Assembly: GCA_041478145.1 (NCBI GenBank)
Contig: JBGOVO010000002.1
Location: 1-42,229, forward strand
DNA length: 42,229 nt
Direction of reading: 5' to 3'
Origin: Candidatus Methylomirabilia bacterium
GTDB lineage: Bacteria; Methylomirabilota; Methylomirabilia; Rokubacteriales; CSP1-6
Shown here: one piece after another, positions 1 through 42,229 of the stretch
How positions within the stretch are numbered: the first letter of the stretch is position 1
Layout: every line of letters starts with the position of its first letter
Notes under the pieces: generated by a model
Told to the model about the DNA's origin: nothing
The model's input: the letters and a program-made list of their open reading frames with translations, nothing else
Database searches by the model: none
Translations under genes and position numbers: made by a program

Positions 1-1953
1 CAGCTCGACCCCGAGCGCCTTGGCCATCGCGCCGAGGAGGGGGTCCTGCCAGGCCTGGAACTGCCCGTCGAAGTCCTCCCGCGCGTCGCCCTCGCCACGC
101 GGGTACAGGCGCTCGGCCCCGAGGGCGGCGAGCCGCTCGTCGATGAGCCGCGGAATCGCCTGGAACGTGGACGCCCAGTCCCGGTTGCCGCAGCCCCACA
201 CCGTGTACCGCACGCCGGCGAGCGACCCCGTGCCCGGCTCGGCCGCGCGCAGCCACTCGCAGAAGCGGGCCGCGTTGTCGGGCGGCGTCCCGTTGTACGA
301 GGCCGACGCGATGACCACCGCGCCCTCAGTGGGCAGGCGGCCGGCATAGTCGTCGAGCGGGGCCACCGTCACCGCGAAGCCGCCGGCGTCGCCGGACTCG
401 GCGATCCCGCGCGCCACCTCCTCCGCGGTCCCGAGGTTGGAGCCGTAGAGCACCAGCAGGGGCGGCCCGTGGTGCGGACCGGCCCCGGTGAGGACGGGAG
501 CCGTCGGCGCCGTCGCGGCCCGGGTCGCCGGGCGGGCGGGCGCCGAGCGAAGGTCCCGGTCGGGCCTTCGGCGCACCCGGATGCGGAAGCCGTCCGGCTT
601 GACGGTGAGCGTCTCCTTGAGAGCGAGCCGGTAGTGGGTGTGGTCGACCAGCTGGAACCGCTGCAGGATCATGCCGAGCACGAGCGTGGCCTCGACGAGG
701 GCGAACTGGCGACCGATGCAGGCCCGCTGGCCGTTGCCGAAGGGCTTGTAGGCGTTGGCGGGCCGGTGCTGCTCGGCCTCGCGCGAGAAGTTGTCGGGAT
801 CGAAGACGTCGGCGCGCTCGCCCCACACCGCGGGGTCGCGATGCAGCATGGGCGTGAGCACCACGACCTGGTACGGCTTCTTCATCCGGTAGGTCCCGCC
901 GATCGTCGTATCCTCGTACGGGGAGAGCGCGAAGACCGGCGCGGTGGGCCAGAGGCGCAGCGACTCCTTCAGCACCTGCCCGATGTAGGTGAGCTGGTTG
1001 ACCTGGGCGTAGGTCGGCGGTACCGACGGGTCGGGACCGAGGACCCGGTCCACCTCGTCGTAGGCGCGCGCCAGCACCGCCGGATTCTGGAGCAGGAAGT
1101 AGGTGGCGAAGGACAGCAGGCCACTCGTGGTCTCGTGGCCCGCGATCAGGAACGTGATCACCTGGTAGCGGATGTTGAGGTCGTCGAGCCGCTCGCCGCT
1201 CTTGCGGTCCACGCCCGAGAGCATGCAGCTCAGGAGATCCGGCTTCGCCGCGGGGTCCGCGTCGGCGGCCCGCCGCTCCTGGATGATGCGGTCCACCATC
1301 TCGTTCATGTAGCGGATGTCGGCCCGGAGCTGCCGCTCGCGGTCCTTCTTGATCAGGCTCTCGAGCGGCAGGCCCCGCGTCTCCATCGACGCGCCGAGGG
1401 CCCCGATCATCGCCCCCACGAACGGGTGATGGCGGTCGCGGTAGAAGGAGTTGAACCGGTAGCCGAATCCGCAGAGGCCGATGGTGTCGAGGGTGAGCGA
1501 CGTCATGTCGTGGGTGACGTCCACCTCGTCGTCGGCGTTGAGACGCTCCCACTTCAGCACGAGCTGCTGGGCGATGTCGACCATCATCGGGTGGTAACCC
1601 TGCATGGCGCGCGACCCGAAGTTGGGCAGGAGGATGTTGTGGGCCCGCGACCAGTTCGGCTCCTTGGTGTAGGCGGTGAAGAGCCCGTCGCCCGCGAAGG
1701 CGCGGAGGCGGCGCAGCGCGCCCTTGACGCTCTTGTCGAAGCGCGTCTCGTCGCACAGCTCGTCGACCAGCGAGAAGCCCGAGACCACCACGATCGGCTT
1801 GCCCATCATGTCGAGCCAGTAGATGGGCCCGTACTCGCGCGCGAGCGTCATCATGTCCTGGATGGGGGTCGTGGTCCCGAGCGAGAGCAGGTTCCCCAGC
1901 ACGAGGGTGCGCGGAGGATGCGGGATCGGCTCGAGCGGGTTTTTCGCGGCCAT
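1..1953 (-). CDS. Bifunctional cytochrome P450 / NADPH-P450 reductase, CYP102 (P450 BM3)-like; 3' end runs off the left window edge
   Basis: Absent from the ORF track because it is open to the window edge. My minus-strand translation from the ATG (revcomp of 1951-1953) gives MAAKNPLEPIPHPPRTLVLGNLLSL... It contains FLIAGHETTSGLLSF (I-helix) and the heme-Cys loop FGNGQRACIGRQFA. A linker and a flavodoxin-like FMN domain follow (LLVLYGSNLGTAEEVARGIAE...). There are 651 in-frame codons down to position 1. Confidence 0.9.
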   Translation of the reverse strand, partial: MAAKNPLEPIPHPPRTLVLGNLLSLGTTTPIQDMMTLAREYGPIYWLDMMGKPIVVVSGFSLVDELCDETRFDKSVKGALRRLRAFAGDGLFTAYTKEPNWSRAHNILLPNFGSRAMQGYHPMMVDIAQQLVLKWERLNADDEVDVTHDMTSLTLDTIGLCGFGYRFNSFYRDRHHPFVGAMIGALGASMETRGLPLESLIKKDRERQLRADIRYMNEMVDRIIQERRAADADPAAKPDLLSCMLSGVDRKSGERLDDLNIRYQVITFLIAGHETTSGLLSFATYFLLQNPAVLARAYDEVDRVLGPDPSVPPTYAQVNQLTYIGQVLKESLRLWPTAPVFALSPYEDTTIGGTYRMKKPYQVVVLTPMLHRDPAVWGERADVFDPDNFSREAEQHRPANAYKPFGNGQRACIGRQFALVEATLVLGMILQRFQLVDHTHYRLALKETLTVKPDGFRIRVRRRPDRDLRSAPARPATRAATAPTAPVLTGAGPHHGPPLLVLYGSNLGTAEEVARGIAESGDAGGFAVTVAPLDDYAGRLPTEGAVVIASASYNGTPPDNAARFCEWLRAAEPGTGSLAGVRYTVWGCGNRDWASTFQAIPRLIDERLAALGAERLYPRGEGDAREDFDGQFQAWQDPLLGAMAKALGVEL

Positions 1954-1959
1954 CGAAAG

Positions 1960-2565
1960 CTAGTCCGCGTGGTCGGTCAGGCCCGCGACGTCGTAGCCCA
2001 TGACCACCAGGTCACGGGTGCGCCCCGCGTGGTCGACCACGAAGTCCTGCAGCAGCGCCTCCGGCCGGAAGCCGAGCCGCTCGAAGGTGACCATCGCCCC
2101 CTTCTGGTCCGGCGTCATCTGGGCCACGATCTTGCGGAGGCCGCGCTCCCGCGCGAGCGCAAAGATCTCCCCGGCCAGCGTGCGGCCGAGGCCCTGGGAG
2201 CGATAGCGCAGCGCGACCTGGGCGCGGATCTCGCCCAGGTGCCGCTGCCAGGCCACCCGGTTCTGCACCAGGGCCGCGTAGCCCGCGATGCTCCCGCCCG
2301 CCTCCGCGATGACGGTGGTGGTGAGCCCGGCCTCCAGGTTGCGCATCCAGTGCGCCACCGCGTCGGGATCCGTGATGTCCATGCGGAGGAAGAGCAGGTC
2401 GTCTTCGGGCAGGCTCCGGGCGAACGCGGCGATCGACGCGGCGTCGCCGGGGGTCATCAGCCGCAGCACGACCGAGGTCCCGTCCTTGATCTGGACGGGG
2501 CGAGGAAGGAATCGGGGCGCGGACGGCTGCGTGCCGCTCATGGGGAACGTTAGTATAGGGGCCAT
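1960..2565 (-). CDS. GNAT family N-acetyltransferase
   Basis: The 201-aa ORF has an acetyl-CoA-binding-like core (RYRSQGLGRTLAGEIFALARERG). It lies 6 nt upstream of the P450 start on the same strand. The true start may be the internal ATG at 2541 (MSGTQ...). Confidence 0.8.
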   Translation of the reverse strand: MAPILTFPMSGTQPSAPRFLPRPVQIKDGTSVVLRLMTPGDAASIAAFARSLPEDDLLFLRMDITDPDAVAHWMRNLEAGLTTTVIAEAGGSIAGYAALVQNRVAWQRHLGEIRAQVALRYRSQGLGRTLAGEIFALARERGLRKIVAQMTPDQKGAMVTFERLGFRPEALLQDFVVDHAGRTRDLVVMGYDVAGLTDHAD

Positions 2566-4321
2566 GGACGTCCTGGTCGAGACCCGACGCGGGCGTGTGC
2601 GCGGCCTGGCCGAGGGGGGCCTCGCGGTCTTCCGCGGGATCCCCTACGCGCGGCCACCGATCGGCCCGCGGCGCTTCGGCCCCCCGGAGCCCGCCGAGTC
2701 GTGGACCGGCACCCACGACGCGACCCGGTTCGGGCCGTCGGCCTCGCAGAACGGCGCGCTCATCGGCCCGATCATGAGCCTCGGCATCGGCCGCACCAGC
2801 GAGGACTGTCTCTACCTCAACGTGTGGACGCCCGCGGCCGACCGGCGGCGCCGCCCGGTCCTGGTGTGGATCCACGGCGGCGCGTTCGTGCTCGGGGCGG
2901 GCTCCCAGATGCTCTACGACGGCGCGGCCCTGGCCCGGCGCGGAGACGTCGTGGTGGTGACGATCAACTACCGGCTGGGCGCCTTCGGCTTCCTGCGGCT
3001 GCGCGATCGGTTCGGGCAGCGGCTGCCCGCCACCGGCAACGAGGGTCTGCTCGACCAGCTTGCCGCGCTCGCGTGGGTGCGCGACGAGATCGAGGCCTTC
3101 GGCGGCGATCCGGAGCAGGTCACGATCTTCGGCGAGTCGGCCGGCTCCATGAGCTGCGCCACCCTCCTCGGGCTCCCGCGAGCCCACCGTCTCTTCCACC
3201 GCGCGATCCTGCAGTCCGGCGGGGCCAACTTCGTGTGGCCCCGCGAGATCGCGAGCCACCTCTCGGAGCACGTCCTTGCCGAGCTCGGAGTCGACTCGCC
3301 GGAGGCGCTCCAGGCCCTCACCACCGACCGCATCCTGGCCGTCCAGCGCCGGTTCTTCGGCGATCTCCTCCTGGGCGAGGATCACGTGCTGGGCGGTCTC
3401 TCCCCCGCCGGTCAGCGCGTCGCGGGCGCGATGTTCCTGGGCCTGTCGCTGGCGCAGCGCCGGTTCGGCCGCATCGCCTCCCCGCTCGCGCGGGGCCTCG
3501 TCGACGTGCTCAAGCAGCGCGCGCGGCGGCAGGCGGCCGGGCCATCGGGCGCGATGGCGTCGCTGCGGGCGTTGCGCACCCAGGGCCTGCCCTTCCAGCC
3601 GGTGGTGGATGGCGAGGTGATCCCGGGTGATCCGCTCGCGACCATCGGGGCCGGCGGGGCCCGTCACGTTCCCCTGCTGATCGGCACCAATCTCGACGAG
3701 TCGAAGCTCTTCGCCCCGCTCGATCCGGAGGCCGCGAGCCTCGATGAGGCGGGCCTGGTCGCGCGCTGCGAGGAGGCGATCGGGGCCGGGCGCGTGGACG
3801 CCGCGGGCCGCGGGAAGCAGGCGGTCGAGGTCTACCGCGCGGCGCGGGCGGCGCGCGGCGAGCGGGTCGAGCCCGGAGAGCTCTGGTTCGCCATCGAGAC
3901 GGACCGGACCATGCGCCATCCCGCGATGAGCCTGGCCGCGCGGCAGGCCGCGCACCAGCCACAGACCTACGCCTACCTCTTCACCTGGCCCTCACCGGTG
4001 CTGGGCGGCATGCTCGGCTCGTGTCACGCGCTCGACCTGCCCTTCGTCTTCGGCACTCTCGAGCACCGGCTGCTTCGCCCGATCGTCGGCCGGGGCCCCG
4101 AGGCGGTGGCCCTGGCCGAGCGCATCCAGGACGCCTGGATCGCGTTTGCGCGCACCGGCCGGCCGGCGCATCACGGCATCGGGGACTGGCCAGCCTACGA
4201 CGGCGCGCACCGCCGCACCATGATCCTCGACCGGCGCTGCCGGGTGGAGGCGGCCCCGCGGGAGCCGGAGCGCGCCTTCTGGGAGACGGTGGACCGCGCG
4301 GCGGGACGTCAGCCGGGCTAG
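2564..4321 (+). CDS. Carboxylesterase type B (para-nitrobenzyl esterase-like)
   Basis: I take the internal ATG at 2564 of ORF 2288..4321 (MDVLVETRRGRVRG...). Family motifs present are FRGIPYARPP, EDCLYLNVWTP, WIHGGAF, and the nucleophile elbow FGESAGS. Confidence 0.9.
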   Translation: MDVLVETRRGRVRGLAEGGLAVFRGIPYARPPIGPRRFGPPEPAESWTGTHDATRFGPSASQNGALIGPIMSLGIGRTSEDCLYLNVWTPAADRRRRPVLVWIHGGAFVLGAGSQMLYDGAALARRGDVVVVTINYRLGAFGFLRLRDRFGQRLPATGNEGLLDQLAALAWVRDEIEAFGGDPEQVTIFGESAGSMSCATLLGLPRAHRLFHRAILQSGGANFVWPREIASHLSEHVLAELGVDSPEALQALTTDRILAVQRRFFGDLLLGEDHVLGGLSPAGQRVAGAMFLGLSLAQRRFGRIASPLARGLVDVLKQRARRQAAGPSGAMASLRALRTQGLPFQPVVDGEVIPGDPLATIGAGGARHVPLLIGTNLDESKLFAPLDPEAASLDEAGLVARCEEAIGAGRVDAAGRGKQAVEVYRAARAARGERVEPGELWFAIETDRTMRHPAMSLAARQAAHQPQTYAYLFTWPSPVLGGMLGSCHALDLPFVFGTLEHRLLRPIVGRGPEAVALAERIQDAWIAFARTGRPAHHGIGDWPAYDGAHRRTMILDRRCRVEAAPREPERAFWETVDRAAGRQPG

Positions 4322-4337
4322 CGCCCGGGCCGCTCCG

Positions 4338-5087
4338 TCAGGCGGCGGAGTGGCCCCCGTCGAGGAAGAGGGTCTGCCCGGTCATGAAATCCGACGCGGC
4401 GGAGGCCAGGTAGACCACCAGCGGCCCGATCTCGTCGAGCCGGCCGGTTCGGCGGGCCGGCACGTCCCGGAGGAGCCGCTCCCGGACCCGGGGGTCGCCG
4501 AAGGCGTCCGCGTTCATGTCGGTCACGAACCAGCCGGGCGCGATCGCGTTGACCTGGATGGAGTGGCGGGCCCACTCCACGGCCAGGGCCCTCGTGAACC
4601 CCATGACCCCACTCTTGGACGCCGAGTAGACACTGTAGCCGGGCAGACCCGCCTGAGCGAGCATCGAGGAGACGTTGACGATCTTGCCGGACTTCTGGGC
4701 GATCAGGTGCGACGCCGCGGCCCGGCAACCGTGGAAGACCCCGACCAGGTTGACGTCGAGAACGGCCCGAAAGTCCTCGGGCGACATCTGAGCGAGCGGG
4801 GCCACCCGCGCGATCCCCGAGTTGTTGACGACGACGTGAAGTCCGCCCAGCTCGGTCACCGTGCGCTCCACGAGCGCCTCCACCTGAGCGTAGGTGGTCA
4901 CGTCGGTGGCGACCGCGAGGGCCCGGCGACCAGTGGCGGCGACCAGGCGCGCGGTCTCTTCGAGATCGTGCTGCGAGCGCGCGGCGAGCGCCACGTCGGC
5001 GCCGGCCTCGGCCAGCGCGACCGCCATCGCCCGCCCCAGGCCGCGGCTGGCGCCGGTGACGATGGCGACCCGGCCGTCGAGCCGCAT
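4338..5087 (-). CDS. SDR family oxidoreductase (FabG-like)
   Basis: Contains TGASRGLG (Rossmann TGxxxGxG), NNSG, and YSASK (catalytic YxxxK). Length is 249 aa. Confidence 0.9.
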   Translation of the reverse strand: MRLDGRVAIVTGASRGLGRAMAVALAEAGADVALAARSQHDLEETARLVAATGRRALAVATDVTTYAQVEALVERTVTELGGLHVVVNNSGIARVAPLAQMSPEDFRAVLDVNLVGVFHGCRAAASHLIAQKSGKIVNVSSMLAQAGLPGYSVYSASKSGVMGFTRALAVEWARHSIQVNAIAPGWFVTDMNADAFGDPRVRERLLRDVPARRTGRLDEIGPLVVYLASAASDFMTGQTLFLDGGHSAA

Positions 5088-5103
5088 CGCCGCGAGGGCG
5101 CCG

Positions 5104-6894
5104 CTACCGGTAGAGGGAATCGAGCAGCTCCCGGTGCTTGTCGGTGATGATGCGGCGCTTGACCTTGAGCGTCGGGGTCAGGAGCCCGTTCTCGACCGTG
5201 AAGTCCCCGGGCAGGATCATGAACTTCTTGACCTTCGCGTAGGATTGCAGCTCGGCGTTCCGCTCCTCCACGATGCGCGAGACCCGCTCGACCACCTTGG
5301 GGTTCCGGGCCAGCGAGGACGGATCGGTGTCGAGGATGCCCTGGACCCGGGCGAACTTGGCGAGCTCCTCCGGGTTCAAGGTGAGCAGGGCCACCGGATA
5401 GGGCCGCTTGTCCCCGTAGACCATCGCCTGGCTGATGAACGGATCCCCCTTGAGCAGGTTCTCGATGTTCTGCGGCGCGATGTTCATCCCGCCCGCGGTG
5501 ACGATGAGATCCTTCTTCCGGTCGGTGATGAACAGGAATCCGTCCTCGTCGAGCCGGCCGATGTCACCGGTGGCGAACCAGCCGTCGGCCAGGAAGACCT
5601 CCGCGGTCGCCTCCGGCTTCTTGAAGTAGCCCTTGGCGATGTTGGGCCCGCGCCCCAAAATCTCGCCGTCGGGCGCGATCTTGATCTCGATGCCGGGCTG
5701 CGCCTGCCCGACCGAGCCGAACTTGAAGTGCTCCAGCCGGTTGAACGTGAGCGACGGGCAGGTCTCGGTGAGGCCGTAGCCCTCCAGGATCAGGATGCCG
5801 GCCGCGTGGAAGAACTCGGCGATCTCCTTGGACAGCGGGGCGCCGCCCGAGACCGCGAAGCGCAGGCGCCCGCCGAGCGCCTCGTGGAGCTTGGCGAACA
5901 CCAGGGCGTGGGCGATGCGGTGCTTCAGGGCGAGCGGGGCCGGGACCGGCTGGCGCGCCTGCTGCCGCCTCGACACCTCGCGGCCCACCCCGACCGCCCA
6001 GTTGAAGATCCGGCGCTTGATCGGCGAGCCCGCCTCCGCCTTGGCGAGCACGCCCGCGTAGACCTTCTCGAACACGCGGGGCACGCTGCAGATGAAGTGC
6101 GGCTTCACCTCGGGCAGGTTCTCGCGGAGCTTGTCGATGCTCTCCGCGAACGCGGTGGTGAGCCCCCGGTGCACCCCGATGAACGACTCGAGGCGCGCGA
6201 AGGAGTGGGCGAGCGGCAGGAAGAGGAGATGGGTGTCGCCGTCCTGGATACCGGACATCTTGGCCGCGGACGCGAGCGTGCCCATGTGATTGCCGTGAGT
6301 CTGCACCACGCCCTTGGGCGGACCGGTCGTCCCCGACGTGTACACGATGGTGGCGATGTCTTCCGGGCCGACCGCGGCGACCCGATCGGCCAGCTCGGTC
6401 CGGAGCCGCTCGAGGTTGTCGCGGCCGAGCCGCCGGAGCCGGTCCCAGGTCATGATGTGCGACGACGGCTCGCCCTGATAGCCGTGCATGACCACGATCT
6501 GCTCGAGCCCTTCCATCTTCCCCTGCACCTCGAGGACCTTGGCGAGCTGCGCGGGGTCCTCCACGAACAGGGTCTTCACGCCCGCGTCGTTGACGATGTA
6601 CTGGATCAGGTCCGGCGGGTAGGTCGGGTAGATCGGAATGGTGCGGCAGCCCGCGGAGAAGGTCGCGAAGTCGGCCTGCACCCACTCGGCGCGGCTCGCG
6701 GAGAGGATGCCGACCGCCTCGTCCTTGCCGCGCCCGAGCGCGAGGAGGCCGGTGGCCAGCTCGCGCACGATCTCTCCCACCTGGCGCCAGCTGCGGGTGC
6801 GCCAGGCCCCGCTCTCCTTCCACTGCTGCGCCGGTCGGTCGCCGTCCTTCTCCACCCGGTGCCAGAACATGCTTGCCAGCGTCACGTGGGCCAT
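5104..6894 (-). CDS. Long-chain acyl-CoA synthetase (AMP-forming)
   Basis: 596 aa with the AMP-binding motif IVYTSGTTGPPKGV and later GWFATGDIG and the LKVKRR tail. An AGGAGG RBS lies upstream (revcomp of 6896-6901). Confidence 0.9.
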   Translation of the reverse strand: MAHVTLASMFWHRVEKDGDRPAQQWKESGAWRTRSWRQVGEIVRELATGLLALGRGKDEAVGILSASRAEWVQADFATFSAGCRTIPIYPTYPPDLIQYIVNDAGVKTLFVEDPAQLAKVLEVQGKMEGLEQIVVMHGYQGEPSSHIMTWDRLRRLGRDNLERLRTELADRVAAVGPEDIATIVYTSGTTGPPKGVVQTHGNHMGTLASAAKMSGIQDGDTHLLFLPLAHSFARLESFIGVHRGLTTAFAESIDKLRENLPEVKPHFICSVPRVFEKVYAGVLAKAEAGSPIKRRIFNWAVGVGREVSRRQQARQPVPAPLALKHRIAHALVFAKLHEALGGRLRFAVSGGAPLSKEIAEFFHAAGILILEGYGLTETCPSLTFNRLEHFKFGSVGQAQPGIEIKIAPDGEILGRGPNIAKGYFKKPEATAEVFLADGWFATGDIGRLDEDGFLFITDRKKDLIVTAGGMNIAPQNIENLLKGDPFISQAMVYGDKRPYPVALLTLNPEELAKFARVQGILDTDPSSLARNPKVVERVSRIVEERNAELQSYAKVKKFMILPGDFTVENGLLTPTLKVKRRIITDKHRELLDSLYR

Positions 6895-6904
6895 GGTCGC
6901 CTCC

Positions 6905-8410
6905 TCACGTCTGTGTGCGGAGCTCTTTGCGCAGGATCTTGCCGATCGGGCTCTTCGGCAGCGACTCCACGAAGCGGATCCGCTTCGGACACTTGAAGCG
7001 GGCGAGCCGGCCCTCGCAGAACGCGCCGATCTCCTCCGCGGACGCGCGCTCGCCGCTGCGGAGCACCACGAACGCGAGCACGTCCTCTCCCATGAGAGGG
7101 TCCTTCATGCCGACCACCGCGGCCTCCGCCACCTTGGGGTGGGCGTAGAGCACCTCCTCGACCTCGCGCGGGTAGATGTTGAAGCCGCCGCGGATGATGA
7201 GGTCCTTCTTGCGCTCCATGATGAACAGGAAGCCGTCGTCGTCGAGCCGGCCCATGTCCCCGGTGTGGAGCCATCCGGCCCGCACCGTCCGCGCGGTCTC
7301 CTCCGGATTGCGGTAGTAGCCGACCATGACGTTCCGCCCGCGGACGCACACCTCGCCCAGCTCGCCGGCGGGCAGCGGCCGGTCCAGATCGTCCTGGATC
7401 GAGATCTCGACGCCGGGGATCGCGCGGCCCACCGAGCCGATCCGGCGCGGGCCGGAGAGGCGATGGGCCGACACCACCGGCGAGGCCTCGGTGAGGCCGT
7501 AGCCCTCCAGGATCCGGCCGCCGAACTTCCGCTCGAACGGCTCCACGATCTCGACCGGCAGTGGAGCCGCTCCGGAGCCCCAGACTCGCATCGAGCGGGT
7601 ATCGAAGCGATGGGCCTCCGGGAAGTTCAGTAGGTAGATCAGCATCGTGGGCACTGCCGACATCGAAGCCGCTCGGAACTCCTGGATGGTCTGCAAGACC
7701 GCTTCCGGATTGAACCACCGGAGCAGCGCAGCCCGCGAGCCCAGGATGTGGCCGGCGTTCATGACCGTGAGCCCGTAGGAGTGCGACAGCGGCAGGACCG
7801 CCACCGCCCAGTCCTCGCGGCCGAGCTCGTTGAGCGAGGCGGCCGCCCGCGCGTTGGACTCGAGGTTGTCGTGAGAGAGGGCCACTCCCTTGGGCACCCC
7901 GGTGGTCCCCGAGGTGTAGAGGATCATCGCGAGATCGTCGGGGCGGCGATCGACCGTGGGGAAGGCGTCCGACTCCCCCGCCTTCTCGGCGGCCAGCGAG
8001 CGGGTCTGGCCGTCCCCGCCGCCGTCCACGAGGAGGACGTGCAAGAGCGTGGGCAGGACCCCGATCTGCGCCTCGACCTTCCAGAGCATGTCGGCGGCGG
8101 TGATCACCACCTTCGCCTCGGAATCGGCCAGGATGTGGGCGACCTCCCGATCGCCCAGCAGGAAGATGACCGGCACGATGACGCCCCCGCACTTGAGGAT
8201 GGCCCCGTAGCTCTGGGTCACCTCCGGGCAGTTCGGCAGCATCACCACCACGCGATCCCCGACGCCGACGCCCAGCCGGCGCAGGGCGTGGGCCAGCCGG
8301 GAGGCCTCCCGCTGCTGGTCCAGGTTCGTGTATCGGCGTCCTTCGAAGGCCAGCGCGACGTACTCGCCGTACTTGTCGAGGCTCTCTTCCGCCAGGTGGG
8401 CGAGAGACAT
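6905..8410 (-). CDS. Acyl-CoA synthetase (AMP-binding, FadD-like)
   Basis: Contains ILYTSGTTGVPKGV, GYGLTE, GWLHTGDMG and PKSPIGKILRKEL. I prefer the ATG at 8410 (MSLAHLAEE...). The track ORF starts at a GTG at 8422. Confidence 0.85.
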   Translation of the reverse strand: MSLAHLAEESLDKYGEYVALAFEGRRYTNLDQQREASRLAHALRRLGVGVGDRVVVMLPNCPEVTQSYGAILKCGGVIVPVIFLLGDREVAHILADSEAKVVITAADMLWKVEAQIGVLPTLLHVLLVDGGGDGQTRSLAAEKAGESDAFPTVDRRPDDLAMILYTSGTTGVPKGVALSHDNLESNARAAASLNELGREDWAVAVLPLSHSYGLTVMNAGHILGSRAALLRWFNPEAVLQTIQEFRAASMSAVPTMLIYLLNFPEAHRFDTRSMRVWGSGAAPLPVEIVEPFERKFGGRILEGYGLTEASPVVSAHRLSGPRRIGSVGRAIPGVEISIQDDLDRPLPAGELGEVCVRGRNVMVGYYRNPEETARTVRAGWLHTGDMGRLDDDGFLFIMERKKDLIIRGGFNIYPREVEEVLYAHPKVAEAAVVGMKDPLMGEDVLAFVVLRSGERASAEEIGAFCEGRLARFKCPKRIRFVESLPKSPIGKILRKELRTQT

Positions 8411-8490
8411 CGGTCGGATCACCAGTTCGCAATGAGTTTCAAGAGGTTACCCGTATAGCACGAGCGTCGTAACGCGACGCGATAAAACGC

Positions 8491-8519
8491 TTGACCGTGA
8501 TTACGCACTGCGTTATCTT
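8491..8519 (+). promoter_or_regulatory. Sigma-70-type promoter candidate for the phasin gene (TTGACC-17 nt-TATCTT), with inverted repeat ACGCA-C-TGCGT inside the spacer
   Basis: TTGACC is at 8491-8496, followed by a 17-nt spacer and TATCTT at 8514-8519. This is about 40 nt upstream of the AGGAG RBS and the ATG at 8560. The inverted repeat at 8503-8513 overlaps the spacer. Confidence 0.45.
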
Positions 8520-8559
8520 CAAGCGTGTCGTGGTCGAATCGACATCCAGGAGCGAGACG

Positions 8560-9009
8560 ATGACCAACCCCATGCAGATGAGCGAGCTGATGGCCGAGCT
8601 GACCGGCCGCACCGTCGAGGCCTTCTCCGTGTGGGCCGACGCCAACCAGAAAGTCCTCCGGGAGCTCGTGGATCTCTCCGCGAGCACCGCGAAGGAGGGC
8701 GTGCGCCTGTACGCCGAGATCCAGTCCTCGGCGCTCGAGGCGGCCAAGGACGGCCAGGCCTACCTGATGCGTCGACAGGGCGCGATGCAGGAAGCGACCC
8801 GCGATCCGCTCGGGGCCTACCAGAAGGGGGCGCTCGAGTCGGTGGAGACCGCGCAGAAGACCTTCCGGCTCTTCGAGGGCACCGCGCAGGCCGTGACCCG
8901 ATCCGCGGAGCGCCTCCAGGTGACCACCGAGCGGGCCGGGCAGGAGATCCAGGCCACGTTCGCCCAGCTCGCCGGCAAGGTGAAGTCGCTCTACACTCCG
9001 CTCGCCTGA
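8560..9009 (+). CDS. Phasin family (PHA granule-associated) protein
   Basis: I take the internal ATG at 8560, preceded by AGGAG. The protein is Ala/Gln/Glu-rich, helical and low-complexity (MTNPMQMSELMAELTGRTVEAFSVWADANQKVLRELVDLSASTAKEG...). It lies divergent from and adjacent to the pha genes. Confidence 0.75.
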   Translation: MTNPMQMSELMAELTGRTVEAFSVWADANQKVLRELVDLSASTAKEGVRLYAEIQSSALEAAKDGQAYLMRRQGAMQEATRDPLGAYQKGALESVETAQKTFRLFEGTAQAVTRSAERLQVTTERAGQEIQATFAQLAGKVKSLYTPLA

Positions 9010-9021
9010 TCCATCGGAGCG

Positions 9022-9043
9022 CGGGTCGGGACCGCCCGACCCG
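9022..9043. terminator. GC hairpin between convergent phasin and phaR (possible bidirectional terminator)
   Basis: CGGGTCGGG-ACCG-CCCGACCCG forms a 9-bp stem with a 4-nt loop. It sits in the 44-nt gap between the two stop codons. There is no clear U-tract. Confidence 0.4.
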
Positions 9044-9053
9044 GCCCGCGCTG

Positions 9054-9557
9054 CTACTTCTCGCGCTTCTTCTCGAGCCGCTCTTCCAGGGCGCGCAGCT
9101 GCTCGCGCAGCACCGAGATCTCCTCGCGGAGCACGTCGGCCTCCGCGGTGTCGGCGCGCTTCTCCGCCTTCGCGGGCTCGGGGGCGGGGGACGCGACGGT
9201 CTGCCACCCAGCGCGCGAGGCCCACTCCCGCAGCACGCGATCGGCCTCGCGCTGACTGGTCATGAGTCCCTCGAGGCTCGAGCGGAGCGACTTCTGCACG
9301 AAGTCCTGCCAGGCCTCCCCGTGCTTGATGAGCTGATGCAGGAACGCGGTGGGCAGCGTGGCGCGGTGATTCCGCTCGTTCTCGAGGATGATCTGCGCAA
9401 GGGTGACCGACGTGAGGTCCTCGCCGGTCGACACGTCCACCACCGAGATCTCCCGGCCGGCTCGGATCAGCTCCTCGAGTTCCTCGAGCGTGACGTAGCG
9501 GCTCTCCTGCGTGTCGTAGAGCTTGCGGTTGGAGTAGCGCTTGATGACGTACGCCAT
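9054..9557 (-). CDS. phaR: PHA synthesis repressor PhaR
   Basis: The internal ATG at 9557 gives MAYVIKRYSNRKLYDTQESRYVTLEELEELIRAG..., the characteristic PhaR N-terminal DNA-binding motif. A C-terminal coiled-coil follows. Confidence 0.9.
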   Translation of the reverse strand: MAYVIKRYSNRKLYDTQESRYVTLEELEELIRAGREISVVDVSTGEDLTSVTLAQIILENERNHRATLPTAFLHQLIKHGEAWQDFVQKSLRSSLEGLMTSQREADRVLREWASRAGWQTVASPAPEPAKAEKRADTAEADVLREEISVLREQLRALEERLEKKREK

Positions 9558-9643
9558 GATCGAAGTCAGTCTAGCACCGCGGTCTAGCCCCGACAAGGCG
9601 CGCGGGCCGCGCGCGGCGCGAACGCGAGGCGCGACGACGACCG

Positions 9644-10225
9644 CTACTTCGGGCGCGGGCGAGAGGCCGCGGCGGGCGTCGCGGCGGAGAGCGCGGAGAG
9701 GCCGAGCATGCCCATGATGGTGGCGCCCTGGGCCATCCACGCCAGGGGCTGCAGCGTCCAGAGCGCGAGCGCGCTCATCGACTGGGCGGGCCGCGCGTAG
9801 TCGATCGGGGTGCGCGACGGCATCACGACCGCTTCGCCGGTCAGCACGTCCTCGGCCCGCTGGTTGGTGCAGACGGTCCGCAGGCGGATCCGGTTCTTCT
9901 CGCGGTTGACCTCGATCACCTCGACTCGGGCCGAGATCGAATCGCCCGACTTCACCGGCTTGAGGAACTTGAGGTCCTGGGAGAGGTAGATCGCGCCGGG
10001 GCCCGGTAGCCGGGTGCCGATGACGGCGGAGATGAGGCCCGCGGTCCAGATCCCGGGCGCGATCGGCTCCTTGAACACCGTCGCCGCCGCGTACGCCCGG
10101 TCCGAGTGCACCGGGTTGTAGTCCCCGACCGCATCCACGAATGAGGCGATGTCGCCGTCACCGACGCGCCGGGTGATCTGGGCGCTGTCGCCCACCGCGA
10201 TCGCGTCCATCGTCAGGCCGATCAT
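9644..10225 (-). CDS. phaJ: MaoC-like (R)-specific enoyl-CoA hydratase (PhaJ-type hotdog) with a roughly 55-aa hydrophobic C-terminal extension
   Basis: The internal ATG at 10225 gives MIGLTMDAIAVGDSAQITRRVGDGDIASFVDAVGDYNPVHSD (the hydratase-2 DxNPxH motif). It overlaps the phaE stop by 4 nt (ATGA). Confidence 0.85.
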   Translation of the reverse strand: MIGLTMDAIAVGDSAQITRRVGDGDIASFVDAVGDYNPVHSDRAYAAATVFKEPIAPGIWTAGLISAVIGTRLPGPGAIYLSQDLKFLKPVKSGDSISARVEVIEVNREKNRIRLRTVCTNQRAEDVLTGEAVVMPSRTPIDYARPAQSMSALALWTLQPLAWMAQGATIMGMLGLSALSAATPAAASRPRPK

Positions 10226-10755
10226 GCGCGCTCCGGGCGCCCGGCCCCGCCGTCGAGACGACGGAGGGCCCGGTCCAGCTTGTCCTCGAGCCCGTCGATC
10301 TTCTCCTCGACCTGGGCCAGGTGACGGGCGAGCGCGACGACCTGAGCGCGCGACGGCATGCCGAGGCCGGCCAGCGAGGCATCGATCTGCTGCTCCGCCG
10401 CCTTCTTGACGGGGCCCGAGACGTTGAGGAAGCCCTCGAGCTGCTTGCTCATCATCTTGGCGAAGGTGTCGGTGCCCATCGCCTGCTCCAGCACGCGCGA
10501 CCACGCCGCGATCCACTGATCGAGGAACTGCTTCCACTGGGCCATCAGGTCCGGCGACGGCGCGCTTCCCTGCGTCATCACCTTGGACCAGGCGGCCATG
10601 CCCTGGTCCATGAACGGTCGCCAGAAGGCCTGCGGATCCATGGGAGGCGTCGCGGCCGCCGGCCCCTGCCCCATCATCCGGAGCCAGGCCTGGGTGCCCT
10701 CCTCGACCTGGCGCTTCCACATGTCGAGCAGCTGCTGGCTGGTGTTGTCGGCCAT
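10222..10755 (-). CDS. phaE: Class III PHA synthase subunit PhaE-like (short, 177 aa)
   Basis: The N-terminus is Trp-rich (MWKRQVEEGTQAWLRMM..., AQWKQFLDQWIAAWSRVLEQ). The C-terminus carries GMPSRAQVVALARHLAQVEEKIDGLEDKL, which resembles the PhaE C-terminal region. A GGAGGAGG RBS is present, and the gene lies directly after phaC. Confidence 0.7.
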   Translation of the reverse strand: MADNTSQQLLDMWKRQVEEGTQAWLRMMGQGPAAATPPMDPQAFWRPFMDQGMAAWSKVMTQGSAPSPDLMAQWKQFLDQWIAAWSRVLEQAMGTDTFAKMMSKQLEGFLNVSGPVKKAAEQQIDASLAGLGMPSRAQVVALARHLAQVEEKIDGLEDKLDRALRRLDGGAGRPERA

Positions 10756-10777
10756 GACGTCCTCCTCCCGGCCGCGG

Positions 10778-11887
10778 CTACGACCGCGCGGCCAGCCAGG
10801 ACGCCACCTTCGGCCAGCAATGCACCGAGGCGCCGCGTCCGGCGATCAGCGAGATGTGTCCTCCCGGCAGCTCCACGTACTCCTTGTCACGCGTGCTCAC
10901 GACGTCGATGAGCGGCTTCACGCACGCGGGCGGCGCGATGTTGTCCTCCTTGGCCCCCACCGCGAACACCGGGCAGCGGATCTCCCGCAGGTCCACCCGG
11001 CGACCCGCCATCACCAGCTCGCCCTTGATCAGGCGGTTCTGCTGGTAGAAGTCCTTGACCCAGTGGCGGAAGAACTCTCCCGGGAACGGCAGGTACTCGT
11101 TGGCCCACTTGTTCAGCGCGTTGAAGCCGGCCACGTAGTCCGGGTTCCAGAGGTTCCACCAGAGATTCAGATTGGTGTTGAGATCCATGGTGGGCTTGAG
11201 GAGCTTGAAGCCCATCTTGACCATCTCGGCCGGGATGCTGCCAAGGGTGTCGACGTACTTGTCCACGTCGAAGACGCTCGCGTCCAGCCACTTGCCGAAC
11301 AGGCCCACGTGGGCAAAGTCGATGGGGCCCGCCATGTCGACGTAGTTCTTGAGCGGGAAGTCCGGGTGGGTGGTCACGAAGCTGGCCGAGAGCGGCGCGC
11401 CCATGCAGTAGCCGAGCACCGACATCTCGGAAGCGCCCGAGGACTCGAGCGCCTTCCGGGCCAGCCGGGGCAGGAGCTTGGTCACCGCGTCCTCGACGGT
11501 GAGGCCGTTGTCCTCCTCGCCGAACACGCCCCAGTCCACCAGGTAGAAGTCGAAGCCGAGCGAGGTCATGTGCTCGACGAACGAACCCTTCGGCATCAGG
11601 TCGAAGATGTACGGGCGGCTGATCCCGAGATTGGGGACGAAGAGGAGCGGGGTCCGGATCGTACGCGTCGACTGGTAACGCCACAGCCGGGACTTGTTGG
11701 TGCGGTAGATCTCCTGCCGAGGGGTCGGCCCGACCTTCGGCTCCTTCGGGTTCATCACCATCTCGCTGAAGTGCTTCATGCGGAGGAGGTTGCGGTTGGC
11801 TTCTTCCCGCATCCGCGCGAGCAGCTCCGGCGACATCGCCGGCATCTCTCCCATCATCGTGAAGAGCTCGTCTCTCATGGCTCCCAT
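10778..11887 (-). CDS. phaC: Class III/IV poly(R)-hydroxyalkanoate synthase catalytic subunit PhaC
   Basis: About 366-369 aa, with a lipase-like box carrying Cys (LGYCMGA) and the C-terminal GGHISL. It is paired with phaE. The start may be the second ATG at 11878 (see the promoter feature). Confidence 0.9.
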   Translation of the reverse strand: MGAMRDELFTMMGEMPAMSPELLARMREEANRNLLRMKHFSEMVMNPKEPKVGPTPRQEIYRTNKSRLWRYQSTRTIRTPLLFVPNLGISRPYIFDLMPKGSFVEHMTSLGFDFYLVDWGVFGEEDNGLTVEDAVTKLLPRLARKALESSGASEMSVLGYCMGAPLSASFVTTHPDFPLKNYVDMAGPIDFAHVGLFGKWLDASVFDVDKYVDTLGSIPAEMVKMGFKLLKPTMDLNTNLNLWWNLWNPDYVAGFNALNKWANEYLPFPGEFFRHWVKDFYQQNRLIKGELVMAGRRVDLREIRCPVFAVGAKEDNIAPPACVKPLIDVVSTRDKEYVELPGGHISLIAGRGASVHCWPKVASWLAARS

Positions 11888-11915
11888 CCTACCGCTGCGT
11901 GACGCTCCGCGTCAA
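11886..11915 (-). promoter_or_regulatory. Promoter candidate for phaC: TTGACG-18 nt-TAGGAT, with the ATG 7 nt after the -10 (leaderless candidate)
   Basis: The minus strand reads TTGACGcggagcgtcacgcagcggTAGGATgggagccATG. The first ATG of the ORF is part of the -10 hexamer itself. Confidence 0.4.
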
Positions 11916-11931
11916 CCCCGGGTCGACTTGT

Positions 11932-11963
11932 CCCGGCCCGCCCGACGCGCGGAGCGGGCCGGG
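11932..11963 (-). terminator. GC hairpin between the SCP2 gene and phaC
   Basis: CCCGGCCCGC at 11932-11941 is complementary to GCGGGCCGGG at 11954-11963. This gives a 10-bp stem with a 12-nt loop. Confidence 0.4.
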
Positions 11964-11970
11964 CGACAGC

Positions 11971-12291
11971 CTAGACCTGGAACAGGCTCCCCACCTTCAT
12001 GGCGAGCCCCATGTCGCCCTTGAGCTTGAGCTTCCCGGACATGAAGGCCATCTGGCCCGAGAGCTTGCCCCCGGTCATGTCGATCCAGTCCTGGGAGGAC
12101 ATCGTGAGGGTGAGACTGGGGCTGGCGGCGGCACCCTGGCTGACGTTGCAGGCGCCGTCCTTGATCACCGCGTTCCACGTCCCCCCCTGATCGCCGGTGA
12201 TGTCGTACTGGATGGTGGCGTTCACCCCGGCGGCCTTCTCGGCACGGAACCGCGAGGCCATGTTGTCGTAGGTCTCCTTGACTGTCGGCAT
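11971..12291 (-). CDS. SCP2 sterol/lipid-binding domain protein
   Basis: 106 aa ending in ...LSGQMAFMSGKLKLKGDMGLAMKVGSLF, the typical SCP2 C-terminal pattern. A strong RBS (AAGGAGGGAG) lies upstream. Confidence 0.85.
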   Translation of the reverse strand: MPTVKETYDNMASRFRAEKAAGVNATIQYDITGDQGGTWNAVIKDGACNVSQGAAASPSLTLTMSSQDWIDMTGGKLSGQMAFMSGKLKLKGDMGLAMKVGSLFQV

Positions 12292-12306
12292 GACGCGTCT
12301 CCCTCC

Positions 12307-13056
12307 TTAGAACGTGAAGAGGTCCATGCCCCCGGTGACGGTGAGCACGGCCCCCGTGATGTAGCGCGCGCGCTCCGAGCACAGGAACGCGATCGCGCTG
12401 GCGATATCCTCGGGCTGCCCCTCCCGCTGCATGGCCACCCGCTTGACCATACGCTCGTACAACGGCGACAGATTCGCATTCGGCCCCACGATGCCGGGGG
12501 CGATCACGTTGGCGGTCACATTGTACCGCGCCCCTTCGAGCGCCACCGACTTGGCGAACCCGATCACCCCCATCTTGCTCGTCGCGTAGGCGGTCTGCCC
12601 GAAGCCCCCCATGAGCCCCGCGATGGAGGCCATGCAGATGACGCGGCCCCAGCGCCGCTCGCGCATCCCCGGGAAGACCAGCTTGGTGACGTTGTAGGTG
12701 CCGGTGAGGTTGATCCGGAGGTTGAGGTCCCAGTCCTCGTCCGGGGTGTCCTTGAGCTGGCCCATCGTGTAGATCCAGCCCGCATTGTTCACGCAGATGT
12801 CGACCGGCCCCACGTCACTCTCGGCGCGCCTCAGCACGTCGACCAGGACCGAGCGGTCGGTGATGTCGGCGGCGTAGCCTCGCGCCGTCCCGCCTCCGTC
12901 GGTGATCGCCTTCGCGGTCTCGGCCGCGCCCTCGCCGTTGAGATCCAGCACGATGACCCGACAGCCTTCGGCGGCCAGGCTCAGGCAGTCCTGCTTGCCG
13001 AGGCTCCGCGCCCCGCCGGTGATGAGGGCGGTCTTGCCCGCGATACCGAGATCCAC
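12307..13056 (-). CDS. SDR family 3-oxoacyl / acetoacetyl-CoA reductase-like
   Basis: GTG start. Contains TGGARSLG, NNAG and YATSK motifs. It starts 1 nt after the upstream crotonase stop. Confidence 0.9.
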   Translation of the reverse strand: MDLGIAGKTALITGGARSLGKQDCLSLAAEGCRVIVLDLNGEGAAETAKAITDGGGTARGYAADITDRSVLVDVLRRAESDVGPVDICVNNAGWIYTMGQLKDTPDEDWDLNLRINLTGTYNVTKLVFPGMRERRWGRVICMASIAGLMGGFGQTAYATSKMGVIGFAKSVALEGARYNVTANVIAPGIVGPNANLSPLYERMVKRVAMQREGQPEDIASAIAFLCSERARYITGAVLTVTGGMDLFTF

Positions 13057-13057
13057 C

Positions 13058-13831
13058 CTACCGGCCCTTGAAGTCGGCGGGGCGCTTCTGGAAGAAGGCC
13101 TGGATGCCTTCGGCCGCGTCCTCGGTCTTGAGCGTCTGCAGGAACGCCCGGACCTCGATCTCGATGGCCTGGTCGATCGGCGCGTGGAGCCCGTCGTCCA
13201 CCGCCTCGATGATGAGCCGCGTGGCGATGGGGGGGCGCTTGGCCAGCTCGCGGGCGAGCGCCTTGGCGTCGTTGAGCGTCTCGCCTTCCCGCGAGAGGCG
13301 ATTGACCAGACCTGTGCGGTAGCACTCGGCGGCCGAGACCTGGGTGCCGAGGATCAGGTGCTCGAGGGCCAGGCCGCGGCCGATCAGGCGCGGGTAGCGC
13401 TGGGTGCCACCGAAGCCCGGGGTGATGCCGAGGTTGGACTCGGTCTGGCCCATCCGCGCGGTCTCCTTCAGGATACGGATGTGGCAGCCCATGGCGATCT
13501 CGCAGCCGCCCCCCAGCGCGTGCCCGTTGATGGCGGCCACCACCGGTTTGGGGAAGCGCTCGATGCGGCGAACCACGCTGTTGCCGAAGCGGATGAAGGC
13601 GCCCACGTCCGCTCCCTGAAAGGCGGAGCCCAGGTCTGCCCCCGCGCAGAAGATCCGGTCACCGGCGCCGGTGATGATCACGGCTCGGATGCCGTCGTCC
13701 CCTTCCAGCTCGGACAGCGCCGCGTTCAAATCGCGCATGAGCATCTCGCTGATGGCGTTGGCGGGCGGGCGATTCAGGGTGATGGTCGCGAAGCGCTCCT
13801 CGCGGGTCAGGATGAGGGTTTCGTACGCCAT
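13058..13831 (-). CDS. Enoyl-CoA hydratase/isomerase (crotonase family)
   Basis: 257 aa with ITLNRPPANA, GAGDRIFCAGADL and AAINGHALGGGCEIAMGC. A GAGGAG RBS is present. Confidence 0.9.
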   Translation of the reverse strand: MAYETLILTREERFATITLNRPPANAISEMLMRDLNAALSELEGDDGIRAVIITGAGDRIFCAGADLGSAFQGADVGAFIRFGNSVVRRIERFPKPVVAAINGHALGGGCEIAMGCHIRILKETARMGQTESNLGITPGFGGTQRYPRLIGRGLALEHLILGTQVSAAECYRTGLVNRLSREGETLNDAKALARELAKRPPIATRLIIEAVDDGLHAPIDQAIEIEVRAFLQTLKTEDAAEGIQAFFQKRPADFKGR

Positions 13832-13857
13832 CGGGCGGATCTCCTCTTGCCTGGGAG

Positions 13858-14442
13858 CTAGGGGTGGGCGGCCACGCCTTGCAGGAACAGATCGGCCACT
13901 GCGGGAGCGGTGTCCGCCAGCCGGTAGCCGCGCTTGCCGAGCACCCAGGATGTGGCCATCTGGTCCATGGCCCCGAACAGCATCTTGGTCGCCACCTTGA
14001 CCGGCAACCCGGACTTGAAATGCCCCTGGCCCACCCCCTCCTCCAGCACGGAGCCGATCAACGCGAAGTACGCGGCGACTTCCTGGCCGGAGGCCCCGCG
14101 GAAGAATTTCTGGCCCTGGCGCAACTCGATCTGCACCACCTCGGCAAGATCGGGATCTTCCTCCAGCATGTGGAAGTGGAGGTGGACGAGCCGGCGCACC
14201 TTGGCGACCGCGTCGGGCTCGTCCGCGATGGCCCGGCGCAGGGACGCCACGAACGTCGCCATCTTCTCCCGGAAGAGCGTGATGAGGATGTCGTCCTTGG
14301 TCTTGAAGTAGAGATAGATCGTCCCCGCGGCGATGCCGGCCTCGCGCGCGATGTCGGACACGCGCGAATTGAAGTACCCCTTCCGCGCGAAGACCCGAAC
14401 CGCGGCCTCGATGATCTGCTGGGGCTTGTCTGGATCACGCAT
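13858..14442 (-). CDS. TetR/AcrR family regulator (FadR-like acyl-CoA-responsive type by context)
   Basis: The HTH region is QQIIEAAVRVFARKGYFNSRVSDIAREAGIAAGTIYLYFKTKDDIL. It is the first gene of a crotonase-SDR-SCP2 operon. An alternative ATG lies at 14466. Confidence 0.85.
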   Translation of the reverse strand: MRDPDKPQQIIEAAVRVFARKGYFNSRVSDIAREAGIAAGTIYLYFKTKDDILITLFREKMATFVASLRRAIADEPDAVAKVRRLVHLHFHMLEEDPDLAEVVQIELRQGQKFFRGASGQEVAAYFALIGSVLEEGVGQGHFKSGLPVKVATKMLFGAMDQMATSWVLGKRGYRLADTAPAVADLFLQGVAAHP

Positions 14443-14451
14443 GGCAGGAAG

Positions 14452-14465
14452 TGAACCGCGGTTCA
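14452..14465. promoter_or_regulatory. Perfect 14-bp palindrome TGAACCGCGGTTCA just upstream of, or overlapping, the TetR start (candidate TetR operator)
   Basis: Read directly from the sequence: TGAACCG|CGGTTCA. It lies 10 nt upstream of the ATG at 14442. Confidence 0.45.
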
Positions 14466-14489
14466 TTCTAAGCGGCGGTCCCGGCAGTG

Positions 14490-15131
14490 TCAAACGGAAC
14501 TTGGCCGCGAGCCGCGTGGCTGGCAGTTGGCCACGTACTCCTGGAGCCGGTCGAACTCCTTCGGGGCCAGGTTGGCGAACACGAGCACGGCGCCGCCCGA
14601 GTACGCCTCCCACACCACCGCGGGCAGCCGCAGCCGATCGAGGCCCGCACGCGGGGGCAATTCCACCACCACCACGTCGCCCTCGACCAGCCGCTGATCG
14701 GTCGTCACCCGGCCACCCGAGGCGCTGAGGTCCACCGTGTGACCGTGGGCCGTCCCCTCCGACCCACCCTCCACGCGGACCGGCAGGCTCACCGGAACGC
14801 GCGGGAAGCGGCGGCGCATGTCGCCGCGGGAGACGAACGGCGTCACGCGGCCCGCCGGCGAGTCCGACATCTTGAGGAACGCCACCCCGATGCTCTGGCT
14901 GTCCCGCCGCATCACCGTGCTCACCATCTCGAGCCGCCCCGCCTCTCCGGGCAGCGTCACCCGCACGGTCACGTTGCTCCCCACCGCCGCCTCGGTGTCG
15001 GACCGCACCTTCATCCCCGACAGGCTCAGGTTGACGACTTCACCGGACACGACTCGGCCGTCGCCCGCCTCCACCGTGGCCGGCCACGCGGCCGCCGCTC
15101 GCGGAAAGGCCCGCCGATCGTGTCCGCTCAT
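14490..15131 (-). CDS. Tandem PilZ-domain protein (two c-di-GMP-binding PilZ modules)
   Basis: I take the internal ATG at 15131. Module 1 has RRAFPR ... NLSLSGM. Module 2 has RRRFPR ... DLSASGG. Both carry the canonical RxxxR and D/NxSxxG motifs. Confidence 0.8.
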   Translation of the reverse strand: MSGHDRRAFPRAAAAWPATVEAGDGRVVSGEVVNLSLSGMKVRSDTEAAVGSNVTVRVTLPGEAGRLEMVSTVMRRDSQSIGVAFLKMSDSPAGRVTPFVSRGDMRRRFPRVPVSLPVRVEGGSEGTAHGHTVDLSASGGRVTTDQRLVEGDVVVVELPPRAGLDRLRLPAVVWEAYSGGAVLVFANLAPKEFDRLQEYVANCQPRGSRPSSV

Positions 15132-15185
15132 CCATCGACCCTGACGCGTCGGGGGCCTCTCTGTCAACCTCGCCGCGCGCCCGCC

Positions 15186-15214
15186 TTGACGGGCCTCGGA
15201 CCCCCGGGTACGAT
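15186..15214 (+). promoter_or_regulatory. Promoter candidate TTGACG-17 nt-TACGAT, 8 nt before the ATG at 15223 (leaderless or near-leaderless)
   Basis: TTGACG is at 15186-15191 and TACGAT at 15209-15214. There is no Shine-Dalgarno sequence in between. Confidence 0.45.
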
Positions 15215-15222
15215 GCCGCTCC

Positions 15223-16158
15223 ATGACGATCAAATACCGGATCGGGATCATGCCGGGGCCGTGGCCCACGGGCCGCGACGGCGCCGGCTTTCTGTTGACG
15301 CTCTGCGACATGCTCGAGCGGAGCGACGTGGACTCGATCTGGCTCTCCGACCGCCTCTCTTCTCCGGCTCCCGTCCCGGAAGTGATGACGACGCTCGCGG
15401 CCATCGCCGCGCGCACGACCCGGCTCAAGTTCGGGCCGAGCGTGGTCGTCCTGCCCTACCGCACGCCGGTGGTGGCGGCCAAGGAGATGGCCACGGTGGA
15501 CTGGCTCTCGCAGGGCCGCCTCTTCCCCGCGGTGGGCGTGGGCGTCGAGCTGCCGCGAGAGTTCGAGGCCTCCGGCGTGCCGTTCGCCGAGCGGGGCCGG
15601 CGCACCGACGAGGCCATCCGCGTCATACGCCTGCTGTGGACGCAGGACGAGGTGAACTTCCAGGGTGAGTTCTACAAGCTGGACCGCATCTCGATCTTCC
15701 CGAAGCCGTGGCAAACGCCGCCGCCCATCTGGATCGGCGGCAAGAGCGAAGCGGCCATGCGGCGCGCCGCGCGGCTCGGCGACGGCTGGATTCCCTCCTT
15801 CATCACGCCCGAGGAGATGCGGCCGGGTGTCCAGAAGGTGCAGGAGCTGGCCGCGGCGGCGGGTCGGCACGTGCCCGAGGACCACTTCGGCACCCTGATC
15901 AACTACGCCATCGCCGAGACGGAGGACGCGGCGCTCGCCATGGCCCAGCCGTACATCCCGCGCGGACGAGTGGACGAGACGACCATGCGCCAGTGCACCG
16001 CCTTCGGGCCGGTGGGACGCCTGCTGGAGAAGGTCGAGGAATACGTCAAGGCCGGCACCTCCAAGTTCATCCTGCGCCCTCTCTGCCCGCCGGACCGCAT
16101 GCTCGAGCAGCTCGCCGGCATGGCCGAGCACGTCTGCCCGGAGTATCACCGCCGCTGA
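15223..16158 (+). CDS. LLM-class (luciferase-like) flavin/F420-dependent oxidoreductase
   Basis: 311 aa. Contains DSIWLSDRL, the FGPSVVVLPYRTPVVAAKEMATVD pattern, FPKPWQTPPPIWIGG and AARLGDGWIP. Confidence 0.8.
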   Translation: MTIKYRIGIMPGPWPTGRDGAGFLLTLCDMLERSDVDSIWLSDRLSSPAPVPEVMTTLAAIAARTTRLKFGPSVVVLPYRTPVVAAKEMATVDWLSQGRLFPAVGVGVELPREFEASGVPFAERGRRTDEAIRVIRLLWTQDEVNFQGEFYKLDRISIFPKPWQTPPPIWIGGKSEAAMRRAARLGDGWIPSFITPEEMRPGVQKVQELAAAAGRHVPEDHFGTLINYAIAETEDAALAMAQPYIPRGRVDETTMRQCTAFGPVGRLLEKVEEYVKAGTSKFILRPLCPPDRMLEQLAGMAEHVCPEYHRR

Positions 16159-16202
16159 TTCCGAGGCTAGGTCCGCCGCGCGCGGACCCGTATACTGCGG
16201 CC

Positions 16203-17165
16203 ATGCGCCGCTTCCACGCTCTGACCCTCGCGGGGCTCCTCGCCCTGTCCGGATGCTCGCTGGTCACCCTCGACTTCCAGCCCAAGATCCGGCCGCTCGA
16301 GGAGGAGACGGTCGAGGGCAAGGGATCGAGCAAGGTCCTCCTCCTCGATCTCTCGGGCGTGCTCTCGGAAGACCTCCCGAGCTTCTCGCTCGGCGCGCCG
16401 CCGCCCCGCGTCCCGCTGCTCGCGCGGGTGCGCGAGGAGCTGCGCAAGGCCGAGGAGGACGATCGCGTCCGGGCCGTCATCGTGCGAATCAACAGCCCGG
16501 GCGGCACCATCACCGCCTCCGACGTGCTGCACCACGAGCTCCTCGCCTTCAAGGCGCGTCGGAAGATCCCGGTCATCGCCGCCATCATGGACGTGGGCGC
16601 CTCCGGCGGCTACTACGCGGCCCTGGCCGCCGACACCATCGTCGTCAATCCCACGACCATCACGGGCAGCATCGGCGTCGTGATGGTCACGGTCAACGCC
16701 CAGGGCCTGCTGGAGAAGATCGGGGTGACGCCCCTCGCCATCAAGTCCGGGCCGATGAAAGACGCGGGCTCTCCCTTCCGGTCGCTCACCGAGGCGGAGC
16801 GGGCCGTGTTCCAGTCCATCATCGATGACATGTACGGCCGCTTCGTGGGGCTCATCGTGCAGTCCCGGAAGCTGCCGGAGGATCGGGTGCGCGCGCTGGC
16901 CGACGGCCGCGTCTACACGGCGGACCAGGCACTCCGGCTCGGCTTGGTGGACCGCATCGGCTATCTCGAAGACGTGGTGGCCCTGGCCAAGCAGCGAGCG
17001 GGGCTCGACGAGGCGCGCGTGATCATGTACCACCGGCCGAAGGAGTATCGCGCGAACATCTACTCCGCGACTCCCACGCCGTCCACCGCGGAGGGCACGC
17101 TGGCCCAGTTCGCCGCCGCCCTGGGCGGTAGCGGCCCCCGCTTCCTCTATCTCTGGTGGCCGTAG
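16203..17165 (+). CDS. sppA: Signal peptide peptidase SppA (36K type), lipoprotein-type signal
   Basis: The internal ATG at 16203 gives MRRFHALTLAGLLALSGCS (lipobox). Also present are INSPGG, ASGGYYAALAAD and TGSIGV. Confidence 0.85.
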   Translation: MRRFHALTLAGLLALSGCSLVTLDFQPKIRPLEEETVEGKGSSKVLLLDLSGVLSEDLPSFSLGAPPPRVPLLARVREELRKAEEDDRVRAVIVRINSPGGTITASDVLHHELLAFKARRKIPVIAAIMDVGASGGYYAALAADTIVVNPTTITGSIGVVMVTVNAQGLLEKIGVTPLAIKSGPMKDAGSPFRSLTEAERAVFQSIIDDMYGRFVGLIVQSRKLPEDRVRALADGRVYTADQALRLGLVDRIGYLEDVVALAKQRAGLDEARVIMYHRPKEYRANIYSATPTPSTAEGTLAQFAAALGGSGPRFLYLWWP

Positions 17166-17172
17166 AAAAGGG

Positions 17173-17333
17173 GGCGGCGAGAGCCGCCCGTTACCACTAT
17201 CTCTCGTGACAAGTCGGCGGCGAGAGCCGCCCGTTACCACTATCTCTCGTGACAAGTCGGCGGCGAGAGCCGCCCGTTACCGTTCTCTCTCGTGACCAGT
17301 CAGGCGGCAAGCCGGGCGGCGAGAGCCGCCCGT
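17173..17333. repeat. 43-bp tandem repeat, 3 full units plus one partial, each starting with the hairpin GGCGGC-GAGA-GCCGCC
   Basis: Units at 17173-17215 and 17216-17258 are identical. The unit at 17259-17301 differs at 4 positions. A 13-nt linker follows, then a partial unit at 17315-17333. The array fills the gap between the convergent sppA and kinase stops. Confidence 0.9.
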
Positions 17334-17337
17334 GCGG

Positions 17338-19826
<2,489 letters not shown>

Positions 19827-19830
<4 letters not shown>

Positions 19831-22307
19831 GCGTGCCTCCGCCACCGGTCGAGCTCGTCCTTGACGACGCCGTCGCGGCAATCCGGACAGATGCTGTGGC
19901 TGAACTGGGCGTGCGAGTGCTCGGCGACGTAGCTCTCGATCTGCTCCCAGTAGTTCTCGTCGTTCCGCACCTTCCTGCAGTACGAGCAGATCGGGAGCAG
20001 GCCCCGCAGGGCTTTCACCTCCCCGAGCGCCTGCTCGGCGGCCCGGCGGGCGGCGCCCTGCGCCTCGAACAGCGAGGCGTTGCGGATGGCGACCGCCGCC
20101 TGGTCCACGAAGGCGTCCAGCAGCCGCTCGTCCTCGCCGTCGAGGCGGAACGGCTCCCGGCCATTCAGCGCGAGGATCCCGAGCAGGACGCCGTCCAGCA
20201 TGACCGGCAGTCCGAGGAAGCTCTTGAGCCCATGGCTGCGCCACCAGTCGAGCGCCACGAAGCGGCCGGCGCTGTATACGTCCGGCACGTTGACGTTACG
20301 CCCGTAGCGGGCCACCCAGCCGAGCACGCCCACGTCGAAGGGCAGGCTCGGCACCGGCCAGTCCGCCTCCAGCGTCCGGTCGGAGAACCCCACCAGCCGC
20401 AGCGTCCGCGAGTCCTGGCTGGCGACCCAGAAGCAGGCCGCGGTCGTTCCCGCGAGCTGGGCCGCCGCCATCGTGATCTCGTGGAGCACGTGGTCGAGGT
20501 CGAGGCTGCTCGAGACCAGCCGGTTGAGCCGGGTCACGGTGTGCAGCCGCTGGATCCTGGCCTGGCCCGCCGCGTAGAGGCGGGCGTGGATGATGGCGAT
20601 GGCGGCCTGGTCCACGAAACTCTGCAGGAGCGTGTCGTGCTCGGGGCTGCCGACGAACGGCGCGTTGGAGGCGATGGCCAGGACACCGATCGCGGTGTCG
20701 CCGTGCAGGATGGGCACCGCCACCCCGCTCCGCAGGCCGTGGTCCCGGAACCAGCCCGCCGCGCGCGTCCGCGGATCGGCGTCCAGGTCCGGCACGTGAA
20801 TGGTCCGCCGGGTGCGGATCGCCGCGCCCACGACGCCCTCGTCGAAGCGCATGACCCGCACCGGGTAGTCGTCCCAGAGCGCGGGATGCGAGAGGGCGCG
20901 GGCCGATAGCGTCTCGCGGGCCTCGTCGGCGGTGAACACCATCACGAGGTCCGCGTTCATCAGGCGGGCCGCCGCGCGGGCGATCTCGTCGAGGATCCGA
21001 TCGAGGTCCAGCGAGTTCGTGATCAGCCGGTTCAGCGCGGCCAGCGTGTCCGTCCGGTGGAGACGCTCTTGCAGATCGTCGCGCAGACGCATGTGCTCCA
21101 GGGTGAGGGCCACCCGGTCCGCGAAGGATGCCAGGTACGAGATCTCCTCCGGACTGTAGCGACGCGGCGCCTCGGTATTGAGGGTCAGAACGCCGAGGAG
21201 CCGGCCTCCGGCCTTGATCGGCAGACCCAGGTAGCTGACGATGCCGGCCGCCCGATCGCGCTCGGCCAGGAAGTTCCGGGGATCGTTCTGGCAATCCGCG
21301 GAGAACAGGACCTCACCCGTGGTCGCCACCGTTCCCGAGTAGCTACCGTTGAGCGGAAGCTCGACACCCACCGGCACCACGCCATCGGCCACCGCGGCAA
21401 CCCGGAGCACCTGGCGCGCCTCGTCCAAGAGCAGGACCTTGACGTAGGTGGTGCCCGCGAACCGGGAGGCCTCGGTCACGATCTGACCCAGCATGGAGGG
21501 CAAGTCCATCTCGGTCATGACCGCCCGCTCGGCCCTCAGCAGGGCGGCCATCGCTTCCTGGCGGGCCTCGATGGCGCGCGTCTGGGCCGATACCGCGCTC
21601 TCGAGGTCAGCGGATAGCCGGGTGAAGCGCGCGACCAGGAGGTAGTGCAGCCCGACCGCGACGGCGACGAAGGCGTAGTCGAACAACCGGACGCTCTCGA
21701 TGACGTGGGCGGCGTGGAGCACATCGTTGACCGCGCACGCGACATAGACCGCGAAGCTGACCAGGACCGCGCGGCGCACCCCCGGCGCGAGCGAGCGGCT
21801 CTGCCACACCGTGAAGACGCAGTACGCGAACACCGCGAACAGGCAGGGCACGAGCGCGGTCATGAGAGGCCCCGGTTCGTGCGTCCAGTACCGGCCCCCC
21901 AGTCGATCGGTCCTGAGGTACACCGCGCCCGTAATGATGATGTTGTCGCCGAGCCACACGAGGGCGAGGAGGGCCAGGTCCGCGCCCGCGACACCGGCCA
22001 GCAGCGCCCGCGGAAGAGGCTTGCCGGCGAGGGCGTGGCTCAGGCCGATCATCACCACGATCAGGAGCAGCGAGCTCATCCAGGCCAGCCGGCCGCCCAG
22101 TCCGGCCCACTCGGGGCGATCCACCATCGTTTGCAGATAGTGACTCGCCAGGACCAGCAGGGTGTTGGCGCACCAGGCGACCACCCAGGGATGGAGCGGC
22201 TCACGCCGCCGCCCGAGCCAGAGGAAGAGCTGCTGCACGCCCACGGACGCGACGACTCCCATCAGGAGCAGCAGCGGCGTGGCCGAGCTCGGGGTGAAGG
22301 AGGCCAT
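19827..22307 (-). CDS. Membrane sensor: N-terminal multi-TM (about 7 TM) region, three GAF domains, C-terminal four-Cys module; no recognised output domain
   Basis: 826 aa. Hydrophobic segments span roughly the first 230 aa. There are three GAF-like repeats, each ending in ...G(V/I)L(T/A)(L/I)...(e.g. LGVLTLN, IGVLAIAS, LGILALNG). The C-terminus is LLPICSYCRKVRNDENYWEQIESYVAEHSHAQFSHSICPDC. Confidence 0.85.
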
Positions 22308-22334
22308 GGCGGTGGGCGGCGAGGTCGTCCGCGC

Positions 22335-22706
22335 CTAGCGCCGGAACTCCCGTGCCGAGATGCCGTAGCGCTTCATCTTCCCGTGCAGCGTGGTGTAGTT
22401 GGTGCGCAGCAGCCGCGCCGCCTGGCTCTTGTTGCCCTGCGTGGCGATGAGCGCGCGGCGGATGGCCTCGCCTTCAGCGTGGGCCACCGCGCCGTCCACG
22501 ATCTGACGCAGCGAGAAGGCTCCGACGGTCATGCGCGCGGGAGCTGCGACCGGAGCGGCGGGACCGTGGCGATCGGCCGCGGAGGCGACCGGCCGGAGCG
22601 CCGGGAACGCGTGGCCACGGACTGGGAGCAGCGCCTCGGCGGACGGCGCCAGCCGCTCCGGATTCCGACTCGTGATCCGGGGTGAGACGGCTTCGAGAGT
22701 GCTCAT
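22335..22706 (-). CDS. Stand-alone Fis-type HTH_8 DNA-binding protein (truncated paralog of the adjacent NtrC-like activator)
   Basis: 123 aa. The C-terminus GNKSQAARLLRTNYTTLHGKMKRYGISAREF is nearly identical to the activator C-terminus GNKSQAARLLRTDYTTLHAKMKRYGISARDF. It has its own GGAGGG RBS and a sigma-54 promoter upstream. Confidence 0.75.
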   Translation of the reverse strand: MSTLEAVSPRITSRNPERLAPSAEALLPVRGHAFPALRPVASAADRHGPAAPVAAPARMTVGAFSLRQIVDGAVAHAEGEAIRRALIATQGNKSQAARLLRTNYTTLHGKMKRYGISAREFRR

Positions 22707-22758
22707 GTATTCCCTCCTCGTGGGGGCTCGGCCAATGCGGCCGCCCTCTCATCCTGGG

Positions 22759-22773
22759 GCAAGGCTGGTGCCA
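22759..22773 (-). promoter_or_regulatory. Sigma-54 (-24/-12) promoter TGGCAC-CAGCC-TTGC
   Basis: The plus strand reads GCAAGGCTGGTGCCA, so the minus strand reads TGGCACCAGCCTTGC. This is a perfect consensus with correct spacing. It lies about 50 nt upstream of the ATG at 22706. Confidence 0.7.
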
Positions 22774-22910
22774 GGCGGCGGCGGCGGACGCTCATCACCC
22801 ATCCGGAGCATCCGGTGAACTACTTCAAATACTTGGCGGCCGCCTTCCGGGCGGGCGGGTGACGCGGGAGAGACGAGGGCGAGGCGGGTGACAGCGCGGC
22901 GGCCCCAGAA

Positions 22911-22930
22911 CTATGGCGGCGACGCCATAG
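22911..22930. promoter_or_regulatory. Candidate enhancer (UAS) palindrome CTATGGCG-N4-CGCCATAG
   Basis: Perfect 8-bp inverted arms lie about 140-170 bp upstream of the -24 element on the minus strand. The site is just 3' of the activator gene's stop. Confidence 0.4.
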
Positions 22931-22951
22931 GAAGACCGCGAGGGCGCCGGA

Positions 22952-24346
22952 TCAGCGCGGAGCGAAATCCCGGGCGGAGATGCCGTAGCGCTTCATCTTG
23001 GCGTGAAGCGTCGTGTAGTCGGTACGCAGGAGACGGGCCGCCTGGCTCTTGTTGCCCTTGGTGGCCTCCAGCGCGCGGCAGATCACCTCGCGCTCCGCCT
23101 GCACGGTTGCCAGCTCCGCCACTTCGCGAAGCGAGAGGTCCTCCCCGCCCGGCTCGGCGGCGGCGGCGCGCGACGGGACGGAGAGCGACGCGTTCAGGGC
23201 CGGGAGGTGCTCCGCGGTCACCACGTCCGACGCCAGGAGGGCCGCCTTGCGGATCACGTTCTTCAGCTCGCGGACGTTGCCGGGCCAGTCGTGACGGAGC
23301 AGCGCGCCCATGGCGTCGTCGGCGATCCGCCGCACCGAGCGGCGCAGCTCCATGCTCACTTCGTCGAGGAAGCGCTGCGCGAGATGGGTGATGTCCTCGC
23401 GCCGGCTCCGGAGCGGCGGCAGCGTGATCGAGAACTCGCTGAGCCGGTAGTAGAGATCGGCGCGGAAGCGGCCGGCCTTCACCCCTTCCTCGAGCTCCGC
23501 GTTGGTGGCGGCGATGATGCGCGCGTCCACCGCCACCGCGCGGGCGGCGCCGAGCGGGTGCACCTCCCGCTGCTCGAGCACTCGCAACAGCTTGGCCTGC
23601 GTGGCCAGCGGCACGTTGCCGATCTCGTCCAGGAATAGCGTGCCACCTCGGGCGAGCTGGAAGTGTCCTTCGCGGCGGCTCTGCGCGCCCGTGAAGGCCC
23701 CGCGCTCGTGCCCGAACAGCTCGGACTCCACGAGGGTCTCGGGGATGGCGCCGCAATCCACCGCCACGAACGGAGCCTTCTGTCTCGGGCTCTGTTGGTG
23801 AATGGCGCGCGCCACCAGCTCCTTGCCCGTTCCCGTCTCCCCCTGGACCAGGACGGTGAAGTTGGACTCGGCCACCTGGGCCACCTGCTGGATCACCTGG
23901 CCGATCGCGGCGCTTCCCCCCATGCGCTCGGCCAGCGAGCTGCCCTGCCCCTGCCGCTTCAGCTCCTCGATGCGGGACCGGAGCTGATTTCGCTCCACCG
24001 CCCGCTGCAGGGTGAGGACCAGCAGCTCCACGTCGAAGGGCTTGGTCAGGAAATCGTAGGCGCCGAGCTTCATGGCCCGCACCGCGGTGGCGAGGTCGGC
24101 GTGGGCGGTGCAGATGATCACCGGGACGTCTCCGTCCAGCCGCTTGATCTCGGGCAGCGCGTCCATGCCGCTCATGCGCGGCATGCTGAGGTCGAGGAGG
24201 ATCACCGCGGGCCGCTCGCGTTGCACCTGCTGCAGGGCGGCGGCTCCGTCTTCGGCCGCCACGACCTCGAATCCCTTGCTCTGGAGGACGGCACCGAGGA
24301 GGGACCGGATCTCGGCCTCGTCGTCGACCACCAGGATCTTCGTCAC
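22952..24346 (-). CDS. Sigma-54-dependent response regulator (NtrC family: REC - AAA+ - HTH_8)
   Basis: REC domain (ILVVDDE...ILLDLSMP), Walker A GETGTGKE, an intact GAFTGA loop, and a C-terminal HTH_8. GTG start. Confidence 0.95.
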   Translation of the reverse strand: MTKILVVDDEAEIRSLLGAVLQSKGFEVVAAEDGAAALQQVQRERPAVILLDLSMPRMSGMDALPEIKRLDGDVPVIICTAHADLATAVRAMKLGAYDFLTKPFDVELLVLTLQRAVERNQLRSRIEELKRQGQGSSLAERMGGSAAIGQVIQQVAQVAESNFTVLVQGETGTGKELVARAIHQQSPRQKAPFVAVDCGAIPETLVESELFGHERGAFTGAQSRREGHFQLARGGTLFLDEIGNVPLATQAKLLRVLEQREVHPLGAARAVAVDARIIAATNAELEEGVKAGRFRADLYYRLSEFSITLPPLRSRREDITHLAQRFLDEVSMELRRSVRRIADDAMGALLRHDWPGNVRELKNVIRKAALLASDVVTAEHLPALNASLSVPSRAAAAEPGGEDLSLREVAELATVQAEREVICRALEATKGNKSQAARLLRTDYTTLHAKMKRYGISARDFAPR

Positions 24347-24350
24347 CAGG

Positions 24351-25193
24351 TCATCCCGTCGCCCGCAGCTGGTAGATGGCGATGTGACGGATCGCCGCGA
24401 TCGGACGCGCGCCCCCCGCCACCAGCAGCAGATCCAGCTCCACGAACTCGTGCCCCTTGCCCTGGAAGAGGTTCTTCACCTTGACGCGGGTTTCCAGCCG
24501 CTCGCCCACCCGGGGCACACTCAGATGCTGGCCGTGGCTCTCCACGTGGATCCACGGACTGACCCGCACGTTGCGGTCGAGCGATCGGTTCGCCTGGTCG
24601 AGGTAGAGCCCGGGATGCGCCGGCGCGTCGGCGTCGCGATACATCGTCAGCGTGTCGCCGACCTTGACCAGGAAGGCGTCCACCACCGACCGTTCCAGGG
24701 CGAGCTCGGGGGTGCCGAGCACCGTGCGGCTCGCGAGGAAGGCGCGGCTCGCGAGGGGGCGGTCCGCGGGCAGCGGAGCCGCCGGGTAGGCCGCCACGTC
24801 GGGCAGCGGCAACAGGGGACCGAGCGGGAGCCCCATCGTCGCGGTCGCGCAGACGTCGTCCTCGTCGTTCACCGCGCGGGCCTGGATGGTGACCTCGTCC
24901 TTCGAATGCGCCGCGACGCTCGCGCGCACCGTGACCGGCTGGCCGAAGTAGACGGGCTTGGCGAAGCGCACCGAGAAGGTGCCGTGGTCCAGCCACGCCC
25001 ATCCGAGCGCCGCCACCACCGGCCGCGTCATCCACGAATAGACGGTCACCCCGGGAACCAACCCGCCCCGGAACCCGAACTCCCGGGCCAGTCCGTCTTC
25101 GTGGATCTTGTTCTCCCAGGCATCCTGCGTCGCGGTGGCGCTGACCCGATACTCGGGGAGCGCGGTTCCCACCACCAGGGCCTCGAGGCTCAT
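24351..25193 (-). CDS. Double hotdog-fold protein (MaoC-dehydratase-like halves)
   Basis: I take the internal ATG at 25193, which overlaps the upstream stop (ATGA). The 280-aa protein has two halves, each with a hotdog-like pattern (VYFGQPVTVRASV...; VGERLETRVKVKNLFQGKGHEFVELDLLL). The assignment comes from the pattern only. Confidence 0.55.
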   Translation of the reverse strand: MSLEALVVGTALPEYRVSATATQDAWENKIHEDGLAREFGFRGGLVPGVTVYSWMTRPVVAALGWAWLDHGTFSVRFAKPVYFGQPVTVRASVAAHSKDEVTIQARAVNDEDDVCATATMGLPLGPLLPLPDVAAYPAAPLPADRPLASRAFLASRTVLGTPELALERSVVDAFLVKVGDTLTMYRDADAPAHPGLYLDQANRSLDRNVRVSPWIHVESHGQHLSVPRVGERLETRVKVKNLFQGKGHEFVELDLLLVAGGARPIAAIRHIAIYQLRATG

Positions 25194-25873
25194 GGCTCGA
25201 TCTTCTTGCCGCCGTAGCCTCCGGCGACGTCCTGGTCCGCGTTCCATCTGACCCAGGTCGCCTCGAGCGCGTCGACGGTCAGCTTGCCGGGTGGTCCGGG
25301 CATCCCGGCCGCGGGCACGAGCACCTCCTGCGGACCCGTCAAGGCTCGCTCCCACTGCCGATCCGGCCCGGCGCACACCGCGGCCCCGTGATGGACCTGC
25401 ACGAGGAGGGAGCCGTCCGGGTTTCGCCTCAGACCGACCCCGCTGCCGCGGACGGTGACGACGGCGGGACCCGCGCGCACCTCGACGTGAGTCGTCGCGG
25501 GGCTGCCGGGCATCACCGCGATCCAGAGCCAGCCGTTATCCAGTCTGACGCGGGTCGGCCCGGGCGCGGCGCCGCTCTCGGCCGCGAGCAGCGCGAGTTG
25601 AGAGCGCGAGCCCAGCCGTAAGACCTGACCGCTGGCGGTCCGGAGCGTGACTCGCCCCCCGACCTGAGTCCGCACGCTGTCGCCTTCACTCAGCTCGGCT
25701 CGGAGCGCCGCGGATGCCCAGGCCGGCGTGTCCTTCTTGTGCAGCTCGGCGGTCCCGCCGAGCGTGACGATCTTGGCTGGCAGCTCATTCGGCTGAGCCC
25801 ACCCCGGAGGGCTGGAAAGGCCGGCGAGGAAGGCGGCCCCAGCCAGCACGGCCGCTCGCGCGATCTTGGGCAC
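25190..25873 (-). CDS. Secreted FecR-domain protein
   Basis: GTG start at 25873, 7 nt after GGAGG. The signal peptide is VPKIARAAVLAGAAFLAGLSSPPGWA/QP. The FecR-like beta pattern is LSEGDSVRTQVGGRVTLRTASGQVLRLGSRSQLAL. Confidence 0.65.
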   Translation of the reverse strand: MPKIARAAVLAGAAFLAGLSSPPGWAQPNELPAKIVTLGGTAELHKKDTPAWASAALRAELSEGDSVRTQVGGRVTLRTASGQVLRLGSRSQLALLAAESGAAPGPTRVRLDNGWLWIAVMPGSPATTHVEVRAGPAVVTVRGSGVGLRRNPDGSLLVQVHHGAAVCAGPDRQWERALTGPQEVLVPAAGMPGPPGKLTVDALEATWVRWNADQDVAGGYGGKKIEP

Positions 25874-26139
25874 GTTCAGACCTCCGTGGACCTCGGGTGA
25901 TGTCCGGGACAGCGTAGCACGGGGAGCCGCGGATACTTCGCAAACGCCGGATCTCGCGCGGAGAGCGCGCAGAGCCAGAACGCCGAGCCGCGTCCGGACA
26001 CGATGCGTCGCGCGTGCGCGCACGTGGCGCAGAGGCCGGCGGAGGCAAACCGCTTGGGTGGCAGGCAGTGCCCTCGTCTTTCATATTCGCTCGGCTCGCC
26101 TCCGGCTTCACCTCGCCAAGCCACTGCACCAGGTCAACC

Positions 26140-26922
26140 CTAGTGGCCGGTCCAGCGCGGGGGGCGTTTCTCGAAGAAGGCGGCGATGCCCTCGCGCGCG
26201 TCGTCGGAGAGGGCGACCAGCGTGATCAGCTCGCGGAGGTAGCGCAGGGCGGCGCCGTATTCCATGTCGGATACGGTGGCCGCCGCCTCCTTGGCCAATC
26301 CGAGCGCGGTCGGAGAATAGCCCGCCAGGGTTTGGGCCAGCCCGCTCGCCGCCGTCTCCAGCTCGGCGCGCGGCACGATCCGGCTCACCAATCCCATCTC
26401 GTAGGCCTCACGGGCGGACACCGGCTCGCCGCTCAGGATCATCAAGAGACCTCGCTTGCGGCCCACCGCGCGGAGGATCGGCGCCATCACGATCAGCGGG
26501 AGCAGACCGACCTTGATCTCGGGCAGTCCGAAGACCGCATCGTCCGCCGCCACCACGATGTCGCAGCCGGCGGCGAGCCCGCAGCCGCCCGCCAGCGCGT
26601 AGCCGTGTACTTGAGCGATCACGGGGGTCCGCATTCCCGCCAGGTACTCCAGGATCCGAGCCAGTCCGCTGAAGGATTCGCGCGCCTGCAGCGTCGTCCC
26701 GCGGTCGCCCACGCCCTTGAGATCGGCGCCCGCGCAGAAGGCCCGGTCCCCCGCCCCGCGCAGGATGATGGCCCGGACGGCCGGGTCGTCCTCGAGCCGG
26801 CGCAGGGCCGCGTCCAGCTCGCGCAGCACGCTCTCGTTGAGCGCGTTCCGCACCTCGGGCCGGTTCAGGGTGACGCGCGCCACTCCCTCGGCCACCTCCA
26901 CCAGCACGGTCTGCGCGCTCAC
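26140..26922 (-). CDS. Enoyl-CoA hydratase/isomerase (crotonase family)
   Basis: GTG start at 26922 overlapping the NUDIX stop (GTGA), with a GGAGG RBS. Contains VTLNRPEVRNALN, GAGDRAFCAGADLK and VHGYALAGGCGLAAGCD. Confidence 0.85.
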   Translation of the reverse strand: MSAQTVLVEVAEGVARVTLNRPEVRNALNESVLRELDAALRRLEDDPAVRAIILRGAGDRAFCAGADLKGVGDRGTTLQARESFSGLARILEYLAGMRTPVIAQVHGYALAGGCGLAAGCDIVVAADDAVFGLPEIKVGLLPLIVMAPILRAVGRKRGLLMILSGEPVSAREAYEMGLVSRIVPRAELETAASGLAQTLAGYSPTALGLAKEAAATVSDMEYGAALRYLRELITLVALSDDAREGIAAFFEKRPPRWTGH

Positions 26923-27506
26923 CGCCCCGCCTCCGGCCCGTCCAGCAGCTCGAGGAACTGCATCAGGATGCGCGCGGTCGCGCCCCAGACGACGTCGTCG
27001 GGCGAGACCTGGTAGAAGTGTACCGGGTGCGACTCGCCGTTGCGCTCCCACATCTCGGTGTGGAAGATGCGCGGATCGCGCAACGTGACCAGGGGGACTT
27101 CCAGCACGCGCTCGATCTCCCGGCCGTCCGGCTTGAACTCCACGCGTGCTCGCACGATGCCGACGACCGGGGTGATGATGAAGTTCGTGGCCCGCGTCTC
27201 CGTGTCGTCCAGCAGCCCCAGCACCTCCACCGCCTCCGCGGGCAGCCGGATCTCCTCCCAGGCCTCCCGGAGCGCGGTCTCCACCCGGGAGCCATCGCGC
27301 ACCTCGACGGTGCCGCCGGGGAAGGAGAACTGGCCCTTGTGATGGGGCACGCTCCCGGTCTTCTTCGTGAACAGGACGTGGGGGCCGTCGCGGTCGGTGA
27401 CGGGCACCAGCACGGCCGCCGACACCAGATCGCTCCGGTCCAGCGCCCGGCGCGGCCGCCGGCTCAGCGCCGCGTCCAGACGGCGCCGCAGCGCTTCGAG
27501 GTCCAT
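26919..27506 (-). CDS. NUDIX hydrolase, CoA pyrophosphatase type
   Basis: The CoA-type motif LFTKKTGSVPHHKGQFSFPGG is followed by the Nudix box ETALREAWEEI. Confidence 0.85.
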   Translation of the reverse strand: MDLEALRRRLDAALSRRPRRALDRSDLVSAAVLVPVTDRDGPHVLFTKKTGSVPHHKGQFSFPGGTVEVRDGSRVETALREAWEEIRLPAEAVEVLGLLDDTETRATNFIITPVVGIVRARVEFKPDGREIERVLEVPLVTLRDPRIFHTEMWERNGESHPVHFYQVSPDDVVWGATARILMQFLELLDGPEAGR

Positions 27507-27516
27507 CAGGCCGCGC

Positions 27517-28284
27517 TCACACGAAGCGACAGGCCACCGACCCCAGTCGGGTGAAGGAGGCGCGCACGGACTGGCCCGACCTGGGCCGGAGCACCTTGGA
27601 GATGGAGCCGGTGAGGACGAGGTCGCCGGCCCGCAGTGCCCGGCCCATCGCGCCGAGGCGGTTGGCCGCCCACGCGAGCGAGACGAGCGGATTGCCCAGC
27701 ACCTCCGCCGCGGTCTGGGTGGCGACGATCTGCCCGTCCTGCTCGAAGACCACGCCTTCCAGTGCCAGATCGATGCCGGCCACCGCGCTGACCGGCCGGC
27801 CGAGCACGATGGCGTTGGCGTAGACCCCGTCCGCGATCACGTCGGTGCCCCGCGGCGTGCCACTGAGCCGGAAGTCGATCAGCTCGAACGAGGGCATCGC
27901 GCCCTCCACCGCCAGCAGCGCGGACGCCGTGGTCACCCCGGGACCCGCCAGGTCGGACCTCAGCAGGAACGCCACCTCGACCTCGACACCGACCGCGACG
28001 AAGCGGGAGATGGGCACCGCGTCGCCGCTGCCGAACACCCCCGAGCCGAGCATGAAGCCCAGCACGGGCTCGGTCACGCCGTGCCGCTCCTGGAGCGCGG
28101 CGTTGGTGAAGCCCACCTTCCAGCCGACCACGCGCTCGCCCCGCCCGATCAGCGCCTGCTCGAGCTGCCGCTGAAGCCCGTAGGCCTGCTCGAGCGTCAG
28201 ATCCGGGGAGGATTCACTGAGAGGACTCGCGGTCTCGCGACCCAGTCGTCCGTTGAGGAGGTGCTCGACGAGGGGAGCATTCAC
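27517..28284 (-). CDS. FAH-family hydratase/decarboxylase (2-keto-4-pentenoate hydratase-like)
   Basis: 255 aa with GWKVGFTN, AVEGAMPSFELID and GDLVLTGS. Confidence 0.75.
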   Translation of the reverse strand: MNAPLVEHLLNGRLGRETASPLSESSPDLTLEQAYGLQRQLEQALIGRGERVVGWKVGFTNAALQERHGVTEPVLGFMLGSGVFGSGDAVPISRFVAVGVEVEVAFLLRSDLAGPGVTTASALLAVEGAMPSFELIDFRLSGTPRGTDVIADGVYANAIVLGRPVSAVAGIDLALEGVVFEQDGQIVATQTAAEVLGNPLVSLAWAANRLGAMGRALRAGDLVLTGSISKVLRPRSGQSVRASFTRLGSVACRFV

Positions 28285-28300
28285 GGAGCGGGCTCGGCGG

Positions 28301-29083
28301 TCAGCGGGAGGCGGGTCGCGCCTGCAGCCGGTCGGCGACGGCGGCCAGCACCGCGGCCGCGCTGCCCCGGATGACCAGATCGGCCTGGCCGTCGTGCGGC
28401 GTCTCGGTCAGGTTCACGATGGCGAGCGCCGCGCCGGCGTCCTTGGCGTGCATCGGCACGTAGGCCGCGGGATACACGACGAGGGATGAGCCCACCACGA
28501 TGAAGAGGTCGCTGGCCCGCGCGCGCCGCTCGGCCTCCTCGAGCTCCGCGCGCGGCATGGTCTCGCCGAACATGATGGTGCGCGGCTTGATGATGCCGCC
28601 GCACGGCGGCTCACAGGCGGGCACCGCGACCCCGGCCTCGAGCCACTCCTGGACGCGCTCCCGTTCGTACCGGCGCTCGCACGTGAGGCAGCGCGCGTGG
28701 GTGGCGTTGCCGTGCAGCTCGATCACCCGGTCGGGGGGCAGCCCGGCCCGCTGGTGGAGATTGTCGATGTTCTGGGTGATCACGCAGTCGAGCTTCCCGA
28801 GCCGCCACAGGGTCACCAGCGCATGATGCGCCGGATTGGGCTCGGCGCGACGGATCACTGGAAAAGTCGTCCGACCCAGCTCCCAGTAGCGGCGCCGGCC
28901 GGCCTCGGTCCCCATGAAGTTCTGGAACGTGAACTCGTTGGGATCGAAGCGGTCCCACACTCCACCCGGGCTCCGGAAGTCCGGGATCCCGGACTCGGTG
29001 CTGACCCCGGCGCCCGTGAACGCCACGATCCGGGACGCGGTCGAGACGAGCTCGCCGAGACGCTCGATAGGCGATGCGCTCAC
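28301..29083 (-). CDS. cobB: NAD-dependent protein deacylase, Sir2 family (CobB-like)
   Basis: Contains FTGAGVSTESGIPDFRS, TQNIDNLH, a Zn-ribbon (CLTCERRY...ACEPPCGG) and VVGSSLVVYPAA. GTG start at 29083 overlapping the upstream stop. Confidence 0.9.
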   Translation of the reverse strand: MSASPIERLGELVSTASRIVAFTGAGVSTESGIPDFRSPGGVWDRFDPNEFTFQNFMGTEAGRRRYWELGRTTFPVIRRAEPNPAHHALVTLWRLGKLDCVITQNIDNLHQRAGLPPDRVIELHGNATHARCLTCERRYERERVQEWLEAGVAVPACEPPCGGIIKPRTIMFGETMPRAELEEAERRARASDLFIVVGSSLVVYPAAYVPMHAKDAGAALAIVNLTETPHDGQADLVIRGSAAAVLAAVADRLQARPASR

Positions 29084-29439
29084 CGGCGCCGCTTCCCCTT
29101 TTTTTTCACTGCCTTCTTGGTTCCACGCTTCTTGGCGGCTTTAGCGGCGGGCCGGGGCCGGGCGGCACCCGTGCGCGGCTTGGGCCGGCTGGCCAGGTGG
29201 GCCGCGTTCCGGGTACCGACTCCGCCCCGCACCCTGGCCCCGCTGCCGATGGTCTGGATCCAGACGGTCAGGTCCGCGGCCAGCTCCGGGTAGCAGTGGT
29301 CGCGATAGGTCTCGAGCGCGCGGAGCGCCGCCGGATCCTTCCAGGGCTTGAGCACGAACGGCGCCTCGGGATCGTGCGCGTCGAACGGCGCCTCGCTCGC
29401 CATGGCCATCACGATGTACCGCCGGGTCAGCTCTGGCAT
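29080..29439 (-). CDS. Hypothetical small protein with a Lys/Arg-rich C-terminal tail
   Basis: GAGGAGG RBS 5 nt before the ATG. The N-terminal part looks globular (PFVLKPWKDPAALRALETYRDHCYPELAADLTVWIQTI). The tail is AAKAAKKRGTKKAVKKKGKRRR. I recognise no family. Confidence 0.6.
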   Translation of the reverse strand: MPELTRRYIVMAMASEAPFDAHDPEAPFVLKPWKDPAALRALETYRDHCYPELAADLTVWIQTIGSGARVRGGVGTRNAAHLASRPKPRTGAARPRPAAKAAKKRGTKKAVKKKGKRRR

Positions 29440-29500
29440 GTGGACCTCCTCAGTTCGCGGTGACTGGACCGGAGCGCGGCCCGTCCCGGCTGCCGGGCTC

Positions 29501-30686
29501 TCAGGGCTGGGAGAGGACCGCGACCGCCGAAACGGATCCGGGGCCGCCCAGGTTGTGCGCCAGCCCCATGTCGGCGCCCGGCACCTGCATCTTGCCGGCG
29601 CGCCCGACGAGCTGGTCGTGGATGTTGTTGATCATGCGAATGCCGGAGGAGCCGATCGGGTGGCCGCAAGACTTGAGTCCGCCCGAGGTGTTCACGGGCA
29701 GCGACCCGCCGAGCCGCGTCTCCCCCGCCTTCACCGCCCGCCAGCCCGTCCCCGGCTCGAAGAAGCCCAGGTCCTCGTAGTTGACGATCTCGGTGATCGT
29801 GAAGCAGTCGTGGCACTCCGCCACCTTGATCTGCTTGGCCGGGTTGGTCACGCCCGCCATCTTGTAGGCGACCTTGGCCGCCTCCCGGGTAGCGCGGAAC
29901 GAGGTGAAGTTCCACGACGGGTCGAACTGGGTGTTCCAGTAGCCTTCGGTCACCGCGTAGGAGATGCCGCGGATGACCGCGTAGCGGTCCGTGAACTTCC
30001 GGGCCAGGTCGGCCCGGGTCAGGATGGCCGCGACGGCGCCGTCGGTGGTGGGGCAGCAATCGAAGAGCCCGAGCGGCTCGGCCACTTTGGGCGCCCGCGC
30101 GTGCTGCTCGGGTGATCTCCTTCTGGCAATGCGCCTTCGGGTTGAGCGAACCGTGGTGGTGGTTCTTGAGCGCGACGGCGCCCAGCGCCTCCTCGTCGGC
30201 CCCGTACTCCTTGAAGTAGCGCGAGGCGAGCAGCGCGAACATGCCGGGCGCGGTACGATCCTTGGCGAGCACGGGATGGCCGCGATTGACCGCCTGCGCC
30301 ACCAGCGAGCCCCGGGAGGGCACCTCCCGCATCTTCTCGGCGCCCACCGCCAGGACCACGTCGTACTCGCCGGAGGCCACCGCGAGCGCCGCGCTTCGCA
30401 CCGCCTCGATGCCGGTCGCACAGTAGGCGGCCACGCGCGTCACCGGAATCGGGAACAGGTTGAGCGGATCCGAGACGAAGGTGCCGGAGTTGCCCTCGAA
30501 GCCGTAGAGCATCGGCTCGTAGCAGCCGAGCCACCCCGCCTCCAGCTGGCCGCGCTCGACCCCCGCATCGGCCAGGGCGAGGGTCACCGTCTCGTAGATC
30601 ATGTCGGTGAGGCTCTGGTGGAAGTTCTCGCCGAACTTGATCGTCCCGGTGCCGATGATCGCGACCGCGCCGCCGAGTCCACTCAT
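29501..30686 (-). pseudogene. Thiolase (SCP-x / nonspecific lipid-transfer-type acetyl-CoA acyltransferase) interrupted by a frameshift near 30110-30113
   Basis: The N-terminal part is in one frame (MSGLGGAVAIIGTGTIKFGE...NPKAHCQKEIT). The C-terminal part is in another (EQHARAPKVAEPLGLFDCCPTTDGA...GHPIGSSG...NLGGPG). The total span of 1186 nt equals 395 codons plus 1 nt. The switch falls at a CCC run. Confidence 0.8.
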
Positions 30687-30794
30687 GGCTGCTCCTGTCT
30701 CCAGGCTCGTGAGACCGCCGCTCCCGCGGGAGCCGTCCAAGCGTACTCTGGGGCCGGCCGCAGCCGCAAGTCTCGTGGCAGAATCGGGTCCATC

Positions 30795-31796
30795 ATGCGG
30801 GCGATGCTCCTGCGGGCCCAGGCGTCGATCGGGACCTCGCCGCTGGTGGCGGCCGACGTCGCCACCCCGTCGCCTGGGCCCGGCGAGATCCGGGTGCGCC
30901 TGCGCTGCTGCGCGACCTGCCGGACCGACCTGCACCTGATCGAGGGCGACCTCGCGCCGCGCCGCCTGCCCATCGTGCCCGGCCACCAGGCGGTCGGCAC
31001 GGTGGAGGCGCTCGGGCCGGGCGCCCGCCGCTTCGCGCCCGGCGACCGCGTCGGCATCGCCTGGCTGCGCTCCACCTGCGGGGCCTGCGCCTTTTGCGTC
31101 TCCGGCCGCGAGAACCTCTGCGAGCGCTCCGCCTACACCGGGTGGACGGACGACGGCGGCTACGCCGAGTACTGCTGCGTGCCCGAGGCCTTCGCGTACG
31201 CGATCCCGCCTGCGTTCGCCGACGCCGAGGCCGCTCCCCTGCTCTGCGCGGGCATCATCGGCTACCGCGCGCTGGTCAGGAGCCGCGTCCCGCGCGGCGG
31301 GCGGCTCGCCCTCTACGGGTTCGGCTCCTCGGCCCACATCACCCTGCAGGTCGCCCGCCACTGGGGCTGCACCGTGTACGTCGTCACCCGCGACGCCGCG
31401 CACCGGCGTCTGGCCCTCGGGCTGGGGGCCGCGTGGGCCGGGGGCGCGGGCGACCCGCCGCCGGCCCGGGTGGACTCCGCCATCATCTTCGCGCCCGCCG
31501 GGGAGCTGGTCCCGCTCGCGCTCCGCAACGTGGAGAAGGGCGGCACCGTCGCGCTGGCCGGCATCTACATGAGCGACGTGCCCGCGATGACCTACGAGCC
31601 GCACCTCTTCTGGGAGAAGAGCCTGCAGAGCGTCACCGCGAACACGCGGCGCGACGGCGAGGCGCTGCTGGCCGAGGCCGCGGCCATCCCGATCCGGCCG
31701 CGGGTGACCACCTACGCGCTGGCCGACGCCAACCGCGCGCTGCAGGCCCTGGCCGGGGACCGGGTGCAGGGCACCGCGGTGCTGGTGGTGGAGTGA
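30795..31796 (+). CDS. Zinc-type alcohol dehydrogenase
   Basis: I take the internal ATG at 30795. Contains CATCRTDLH, PGHQAVGTV, the structural Zn Cys cluster CGACAFCVSGRENLC, and LYGFGSSAH. Confidence 0.9.
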   Translation: MRAMLLRAQASIGTSPLVAADVATPSPGPGEIRVRLRCCATCRTDLHLIEGDLAPRRLPIVPGHQAVGTVEALGPGARRFAPGDRVGIAWLRSTCGACAFCVSGRENLCERSAYTGWTDDGGYAEYCCVPEAFAYAIPPAFADAEAAPLLCAGIIGYRALVRSRVPRGGRLALYGFGSSAHITLQVARHWGCTVYVVTRDAAHRRLALGLGAAWAGGAGDPPPARVDSAIIFAPAGELVPLALRNVEKGGTVALAGIYMSDVPAMTYEPHLFWEKSLQSVTANTRRDGEALLAEAAAIPIRPRVTTYALADANRALQALAGDRVQGTAVLVVE

Positions 31797-31799
31797 GCG

Positions 31800-33080
31800 C
31801 TAGCCGAGGCCGAGCAGCCGCGGGACGATCAGGGTGACCCAGGGCACCAGGATCACGATCAGGAGGCCCGCGCACATCATGTAGACGTAGGGCATCATCG
31901 CCCGGGTCGCGCGGTCGCCCGGAATGTTCGCGATGCCGCAGGCGATGAAGAAGCCCACCCCGATCGGCGGCAGGAAGAGCCCGATGCCGGTCGCCGCCAC
32001 CACCACGGTGCTGTAGTGGACCACGTCGATCCCGAGCCGCGTCACCACCGGCATGAAGGTCGGCAGCAGGATCACCACCGCGGGCAGCCCCTCCAGCACC
32101 GCGCCCAGCAGGATGAACAGCAGCGCGGTGAGGACGAGAAAGACGATATTGCCGCCGGGGACGGCCAGCATCGCGCTCAGCAGGAGTTGCGGGATCCGCT
32201 GCACGGCCAGCACCCAGGCCACCACCGCGGCGGTGCCCAGCAGGAAGCACACCGCGGCGGTGACGACGGCGCTGTGGACCAGGATGCGGGGCAGGTCCGC
32301 CCAGCCGATCTCGCGATACACGAAGACGCCAACGATGAAGGCATAGATGACCGCAAGCACCGCCGCCTCGGTGGGCGTCACCACCCCGCCCAGGATGCCC
32401 CCGAAGATGATCGCGGGGAGCCCGAGCGGGATCAGGGCGTCGCTGAACGCGCGGCCGATCGCGCCCCAGGAGGCGCGCTCGCGCGCCTCGATGCCGCTGC
32501 GGCCCGCGTCGTACCAGATGTAGACCATGATGGCCAGGGCCAGCACCACCGCGGGCAGGAAGCCGGCGGCGAACAGGGCGGCCACCGACACGTTGGCGAC
32601 GGAGCCGATCACGATCATCAGGATGCAGGGCGGCACCAGGATACCCATCGCGGAGGCGGCGGAGACCACCGCGACCGCCTGCTCCGGCCGGTAGCCGGCG
32701 CGCAGCATCGGCGGGATCATGGTGGAGCCGATCGCGGACACGTCGGCCACCGTGGAGCCCGAGATCCCCGAGAAGATGTACTCGGCCACGACCACCGCCA
32801 TGGAGAGGCCGCCCCGGATCCAGCCCACCAGTACCTGGGCCAGTCGGACGAGACGGACCGCGATGCCGCCCGTCTCCATCAGCGCGCCGGCGAGAATGAA
32901 GAGCGGGATCGCCAGGAGCACGAAGGAATCGACGCCCTCGAACATCTGCTTCACGATCACGGTGAGCGGATACTGCCCGCTCCACCACAGGCCGACGAAG
33001 CCCGAGACGCCGATGACGAAGGCGACCGGCACGCCCAGCAGCAGCAGGACCACGAAGGACACCGCGATGAGCGGGATCAT
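31800..33080 (-). CDS. dctM: TRAP transporter large permease subunit
   Basis: The internal ATG at 33080 gives a 426-aa polytopic membrane protein (MIPLIAVSFVVLLLLGVPVAF...). It overlaps the dctQ stop by 4 nt. Confidence 0.9.
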   Translation of the reverse strand: MIPLIAVSFVVLLLLGVPVAFVIGVSGFVGLWWSGQYPLTVIVKQMFEGVDSFVLLAIPLFILAGALMETGGIAVRLVRLAQVLVGWIRGGLSMAVVVAEYIFSGISGSTVADVSAIGSTMIPPMLRAGYRPEQAVAVVSAASAMGILVPPCILMIVIGSVANVSVAALFAAGFLPAVVLALAIMVYIWYDAGRSGIEARERASWGAIGRAFSDALIPLGLPAIIFGGILGGVVTPTEAAVLAVIYAFIVGVFVYREIGWADLPRILVHSAVVTAAVCFLLGTAAVVAWVLAVQRIPQLLLSAMLAVPGGNIVFLVLTALLFILLGAVLEGLPAVVILLPTFMPVVTRLGIDVVHYSTVVVAATGIGLFLPPIGVGFFIACGIANIPGDRATRAMMPYVYMMCAGLLIVILVPWVTLIVPRLLGLG

Positions 33081-33553
33081 GCGGAGGCCGACCCGGTCGC
33101 GCCCCGGAACGCGCGCCACAGATGCGGCAGGCTGTACAGAATGATCAGCGCGCCACCCGCGGGAACCGACGCGTAGACGTATTGCTTGGAGAGCCCCATC
33201 ACGGGTGTCCGCTGATACTGCCCGAGCTCCACGAGCTTCCACCCCTGCTGGATCAGGAGGAGGCCGAAGCCCATCAGGATCAGCACGCCCAGCACGTGGG
33301 CGACGCGCCGCGCCCCGGGCGAGAAGCGGTCCACCACGAGGTGGAGGCGAAAGTGGGTGGCGCGCCGGACGCCCACCGCCGCGCCGAGGAACACGATCCA
33401 CACAAAGAGCAGCCGCGCGATCTCGTCGTACCAGGTGAAGGTGCGCGCCATGACGTAGCGCGAGAAGACGCCCAGGAACACGTCCAGGCACAGTACCACC
33501 ATCATCAGGAGGAGCACACCCTCCACCACGTGCGAGGCCGCGCGAAGCAGCAC
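33077..33553 (-). CDS. dctQ: TRAP transporter small permease subunit
   Basis: 158 aa with 4 TM-like segments and a GTG start. It lies between dctP and dctM. Confidence 0.85.
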   Translation of the reverse strand: MLLRAASHVVEGVLLLMMVVLCLDVFLGVFSRYVMARTFTWYDEIARLLFVWIVFLGAAVGVRRATHFRLHLVVDRFSPGARRVAHVLGVLILMGFGLLLIQQGWKLVELGQYQRTPVMGLSKQYVYASVPAGGALIILYSLPHLWRAFRGATGSASA

Positions 33554-33556
33554 GGA

Positions 33557-34558
33557 CTACTTCGCCGCCGCCTGTACTGCCGCCCGCAACCGGGTCATGA
33601 AGTCCTTGCCGACCTGGCCCTCGACGTAGTCGTAGGCCGGCTTCATGAGTGCCTGGAAGGCCCGGATGTCCTTCACCTCGTTGATCTGCACGCCCGCCTT
33701 CTTCATCACCTCGAAGTCGCTCTTCTCCTTCTCGGCCTCGATCTTGCGGTGGACCTGGCAGCCCTCCCGCATCGACTCGTCCACGACCTTCTGGATGTCC
33801 GGCGCGAGCGCCTGGTACTTCTTCAGGTTCATGAACCAGGCGATGGGCGGATAGGAGTGGCGGGTGAGCGAGTAGTACTTGGTCACTTCGTGGAACTTGT
33901 CCGAGGTCAGGGTGAACGACGGCAGCTCCATCCCGTCGATCGTGCCCTGCTTCATGGCGAGGTACACCTCGACATAGGGCATGGGCACCGGGTTGGCCCC
34001 CATCGCCTTCATCATCGCCACGTAGGTGGGCGACTCCTGCACCCGGATGGTCTGCCCCTTCATGTCCTCCGGCGTGGTGATGGCGCGCCGATTCGACATC
34101 ATGTTGGGGAAGCCCCAACCGCCGCCGAGGCAGAAGGCCTTGCGGCTCTTGCCCTCCATCTTCGTGAGCAGCTCCTGGCCGAGCGGCCCGTCCATCACCT
34201 TCCACACCTGCTCGCGGGACGACCAGAGGAAGGGCAGGTCGAGGGCCTGGTACGACGGCTCGAACATGCCGCCCACCGGCGCGCTGCCGATCGCGACCAC
34301 GTCGATGGTGCCCAGCTGCACGCCTTCCAGATGGGCGCCCTCGCCCTTGGCCGGCGCGTTGGCGATATGAACTTCCACCTTGATGCGGCCCTTGCTCCGC
34401 TCGGCCACCTGCTTGGCGAAGATGTCCATGGCGTCGTTCTGCGGGTTGCCGGGCCCGGTCACGGTGCCCGCCTTCCAGACGATCGGAGGCGGCGCGGACG
34501 GAGCCTGCGCGACGGCGACGGATGGCGCGGCCAGAAGGGCGGCCATGCCGACCGCCAC
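33557..34558 (-). CDS. dctP: TRAP transporter substrate-binding protein
   Basis: DctP-family pattern (VQLGTIDVV..., ALDLPFLW, LYKYQAL-like region). The signal peptide lacks a basic n-region, so the true start may be a non-ATG codon up to about 40 nt upstream (after GGAGGAG). Confidence 0.85.
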   Translation of the reverse strand: MAVGMAALLAAPSVAVAQAPSAPPPIVWKAGTVTGPGNPQNDAMDIFAKQVAERSKGRIKVEVHIANAPAKGEGAHLEGVQLGTIDVVAIGSAPVGGMFEPSYQALDLPFLWSSREQVWKVMDGPLGQELLTKMEGKSRKAFCLGGGWGFPNMMSNRRAITTPEDMKGQTIRVQESPTYVAMMKAMGANPVPMPYVEVYLAMKQGTIDGMELPSFTLTSDKFHEVTKYYSLTRHSYPPIAWFMNLKKYQALAPDIQKVVDESMREGCQVHRKIEAEKEKSDFEVMKKAGVQINEVKDIRAFQALMKPAYDYVEGQVGKDFMTRLRAAVQAAAK

Positions 34559-34775
34559 GACGAGGGCCAGGCAACGATACAGGGTCAGTTCTCCTCCGAG
34601 TCGGGTGGGTACCGCGCGGTGAGCGGTCGCGTCATCGAGAGCCGGCCCTTGTGTAGCATGCCGGGTCCCGGGGGGTCAAGGCGCGGAGGCACTGGACTTC
34701 GCCGCCGCGTGGGGGCAGGCTGGGGCCACCGTCGGCCGGGGCCGAAGACCGGGACGCGCCACGAGGAGGAGCACG

Positions 34776-35315
34776 ATGCGGGAGCCGTCTCTCGATGGGC
34801 TGCACGGACGCCTGGAGCGCCTCGAGCGGGAGCTCGCCTGGTGGCGCCGCATCGGTGTCGCCGCGCTCGCATGCGCGGGGCTTTTCGGCGCGGTCGCCGC
34901 CACCGTCACCACCAATCCGGACGAGGTGAAGACGCGCCGGCTCGTGATCACCGATGGCGACGGGCGGGGCCGCGCCATCTTCACGGTCGACGAGCGCGAT
35001 CGCACGCGCCTGTCGCTCACGGACCGGGACGGCGCCACCAGCGCCGACCTCACGGTGACCCCGGGCCAGTCGGCGGCGCTGTCGGTCGTCCGCGCCGGCG
35101 CGCAGGCGCAGCTCGCGGCCTCGGGCGACAGCGGCCAGCTCTCCGTGGGCGCGCGGGGCCAGCAGGGCTGGCTGGTCGCGGCGCCGAGTGGTGCGAGCCT
35201 CGGGCTCGGCAGCGATCCGGGACGGCCGCAGGCCTCGCTCGCCACCGGCCCCGGGCAGAGCCCGAGCCTGCAGCTCTCGGATCGCGACGGCCGCGCGGTC
35301 TGGAAGGCGCCGTAG
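34776..35315 (+). CDS. Hypothetical single-pass membrane protein with an internal L-x-L-x-D-x-D-G beta-repeat
   Basis: AGGAGGAG RBS. N-terminal coiled-coil (LHGRLERLERELAWWRR), then a TM segment (IGVAALACAGLFGAVAATV). Repeats follow: RRLVITDGDGRGRAIF, TRLSLTDRDGATSADL and PSLQLSDRDGRAVW. Confidence 0.55.
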   Translation: MREPSLDGLHGRLERLERELAWWRRIGVAALACAGLFGAVAATVTTNPDEVKTRRLVITDGDGRGRAIFTVDERDRTRLSLTDRDGATSADLTVTPGQSAALSVVRAGAQAQLAASGDSGQLSVGARGQQGWLVAAPSGASLGLGSDPGRPQASLATGPGQSPSLQLSDRDGRAVWKAP

Positions 35316-35419
35316 ACGAAAATCGTCGGCCCCTTCGACAATTTGTAAGCCTCGCGTCGCCGCCGGTTCCCGCGGCATCCGGAGGCCCGCCATATCAGCC
35401 GTTTAGCCCCTCCACCCCG

Positions 35420-35434
35420 TGGCACCGCTCTTGC
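35420..35434 (+). promoter_or_regulatory. Sigma-54 (-24/-12) promoter TGGCAC-CGCTC-TTGC
   Basis: Perfect consensus read directly from the sequence. The GGAG RBS is at 35452-35455 and the ATG at 35464, about 30 nt downstream of the -12 element. Confidence 0.7.
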
Positions 35435-35463
35435 TCGATTTCTCACCGCCTGGAGCCCTCCGA

Positions 35464-37218
35464 ATGAGCACGGGACCCATCAATCGCGAGGTGGCCTTCG
35501 CCGGCCAGCAGGTCCGGCGCAAGGTGATCTTCGCCCTCGCCCTGTGCTCGGTCATCCCACTCTTGCTCTTGACCTACGCATTCCACGGGCCGATGCGCGA
35601 GTTCCTGGGCCCGCTCGCGGGCATCGCCGACGCGATCAGCATTCCCGCCCTGATGGTATTCGCCGCGCTCCTGATGGCAGGCGGGGCCTTCATCGTGTGG
35701 GACATCGCCACCGCCCTGTCACGCGCCGCGCAGCTCAGCAACCAGCGCAATCCGGAGTTGCCGGCGGACCCCGGACGCAAAGACGAGATCGGCACGCTCA
35801 TGAGCTCGTTCGCGCGCATGCTCGCCACCATCGAGCAGCAGGCGGAGGAGATCAACGAGTTCCCGCGCCGCCTGGACCAGCTCATCCGCGAAGCCTTCCG
35901 GGATTCGCTGACCGGCCTGCCCAACCGGGCGCTCTTCATGGACCGGCTCGCCCACGCCCTCACCCGCGCCGAACGCAGCGGAGGGAACCTGGCGGTGCTG
36001 TTCCTCGATCTGGACCGGTTCAAGATCCTGAACGAGACCCTCGGCCACGAGGTCGGCGACCGCCTGCTGCTGGAGGTCGGACATCGGATCGCGGCGTGCC
36101 TGCGCCCCGAGGACACCGTCGCCCGTCTCGGCGGCGACGAGTTCGGGCTGCTCCTCGAGGAGGCCGCCGATCTCAGCGCCGCCACCGCGCTGGCCGAGCG
36201 GGTCTCCGCCGAAATCCAGCGCCCCTTCGTCGTCGAGGGGCGCGACGTCCTGATCTCCGCGAGCATCGGGGTGGCGCTCACCGGTGGCGGCTCGATGCAG
36301 CCGGACGAGGTGCTGCACAACGCGGACCTCGCGATGTACCAGGCCAAGGCCGAGGGGCGCGCGCGCTACGAGCTGTACCAGCCCGACCTCAGCGTGTCCA
36401 CCCGCGAGCGGCTCGATCTGCAGTCCGACCTCCGGACCGCGGGTGCCCGGCAGGAGCTGAGCCTCCGGTACCAGCCCGTAGTGACCCTGAGCTCGATCCA
36501 CGCGGTCGAGGTCGAGGCCCTCATCCGCTGGGATCACCGTCGTCGGGGCGCCCTGCTCCCGGCCGACTTCATCGCGCTATCGGAGGAGACGGGGCTGATC
36601 GTGCCGATGGGCCAGTGGGTGCTGCGCGAGGCCTGCCGCCAGGCGCGCGCCTGGCAGACCGACGGCCGCGGCGCCGCGCCCCTCATCGTCGGCGTCAACC
36701 TGTCGGCGAGCCAGTTCGAGCGGGACGCGCTGCCCGCCGAGATCGCGGTCATCCTGCGCGAGACCGGGCTCGAGGCGGCACACCTACAGCTCGAGGTCAG
36801 CGAGGCGGTGCTCATGCGAGACGACCCGAGGATGCTGGACCGGCTCGAGGCCCTCAAGAAGATCGGCGTGCGTCTGGCCATCGACGACTTCGGCACCGGC
36901 TACGCCTCCCTCTCGTACCTCAAGCGCCTGCCCGTGGACTGCCTCAAGATCGACCGCTCCCTCATCAAGGGCTTGGGGCATGAGACCGAGGACACCGCCA
37001 TCATCCGCGCCGTGGTCACCCTCGCGCAGAGCCTCGGCATCATGGTGACCGCGGAAGGGGTGGAGACCGCCGAGCAGCTCTTCCAGCTCCGCGCGGTCGG
37101 CTGCGACCGGGGCCAGGGCTACTACTTCGCCCGGCCCGTTTCCGCCGACCGCGTGCCCGATCTGCTCGCGAGCCTCGACGCCGACGAGCGGCACCGGAGC
37201 CCCTCATGTCTTGGCTGA
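35464..37218 (+). CDS. Membrane-anchored GGDEF-EAL protein (diguanylate cyclase / phosphodiesterase)
   Basis: Two TM segments plus a HAMP-like linker. The active site RLGGDEF is intact, with an RxxD I-site (RPED) 5 residues upstream. EAL-domain motifs are EVEALIRW, DDFGTGYASLSYL and EGVET. Confidence 0.9.
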   Translation: MSTGPINREVAFAGQQVRRKVIFALALCSVIPLLLLTYAFHGPMREFLGPLAGIADAISIPALMVFAALLMAGGAFIVWDIATALSRAAQLSNQRNPELPADPGRKDEIGTLMSSFARMLATIEQQAEEINEFPRRLDQLIREAFRDSLTGLPNRALFMDRLAHALTRAERSGGNLAVLFLDLDRFKILNETLGHEVGDRLLLEVGHRIAACLRPEDTVARLGGDEFGLLLEEAADLSAATALAERVSAEIQRPFVVEGRDVLISASIGVALTGGGSMQPDEVLHNADLAMYQAKAEGRARYELYQPDLSVSTRERLDLQSDLRTAGARQELSLRYQPVVTLSSIHAVEVEALIRWDHRRRGALLPADFIALSEETGLIVPMGQWVLREACRQARAWQTDGRGAAPLIVGVNLSASQFERDALPAEIAVILRETGLEAAHLQLEVSEAVLMRDDPRMLDRLEALKKIGVRLAIDDFGTGYASLSYLKRLPVDCLKIDRSLIKGLGHETEDTAIIRAVVTLAQSLGIMVTAEGVETAEQLFQLRAVGCDRGQGYYFARPVSADRVPDLLASLDADERHRSPSCLG

Positions 37219-40177
37219 CCCTCCGCGGGCTCGCCCGCGCCATGACCATCCGGCTGGTCGGGATCGGGGCGTTCACCGTCGCCCTCGGGATCGGCCTGTC
37301 CTGGCTCCTCGACGTGGCGGTCTCCGAGCCGGAGTGGACCGAGACCGCCTCGATCGCGCAGCGGGCGGTGGACCGCAGCGGGCTGCCCGAGCTGCTCGCC
37401 GGCCAGAGCGCGCGCAGCCCCAAGCGCTGGGCCGAGGAGAGCGCGCGCTTCGTGCGCGAGCTGCCCGGCGTCGTCCACATCAAGGTGTGGGACCCGCAGG
37501 GCAACGTGGTCTGGGCCGTGCAGGCCGCGCTGATCGGACAGCACTCGGAGGGCCAGGAGCTCCGGGACGCGCTCTCGGGGCGCGTGGCCCTCCGGTTCAC
37601 CGCGGTGGCGCCGCCCAACGCGGCCCCGGAGAATTTCACCGCGCCCAACGTCGCCGATCTCTACGTGCCCGTCTACAGCCCCGGCACCGCTCGGGTCGTC
37701 GGCGTGGTGGAGCTGTCGCAGGCCCCCCTCCGCATGGACGCGGCGCTGGAGCGCTGGGCTCAGCTGGCCTGGACCATCGCGCTCGTGACCGGCGGGGCCC
37801 TGTGCCTGATCCTCCTGCCCGCGGCATGGCGCAGCCACCGGCGCACCCGGGCCGAGGCCAGCTCGACGGCGCAGCGGTCCGCGCAGCGCACCCAGGAGCT
37901 GCAGCGCACCACCGAACAGCTCCGGGAAGCCCTCAAGGCCGTCAAGCAGCGCGCGGAGGAGACCGACCGAATGCTCGAGGTGACCGAGGCCATCGGCTCG
38001 GCGCTCGAGCAGAAGGAGCTGTTCGAGGTCATCGCCCACGGGGCGGCGCGCGCCTGCCGCGTGGACCGCTGCTCGATCTTCCTGCGCGACAAGTCGGGCC
38101 AGCTCATGGTCCCCGTCAGCTCGCAGCTCGCCGACCGCGCCGCTGCCAAGGGCGGCGACGGGGCCGAGTCCCTGCGCGCCCTGGCTCTCGAGGAGATGCC
38201 CTCGTTCCTCCTGGAAGCCGTGCGGCGCCAGGAGCCCGTAGTGATCTCCGACCCGGGCAGCGATCCGCGCGTGCCCCAGGGGTGGGTCGGCCTCTTCCAG
38301 GCCAAGTCCGCCCTCGTGGTCCCGCTCATCCATCAGGGCCGCACCGCGGGCGTCCTGATCCTGGATCACCTCAAGACGCTGCACGTCTTCACGGAAGAGG
38401 AGATCCGCCTCTCCAGCACGCTGGCCGCCCAGGCCGCCGTCGCGCTCGAGAAGGCGCGGCTCTACGATGAGATCCAGCAGCGCCTGCAACAGACGGAGAC
38501 GCTCCTCGCGGTCAGCCAGGCCATCGGCTCGGCCCCCGATCTCCCCGAGGGCATTCGCCGGACCACCCGGGAGATGGTGCGCATTCTGGGCGCCGACAGC
38601 GGCGTCGCCTGGTGCGTGACCCGCGGGGGCGATCGCTTCATCCCGCTGGCGGGCTATCACGTGCCGCGCGATCTGCGCGAGCCGATCTCCGGGCTCCCCC
38701 TCGCGCCGGGCGATCCGCTGCTCGACCTGGTCAAGAGGCTCCGGACCGCGCTCCACTCGAGCAACAGCAAGACGGATCCGCGCTTCAACCAGCCAGCCCT
38801 GAACCTCATGCCCCACACCTCGCTCCTGGTCCAGCCCGTCCAGGTCGGCGACGAGCTGCTCGGCATCTTCGCCATCGCCTGGGTACGGGACGCCCACGCC
38901 TTCTCCCTGGATGACCTGCGCCTGGCCGACGGCATCGCCAAGCAGGCGGCGGTGGCCATCGAGCTCCACCGCACGCAGCGGCACATCATCGAGCAGGAGC
39001 GGCTGAACGCGGTCGGCAAGATGGCCAGCGGTCTCGCCCACGACTTCAACAACGCGCTCGTTCCCATCTCGGGCTACGCGGAGATGCTCCTCGAGCACCA
39101 GGAGATCCTTCAGGATCCCGCCAAGGCCACCAAGTACCTGAAGCTGATCATGACCGGCGTGGAGGACGCGGCCAGCGTGGTCAGCCGGCTGCGGGAGTTC
39201 TACCGGAAGCGGGAGGAGGGCGAGACCTTCCGGCCGCTCTCGCTCAACCAGATGGTGGAGCAGGCGGTGGCCCTCACCCGGCCCAGATGGCGCGACGAAG
39301 CGCTCGGCAGCGGCCGCACCATTCTGGTGGAAGCCGACATGCGGCCGGTGCCCCGCATCCTGGGCAGCGAGTCCGAGCTGCGCGAGCTTCTGACCAACCT
39401 GATCTTCAACGCGGTGGACGCGATGCCCGACGGGGGCACGATCCGGATGCGTACCGGCCTCCGCGAAGTGCCTACGAGCGACGAGTCGCGGCTCACCCCG
39501 GCCGTCCCGCAGGTGTTCCTGGAGGTGAGCGACACGGGCACCGGCATGACCGAAGAGGTGCGGCGCCGCTGTCTCGAGCCCTTCTTCTCCACCAAGGGCG
39601 AGCGCGGGACCGGCCTCGGCCTGCCCATGGTGTACGGCATCGTCAAGCGCCACCGGGGCACCATGGACATCGAGTCCACCGTCGGCAAGGGCACCACCTT
39701 CATCGTCCTGCTCCCCGTCGACACCACGCAGGCCCGCGAGGTCAAGCAGCGGACGGAAGCGCCCGCGGGGCCGCTGCACGTCCTGGTGGTGGACGACGAG
39801 CCGATCGCGCGGGACGTGCTCACCGAGTACCTCACCGGAGACGGGCACACCGTGGAGACCGCCGTCAATGGCCGCGACGGCTTCGAGAAGTTCAAGGCGG
39901 GTCGCTTCGCGGTGATCATCACCGACCGGGCCATGCCCGAGGTAGGCGGCGACCAGCTCGCCGCCATGGTCAAGGAAGTGGCACCCGCCACCCCGGTCGT
40001 CCTGCTCACCGGCTTCGGCGATCTCATGAACGCGGCCGGCGAGAAGCCGGACGGGGTGGATCTGGTCGTGAAGAAGCCGATTCGCCTCGCCACCCTGCGC
40101 GAGGTGCTCGCCAAGATGACCGACGGCCAGCGCGCCCCCGGCTCCCCGACGCCCGCGACCGCGCCCAGCGTGGCCGG

Positions 40178-40181
<4 letters not shown>
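37206..40181 (+). CDS. Hybrid sensor histidine kinase (2 TM periplasmic sensor - 2 x GAF - HisKA - HATPase_c - REC)
   Basis: H-box [14 protein letters not shown], then [23 protein letters not shown], and [11 protein letters not shown]...VIITDRAMP. The start overlaps the GGDEF-EAL gene by 13 nt. Confidence 0.9.
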
Positions 40182-41590
<1,409 letters not shown>

Positions 41591-41608
41591 GGACTCCTCC
41601 CGGCGCGG

Positions 41609-41638
41609 CTTGAGCGCGCCCTCGCTATCGCATAGTAT
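41609..41638 (+). promoter_or_regulatory. Promoter candidate TTGAGC-18 nt-TAGTAT for the MBL-fold gene
   Basis: TTGAGC is at 41609-41614 and TAGTAT at 41633-41638. The ATG is at 41661, with GGGGAGAG in between. Confidence 0.35.
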
Positions 41639-41660
41639 CGGGGCCGGGGAGAGCATACCA

Positions 41661-42229
41661 ATGGACTGCTGCGCTCACGAGGGGCCGGCGAGCGGCGACG
41701 CCCGCTTCGACGTGCGGCGGGTCGCCGACGGCGTCCACGTGGCGGTGGCCGCGCCCGCCTACAAGGTCAACTCCAACACCGCCATCATCGAGAGCGACGA
41801 CGGCGCGGTGATCGTGGACACCCACTCCAAGCCGTCCGCGGCGCGCGTCATCGTCGAGCGTCTGCGCGAGATCAGCACGAAGCCCGTCCGCTTCGTGGTG
41901 AACACCCACTTCCACTGGGACCACTGGCACGGCAACGAGGTCTATCCGGCCGCCTACCCCGGCGCCGAGATCATCACCAACCAGCTCACCCGCGAGGCGA
42001 TGGTCCGGAAGGGGCTCAAGCGCATCCAGGATCACGTGCGCCAGGTCCCGGCCGAGATCGCCCGGCTGCGGGCCGACCTGGCCGCCGCGGCTACGCCGGA
42101 GCAGCGCGCCACCCTGCAGGCGAATCTGCGGCTGGCCGAGTCCTACCTGGCCGAGGTCCGGGCGCTCAAGCCCGCGCTGCCCACCATGGCCTTCGAGCGG
42201 ACCATGAAGCTCTACCGCCGGGATCGCGA
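41661..42229 (+). CDS. MBL-fold metallo-hydrolase (5' part; runs off the right window edge)
   Basis: Not in the ORF track because it is open to the edge. My translation is [29 protein letters not shown]...[14 protein letters not shown], which carries the HxHxDH metal motif. Confidence 0.75.

Follow-up and report, generated by a model that had tools for sequence, protein, structure and literature searches.

Introduction

Censuses of bacterial signal transduction have a standing gap, in that many sensors end without any recognisable output. A gene on the minus strand of a 42,229-nt stretch of DNA from a Candidatus Methylomirabilia bacterium (the whole stretch is called the window here) encodes such a protein, in which a membrane region and three GAF domains are followed only by a short tail with four cysteines. 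The locus thus raises the question of how a sensor of this kind passes on its signal, whether the tail is its output, and on what such an output would act.

A membrane-bound GAF sensor

The sensor gene and the parts of its product are as follows.

19827..22307, minus strand: sensor gene, 826 aa plus stop (ORF from ATG to TGA; Pfam; public orthologues)
21618..22307, minus strand: membrane region, residues 1-230, with 6-7 predicted TM helices (hydropathy)
20025..21554, minus strand: three GAF domains, residues ~252-415, 434-572 and 598-761 (Pfam GAF, GAF_2 and GAF_3, three stretches each)
19995..20078, minus strand: helical linker (coiled-coil, resembling a signalling helix) that joins the last GAF and the tail, residues ~744-771 (AF2, motif, length-quantised relatives)
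19878..19994, minus strand: Cys4 tail core, P772-C810, 39 aa, P-I-C-x2-C-x29-C-P-x-C (sequence, family alignment, AF2)
19830..19877, minus strand: C-terminal helix after the second CxxC, residues 811-826, 16 residues (AF2)

The open reading frame, with a third-position GC of 0.93 in a window of 70.5% GC, encodes a real protein, since a 100% identical protein (entry P0201) and about 25 orthologues at 72-84% identity are present in public assemblies. The original prediction had described a multi-TM N-terminus followed by three GAF domains, with no kinase, cyclase, phosphodiesterase, HTH or REC domain, and that description agrees with hydropathy for the first part and with the profile searches for the rest. 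Hydropathy read together with the positive-inside rule gives six clear hydrophobic segments and a weaker one (residues ~39-59) within residues 1-230. Residues 1-240 matched no Pfam family even at E<=10, including 7TMR-DISM_7TM (PF07695), for which a homologue of 45% identity (P0236) carries a weak precomputed match. The GAF matches are highly significant (PF01590, E 2.7e-56; PF13185, E 6e-50; PF13492, E 1.5e-29) and place the protein among GAF-domain signalling proteins, while NCBIfam returned partial matches in the GAF region only, delimiting the first and third domains. Across all 826 aa, GAF was the sole Pfam domain to exceed the threshold, and neither Pfam nor NCBIfam detected HisKA, HATPase, GGDEF, EAL, HD-GYP, HTH or REC.

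Anatomy of the cysteine tail

The protein ends in LLPICSYCRKVRNDENYWEQIESYVAEHSHAQFSHSICPDC, exactly as quoted earlier. The two CxxC pairs, described before as lying about 30 residues apart, are formed by C774, C777, C807 and C810 (codons 19986-19988, 19977-19979, 19887-19889 and 19878-19880, minus strand) with 29 residues between them, and this CxxC-x29-CxxC motif occurs only once in the six frames of the window. In view of this and of the profile matches given below, chance is no plausible origin of the tail. The conserved appearance of a Trp and of an FSH triplet, likewise remarked on before, is accounted for by the family alignment, in which W787, F802, S803 and H804 fall on conserved positions. 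Indeed, all the non-Cys positions typical of the family (R, D, W, E, Y, H/S, F, S/T, H) are present in the sensor, as R781, D783, W787, E791, Y793, H797, S798, F802, S803 and H804.

Structure prediction of the tail alone, which had been proposed as a check, gave single-chain AF2 models with a pLDDT of 84-87. In these models a beta-knuckle holds the first CxxC and a helix N-terminus the second, the core being mainly beta; the linker helix spans residues 2-21 of the 79-aa query, and the terminal helix spans positions 61-78 with a pLDDT >90. The linker carries the conserved motif L..AL.EVK.LRGLLP (L..AL.EVK.L+GLLP in the family at large). From the motif and this topology, the four cysteines are predicted to bind one structural metal ion.

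A widespread family of C-terminal modules

At E<=1e-3 a profile of the tail (A1) matches 24,268 representative clusters, counted at 50% identity, and at E<=1e-10 it still matches 19,933. A single narrow pattern of the tail already yields more than 600 genomic matches in many phyla, including Acidobacteriota, Rokubacteria, Planctomycetota, Verrucomicrobiota, Cloacimonadota, Nitrospirota, Chloroflexota, Myxococcota, Sericytochromatia and others. In these proteins the tail lies C-terminal to REC, PAS, GAF, HAMP, MASE6 or CHASE modules, and a Pfam census of 74 representatives found PAS in 37 and REC in 15, besides MASE6, GAF, HAMP, PocR, CHASE, CHASE3, Cache and Reg_prop. Profile, pattern and census therefore agree with the earlier claim that PAS, GAF and REC proteins of several phyla repeatedly end in this tail. 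The commonest carrier is a response regulator of ~205 aa that consists of REC and tail and is ~60% identical across phyla; in public databases the carriers are named "response regulator", "GAF domain-containing protein" or "hypothetical protein".

The module is strikingly uniform. Its core, which in the family reads P-[IV]-C-x2-C-x29-C-P-x-C, measures 39 aa in 220 of 221 members, as in the sensor, a median of 18 aa follows the last Cys, and the same ~20 positions are conserved in the REC-tail, PAS-tail and 7TM-GAF-tail classes. The core has a mean net charge of -1.5, and the median pI including the terminal helix is 5.8. The spacing to the preceding domain is tightly set as well: in 94 of 95 PAS-tail cases the tail Pro lies 33 aa beyond the DIT motif, and in 92 of 100 REC-tail cases it lies 46 aa beyond the beta5 KP, the rest being 32, 39, 53 or 67 aa, in steps of 7. 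The linkers are thus quantised in length, as is the case for effector domains.

No histidine kinase domain was found in about 230 tail proteins (the 74 of the census and ~150 further genes), and the 74 scanned against Pfam contained no cyclase, PDE or other enzymatic output and no HTH. Following this architectural logic, the tail is the only candidate output of proteins that have no kinase, cyclase, PDE or HTH; judged by sequence, it is a module that takes the place of HisKA, GGDEF or HTH after REC, PAS, GAF, HAMP and other inputs. The sensor fits this pattern, with its tail C-terminal after a helical linker and no catalytic or HTH output elsewhere. We therefore hold with considerable confidence that the tail belongs to a huge family of Cys4 output modules that has so far gone undescribed.

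Two apparent variants were set aside. A "split" pair in Planctomycetota, in which a REC gene and a tail-only gene might have acted in trans, is a frameshifted REC-tail gene, because the +1 frame continues through the canonical linker; and a "tail-Hpt" protein (P0156) looks like a frameshift fusion.

Search for characterised relatives

It had been said that no assigned function was known for the tail, and this held in all the resources consulted. Against Pfam (the profile search that had been advised) and NCBIfam at E<=1, the tail gave only sub-threshold noise from Cys patterns (CEP104_ZnF, zf-C4pol, RING) and matched no characterised domain. PDB sequences, searched with the single sequence and with the profile, contained no convincing match; the weak local similarity that appeared with glutamate dehydrogenase (IRRDDGSWEVIEGYRAQHS, E 0.01-0.4) was judged to be chance. 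Foldseek searches of the PDB with the 79-aa and 60-aa AF2 models returned nothing at E<=0.001, and full-text literature searches, including strings of the motif, found the tail undescribed, with haloarchaeal HalOD2 (considered below) as the only related item.

Several known modules were considered individually. The C4 zinc finger of DksA/TraR had no Pfam match at E<=1 and an hhalign probability of 0.1% against a DksA sequence. An Hpt domain is disfavoured by the lack of a Pfam Hpt match and by the mainly beta core of the models. Among the three zinc modules compared, the best was the zinc-binding domain (ZBD) of ClpX, whose LYCSFCGK...ICDEC aligns with LPICSYCKK...ICPxC of the tail (hhalign probability 14%, pairwise E 0.002, 33 columns, two gaps), although the tail has no match to Pfam zf-C4_ClpX. 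The ClpX ZBD is a small Cys4 module that dimerises and binds partner proteins; it lies at the N-terminus of an AAA+ unfoldase, whereas the tail lies at the C-terminal end of sensors.

The operon and its putative control

The genes around the sensor suggest a local circuit, the elements of which are the following.

19827..19830, minus strand: GTGA overlap, with the kinase start GTG (19828-19830) on the sensor stop TGA (19827-19829) (sequence)
17338..19830, minus strand: soluble hybrid histidine kinase, 830 aa, PAS-GAF-PAS-HisKA-HATPase-REC (Pfam, hydropathy)
22335..22706, minus strand: HTH_8 protein, 123 aa, with a Pro/Ala-rich N-terminus and a C-terminal Fis-type HTH_8 (Pfam HTH_8, E 8.2e-10)
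22759..22773, minus strand: sigma-54 type -24/-12 promoter TGGCACcagccTTGC, 53 nt upstream of the HTH_8 gene (exact TGGCAC-N5-TTGC)
22952..24346, minus strand: NtrC-type sigma-54 activator, REC-AAA+-HTH_8 (Pfam Sigma54_activat, E 5e-71; Response_reg; HTH_8)

The HTH_8 gene opens the putative operon and is separated from the sensor by 27 nt; it also precedes the sensor in the orthologues and in homologues of 53% and 45% identity. The exact TGGCAC-N5-TTGC is found again in the corresponding position, upstream of HTH_8, in three further loci (L085, L001 and L084), making four in all. The NtrC-type activator lies directly upstream of the operon and is syntenic in L001, L085, L086 and L171. By sequence, the exact consensus and the nearby bEBP mark the HTH_8-sensor-kinase genes as a putative sigma-54 operon; the element at 22759..22773 would serve as its promoter, and it is likely that the NtrC-type activator drives it and stands at the end of the phosphorelay. 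The order FecR-x-NtrC-HTH_8-sensor-hybrid kinase is conserved in the orthologues. For the gene between FecR and NtrC the coding frame is 24351..25376 on the minus strand, the ORF 24343-25035, minus strand, being in the wrong frame.

The kinase is intact in its H-box (IAHDFNN, H465) and in its receiver Asp (D758, in LLLTDVIMP). Two further claims were that the sensor stop overlaps the kinase start and that the kinase has no membrane anchor of its own: the GTGA is seen at 19827-19830, and hydropathy shows no hydrophobic or TM segment in the kinase (maximum KD19 1.32). No Hpt protein that could link the kinase to NtrC is visible in the operon.

Is the kinase the target of the sensor?

From the overlap it had been suggested that the sensor possibly controls the kinase within a complex, and this idea stands in part. 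Sensor and kinase form a coupled pair by their stop/start overlap on the same strand, and all orthologues whose flanking sequence suffices (L001, L085 and L086) share both the 4-nt overlap and the gene order. Moreover, a natural relative (P0246) carries the same 7TM and GAF-GAF module, at 44% identity over residues 16-572, fused to HisKA-HATPase-REC-REC; its transmitter is a covalently attached hybrid kinase, whereas the sensor here has a third GAF and the Cys4 tail, and its kinase is encoded separately with an overlapping start. After a tail-bearing homologue of 45% identity (L171), and 77 nt from it, comes a gene with an initial REC domain that shares 48% identity with the REC of the kinase, and another homologue, of 42% identity (L172), has a hybrid kinase upstream. 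However, two tail-bearing homologues at 40-43% identity (P0240 and P0230) have a convergent small gene downstream and no kinase there, and across the family most PAS-tail genes have no two-component neighbour.

The last point comes from a survey around 72 REC-tail and 72 PAS-tail genes. Two-component neighbours occur upstream of 19% and downstream of 13% of the PAS-tail genes (background 3-11%), so that 81% and 87%, respectively, have none, and therefore the general partner of the tail cannot be a kinase encoded next to it. Around both classes only two-component genes were enriched, with no other recurrent family. A surplus of hybrid kinases beside tail genes was not specific, because most kinases of these loci that are not adjacent to a tail gene are hybrids as well. 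Control of the kinase by the sensor may thus reasonably be held as a local hypothesis, not as a property of the tail family, and that the partner of the tail here is the adjacent kinase or REC domain seems to us possible, if on balance doubtful.

There are precedents for such an arrangement. NifL-NifA and UhpC-UhpB are systems in which a kinase-less accessory sensor controls a signalling partner through protein contact, and the present locus resembles them in having a sensor without catalytic output beside the kinase or regulator that it would modulate; a sigma-54 bEBP is also involved here. It differs in that their contacts are made by PAS/GHKL or transporter-like domains and involve no Cys4 tail, the contact proposed here being hypothetical.

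A possible common target across phyla

The polar surface of the tail is identical in all architectures, which argues for one common ligand or partner across phyla, unlike a locus-specific kinase. The tail could accordingly be a generic output that acts, whatever the phylum or architecture, on a single conserved component of the cell or a single ligand, for which a core machine and a small molecule occupying a second His/Asp/Glu site are among the candidates; the hybrid kinase would then be the cognate kinase of the NtrC-type regulator, co-regulated with the sensor and not controlled by it. This would suit the 85-100% conservation of K778/779, R781, D783, E791, H797, S798, S803 and H804 in the REC-, PAS- and GAF-tail classes, the similarity of the REC-tail regulators across phyla, the scarcity of two-component neighbours, the distant homologues without a downstream kinase, and a stand-alone coil and tail protein of 84 aa from Malonomonas rubra that is encoded among housekeeping genes. 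Yet no conserved neighbour or fusion names a target, the few fusions join the tail to the signalling domains PilZ and REC, and the conserved 4-nt overlap and the cis-fused P0246 would be left as coincidence. We regard this account as the strongest of the alternatives, if on balance doubtful.

The objection from a common partner would fall away if the target were itself a universal feature, for example the active-site face of REC domains. The tail may then be a REC-directed module that docks on the conserved phosphorylation face of receivers, where it would regulate phosphotransfer or dephosphorylation, or it may even be a new phosphotransfer element built around the invariant Ser-His. Such a module would explain both the polar surface shared by architectures and phyla and the lack of a conserved partner gene outside the two-component systems, but we consider this specific form of the proposal improbable. 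If it were true, the kinase-less PAS-, GAF- and 7TM-tail proteins would make up a large and so far overlooked class of "third-component" sensors with a direct connection to hybrid-kinase phosphorelays, and the REC-tail proteins would be self-contained relay nodes.

Possible sensing or nucleic-acid binding by the tail

The tail might instead be an additional input that responds to O2, oxidants or metal, in the form of a rubredoxin-like Fe(Cys)4 site or a Zn-thiolate redox switch, and its carriers would then signal in another way. In its CxxC...CPxC pattern the tail is similar to rubredoxin knuckles, and many matches come from sediments and anaerobic lineages. In addition, the conserved His near the second CxxC recalls the Hx3Cx2C switches known from ZAS anti-sigma factors. 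Against this, rubredoxin scored an hhalign probability of 0.5%, neither rubredoxin nor zf-HC2 (PF13490) matched in Pfam at E<=1, the spacing in the tail is H804-x2-C807-x2-C810 (Hx2C, not Hx3C), and the sole NCBIfam "antisigmaE" match (E 0.087) falls on the linker helix. Moreover, the family is abundant in aerobic soil phyla too, the tail always stands C-terminally after a length-quantised coiled-coil, which is the position of an effector, and on this view the REC-tail and PAS-tail proteins would lack any output. A sensing role is accordingly quite improbable.

C4 treble-clef-like fingers often bind nucleic acid, and the tail could likewise be a DNA- or RNA-binding zinc finger, its carriers being one-component or response-regulator transcription factors. 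A parallel would be the fungal White Collar proteins, PAS-GATA photoreceptors and transcription factors in which, after a PAS input, a basic, DNA-binding C-terminal C4 finger (CX2CX17-18CX2C) is the sole output; the tail differs from the GATA finger in being acidic and in its 29-residue spacer. Another is HalOD2, a REC-linked C-terminal output of haloarchaea with helices followed by two CXXC motifs and a predicted Zn finger, for which DNA or RNA binding has been proposed (Galperin et al., 2018; PMC5847659). HalOD2 and the tail are both C-terminal outputs of no known function linked to REC, but compared by description only, HalOD2 has 20-25 residues between its CXXC pairs, a HalX-like part before them and a reported occurrence in only a few halobacteria (PMC5847659), whereas the tail has a fixed spacer of 29, no Pfam HalX match, and belongs to a very large bacterial family that also follows PAS, GAF and HAMP. 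A conserved K-K-x-R just after the first CxxC would fit nucleic-acid binding, and the NCBI pipeline labels some members "response regulator transcription factor", which is a generic name. Given the acidic core without a basic tail or patch, the lack of Pfam matches to GATA or other DNA-binding fingers, and the awkwardness of a membrane-anchored 7TM protein as a transcription factor, this reading is very improbable.

A proposed model for signal output

The best reading of the sequence comparisons and models is that the tail is a metal-stabilised, coiled-coil-driven module for protein interaction. The sensor would be a protein that crosses the inner membrane with 6-7 TM helices and exposes three GAF domains to the cytoplasm, and its transmitter would be non-enzymatic, made of the 39-residue metal-binding module and the terminal helix, carried on a rigid, heptad-registered coiled-coil. 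First, the four cysteines would hold a structural metal, probably Zn. Second, a signal would rotate or shift the dimeric linker helix and alter the presentation of the two small acidic modules, as the quantised linkers suggest. Third, the modules would bind another protein and not nucleic acid, which we infer from their acidic pI. The likeliest local target would be the translationally coupled soluble hybrid kinase or its receiver, so that the membrane sensor might modulate the phosphoryl flow to the NtrC-type activator and hence the sigma-54 promoter of the HTH_8-sensor-kinase operon. The domain anatomy, the size and architectures of the family, the linker quantisation, the conserved operon with its promoter element and the cis-fused relative are direct observations, whereas metal binding, a protein-protein output and the kinase as partner are inferred from them. 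The proposal as a whole, a membrane GAF sensor with a Cys4 output module and the kinase as its likeliest local target, is offered tentatively, as falling slightly short of an even chance.

Implications

The last 55 residues of the sensor constitute a sharply defined Cys4 module shared by about 20,000-24,000 protein clusters in many phyla, for which no Pfam or NCBIfam model, solved structure or function was found in the databases and literature searched. Naming this family and finding its partner would supply thousands of orphan sensors and regulators with an output, in phyla that dominate the environment, such as Acidobacteriota, Planctomycetota, Verrucomicrobiota, Desulfobacterota and Rokubacteria. 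The present locus is a compact test bed for this, as it combines a sigma-54 promoter, an HTH_8 gene, the sensor, an overlapping kinase and an NtrC-type activator with a natural relative in which the kinase is fused.

Sensor gene and its locus

The open reading frame at 19827..22307(-), which codes for 826 aa between an ATG start and a TGA stop and has a third-position GC of 0.93 (window GC 70.5%), is a real gene. A 100%-identical database twin (P0201) lies on a MAG contig of GCA_041498685.1, and about 25 orthologues share 72-84% identity, the taxon-labelled ones being named Rokubacteria/Methylomirabilota (e.g., P0203). The original prediction described a multi-transmembrane N-terminus, three GAF domains and no kinase, cyclase, phosphodiesterase, HTH or REC domain, and quoted a C-terminus that matches the translated frame exactly. 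This description is borne out by the hydrophobic segments within residues 1-230, of which six are strong and a seventh is weaker, by Pfam, in which three GAF domains alone pass the threshold, and by NCBIfam, in which all matches are partial and fall in the GAF region. From the hydrophobic segments and the positive-inside rule we read the N-terminus, which has no Pfam match, as a probable 7TM domain (N-out, C-in). The C-terminal tail carries cysteines C774, C777, C807 and C810. In minus-strand order the locus comprises:

FecR-domain gene, first in order
frame of 24351-25376, minus: gene of ~280 aa, syntenic in orthologues, with no confident Pfam family and a faint precomputed MaoC match
22952-24346, minus: NtrC-type activator, REC-AAA+-HTH_8
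22759-22773, minus: sigma-54 -24/-12 consensus TGGCACcagccTTGC, exact TGGCAC-N5-TTGC, in a 245-nt gap and 53 nt from the next gene
22335-22706, minus: small HTH_8-only gene, 123 aa, Pro/Ala-rich N-terminus followed by a Fis-type HTH_8
19827-22307, minus: sensor
17338-19830, minus: soluble hybrid histidine kinase, overlapping the sensor, last in order

An alternative frame for the gene between FecR and NtrC, 24343-25035, was rejected as out of frame with an Arg/Gly/Pro-rich translation.

The predicted overlap of the sensor stop TGA with the kinase start GTG is present, and both this 4-nt overlap and the gene order are kept in three related loci (L001, L085, L086). In L085, L001 and L084 (the locus of a homologue of 53% identity) the HTH_8 gene is likewise preceded by the exact sigma-54 consensus. 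Since the consensus is kept in three related loci and the NtrC-type gene lies directly upstream, this predicted promoter suggests that the HTH_8-sensor-kinase operon is sigma-54-dependent and possibly autoregulated. The small HTH_8 gene always precedes the sensor, including in homologues of 53% and 45% identity (L084, L171), and its product, which looks like the DNA-binding domain of NtrC on its own, may be a competitor of the bEBP for its binding sites or a partner of the sensor. A second exact consensus, TGGCACCGCTCTTGC, lies at 35420-35434(+), at the 5′ end of a long ORF (35419-37218(+)). In L171 two small paralogous lipoprotein-like ORFs (2008-2433 and 2928-3374), each with a Cys-containing signal-peptide-like start and both absent from the window, flank the HTH_8 gene. 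L001 (DASQAL010000031.1), the closest relative of the locus in the genome collection, is labelled Candidatus Acidoferrum (Acidobacteriota), unlike the remaining taxon-labelled close homologues, which are named Rokubacteria/Methylomirabilota, and its label may reflect a binning or taxonomy inconsistency.

A widespread Cys4 module

The last 79 residues of the sensor match no Pfam or NCBIfam family significantly, nor any PDB sequence, whether queried as a single sequence or as a profile; Foldseek with two AF2 models (pLDDT 87 and 84) likewise returned no significant match among PDB folds. Residues 781-798 (IRxDxxYWEQIExYxxxHS) locally resemble IRRDDGSWEVIEGYRAQHS of animal GDH1 (glutamate dehydrogenase 1) in the PDB (E 0.01-0.4), a likeness probably due to chance; the GDH segment is without the cysteines. 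The supposition that the tail recurs at the C-terminus of PAS, GAF and REC proteins of several phyla with no assigned function is supported: it was found after REC, PAS_3 and GAF fragments in a first search, and against 1.84 billion representatives the profile matched 24,268 clusters at E<=1e-3, of which 19,933 also pass E<=1e-10. A single narrow peptide pattern occurs in >600 places in species-representative genomes, spanning Acidobacteriota, Rokubacteria, Sericytochromatia, Verrucomicrobiota, Planctomycetota, Cloacimonadota, Nitrospirota, Chloroflexota, Gemmatimonadota, KSB1, Myxococcota and Desulfobacterota. Neither the literature nor Pfam, NCBIfam and the PDB yielded a description, model or structure of the module, although a very recent or obscure account may exist. 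The nearest described counterpart found is HalOD2, a REC-linked haloarchaeal domain of unknown function whose two CXXC motifs are separated by 20-25 residues (PMC5847659); as described, it differs from the tail in spacing, context and distribution.

With P, C, C, F, H, C and C invariant and R, D, W, E, Y, S and P near-invariant, the tail is among the most sharply conserved short modules that we have met. Its commonest carrier is a REC-coil-tail response regulator of ~205 aa, about 60% identical across phyla and annotated simply as "response regulator" or under wrong COG names, and further carriers are annotated as "GAF domain-containing protein" or "hypothetical protein". In P0053 and some 35 further representatives the complete input-coil-tail unit is present twice in tandem (e.g., REC-tail-REC-tail in 439 aa), and REC-tail-PilZ (P0138) and PAS-tail-REC (P0177) are single cases. 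An 84-aa protein of Malonomonas rubra DSM 5091 (WP_072906094.1; L087 6001-6255) consists of coil and tail alone and is a genuine stand-alone form; its gene lies among housekeeping genes and is divergent from a dksA-family gene at a distance of 181 nt. Separate REC and tail-only genes in Planctomycetota were rejected as a true split: in L088-L090 (e.g., L089 1801-2435) the REC-tail gene is called as two overlapping genes, one for a 148-aa REC and one for a 59-63-aa tail, and since the +1 frame runs through the canonical linker, this is a one-base frameshift. The frameshift recurs in several independent assemblies, where it may mark a genuine pseudogene, result from recoding or be an error common to them. 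A "tail-Hpt" protein (P0156) is likewise an apparent frameshift product.

The tail as a probable regulated output

Among 74 diverse tail representatives, Pfam places PAS before the tail in 37 and REC in 15, with MASE6, GAF, HAMP, PocR, CHASE, CHASE3, Cache, Reg_prop/Y_Y_Y and SBP_bac_3 also found; HisKA, HATPase, GGDEF, EAL, HD and HTH occur in none of the 74, nor does a kinase domain in about 150 further tail genes from the fetched loci. The core spans 39 residues in 220 of 221 sequences. In 94 of 95 proteins the PAS DIT motif and the tail Pro are 33 residues apart, and in 92 of 100 the tail Pro lies 46 residues from the REC beta5 Lys-Pro, the REC linker exceptions (32, 39, 53 and 67 residues) falling in steps of seven. 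Such a heptad constraint is seen where a continuous coiled-coil drives an effector domain, e.g., in PAS-kinase and PAS-cyclase linkers. The quantised linkers are strong evidence that the tail is the regulated output rather than another sensor.

In the AF2 models the first CxxC forms part of a beta-knuckle and the terminal helix starts at the second, an order of secondary structure that points to a treble-clef-like fold, for which Foldseek gave no confirmation. Membership in the DksA, rubredoxin or ClpX-type families cannot be claimed, because hhalign probabilities were 0.1%, 0.5% and 14% (ClpX zinc-binding domain). Apart from the cysteines and the hydrophobic core, conservation is 85-100% at the polar positions K-K-x-R-x-D, Q, E, H-S and S/T-H, whose residues are shared by REC-tail (n=173), PAS-tail (n=78) and 7TM-GAF-tail (n=26) proteins, and this implies a common surface for a ligand or partner.

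Candidate partners of the tail

The tail is most likely a metal-stabilised protein-interaction module positioned by a coiled-coil, and its best candidate partner among these orthologues would be the co-translated hybrid kinase or its REC. In the kinase (830 aa; PAS-GAF-PAS-HisKA-HATPase-REC) both the H-box (IAHDFNN) and the receiver Asp are intact, and hydropathy of the whole protein gives no hydrophobic segment, in agreement with the predicted lack of a membrane anchor. The sensor module can drive a hybrid-kinase transmitter in cis, because P0246, with 7TM and GAF-GAF as in the sensor (44% identity over residues 16-572), is fused directly to HisKA-HATPase-REC-REC. Among more distant tail-bearing homologues, L171 (45% identity, two GAF, NtrC and HTH_8 upstream) has 77 nt downstream a gene starting with a REC 48% identical to that of the kinase, L172 (42% identity) has a PAS-HisKA-HATPase-REC kinase upstream, and in P0240 and P0230 (40-43% identity) no kinase gene follows downstream. 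We tentatively propose that the kinase or its REC is the partner and would feed the NtrC-type activator, which may in turn autoregulate the operon from the sigma-54 promoter.

The main rival is one partner shared by all tail proteins, as the identical polar surface of the three classes would favour; against it, the neighbourhoods of 72 REC-tail and 72 PAS-tail loci are enriched only for two-component genes. A kinase/REC gene adjoins REC-tail genes upstream in 35% and downstream in 27%, and PAS-tail genes in 19% and 13%, compared with 3-11% at more distant positions. A redox or metal sensor is less likely, since the C-terminal position and quantised linkers point to output, and so is nucleic-acid binding, given the acidic core (mean net charge -1.5; pI ~5.8 including the terminal helix).

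With high confidence, we identify the protein as a membrane GAF sensor and assign its transmitter to an undescribed and very large family of Cys4 output modules, and we class the protein as a modular signalling protein with an uncharacterised type of output.

Follow-up and report, generated by a model that had tools for sequence, protein, structure and literature searches.

Transcription from sigma-54 promoters depends on enhancer-binding proteins (bEBPs) as its obligatory switches, and several of these activators are negatively controlled by dedicated proteins, as in the PspA/PspF, NifL/NifA, FleN/FleQ and HrpV/HrpS pairs. Such anti-activators are often encoded in an operon that depends on the activator itself, pspA being the first gene of the PspF-dependent operon, and PspA, NifL, FleN and HrpV are unrelated in sequence to the activators that they control, acting on the AAA+ or regulatory domain by protein contact. 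To our knowledge, every dedicated bEBP inhibitor targets the ATPase (AAA+) or sensory domains. Some regulators are inactivated when a truncated paralog forms heterodimers with the full-length protein, as in SinI/SinR and TrlR/TraR. MerD is a small protein that has the DNA-binding region of MerR and that is encoded in the MerR-activated mer operon, where it binds the operator of MerR and down-regulates the operon (PMC6523443). [quoted passage not shown]

The DNA analyzed here (hereafter the window) is a stretch of 42,229 nucleotides from a Candidatus Methylomirabilia bacterium (assembly GCA_041478145.1, contig JBGOVO010000002.1). On its minus strand, a small gene at 22335..22706 encodes a stand-alone HTH_8 protein of 123 aa, in which residues 76-114 match the Pfam HTH_8 model (PF02954) with 38.7 bits, for a cut-off of 22 bits. 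Next to it, on the same strand, lies the gene of its parent paralog (22952..24346), an NtrC-type sigma-54 activator of 464 aa with Pfam REC, Sigma54_activat (238 bits), AAA_lid_14 and HTH_8 domains and with GAFTGA and Walker motifs visible in its translation. This activator is the only bEBP within the window, and its best NCBIfam matches are of the AtoC/NtrC type, all under the equivalog cut-offs.

The first-pass annotation of this DNA had proposed that the C-terminal part of the small protein is an ungapped copy of the C-terminus of the activator, and BLASTP indeed paired residues 64-121 of the small protein (22344..22517, minus strand; dimerisation/scaffold helix plus helix-turn-helix) with residues 404-461 of the activator (22964..23137, minus strand; DNA-binding domain) with 41/58 identities and E = 1e-24, so that the HTH_8 domain of the small protein is ~71% identical to that of its neighbor. 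Profile-profile comparison with hhalign gave a probability of 99.9% to the same match. Within the stretch GNKSQAARLLRT(N/D)YTTLH(G/A)KMKRYGISAR, only the two residues reported earlier differ between the two proteins. At the DNA level, the collinearity at an offset of 620 nt is real as well: the two coding segments, which form a direct repeat, are 82% identical between 22344-22478 and 22964-23098, identity over 174 nt is 73% at this offset versus 29 +/- 4% at random offsets, and the perfect runs of 23 nt (22357-22379 = 22977-22999) and 22 nt (22417-22438 = 23037-23058) are exact. The similarity that had been seen between the two linkers (FPALRPV versus LPALNAS) did not hold up, as profile-profile confidence is zero upstream of the ~60-aa domain and as this segment is variable among family members; that the N-terminal half and linker of the small protein are homologous to the lid and linker of the activator was thus rejected. 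Pfam and BLASTP agree that paralogy is confined to the DNA-binding domain (DBD), the small protein having no REC and no AAA+ domain and no Sigma54_activat match by Pfam.

Matches of the small protein to Pfam and NCBIfam models are confined to its HTH_8 region, and no NCBIfam model claims the protein. Its N-terminal half is predicted to be disordered and its C-terminal half to form a DNA-binding domain of the Fis/NtrC type: AlphaFold2, run with a 30-homologue alignment, left residues 1-55 disordered (pLDDT <50) and folded residues 60-120 into a long helix followed by a helix-turn-helix (pLDDT 87-97; helices 66-88 and 93-113). The family alignment of 30 homologues has 38 invariant columns, most of them in the C-terminal domain; the last ~60 residues are almost invariant, the linker is variable and rich in Pro, Ala and Arg, and the N-terminus is semi-conserved (M-S-T-x-E-A-V-x-P-W-I-S-S). 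Ahead of the gene, a strong ribosome-binding site GAGGAGGG (22712..22719, minus strand), seen in the sequence and in the intergenic alignment, ends 5 nt before the ATG at 22706, and a site of the GGAGGAG type is kept at the same position in the aligned intergenic regions.

A profile search of the PDB returned FleQ, the NtrC DNA-binding domain (1ntc) and Fis as the nearest solved sequences, and Foldseek ranked Fis first among PDB structures, although not significantly (E >0.1); Fis chains are thus among the top matches by both sequence and fold, and the helix-turn-helix of the small protein aligns residue for residue with that of Fis, Asn84 included. The small protein parallels Fis in its fold and probable origin. 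It differs from Fis in several respects, however. The NCBIfam equivalog model of Fis (NF001659) gives it 19.5 bits for a cut-off of 99; the N-terminal beta-hairpin arms and helix A of Fis are not predicted, residues 1-55 being disordered; its nearest relative is its own neighboring activator; and its gene lies behind the sigma-54 promoter that this activator presumably controls rather than in a growth-phase operon of the dusB-fis type. Moreover, its candidate site, described below, is a G+C-rich palindrome with specific hexamers, whereas the Fis site is A/T-rich and read by shape.

Homologues of the small protein of 95-130 aa number at least 230, and those with a taxonomic name mostly come from Methylomirabilota or Rokuibacteriota. 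The earlier annotation had suggested looking for the truncated paralog in orthologous loci, and a pattern-based synteny scan with one genome per species, seeded with the small protein, yielded 20 loci, all of which (20/20) have the gene order MaoC-like gene, bEBP, small gene, a GAF gene in some, and histidine kinase. In these loci, the activator is 72-88% identical to that of the window and the spacer between the activator and small genes is 205-260 nt long. Since this first scan was seeded with the small protein, the search was repeated on metagenomes with the activator C-terminus as seed. The small gene was then found in 5 of the 6 orthologues that were informative (activator identity >=68% and enough downstream sequence); the sixth locus (L026) lacks the small gene although palindrome, promoter and a lipoprotein gene are all there, which indicates that the small gene is not essential to the activator. 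Around ~60 more distant bEBP loci, no second HTH_8 copy was found within downstream flanks of up to 4 kb (shorter on some contigs), so that the arrangement is specific to this lineage, and the idea that a small HTH_8 copy is a general habit of bEBP loci was rejected. In a representative library clustered at 50% identity, the true stand-alone family, recognizable by its 'TNYTT' motif, spans only ~15 clusters; many other short matches in that library are fragments of full-length bEBPs that start inside the AAA+ lid. The small HTH_8 gene, judged from these comparisons, is therefore real, conserved and stand-alone, and not an orphan.

The first-pass annotation had presented the small gene as a partial duplicate of the neighboring 3' end. 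The paralogy stands, but a local and recent copy does not: the pair is ancient and clade-wide, being shared with 25 further syntenic loci. Across the 20 genomes, nucleotide identity between paralogs in the HTH region is 0.830 within genomes and 0.833 between genomes, identical residues use the same codon in a fraction of 0.67 within and 0.68 between genomes, and perfect runs of at least 23 nt occur in 26% of the paralog comparisons made between genomes. With a GC3 of 0.86-0.92, the perfect runs of 22-23 nt can be attributed to identical protein sequence, kept by selection at the protein level, together with strong codon bias. Recent duplication or gene conversion was therefore rejected, the absence of any excess of DNA identity within genomes leaving no sign of conversion.

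The three most divergent loci (L014, L017 and L018) indicate how the small gene may have arisen. Each of them carries two tandem modules made, in this order, of an HTH_8-coding 3' end, the palindrome, ~130 nt, a sigma-54 promoter, a ribosome-binding site and a lipoprotein gene. In L014 and L018, both modules are collinear at the DNA level across the HTH-coding and lipoprotein-coding segments, and the two lipoproteins of L014 share 47% identity (E = 3e-32); in L017, the match was limited to the HTH-coding segment. The small gene was thus probably born by tandem duplication of a segment comprising the 3' end of the activator gene, the enhancer, the sigma-54 promoter and the first gene of the operon. 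The modules bear the mark of a tandem segmental duplication starting inside the activator gene, and such an event accounts for the small gene being a 3' fragment that carries a control region copy of its own. Since that duplication, the gene has been kept under purifying selection across a Rokubacteria/Methylomirabilota lineage, with pN/pS of 0.30 over the C-terminal 58 codons and of 0.52 over the first 14 codons.

In the window, the small gene is followed by the second gene of the sigma-54 operon (19827..22307, minus strand), which encodes an 826-aa membrane protein that contains three GAF domains and ends in a Cys/His-rich tail; Pfam and synteny place this gene in roughly one out of two orthologous loci. 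The operon ends with a gene (17338..19830, minus strand; Pfam, synteny) for a hybrid histidine kinase with the architecture PAS-GAF-PAS-HisKA-HATPase-REC. The start of this gene is uncertain, as the listed open reading frame runs to 20244 and overlaps the GAF gene. Such a kinase lies downstream in every locus long enough to show one, homologous kinases adjoin related bEBPs, and it is likely the cognate kinase of the activator. On the other side, a MaoC-like (hot-dog fold) gene (24351..25376, minus strand), assigned from a weak Pfam match and from synteny, ends 4 nt before the activator start and is syntenic in all loci.

That the small gene has a sigma-54 promoter of its own, as had been proposed, is well supported by the sequence and the alignment: positions 22773..22758 of the minus strand read TGGCACCAGCCTTGCC, a perfect -24/-12 match (TGGCAC-N5-TTGCC, with the -24 GG at 22772-22771 and the -12 GC at 22760-22759) located ~50 nt upstream of the ATG. 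All aligned loci (21/21) have the pattern TGGCA[CT]-N5-[CT]TGC, as do the second modules of L014, L017 and L018, and no sigma-70 promoter was predicted between the activator and small genes. The small gene is also the first one behind this promoter, as first described, in the window, but it comes second in the three divergent loci, after the lipoprotein gene. About 75 nt upstream of the promoter, between it and the palindrome, the intergenic alignment revealed an A/T-richer box (22814..22836; CCAAGTATTTGAAGTAGTTCACC on the minus strand, core CAAGTA), of which a similar stretch is found in the second modules and which is a candidate site for a DNA-bending protein of the IHF type or for a second regulator.

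Just 3' of the activator stop codon, alignment and a motif scan identified a palindrome at 22911..22930 (CTATGGCG-GCGA-CGCCATAG), with the family consensus CYATRG-N8-CYATRG, as a candidate enhancer (UAS) for the activator HTH_8 domain and, putatively, for that of the small protein. Conservation is 85% or higher in the hexamers, whereas the first six positions of the spacer are variable. The 42-kb window has no other match, each orthologous locus has one copy, and no further palindrome was found in 251 kb of orthologous loci except in the second modules of L014, L017 and L018, where it was duplicated along with the promoter. The distance from its center to the -24 GG downstream, measured in 23 modules, is 116-167 bp (mean 137). 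Three loci with bEBPs that are 50-56% identical to that of the window and that have a recognition helix of the same type (TDY/F-K-TLHLKMK) carry the same palindrome at another place, 30-45 nt upstream of the bEBP start codon (L028, L029 and L031), and two of them (L028 and L029) have a kinase homologue upstream on the opposite strand. Since the palindrome accompanies the HTH_8 domain of this clade in two genomic arrangements, it is likely its cognate site and, from these sequence comparisons, likely the enhancer of the 22758-22773 promoter. The Fis dimer contacts guanines at +/-7 (PMC4784862), and the centers of the two palindrome hexamers are 14 bp apart, which is the same spacing. A function of the palindrome as intrinsic terminator of the activator gene was considered unlikely: no terminator was predicted, there is no T-run, the hexamers are conserved rather than covarying and the site also occurs upstream of related activators. 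Helical phasing between palindrome and promoter is weak (R = 0.44, nominal p ~0.01, on related sequences) and we do not rely on it.

The two paralogs share the recognition helix, for which YTTLHAKMKRYGI is the consensus common to small proteins and activators, and they differ consistently at its first residue: all small proteins (21/21) have Asn there and all activators (20/20) have Asp. Asp is also found there in the relatives that are 50-56% identical, and Tyr in L026. The preceding helix, which forms a dimer contact in this fold family, also differs between the two groups, reading SLRQIVDxAVxxAEGEAIRRAL in the small family versus SLREVAELAAVQAERExIRHAL in the activators. Thus, the fixed Asn/Asp difference and the divergent preceding helix indicate that the small copy is a specialized protein and not a plain fragment. 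The Asn aligns with Asn84 of Fis, which contacts one base and one phosphate in Fis-DNA crystal structures (PMC4784862). With one negative charge fewer beside the DNA, the replacement of Asp by Asn may raise the affinity of the small protein for DNA; it could equally mean that the two proteins differ in their site preferences. Divergence of the preceding helix may prevent mixed dimers, so that each protein forms homodimers of its own.

Considering that the small protein shares the recognition helix of the activator, that the locus has a single conserved candidate enhancer, that an AAA+ domain is missing from the small protein and that its gene is promoter-proximal in an activator-type sigma-54 operon in which the probable cognate kinase is also encoded, competition for the enhancer with negative feedback, much as the first-pass annotation had suggested, is the mechanism that best accounts for the locus, and we would put its probability at slightly under even. 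According to this model, the phosphorylated activator would bind the palindrome and fire the sigma-54 promoter; the small protein would homodimerize and bind the same single palindrome, where it would be unable, without an AAA+ domain, to remodel the sigma-54 holoenzyme; and, as it builds up, it would occlude the enhancer so that the output of the operon falls. The circuit would then combine positive feedback, through more kinase, with delayed negative feedback, through more competitor. The main loose end of this model is the N-terminal motif of the small protein: a passive decoy would have no need of it, and its conservation in a disordered tail hints that there is a protein partner. Palindromes may also exist at other promoters, as part of a wider regulon, beyond the ~250 kb of related genomes that were scanned.

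Such a circuit would, by analogy, follow the same logic as that of MerD, which the small protein resembles in having the DNA-binding domain of its activator without the effector or activation domains. It differs from MerD in that the latter has the MerR winged helix fold and works with sigma-70, in that merD is promoter-distal while the small gene is promoter-proximal, and in that binding and antagonism were demonstrated for MerD, whereas they are proposed for the small protein. Like PspA, NifL, FleN and HrpV, it would be a protein dedicated to negatively controlling a sigma-54 activator; however, it shows no homology to these families (its Pfam and NCBIfam matches being those to the HTH_8 region) and no domain that could dock on the AAA+ ring, its N-terminal half being disordered with a short conserved motif. 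As a DBD only, it would target the enhancer or the DBD of the activator. [quoted passage not shown]

Other explanations, which are not mutually exclusive, have to be weighed against enhancer competition. The small protein could be the output transcription factor of a cascade, which the activator would induce and which would bind palindrome-like or variant sites at other promoters to repress or activate sigma-70 genes, any effect on its own operon being secondary. Fis, the known stand-alone relative of the NtrC DBD, is itself a free-standing transcription factor (PMC6428758), the Asn that is fixed instead of Asp at a DNA-contacting position could shift specificity, and the conserved N-terminal motif could serve as a contact for RNA polymerase or for a partner. 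Nevertheless, the recognition helix is otherwise identical to that of the activator and, duplicated modules aside, neither the window nor the 251 kb of orthologous loci contains a second palindrome, and we regard this explanation as rather unlikely. Still somewhat less probable in our view is that the small protein acts as a poison subunit, forming mixed dimers with the activator through the helix that precedes the helix-turn-helix and thereby breaking its dimeric enhancer tether or disturbing hexamer assembly. This helix is homologous in both proteins (13/27 identical here), domains of the Fis/NtrC type are generally known to dimerize through this region, and SinI/SinR and TrlR/TraR provide a precedent; but the putative interface carries family-specific differences (EVAELAAVQAERE versus QIVDxAVxxAEGE) of the consistent kind expected of paralogs that are insulated from mixed dimers, and no covariation between the two helices was seen across genomes in an alignment read by eye.

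If the small protein did bind at or near the enhancer, it might also help rather than hinder the activator: as an architectural co-activator, a small dimer of the Fis/IHF type would bend the DNA there or at the 22814-22836 box and so aid contact of the activator with the sigma-54 holoenzyme, giving positive feedback. The rank of Fis among the closest solved relatives, the conserved A/T-richer box between enhancer and promoter and the Fis-like half-site spacing of 14 bp, which implies DNA bending, all speak for this possibility. Yet this box has no clear palindrome half-site, a protein with the recognition helix of the activator is expected to occupy the site of the activator itself, and in L026 the promoter module exists without any small gene; we consider such a role improbable. 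As for the small gene being a non-functional remnant of the partial duplication that stayed open by chance, its segmental origin and its absence from L026 are what one would expect, but frame, start codon and ribosome-binding site are intact across 25 further loci with activators that are 70-88% identical, and the 38 invariant columns among 30 sequences, the pN/pS of 0.30 and the minimum of 230 database homologues leave this reading effectively refuted by conservation, with a very small residual probability.

Returning to enhancer competition, the fuller proposal that we derive from it is somewhat less probable than the mechanism itself, and we put it forward tentatively. A DBD-only paralog, born by tandem duplication together with its enhancer-promoter module and induced by the activator, would displace that activator from a single-site enhancer; affinity tuning or coupling to a further partner would be the role of the exchange of Asp for Asn and of the N-terminal motif; and, with the co-transcribed kinase, it would make up a pulse or adaptation circuit. 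It would then be the first sigma-54 anti-activator that acts at the enhancer and not on the AAA+ motor. Our literature searches returned no description of a DBD-only bEBP paralog, although an empty search is not a proof of absence, and no published work on sigma-54 regulation in Rokubacteria.

If this proposal is true, a conserved, activator-induced protein made of a DNA-binding domain only would add enhancer occlusion to the natural modes of control of sigma-54 activators, and the locus would be a clear and datable case of a new regulator arising from a partial tandem duplication, comparable to the origin of Fis from NtrC that has been proposed. The competitor/activator pair would also be compact enough for use in synthetic sigma-54 circuits. 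The CYATRG-N8-CYATRG palindrome, finally, provides a testable enhancer motif for an uncultivated soil phylum.

The GAF membrane protein of the operon (826 aa; window 19827-22307, minus strand) combines a multi-pass membrane N-terminus with three GAF domains and ends in a Cys/His-rich tail, LPICSYCRKVRNDENYWEQIESYVAEHSHAQFSHSICPDCRD, for which there was no Pfam match. Its whole gene is found in about half of the orthologous operons and is missing from the others. The histidine kinase ORF as listed (17338-20244, minus strand) overlaps the 3' end of this GAF gene by ~400 nt. Since alignments of loci lacking the GAF gene to the kinase ORF begin only at residue ~115-143, the true start of the kinase gene is probably near 19830.

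Another sigma-54 promoter of the window, a perfect match at 35420-35435 on the plus strand (TGGCACCGCTCTTGCT), is followed by a GGAG sequence and then by an ORF with its ATG at 35465 (plus strand), whose product begins with MSTGPINREVAF and contains a hydrophobic segment. The CYATRG-N8-CYATRG palindrome is absent near this promoter, and the NtrC-type activator adjoining the small HTH_8 gene is the only bEBP encoded in the window; the promoter is presumably driven by a regulator encoded elsewhere.

In the divergent lineage, the first gene after each palindrome and sigma-54 promoter module encodes a lipoprotein-like protein of ~120 aa. L014 carries two such paralogs (6577-6945 and 7493-7864), and further paralogous genes are present in L017, L018, L026 and L027. 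These proteins have a signal peptide followed by a Cys, share the conserved motif DxRxVAxPxGxYxMTxSxxMARSxCIAS and belong to no family in Pfam or NCBIfam; the window itself contains no gene of this type.

Five soil MAG contigs (L002, L004, L012, L013 and L019) bear the labels Verrucomicrobiia, Deferrimicrobiaceae, Dormiibacterota, Acidoferrum and even the archaeon Nitrosotalea; they are syntenic, their activators are 86-88% identical to those of Rokubacteria, and they are probably mis-binned. In the long-read MAG locus L020 (6950-7207), the N-terminal part of the small gene (…VEDV..PWISSLDMG…) is out of frame with the HTH part, probably through a frameshift introduced by the assembly and not because the gene is a true pseudogene. 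Among the profile matches, the metagenomic protein P0128 (472 aa) lacks an AAA+ domain and has an unusual architecture of four HTH_8-like repeats in tandem; it bears no relation to the window.

The CYATRG-N8-CYATRG palindrome was also found 5' of more distant activator genes, at L028:2962-2981, at L031:231-250 and, as two overlapping copies, at L029:2206-2239. These activators are only 50-56% identical to that of the window, and in L028 and L029 the opposite strand upstream carries a kinase homologue. In all three loci, the palindrome lies 30-45 nt upstream of the activator's own start codon. These observations suggest autoregulation and a common DNA specificity throughout the bEBP clade to which these activators and that of the window belong.
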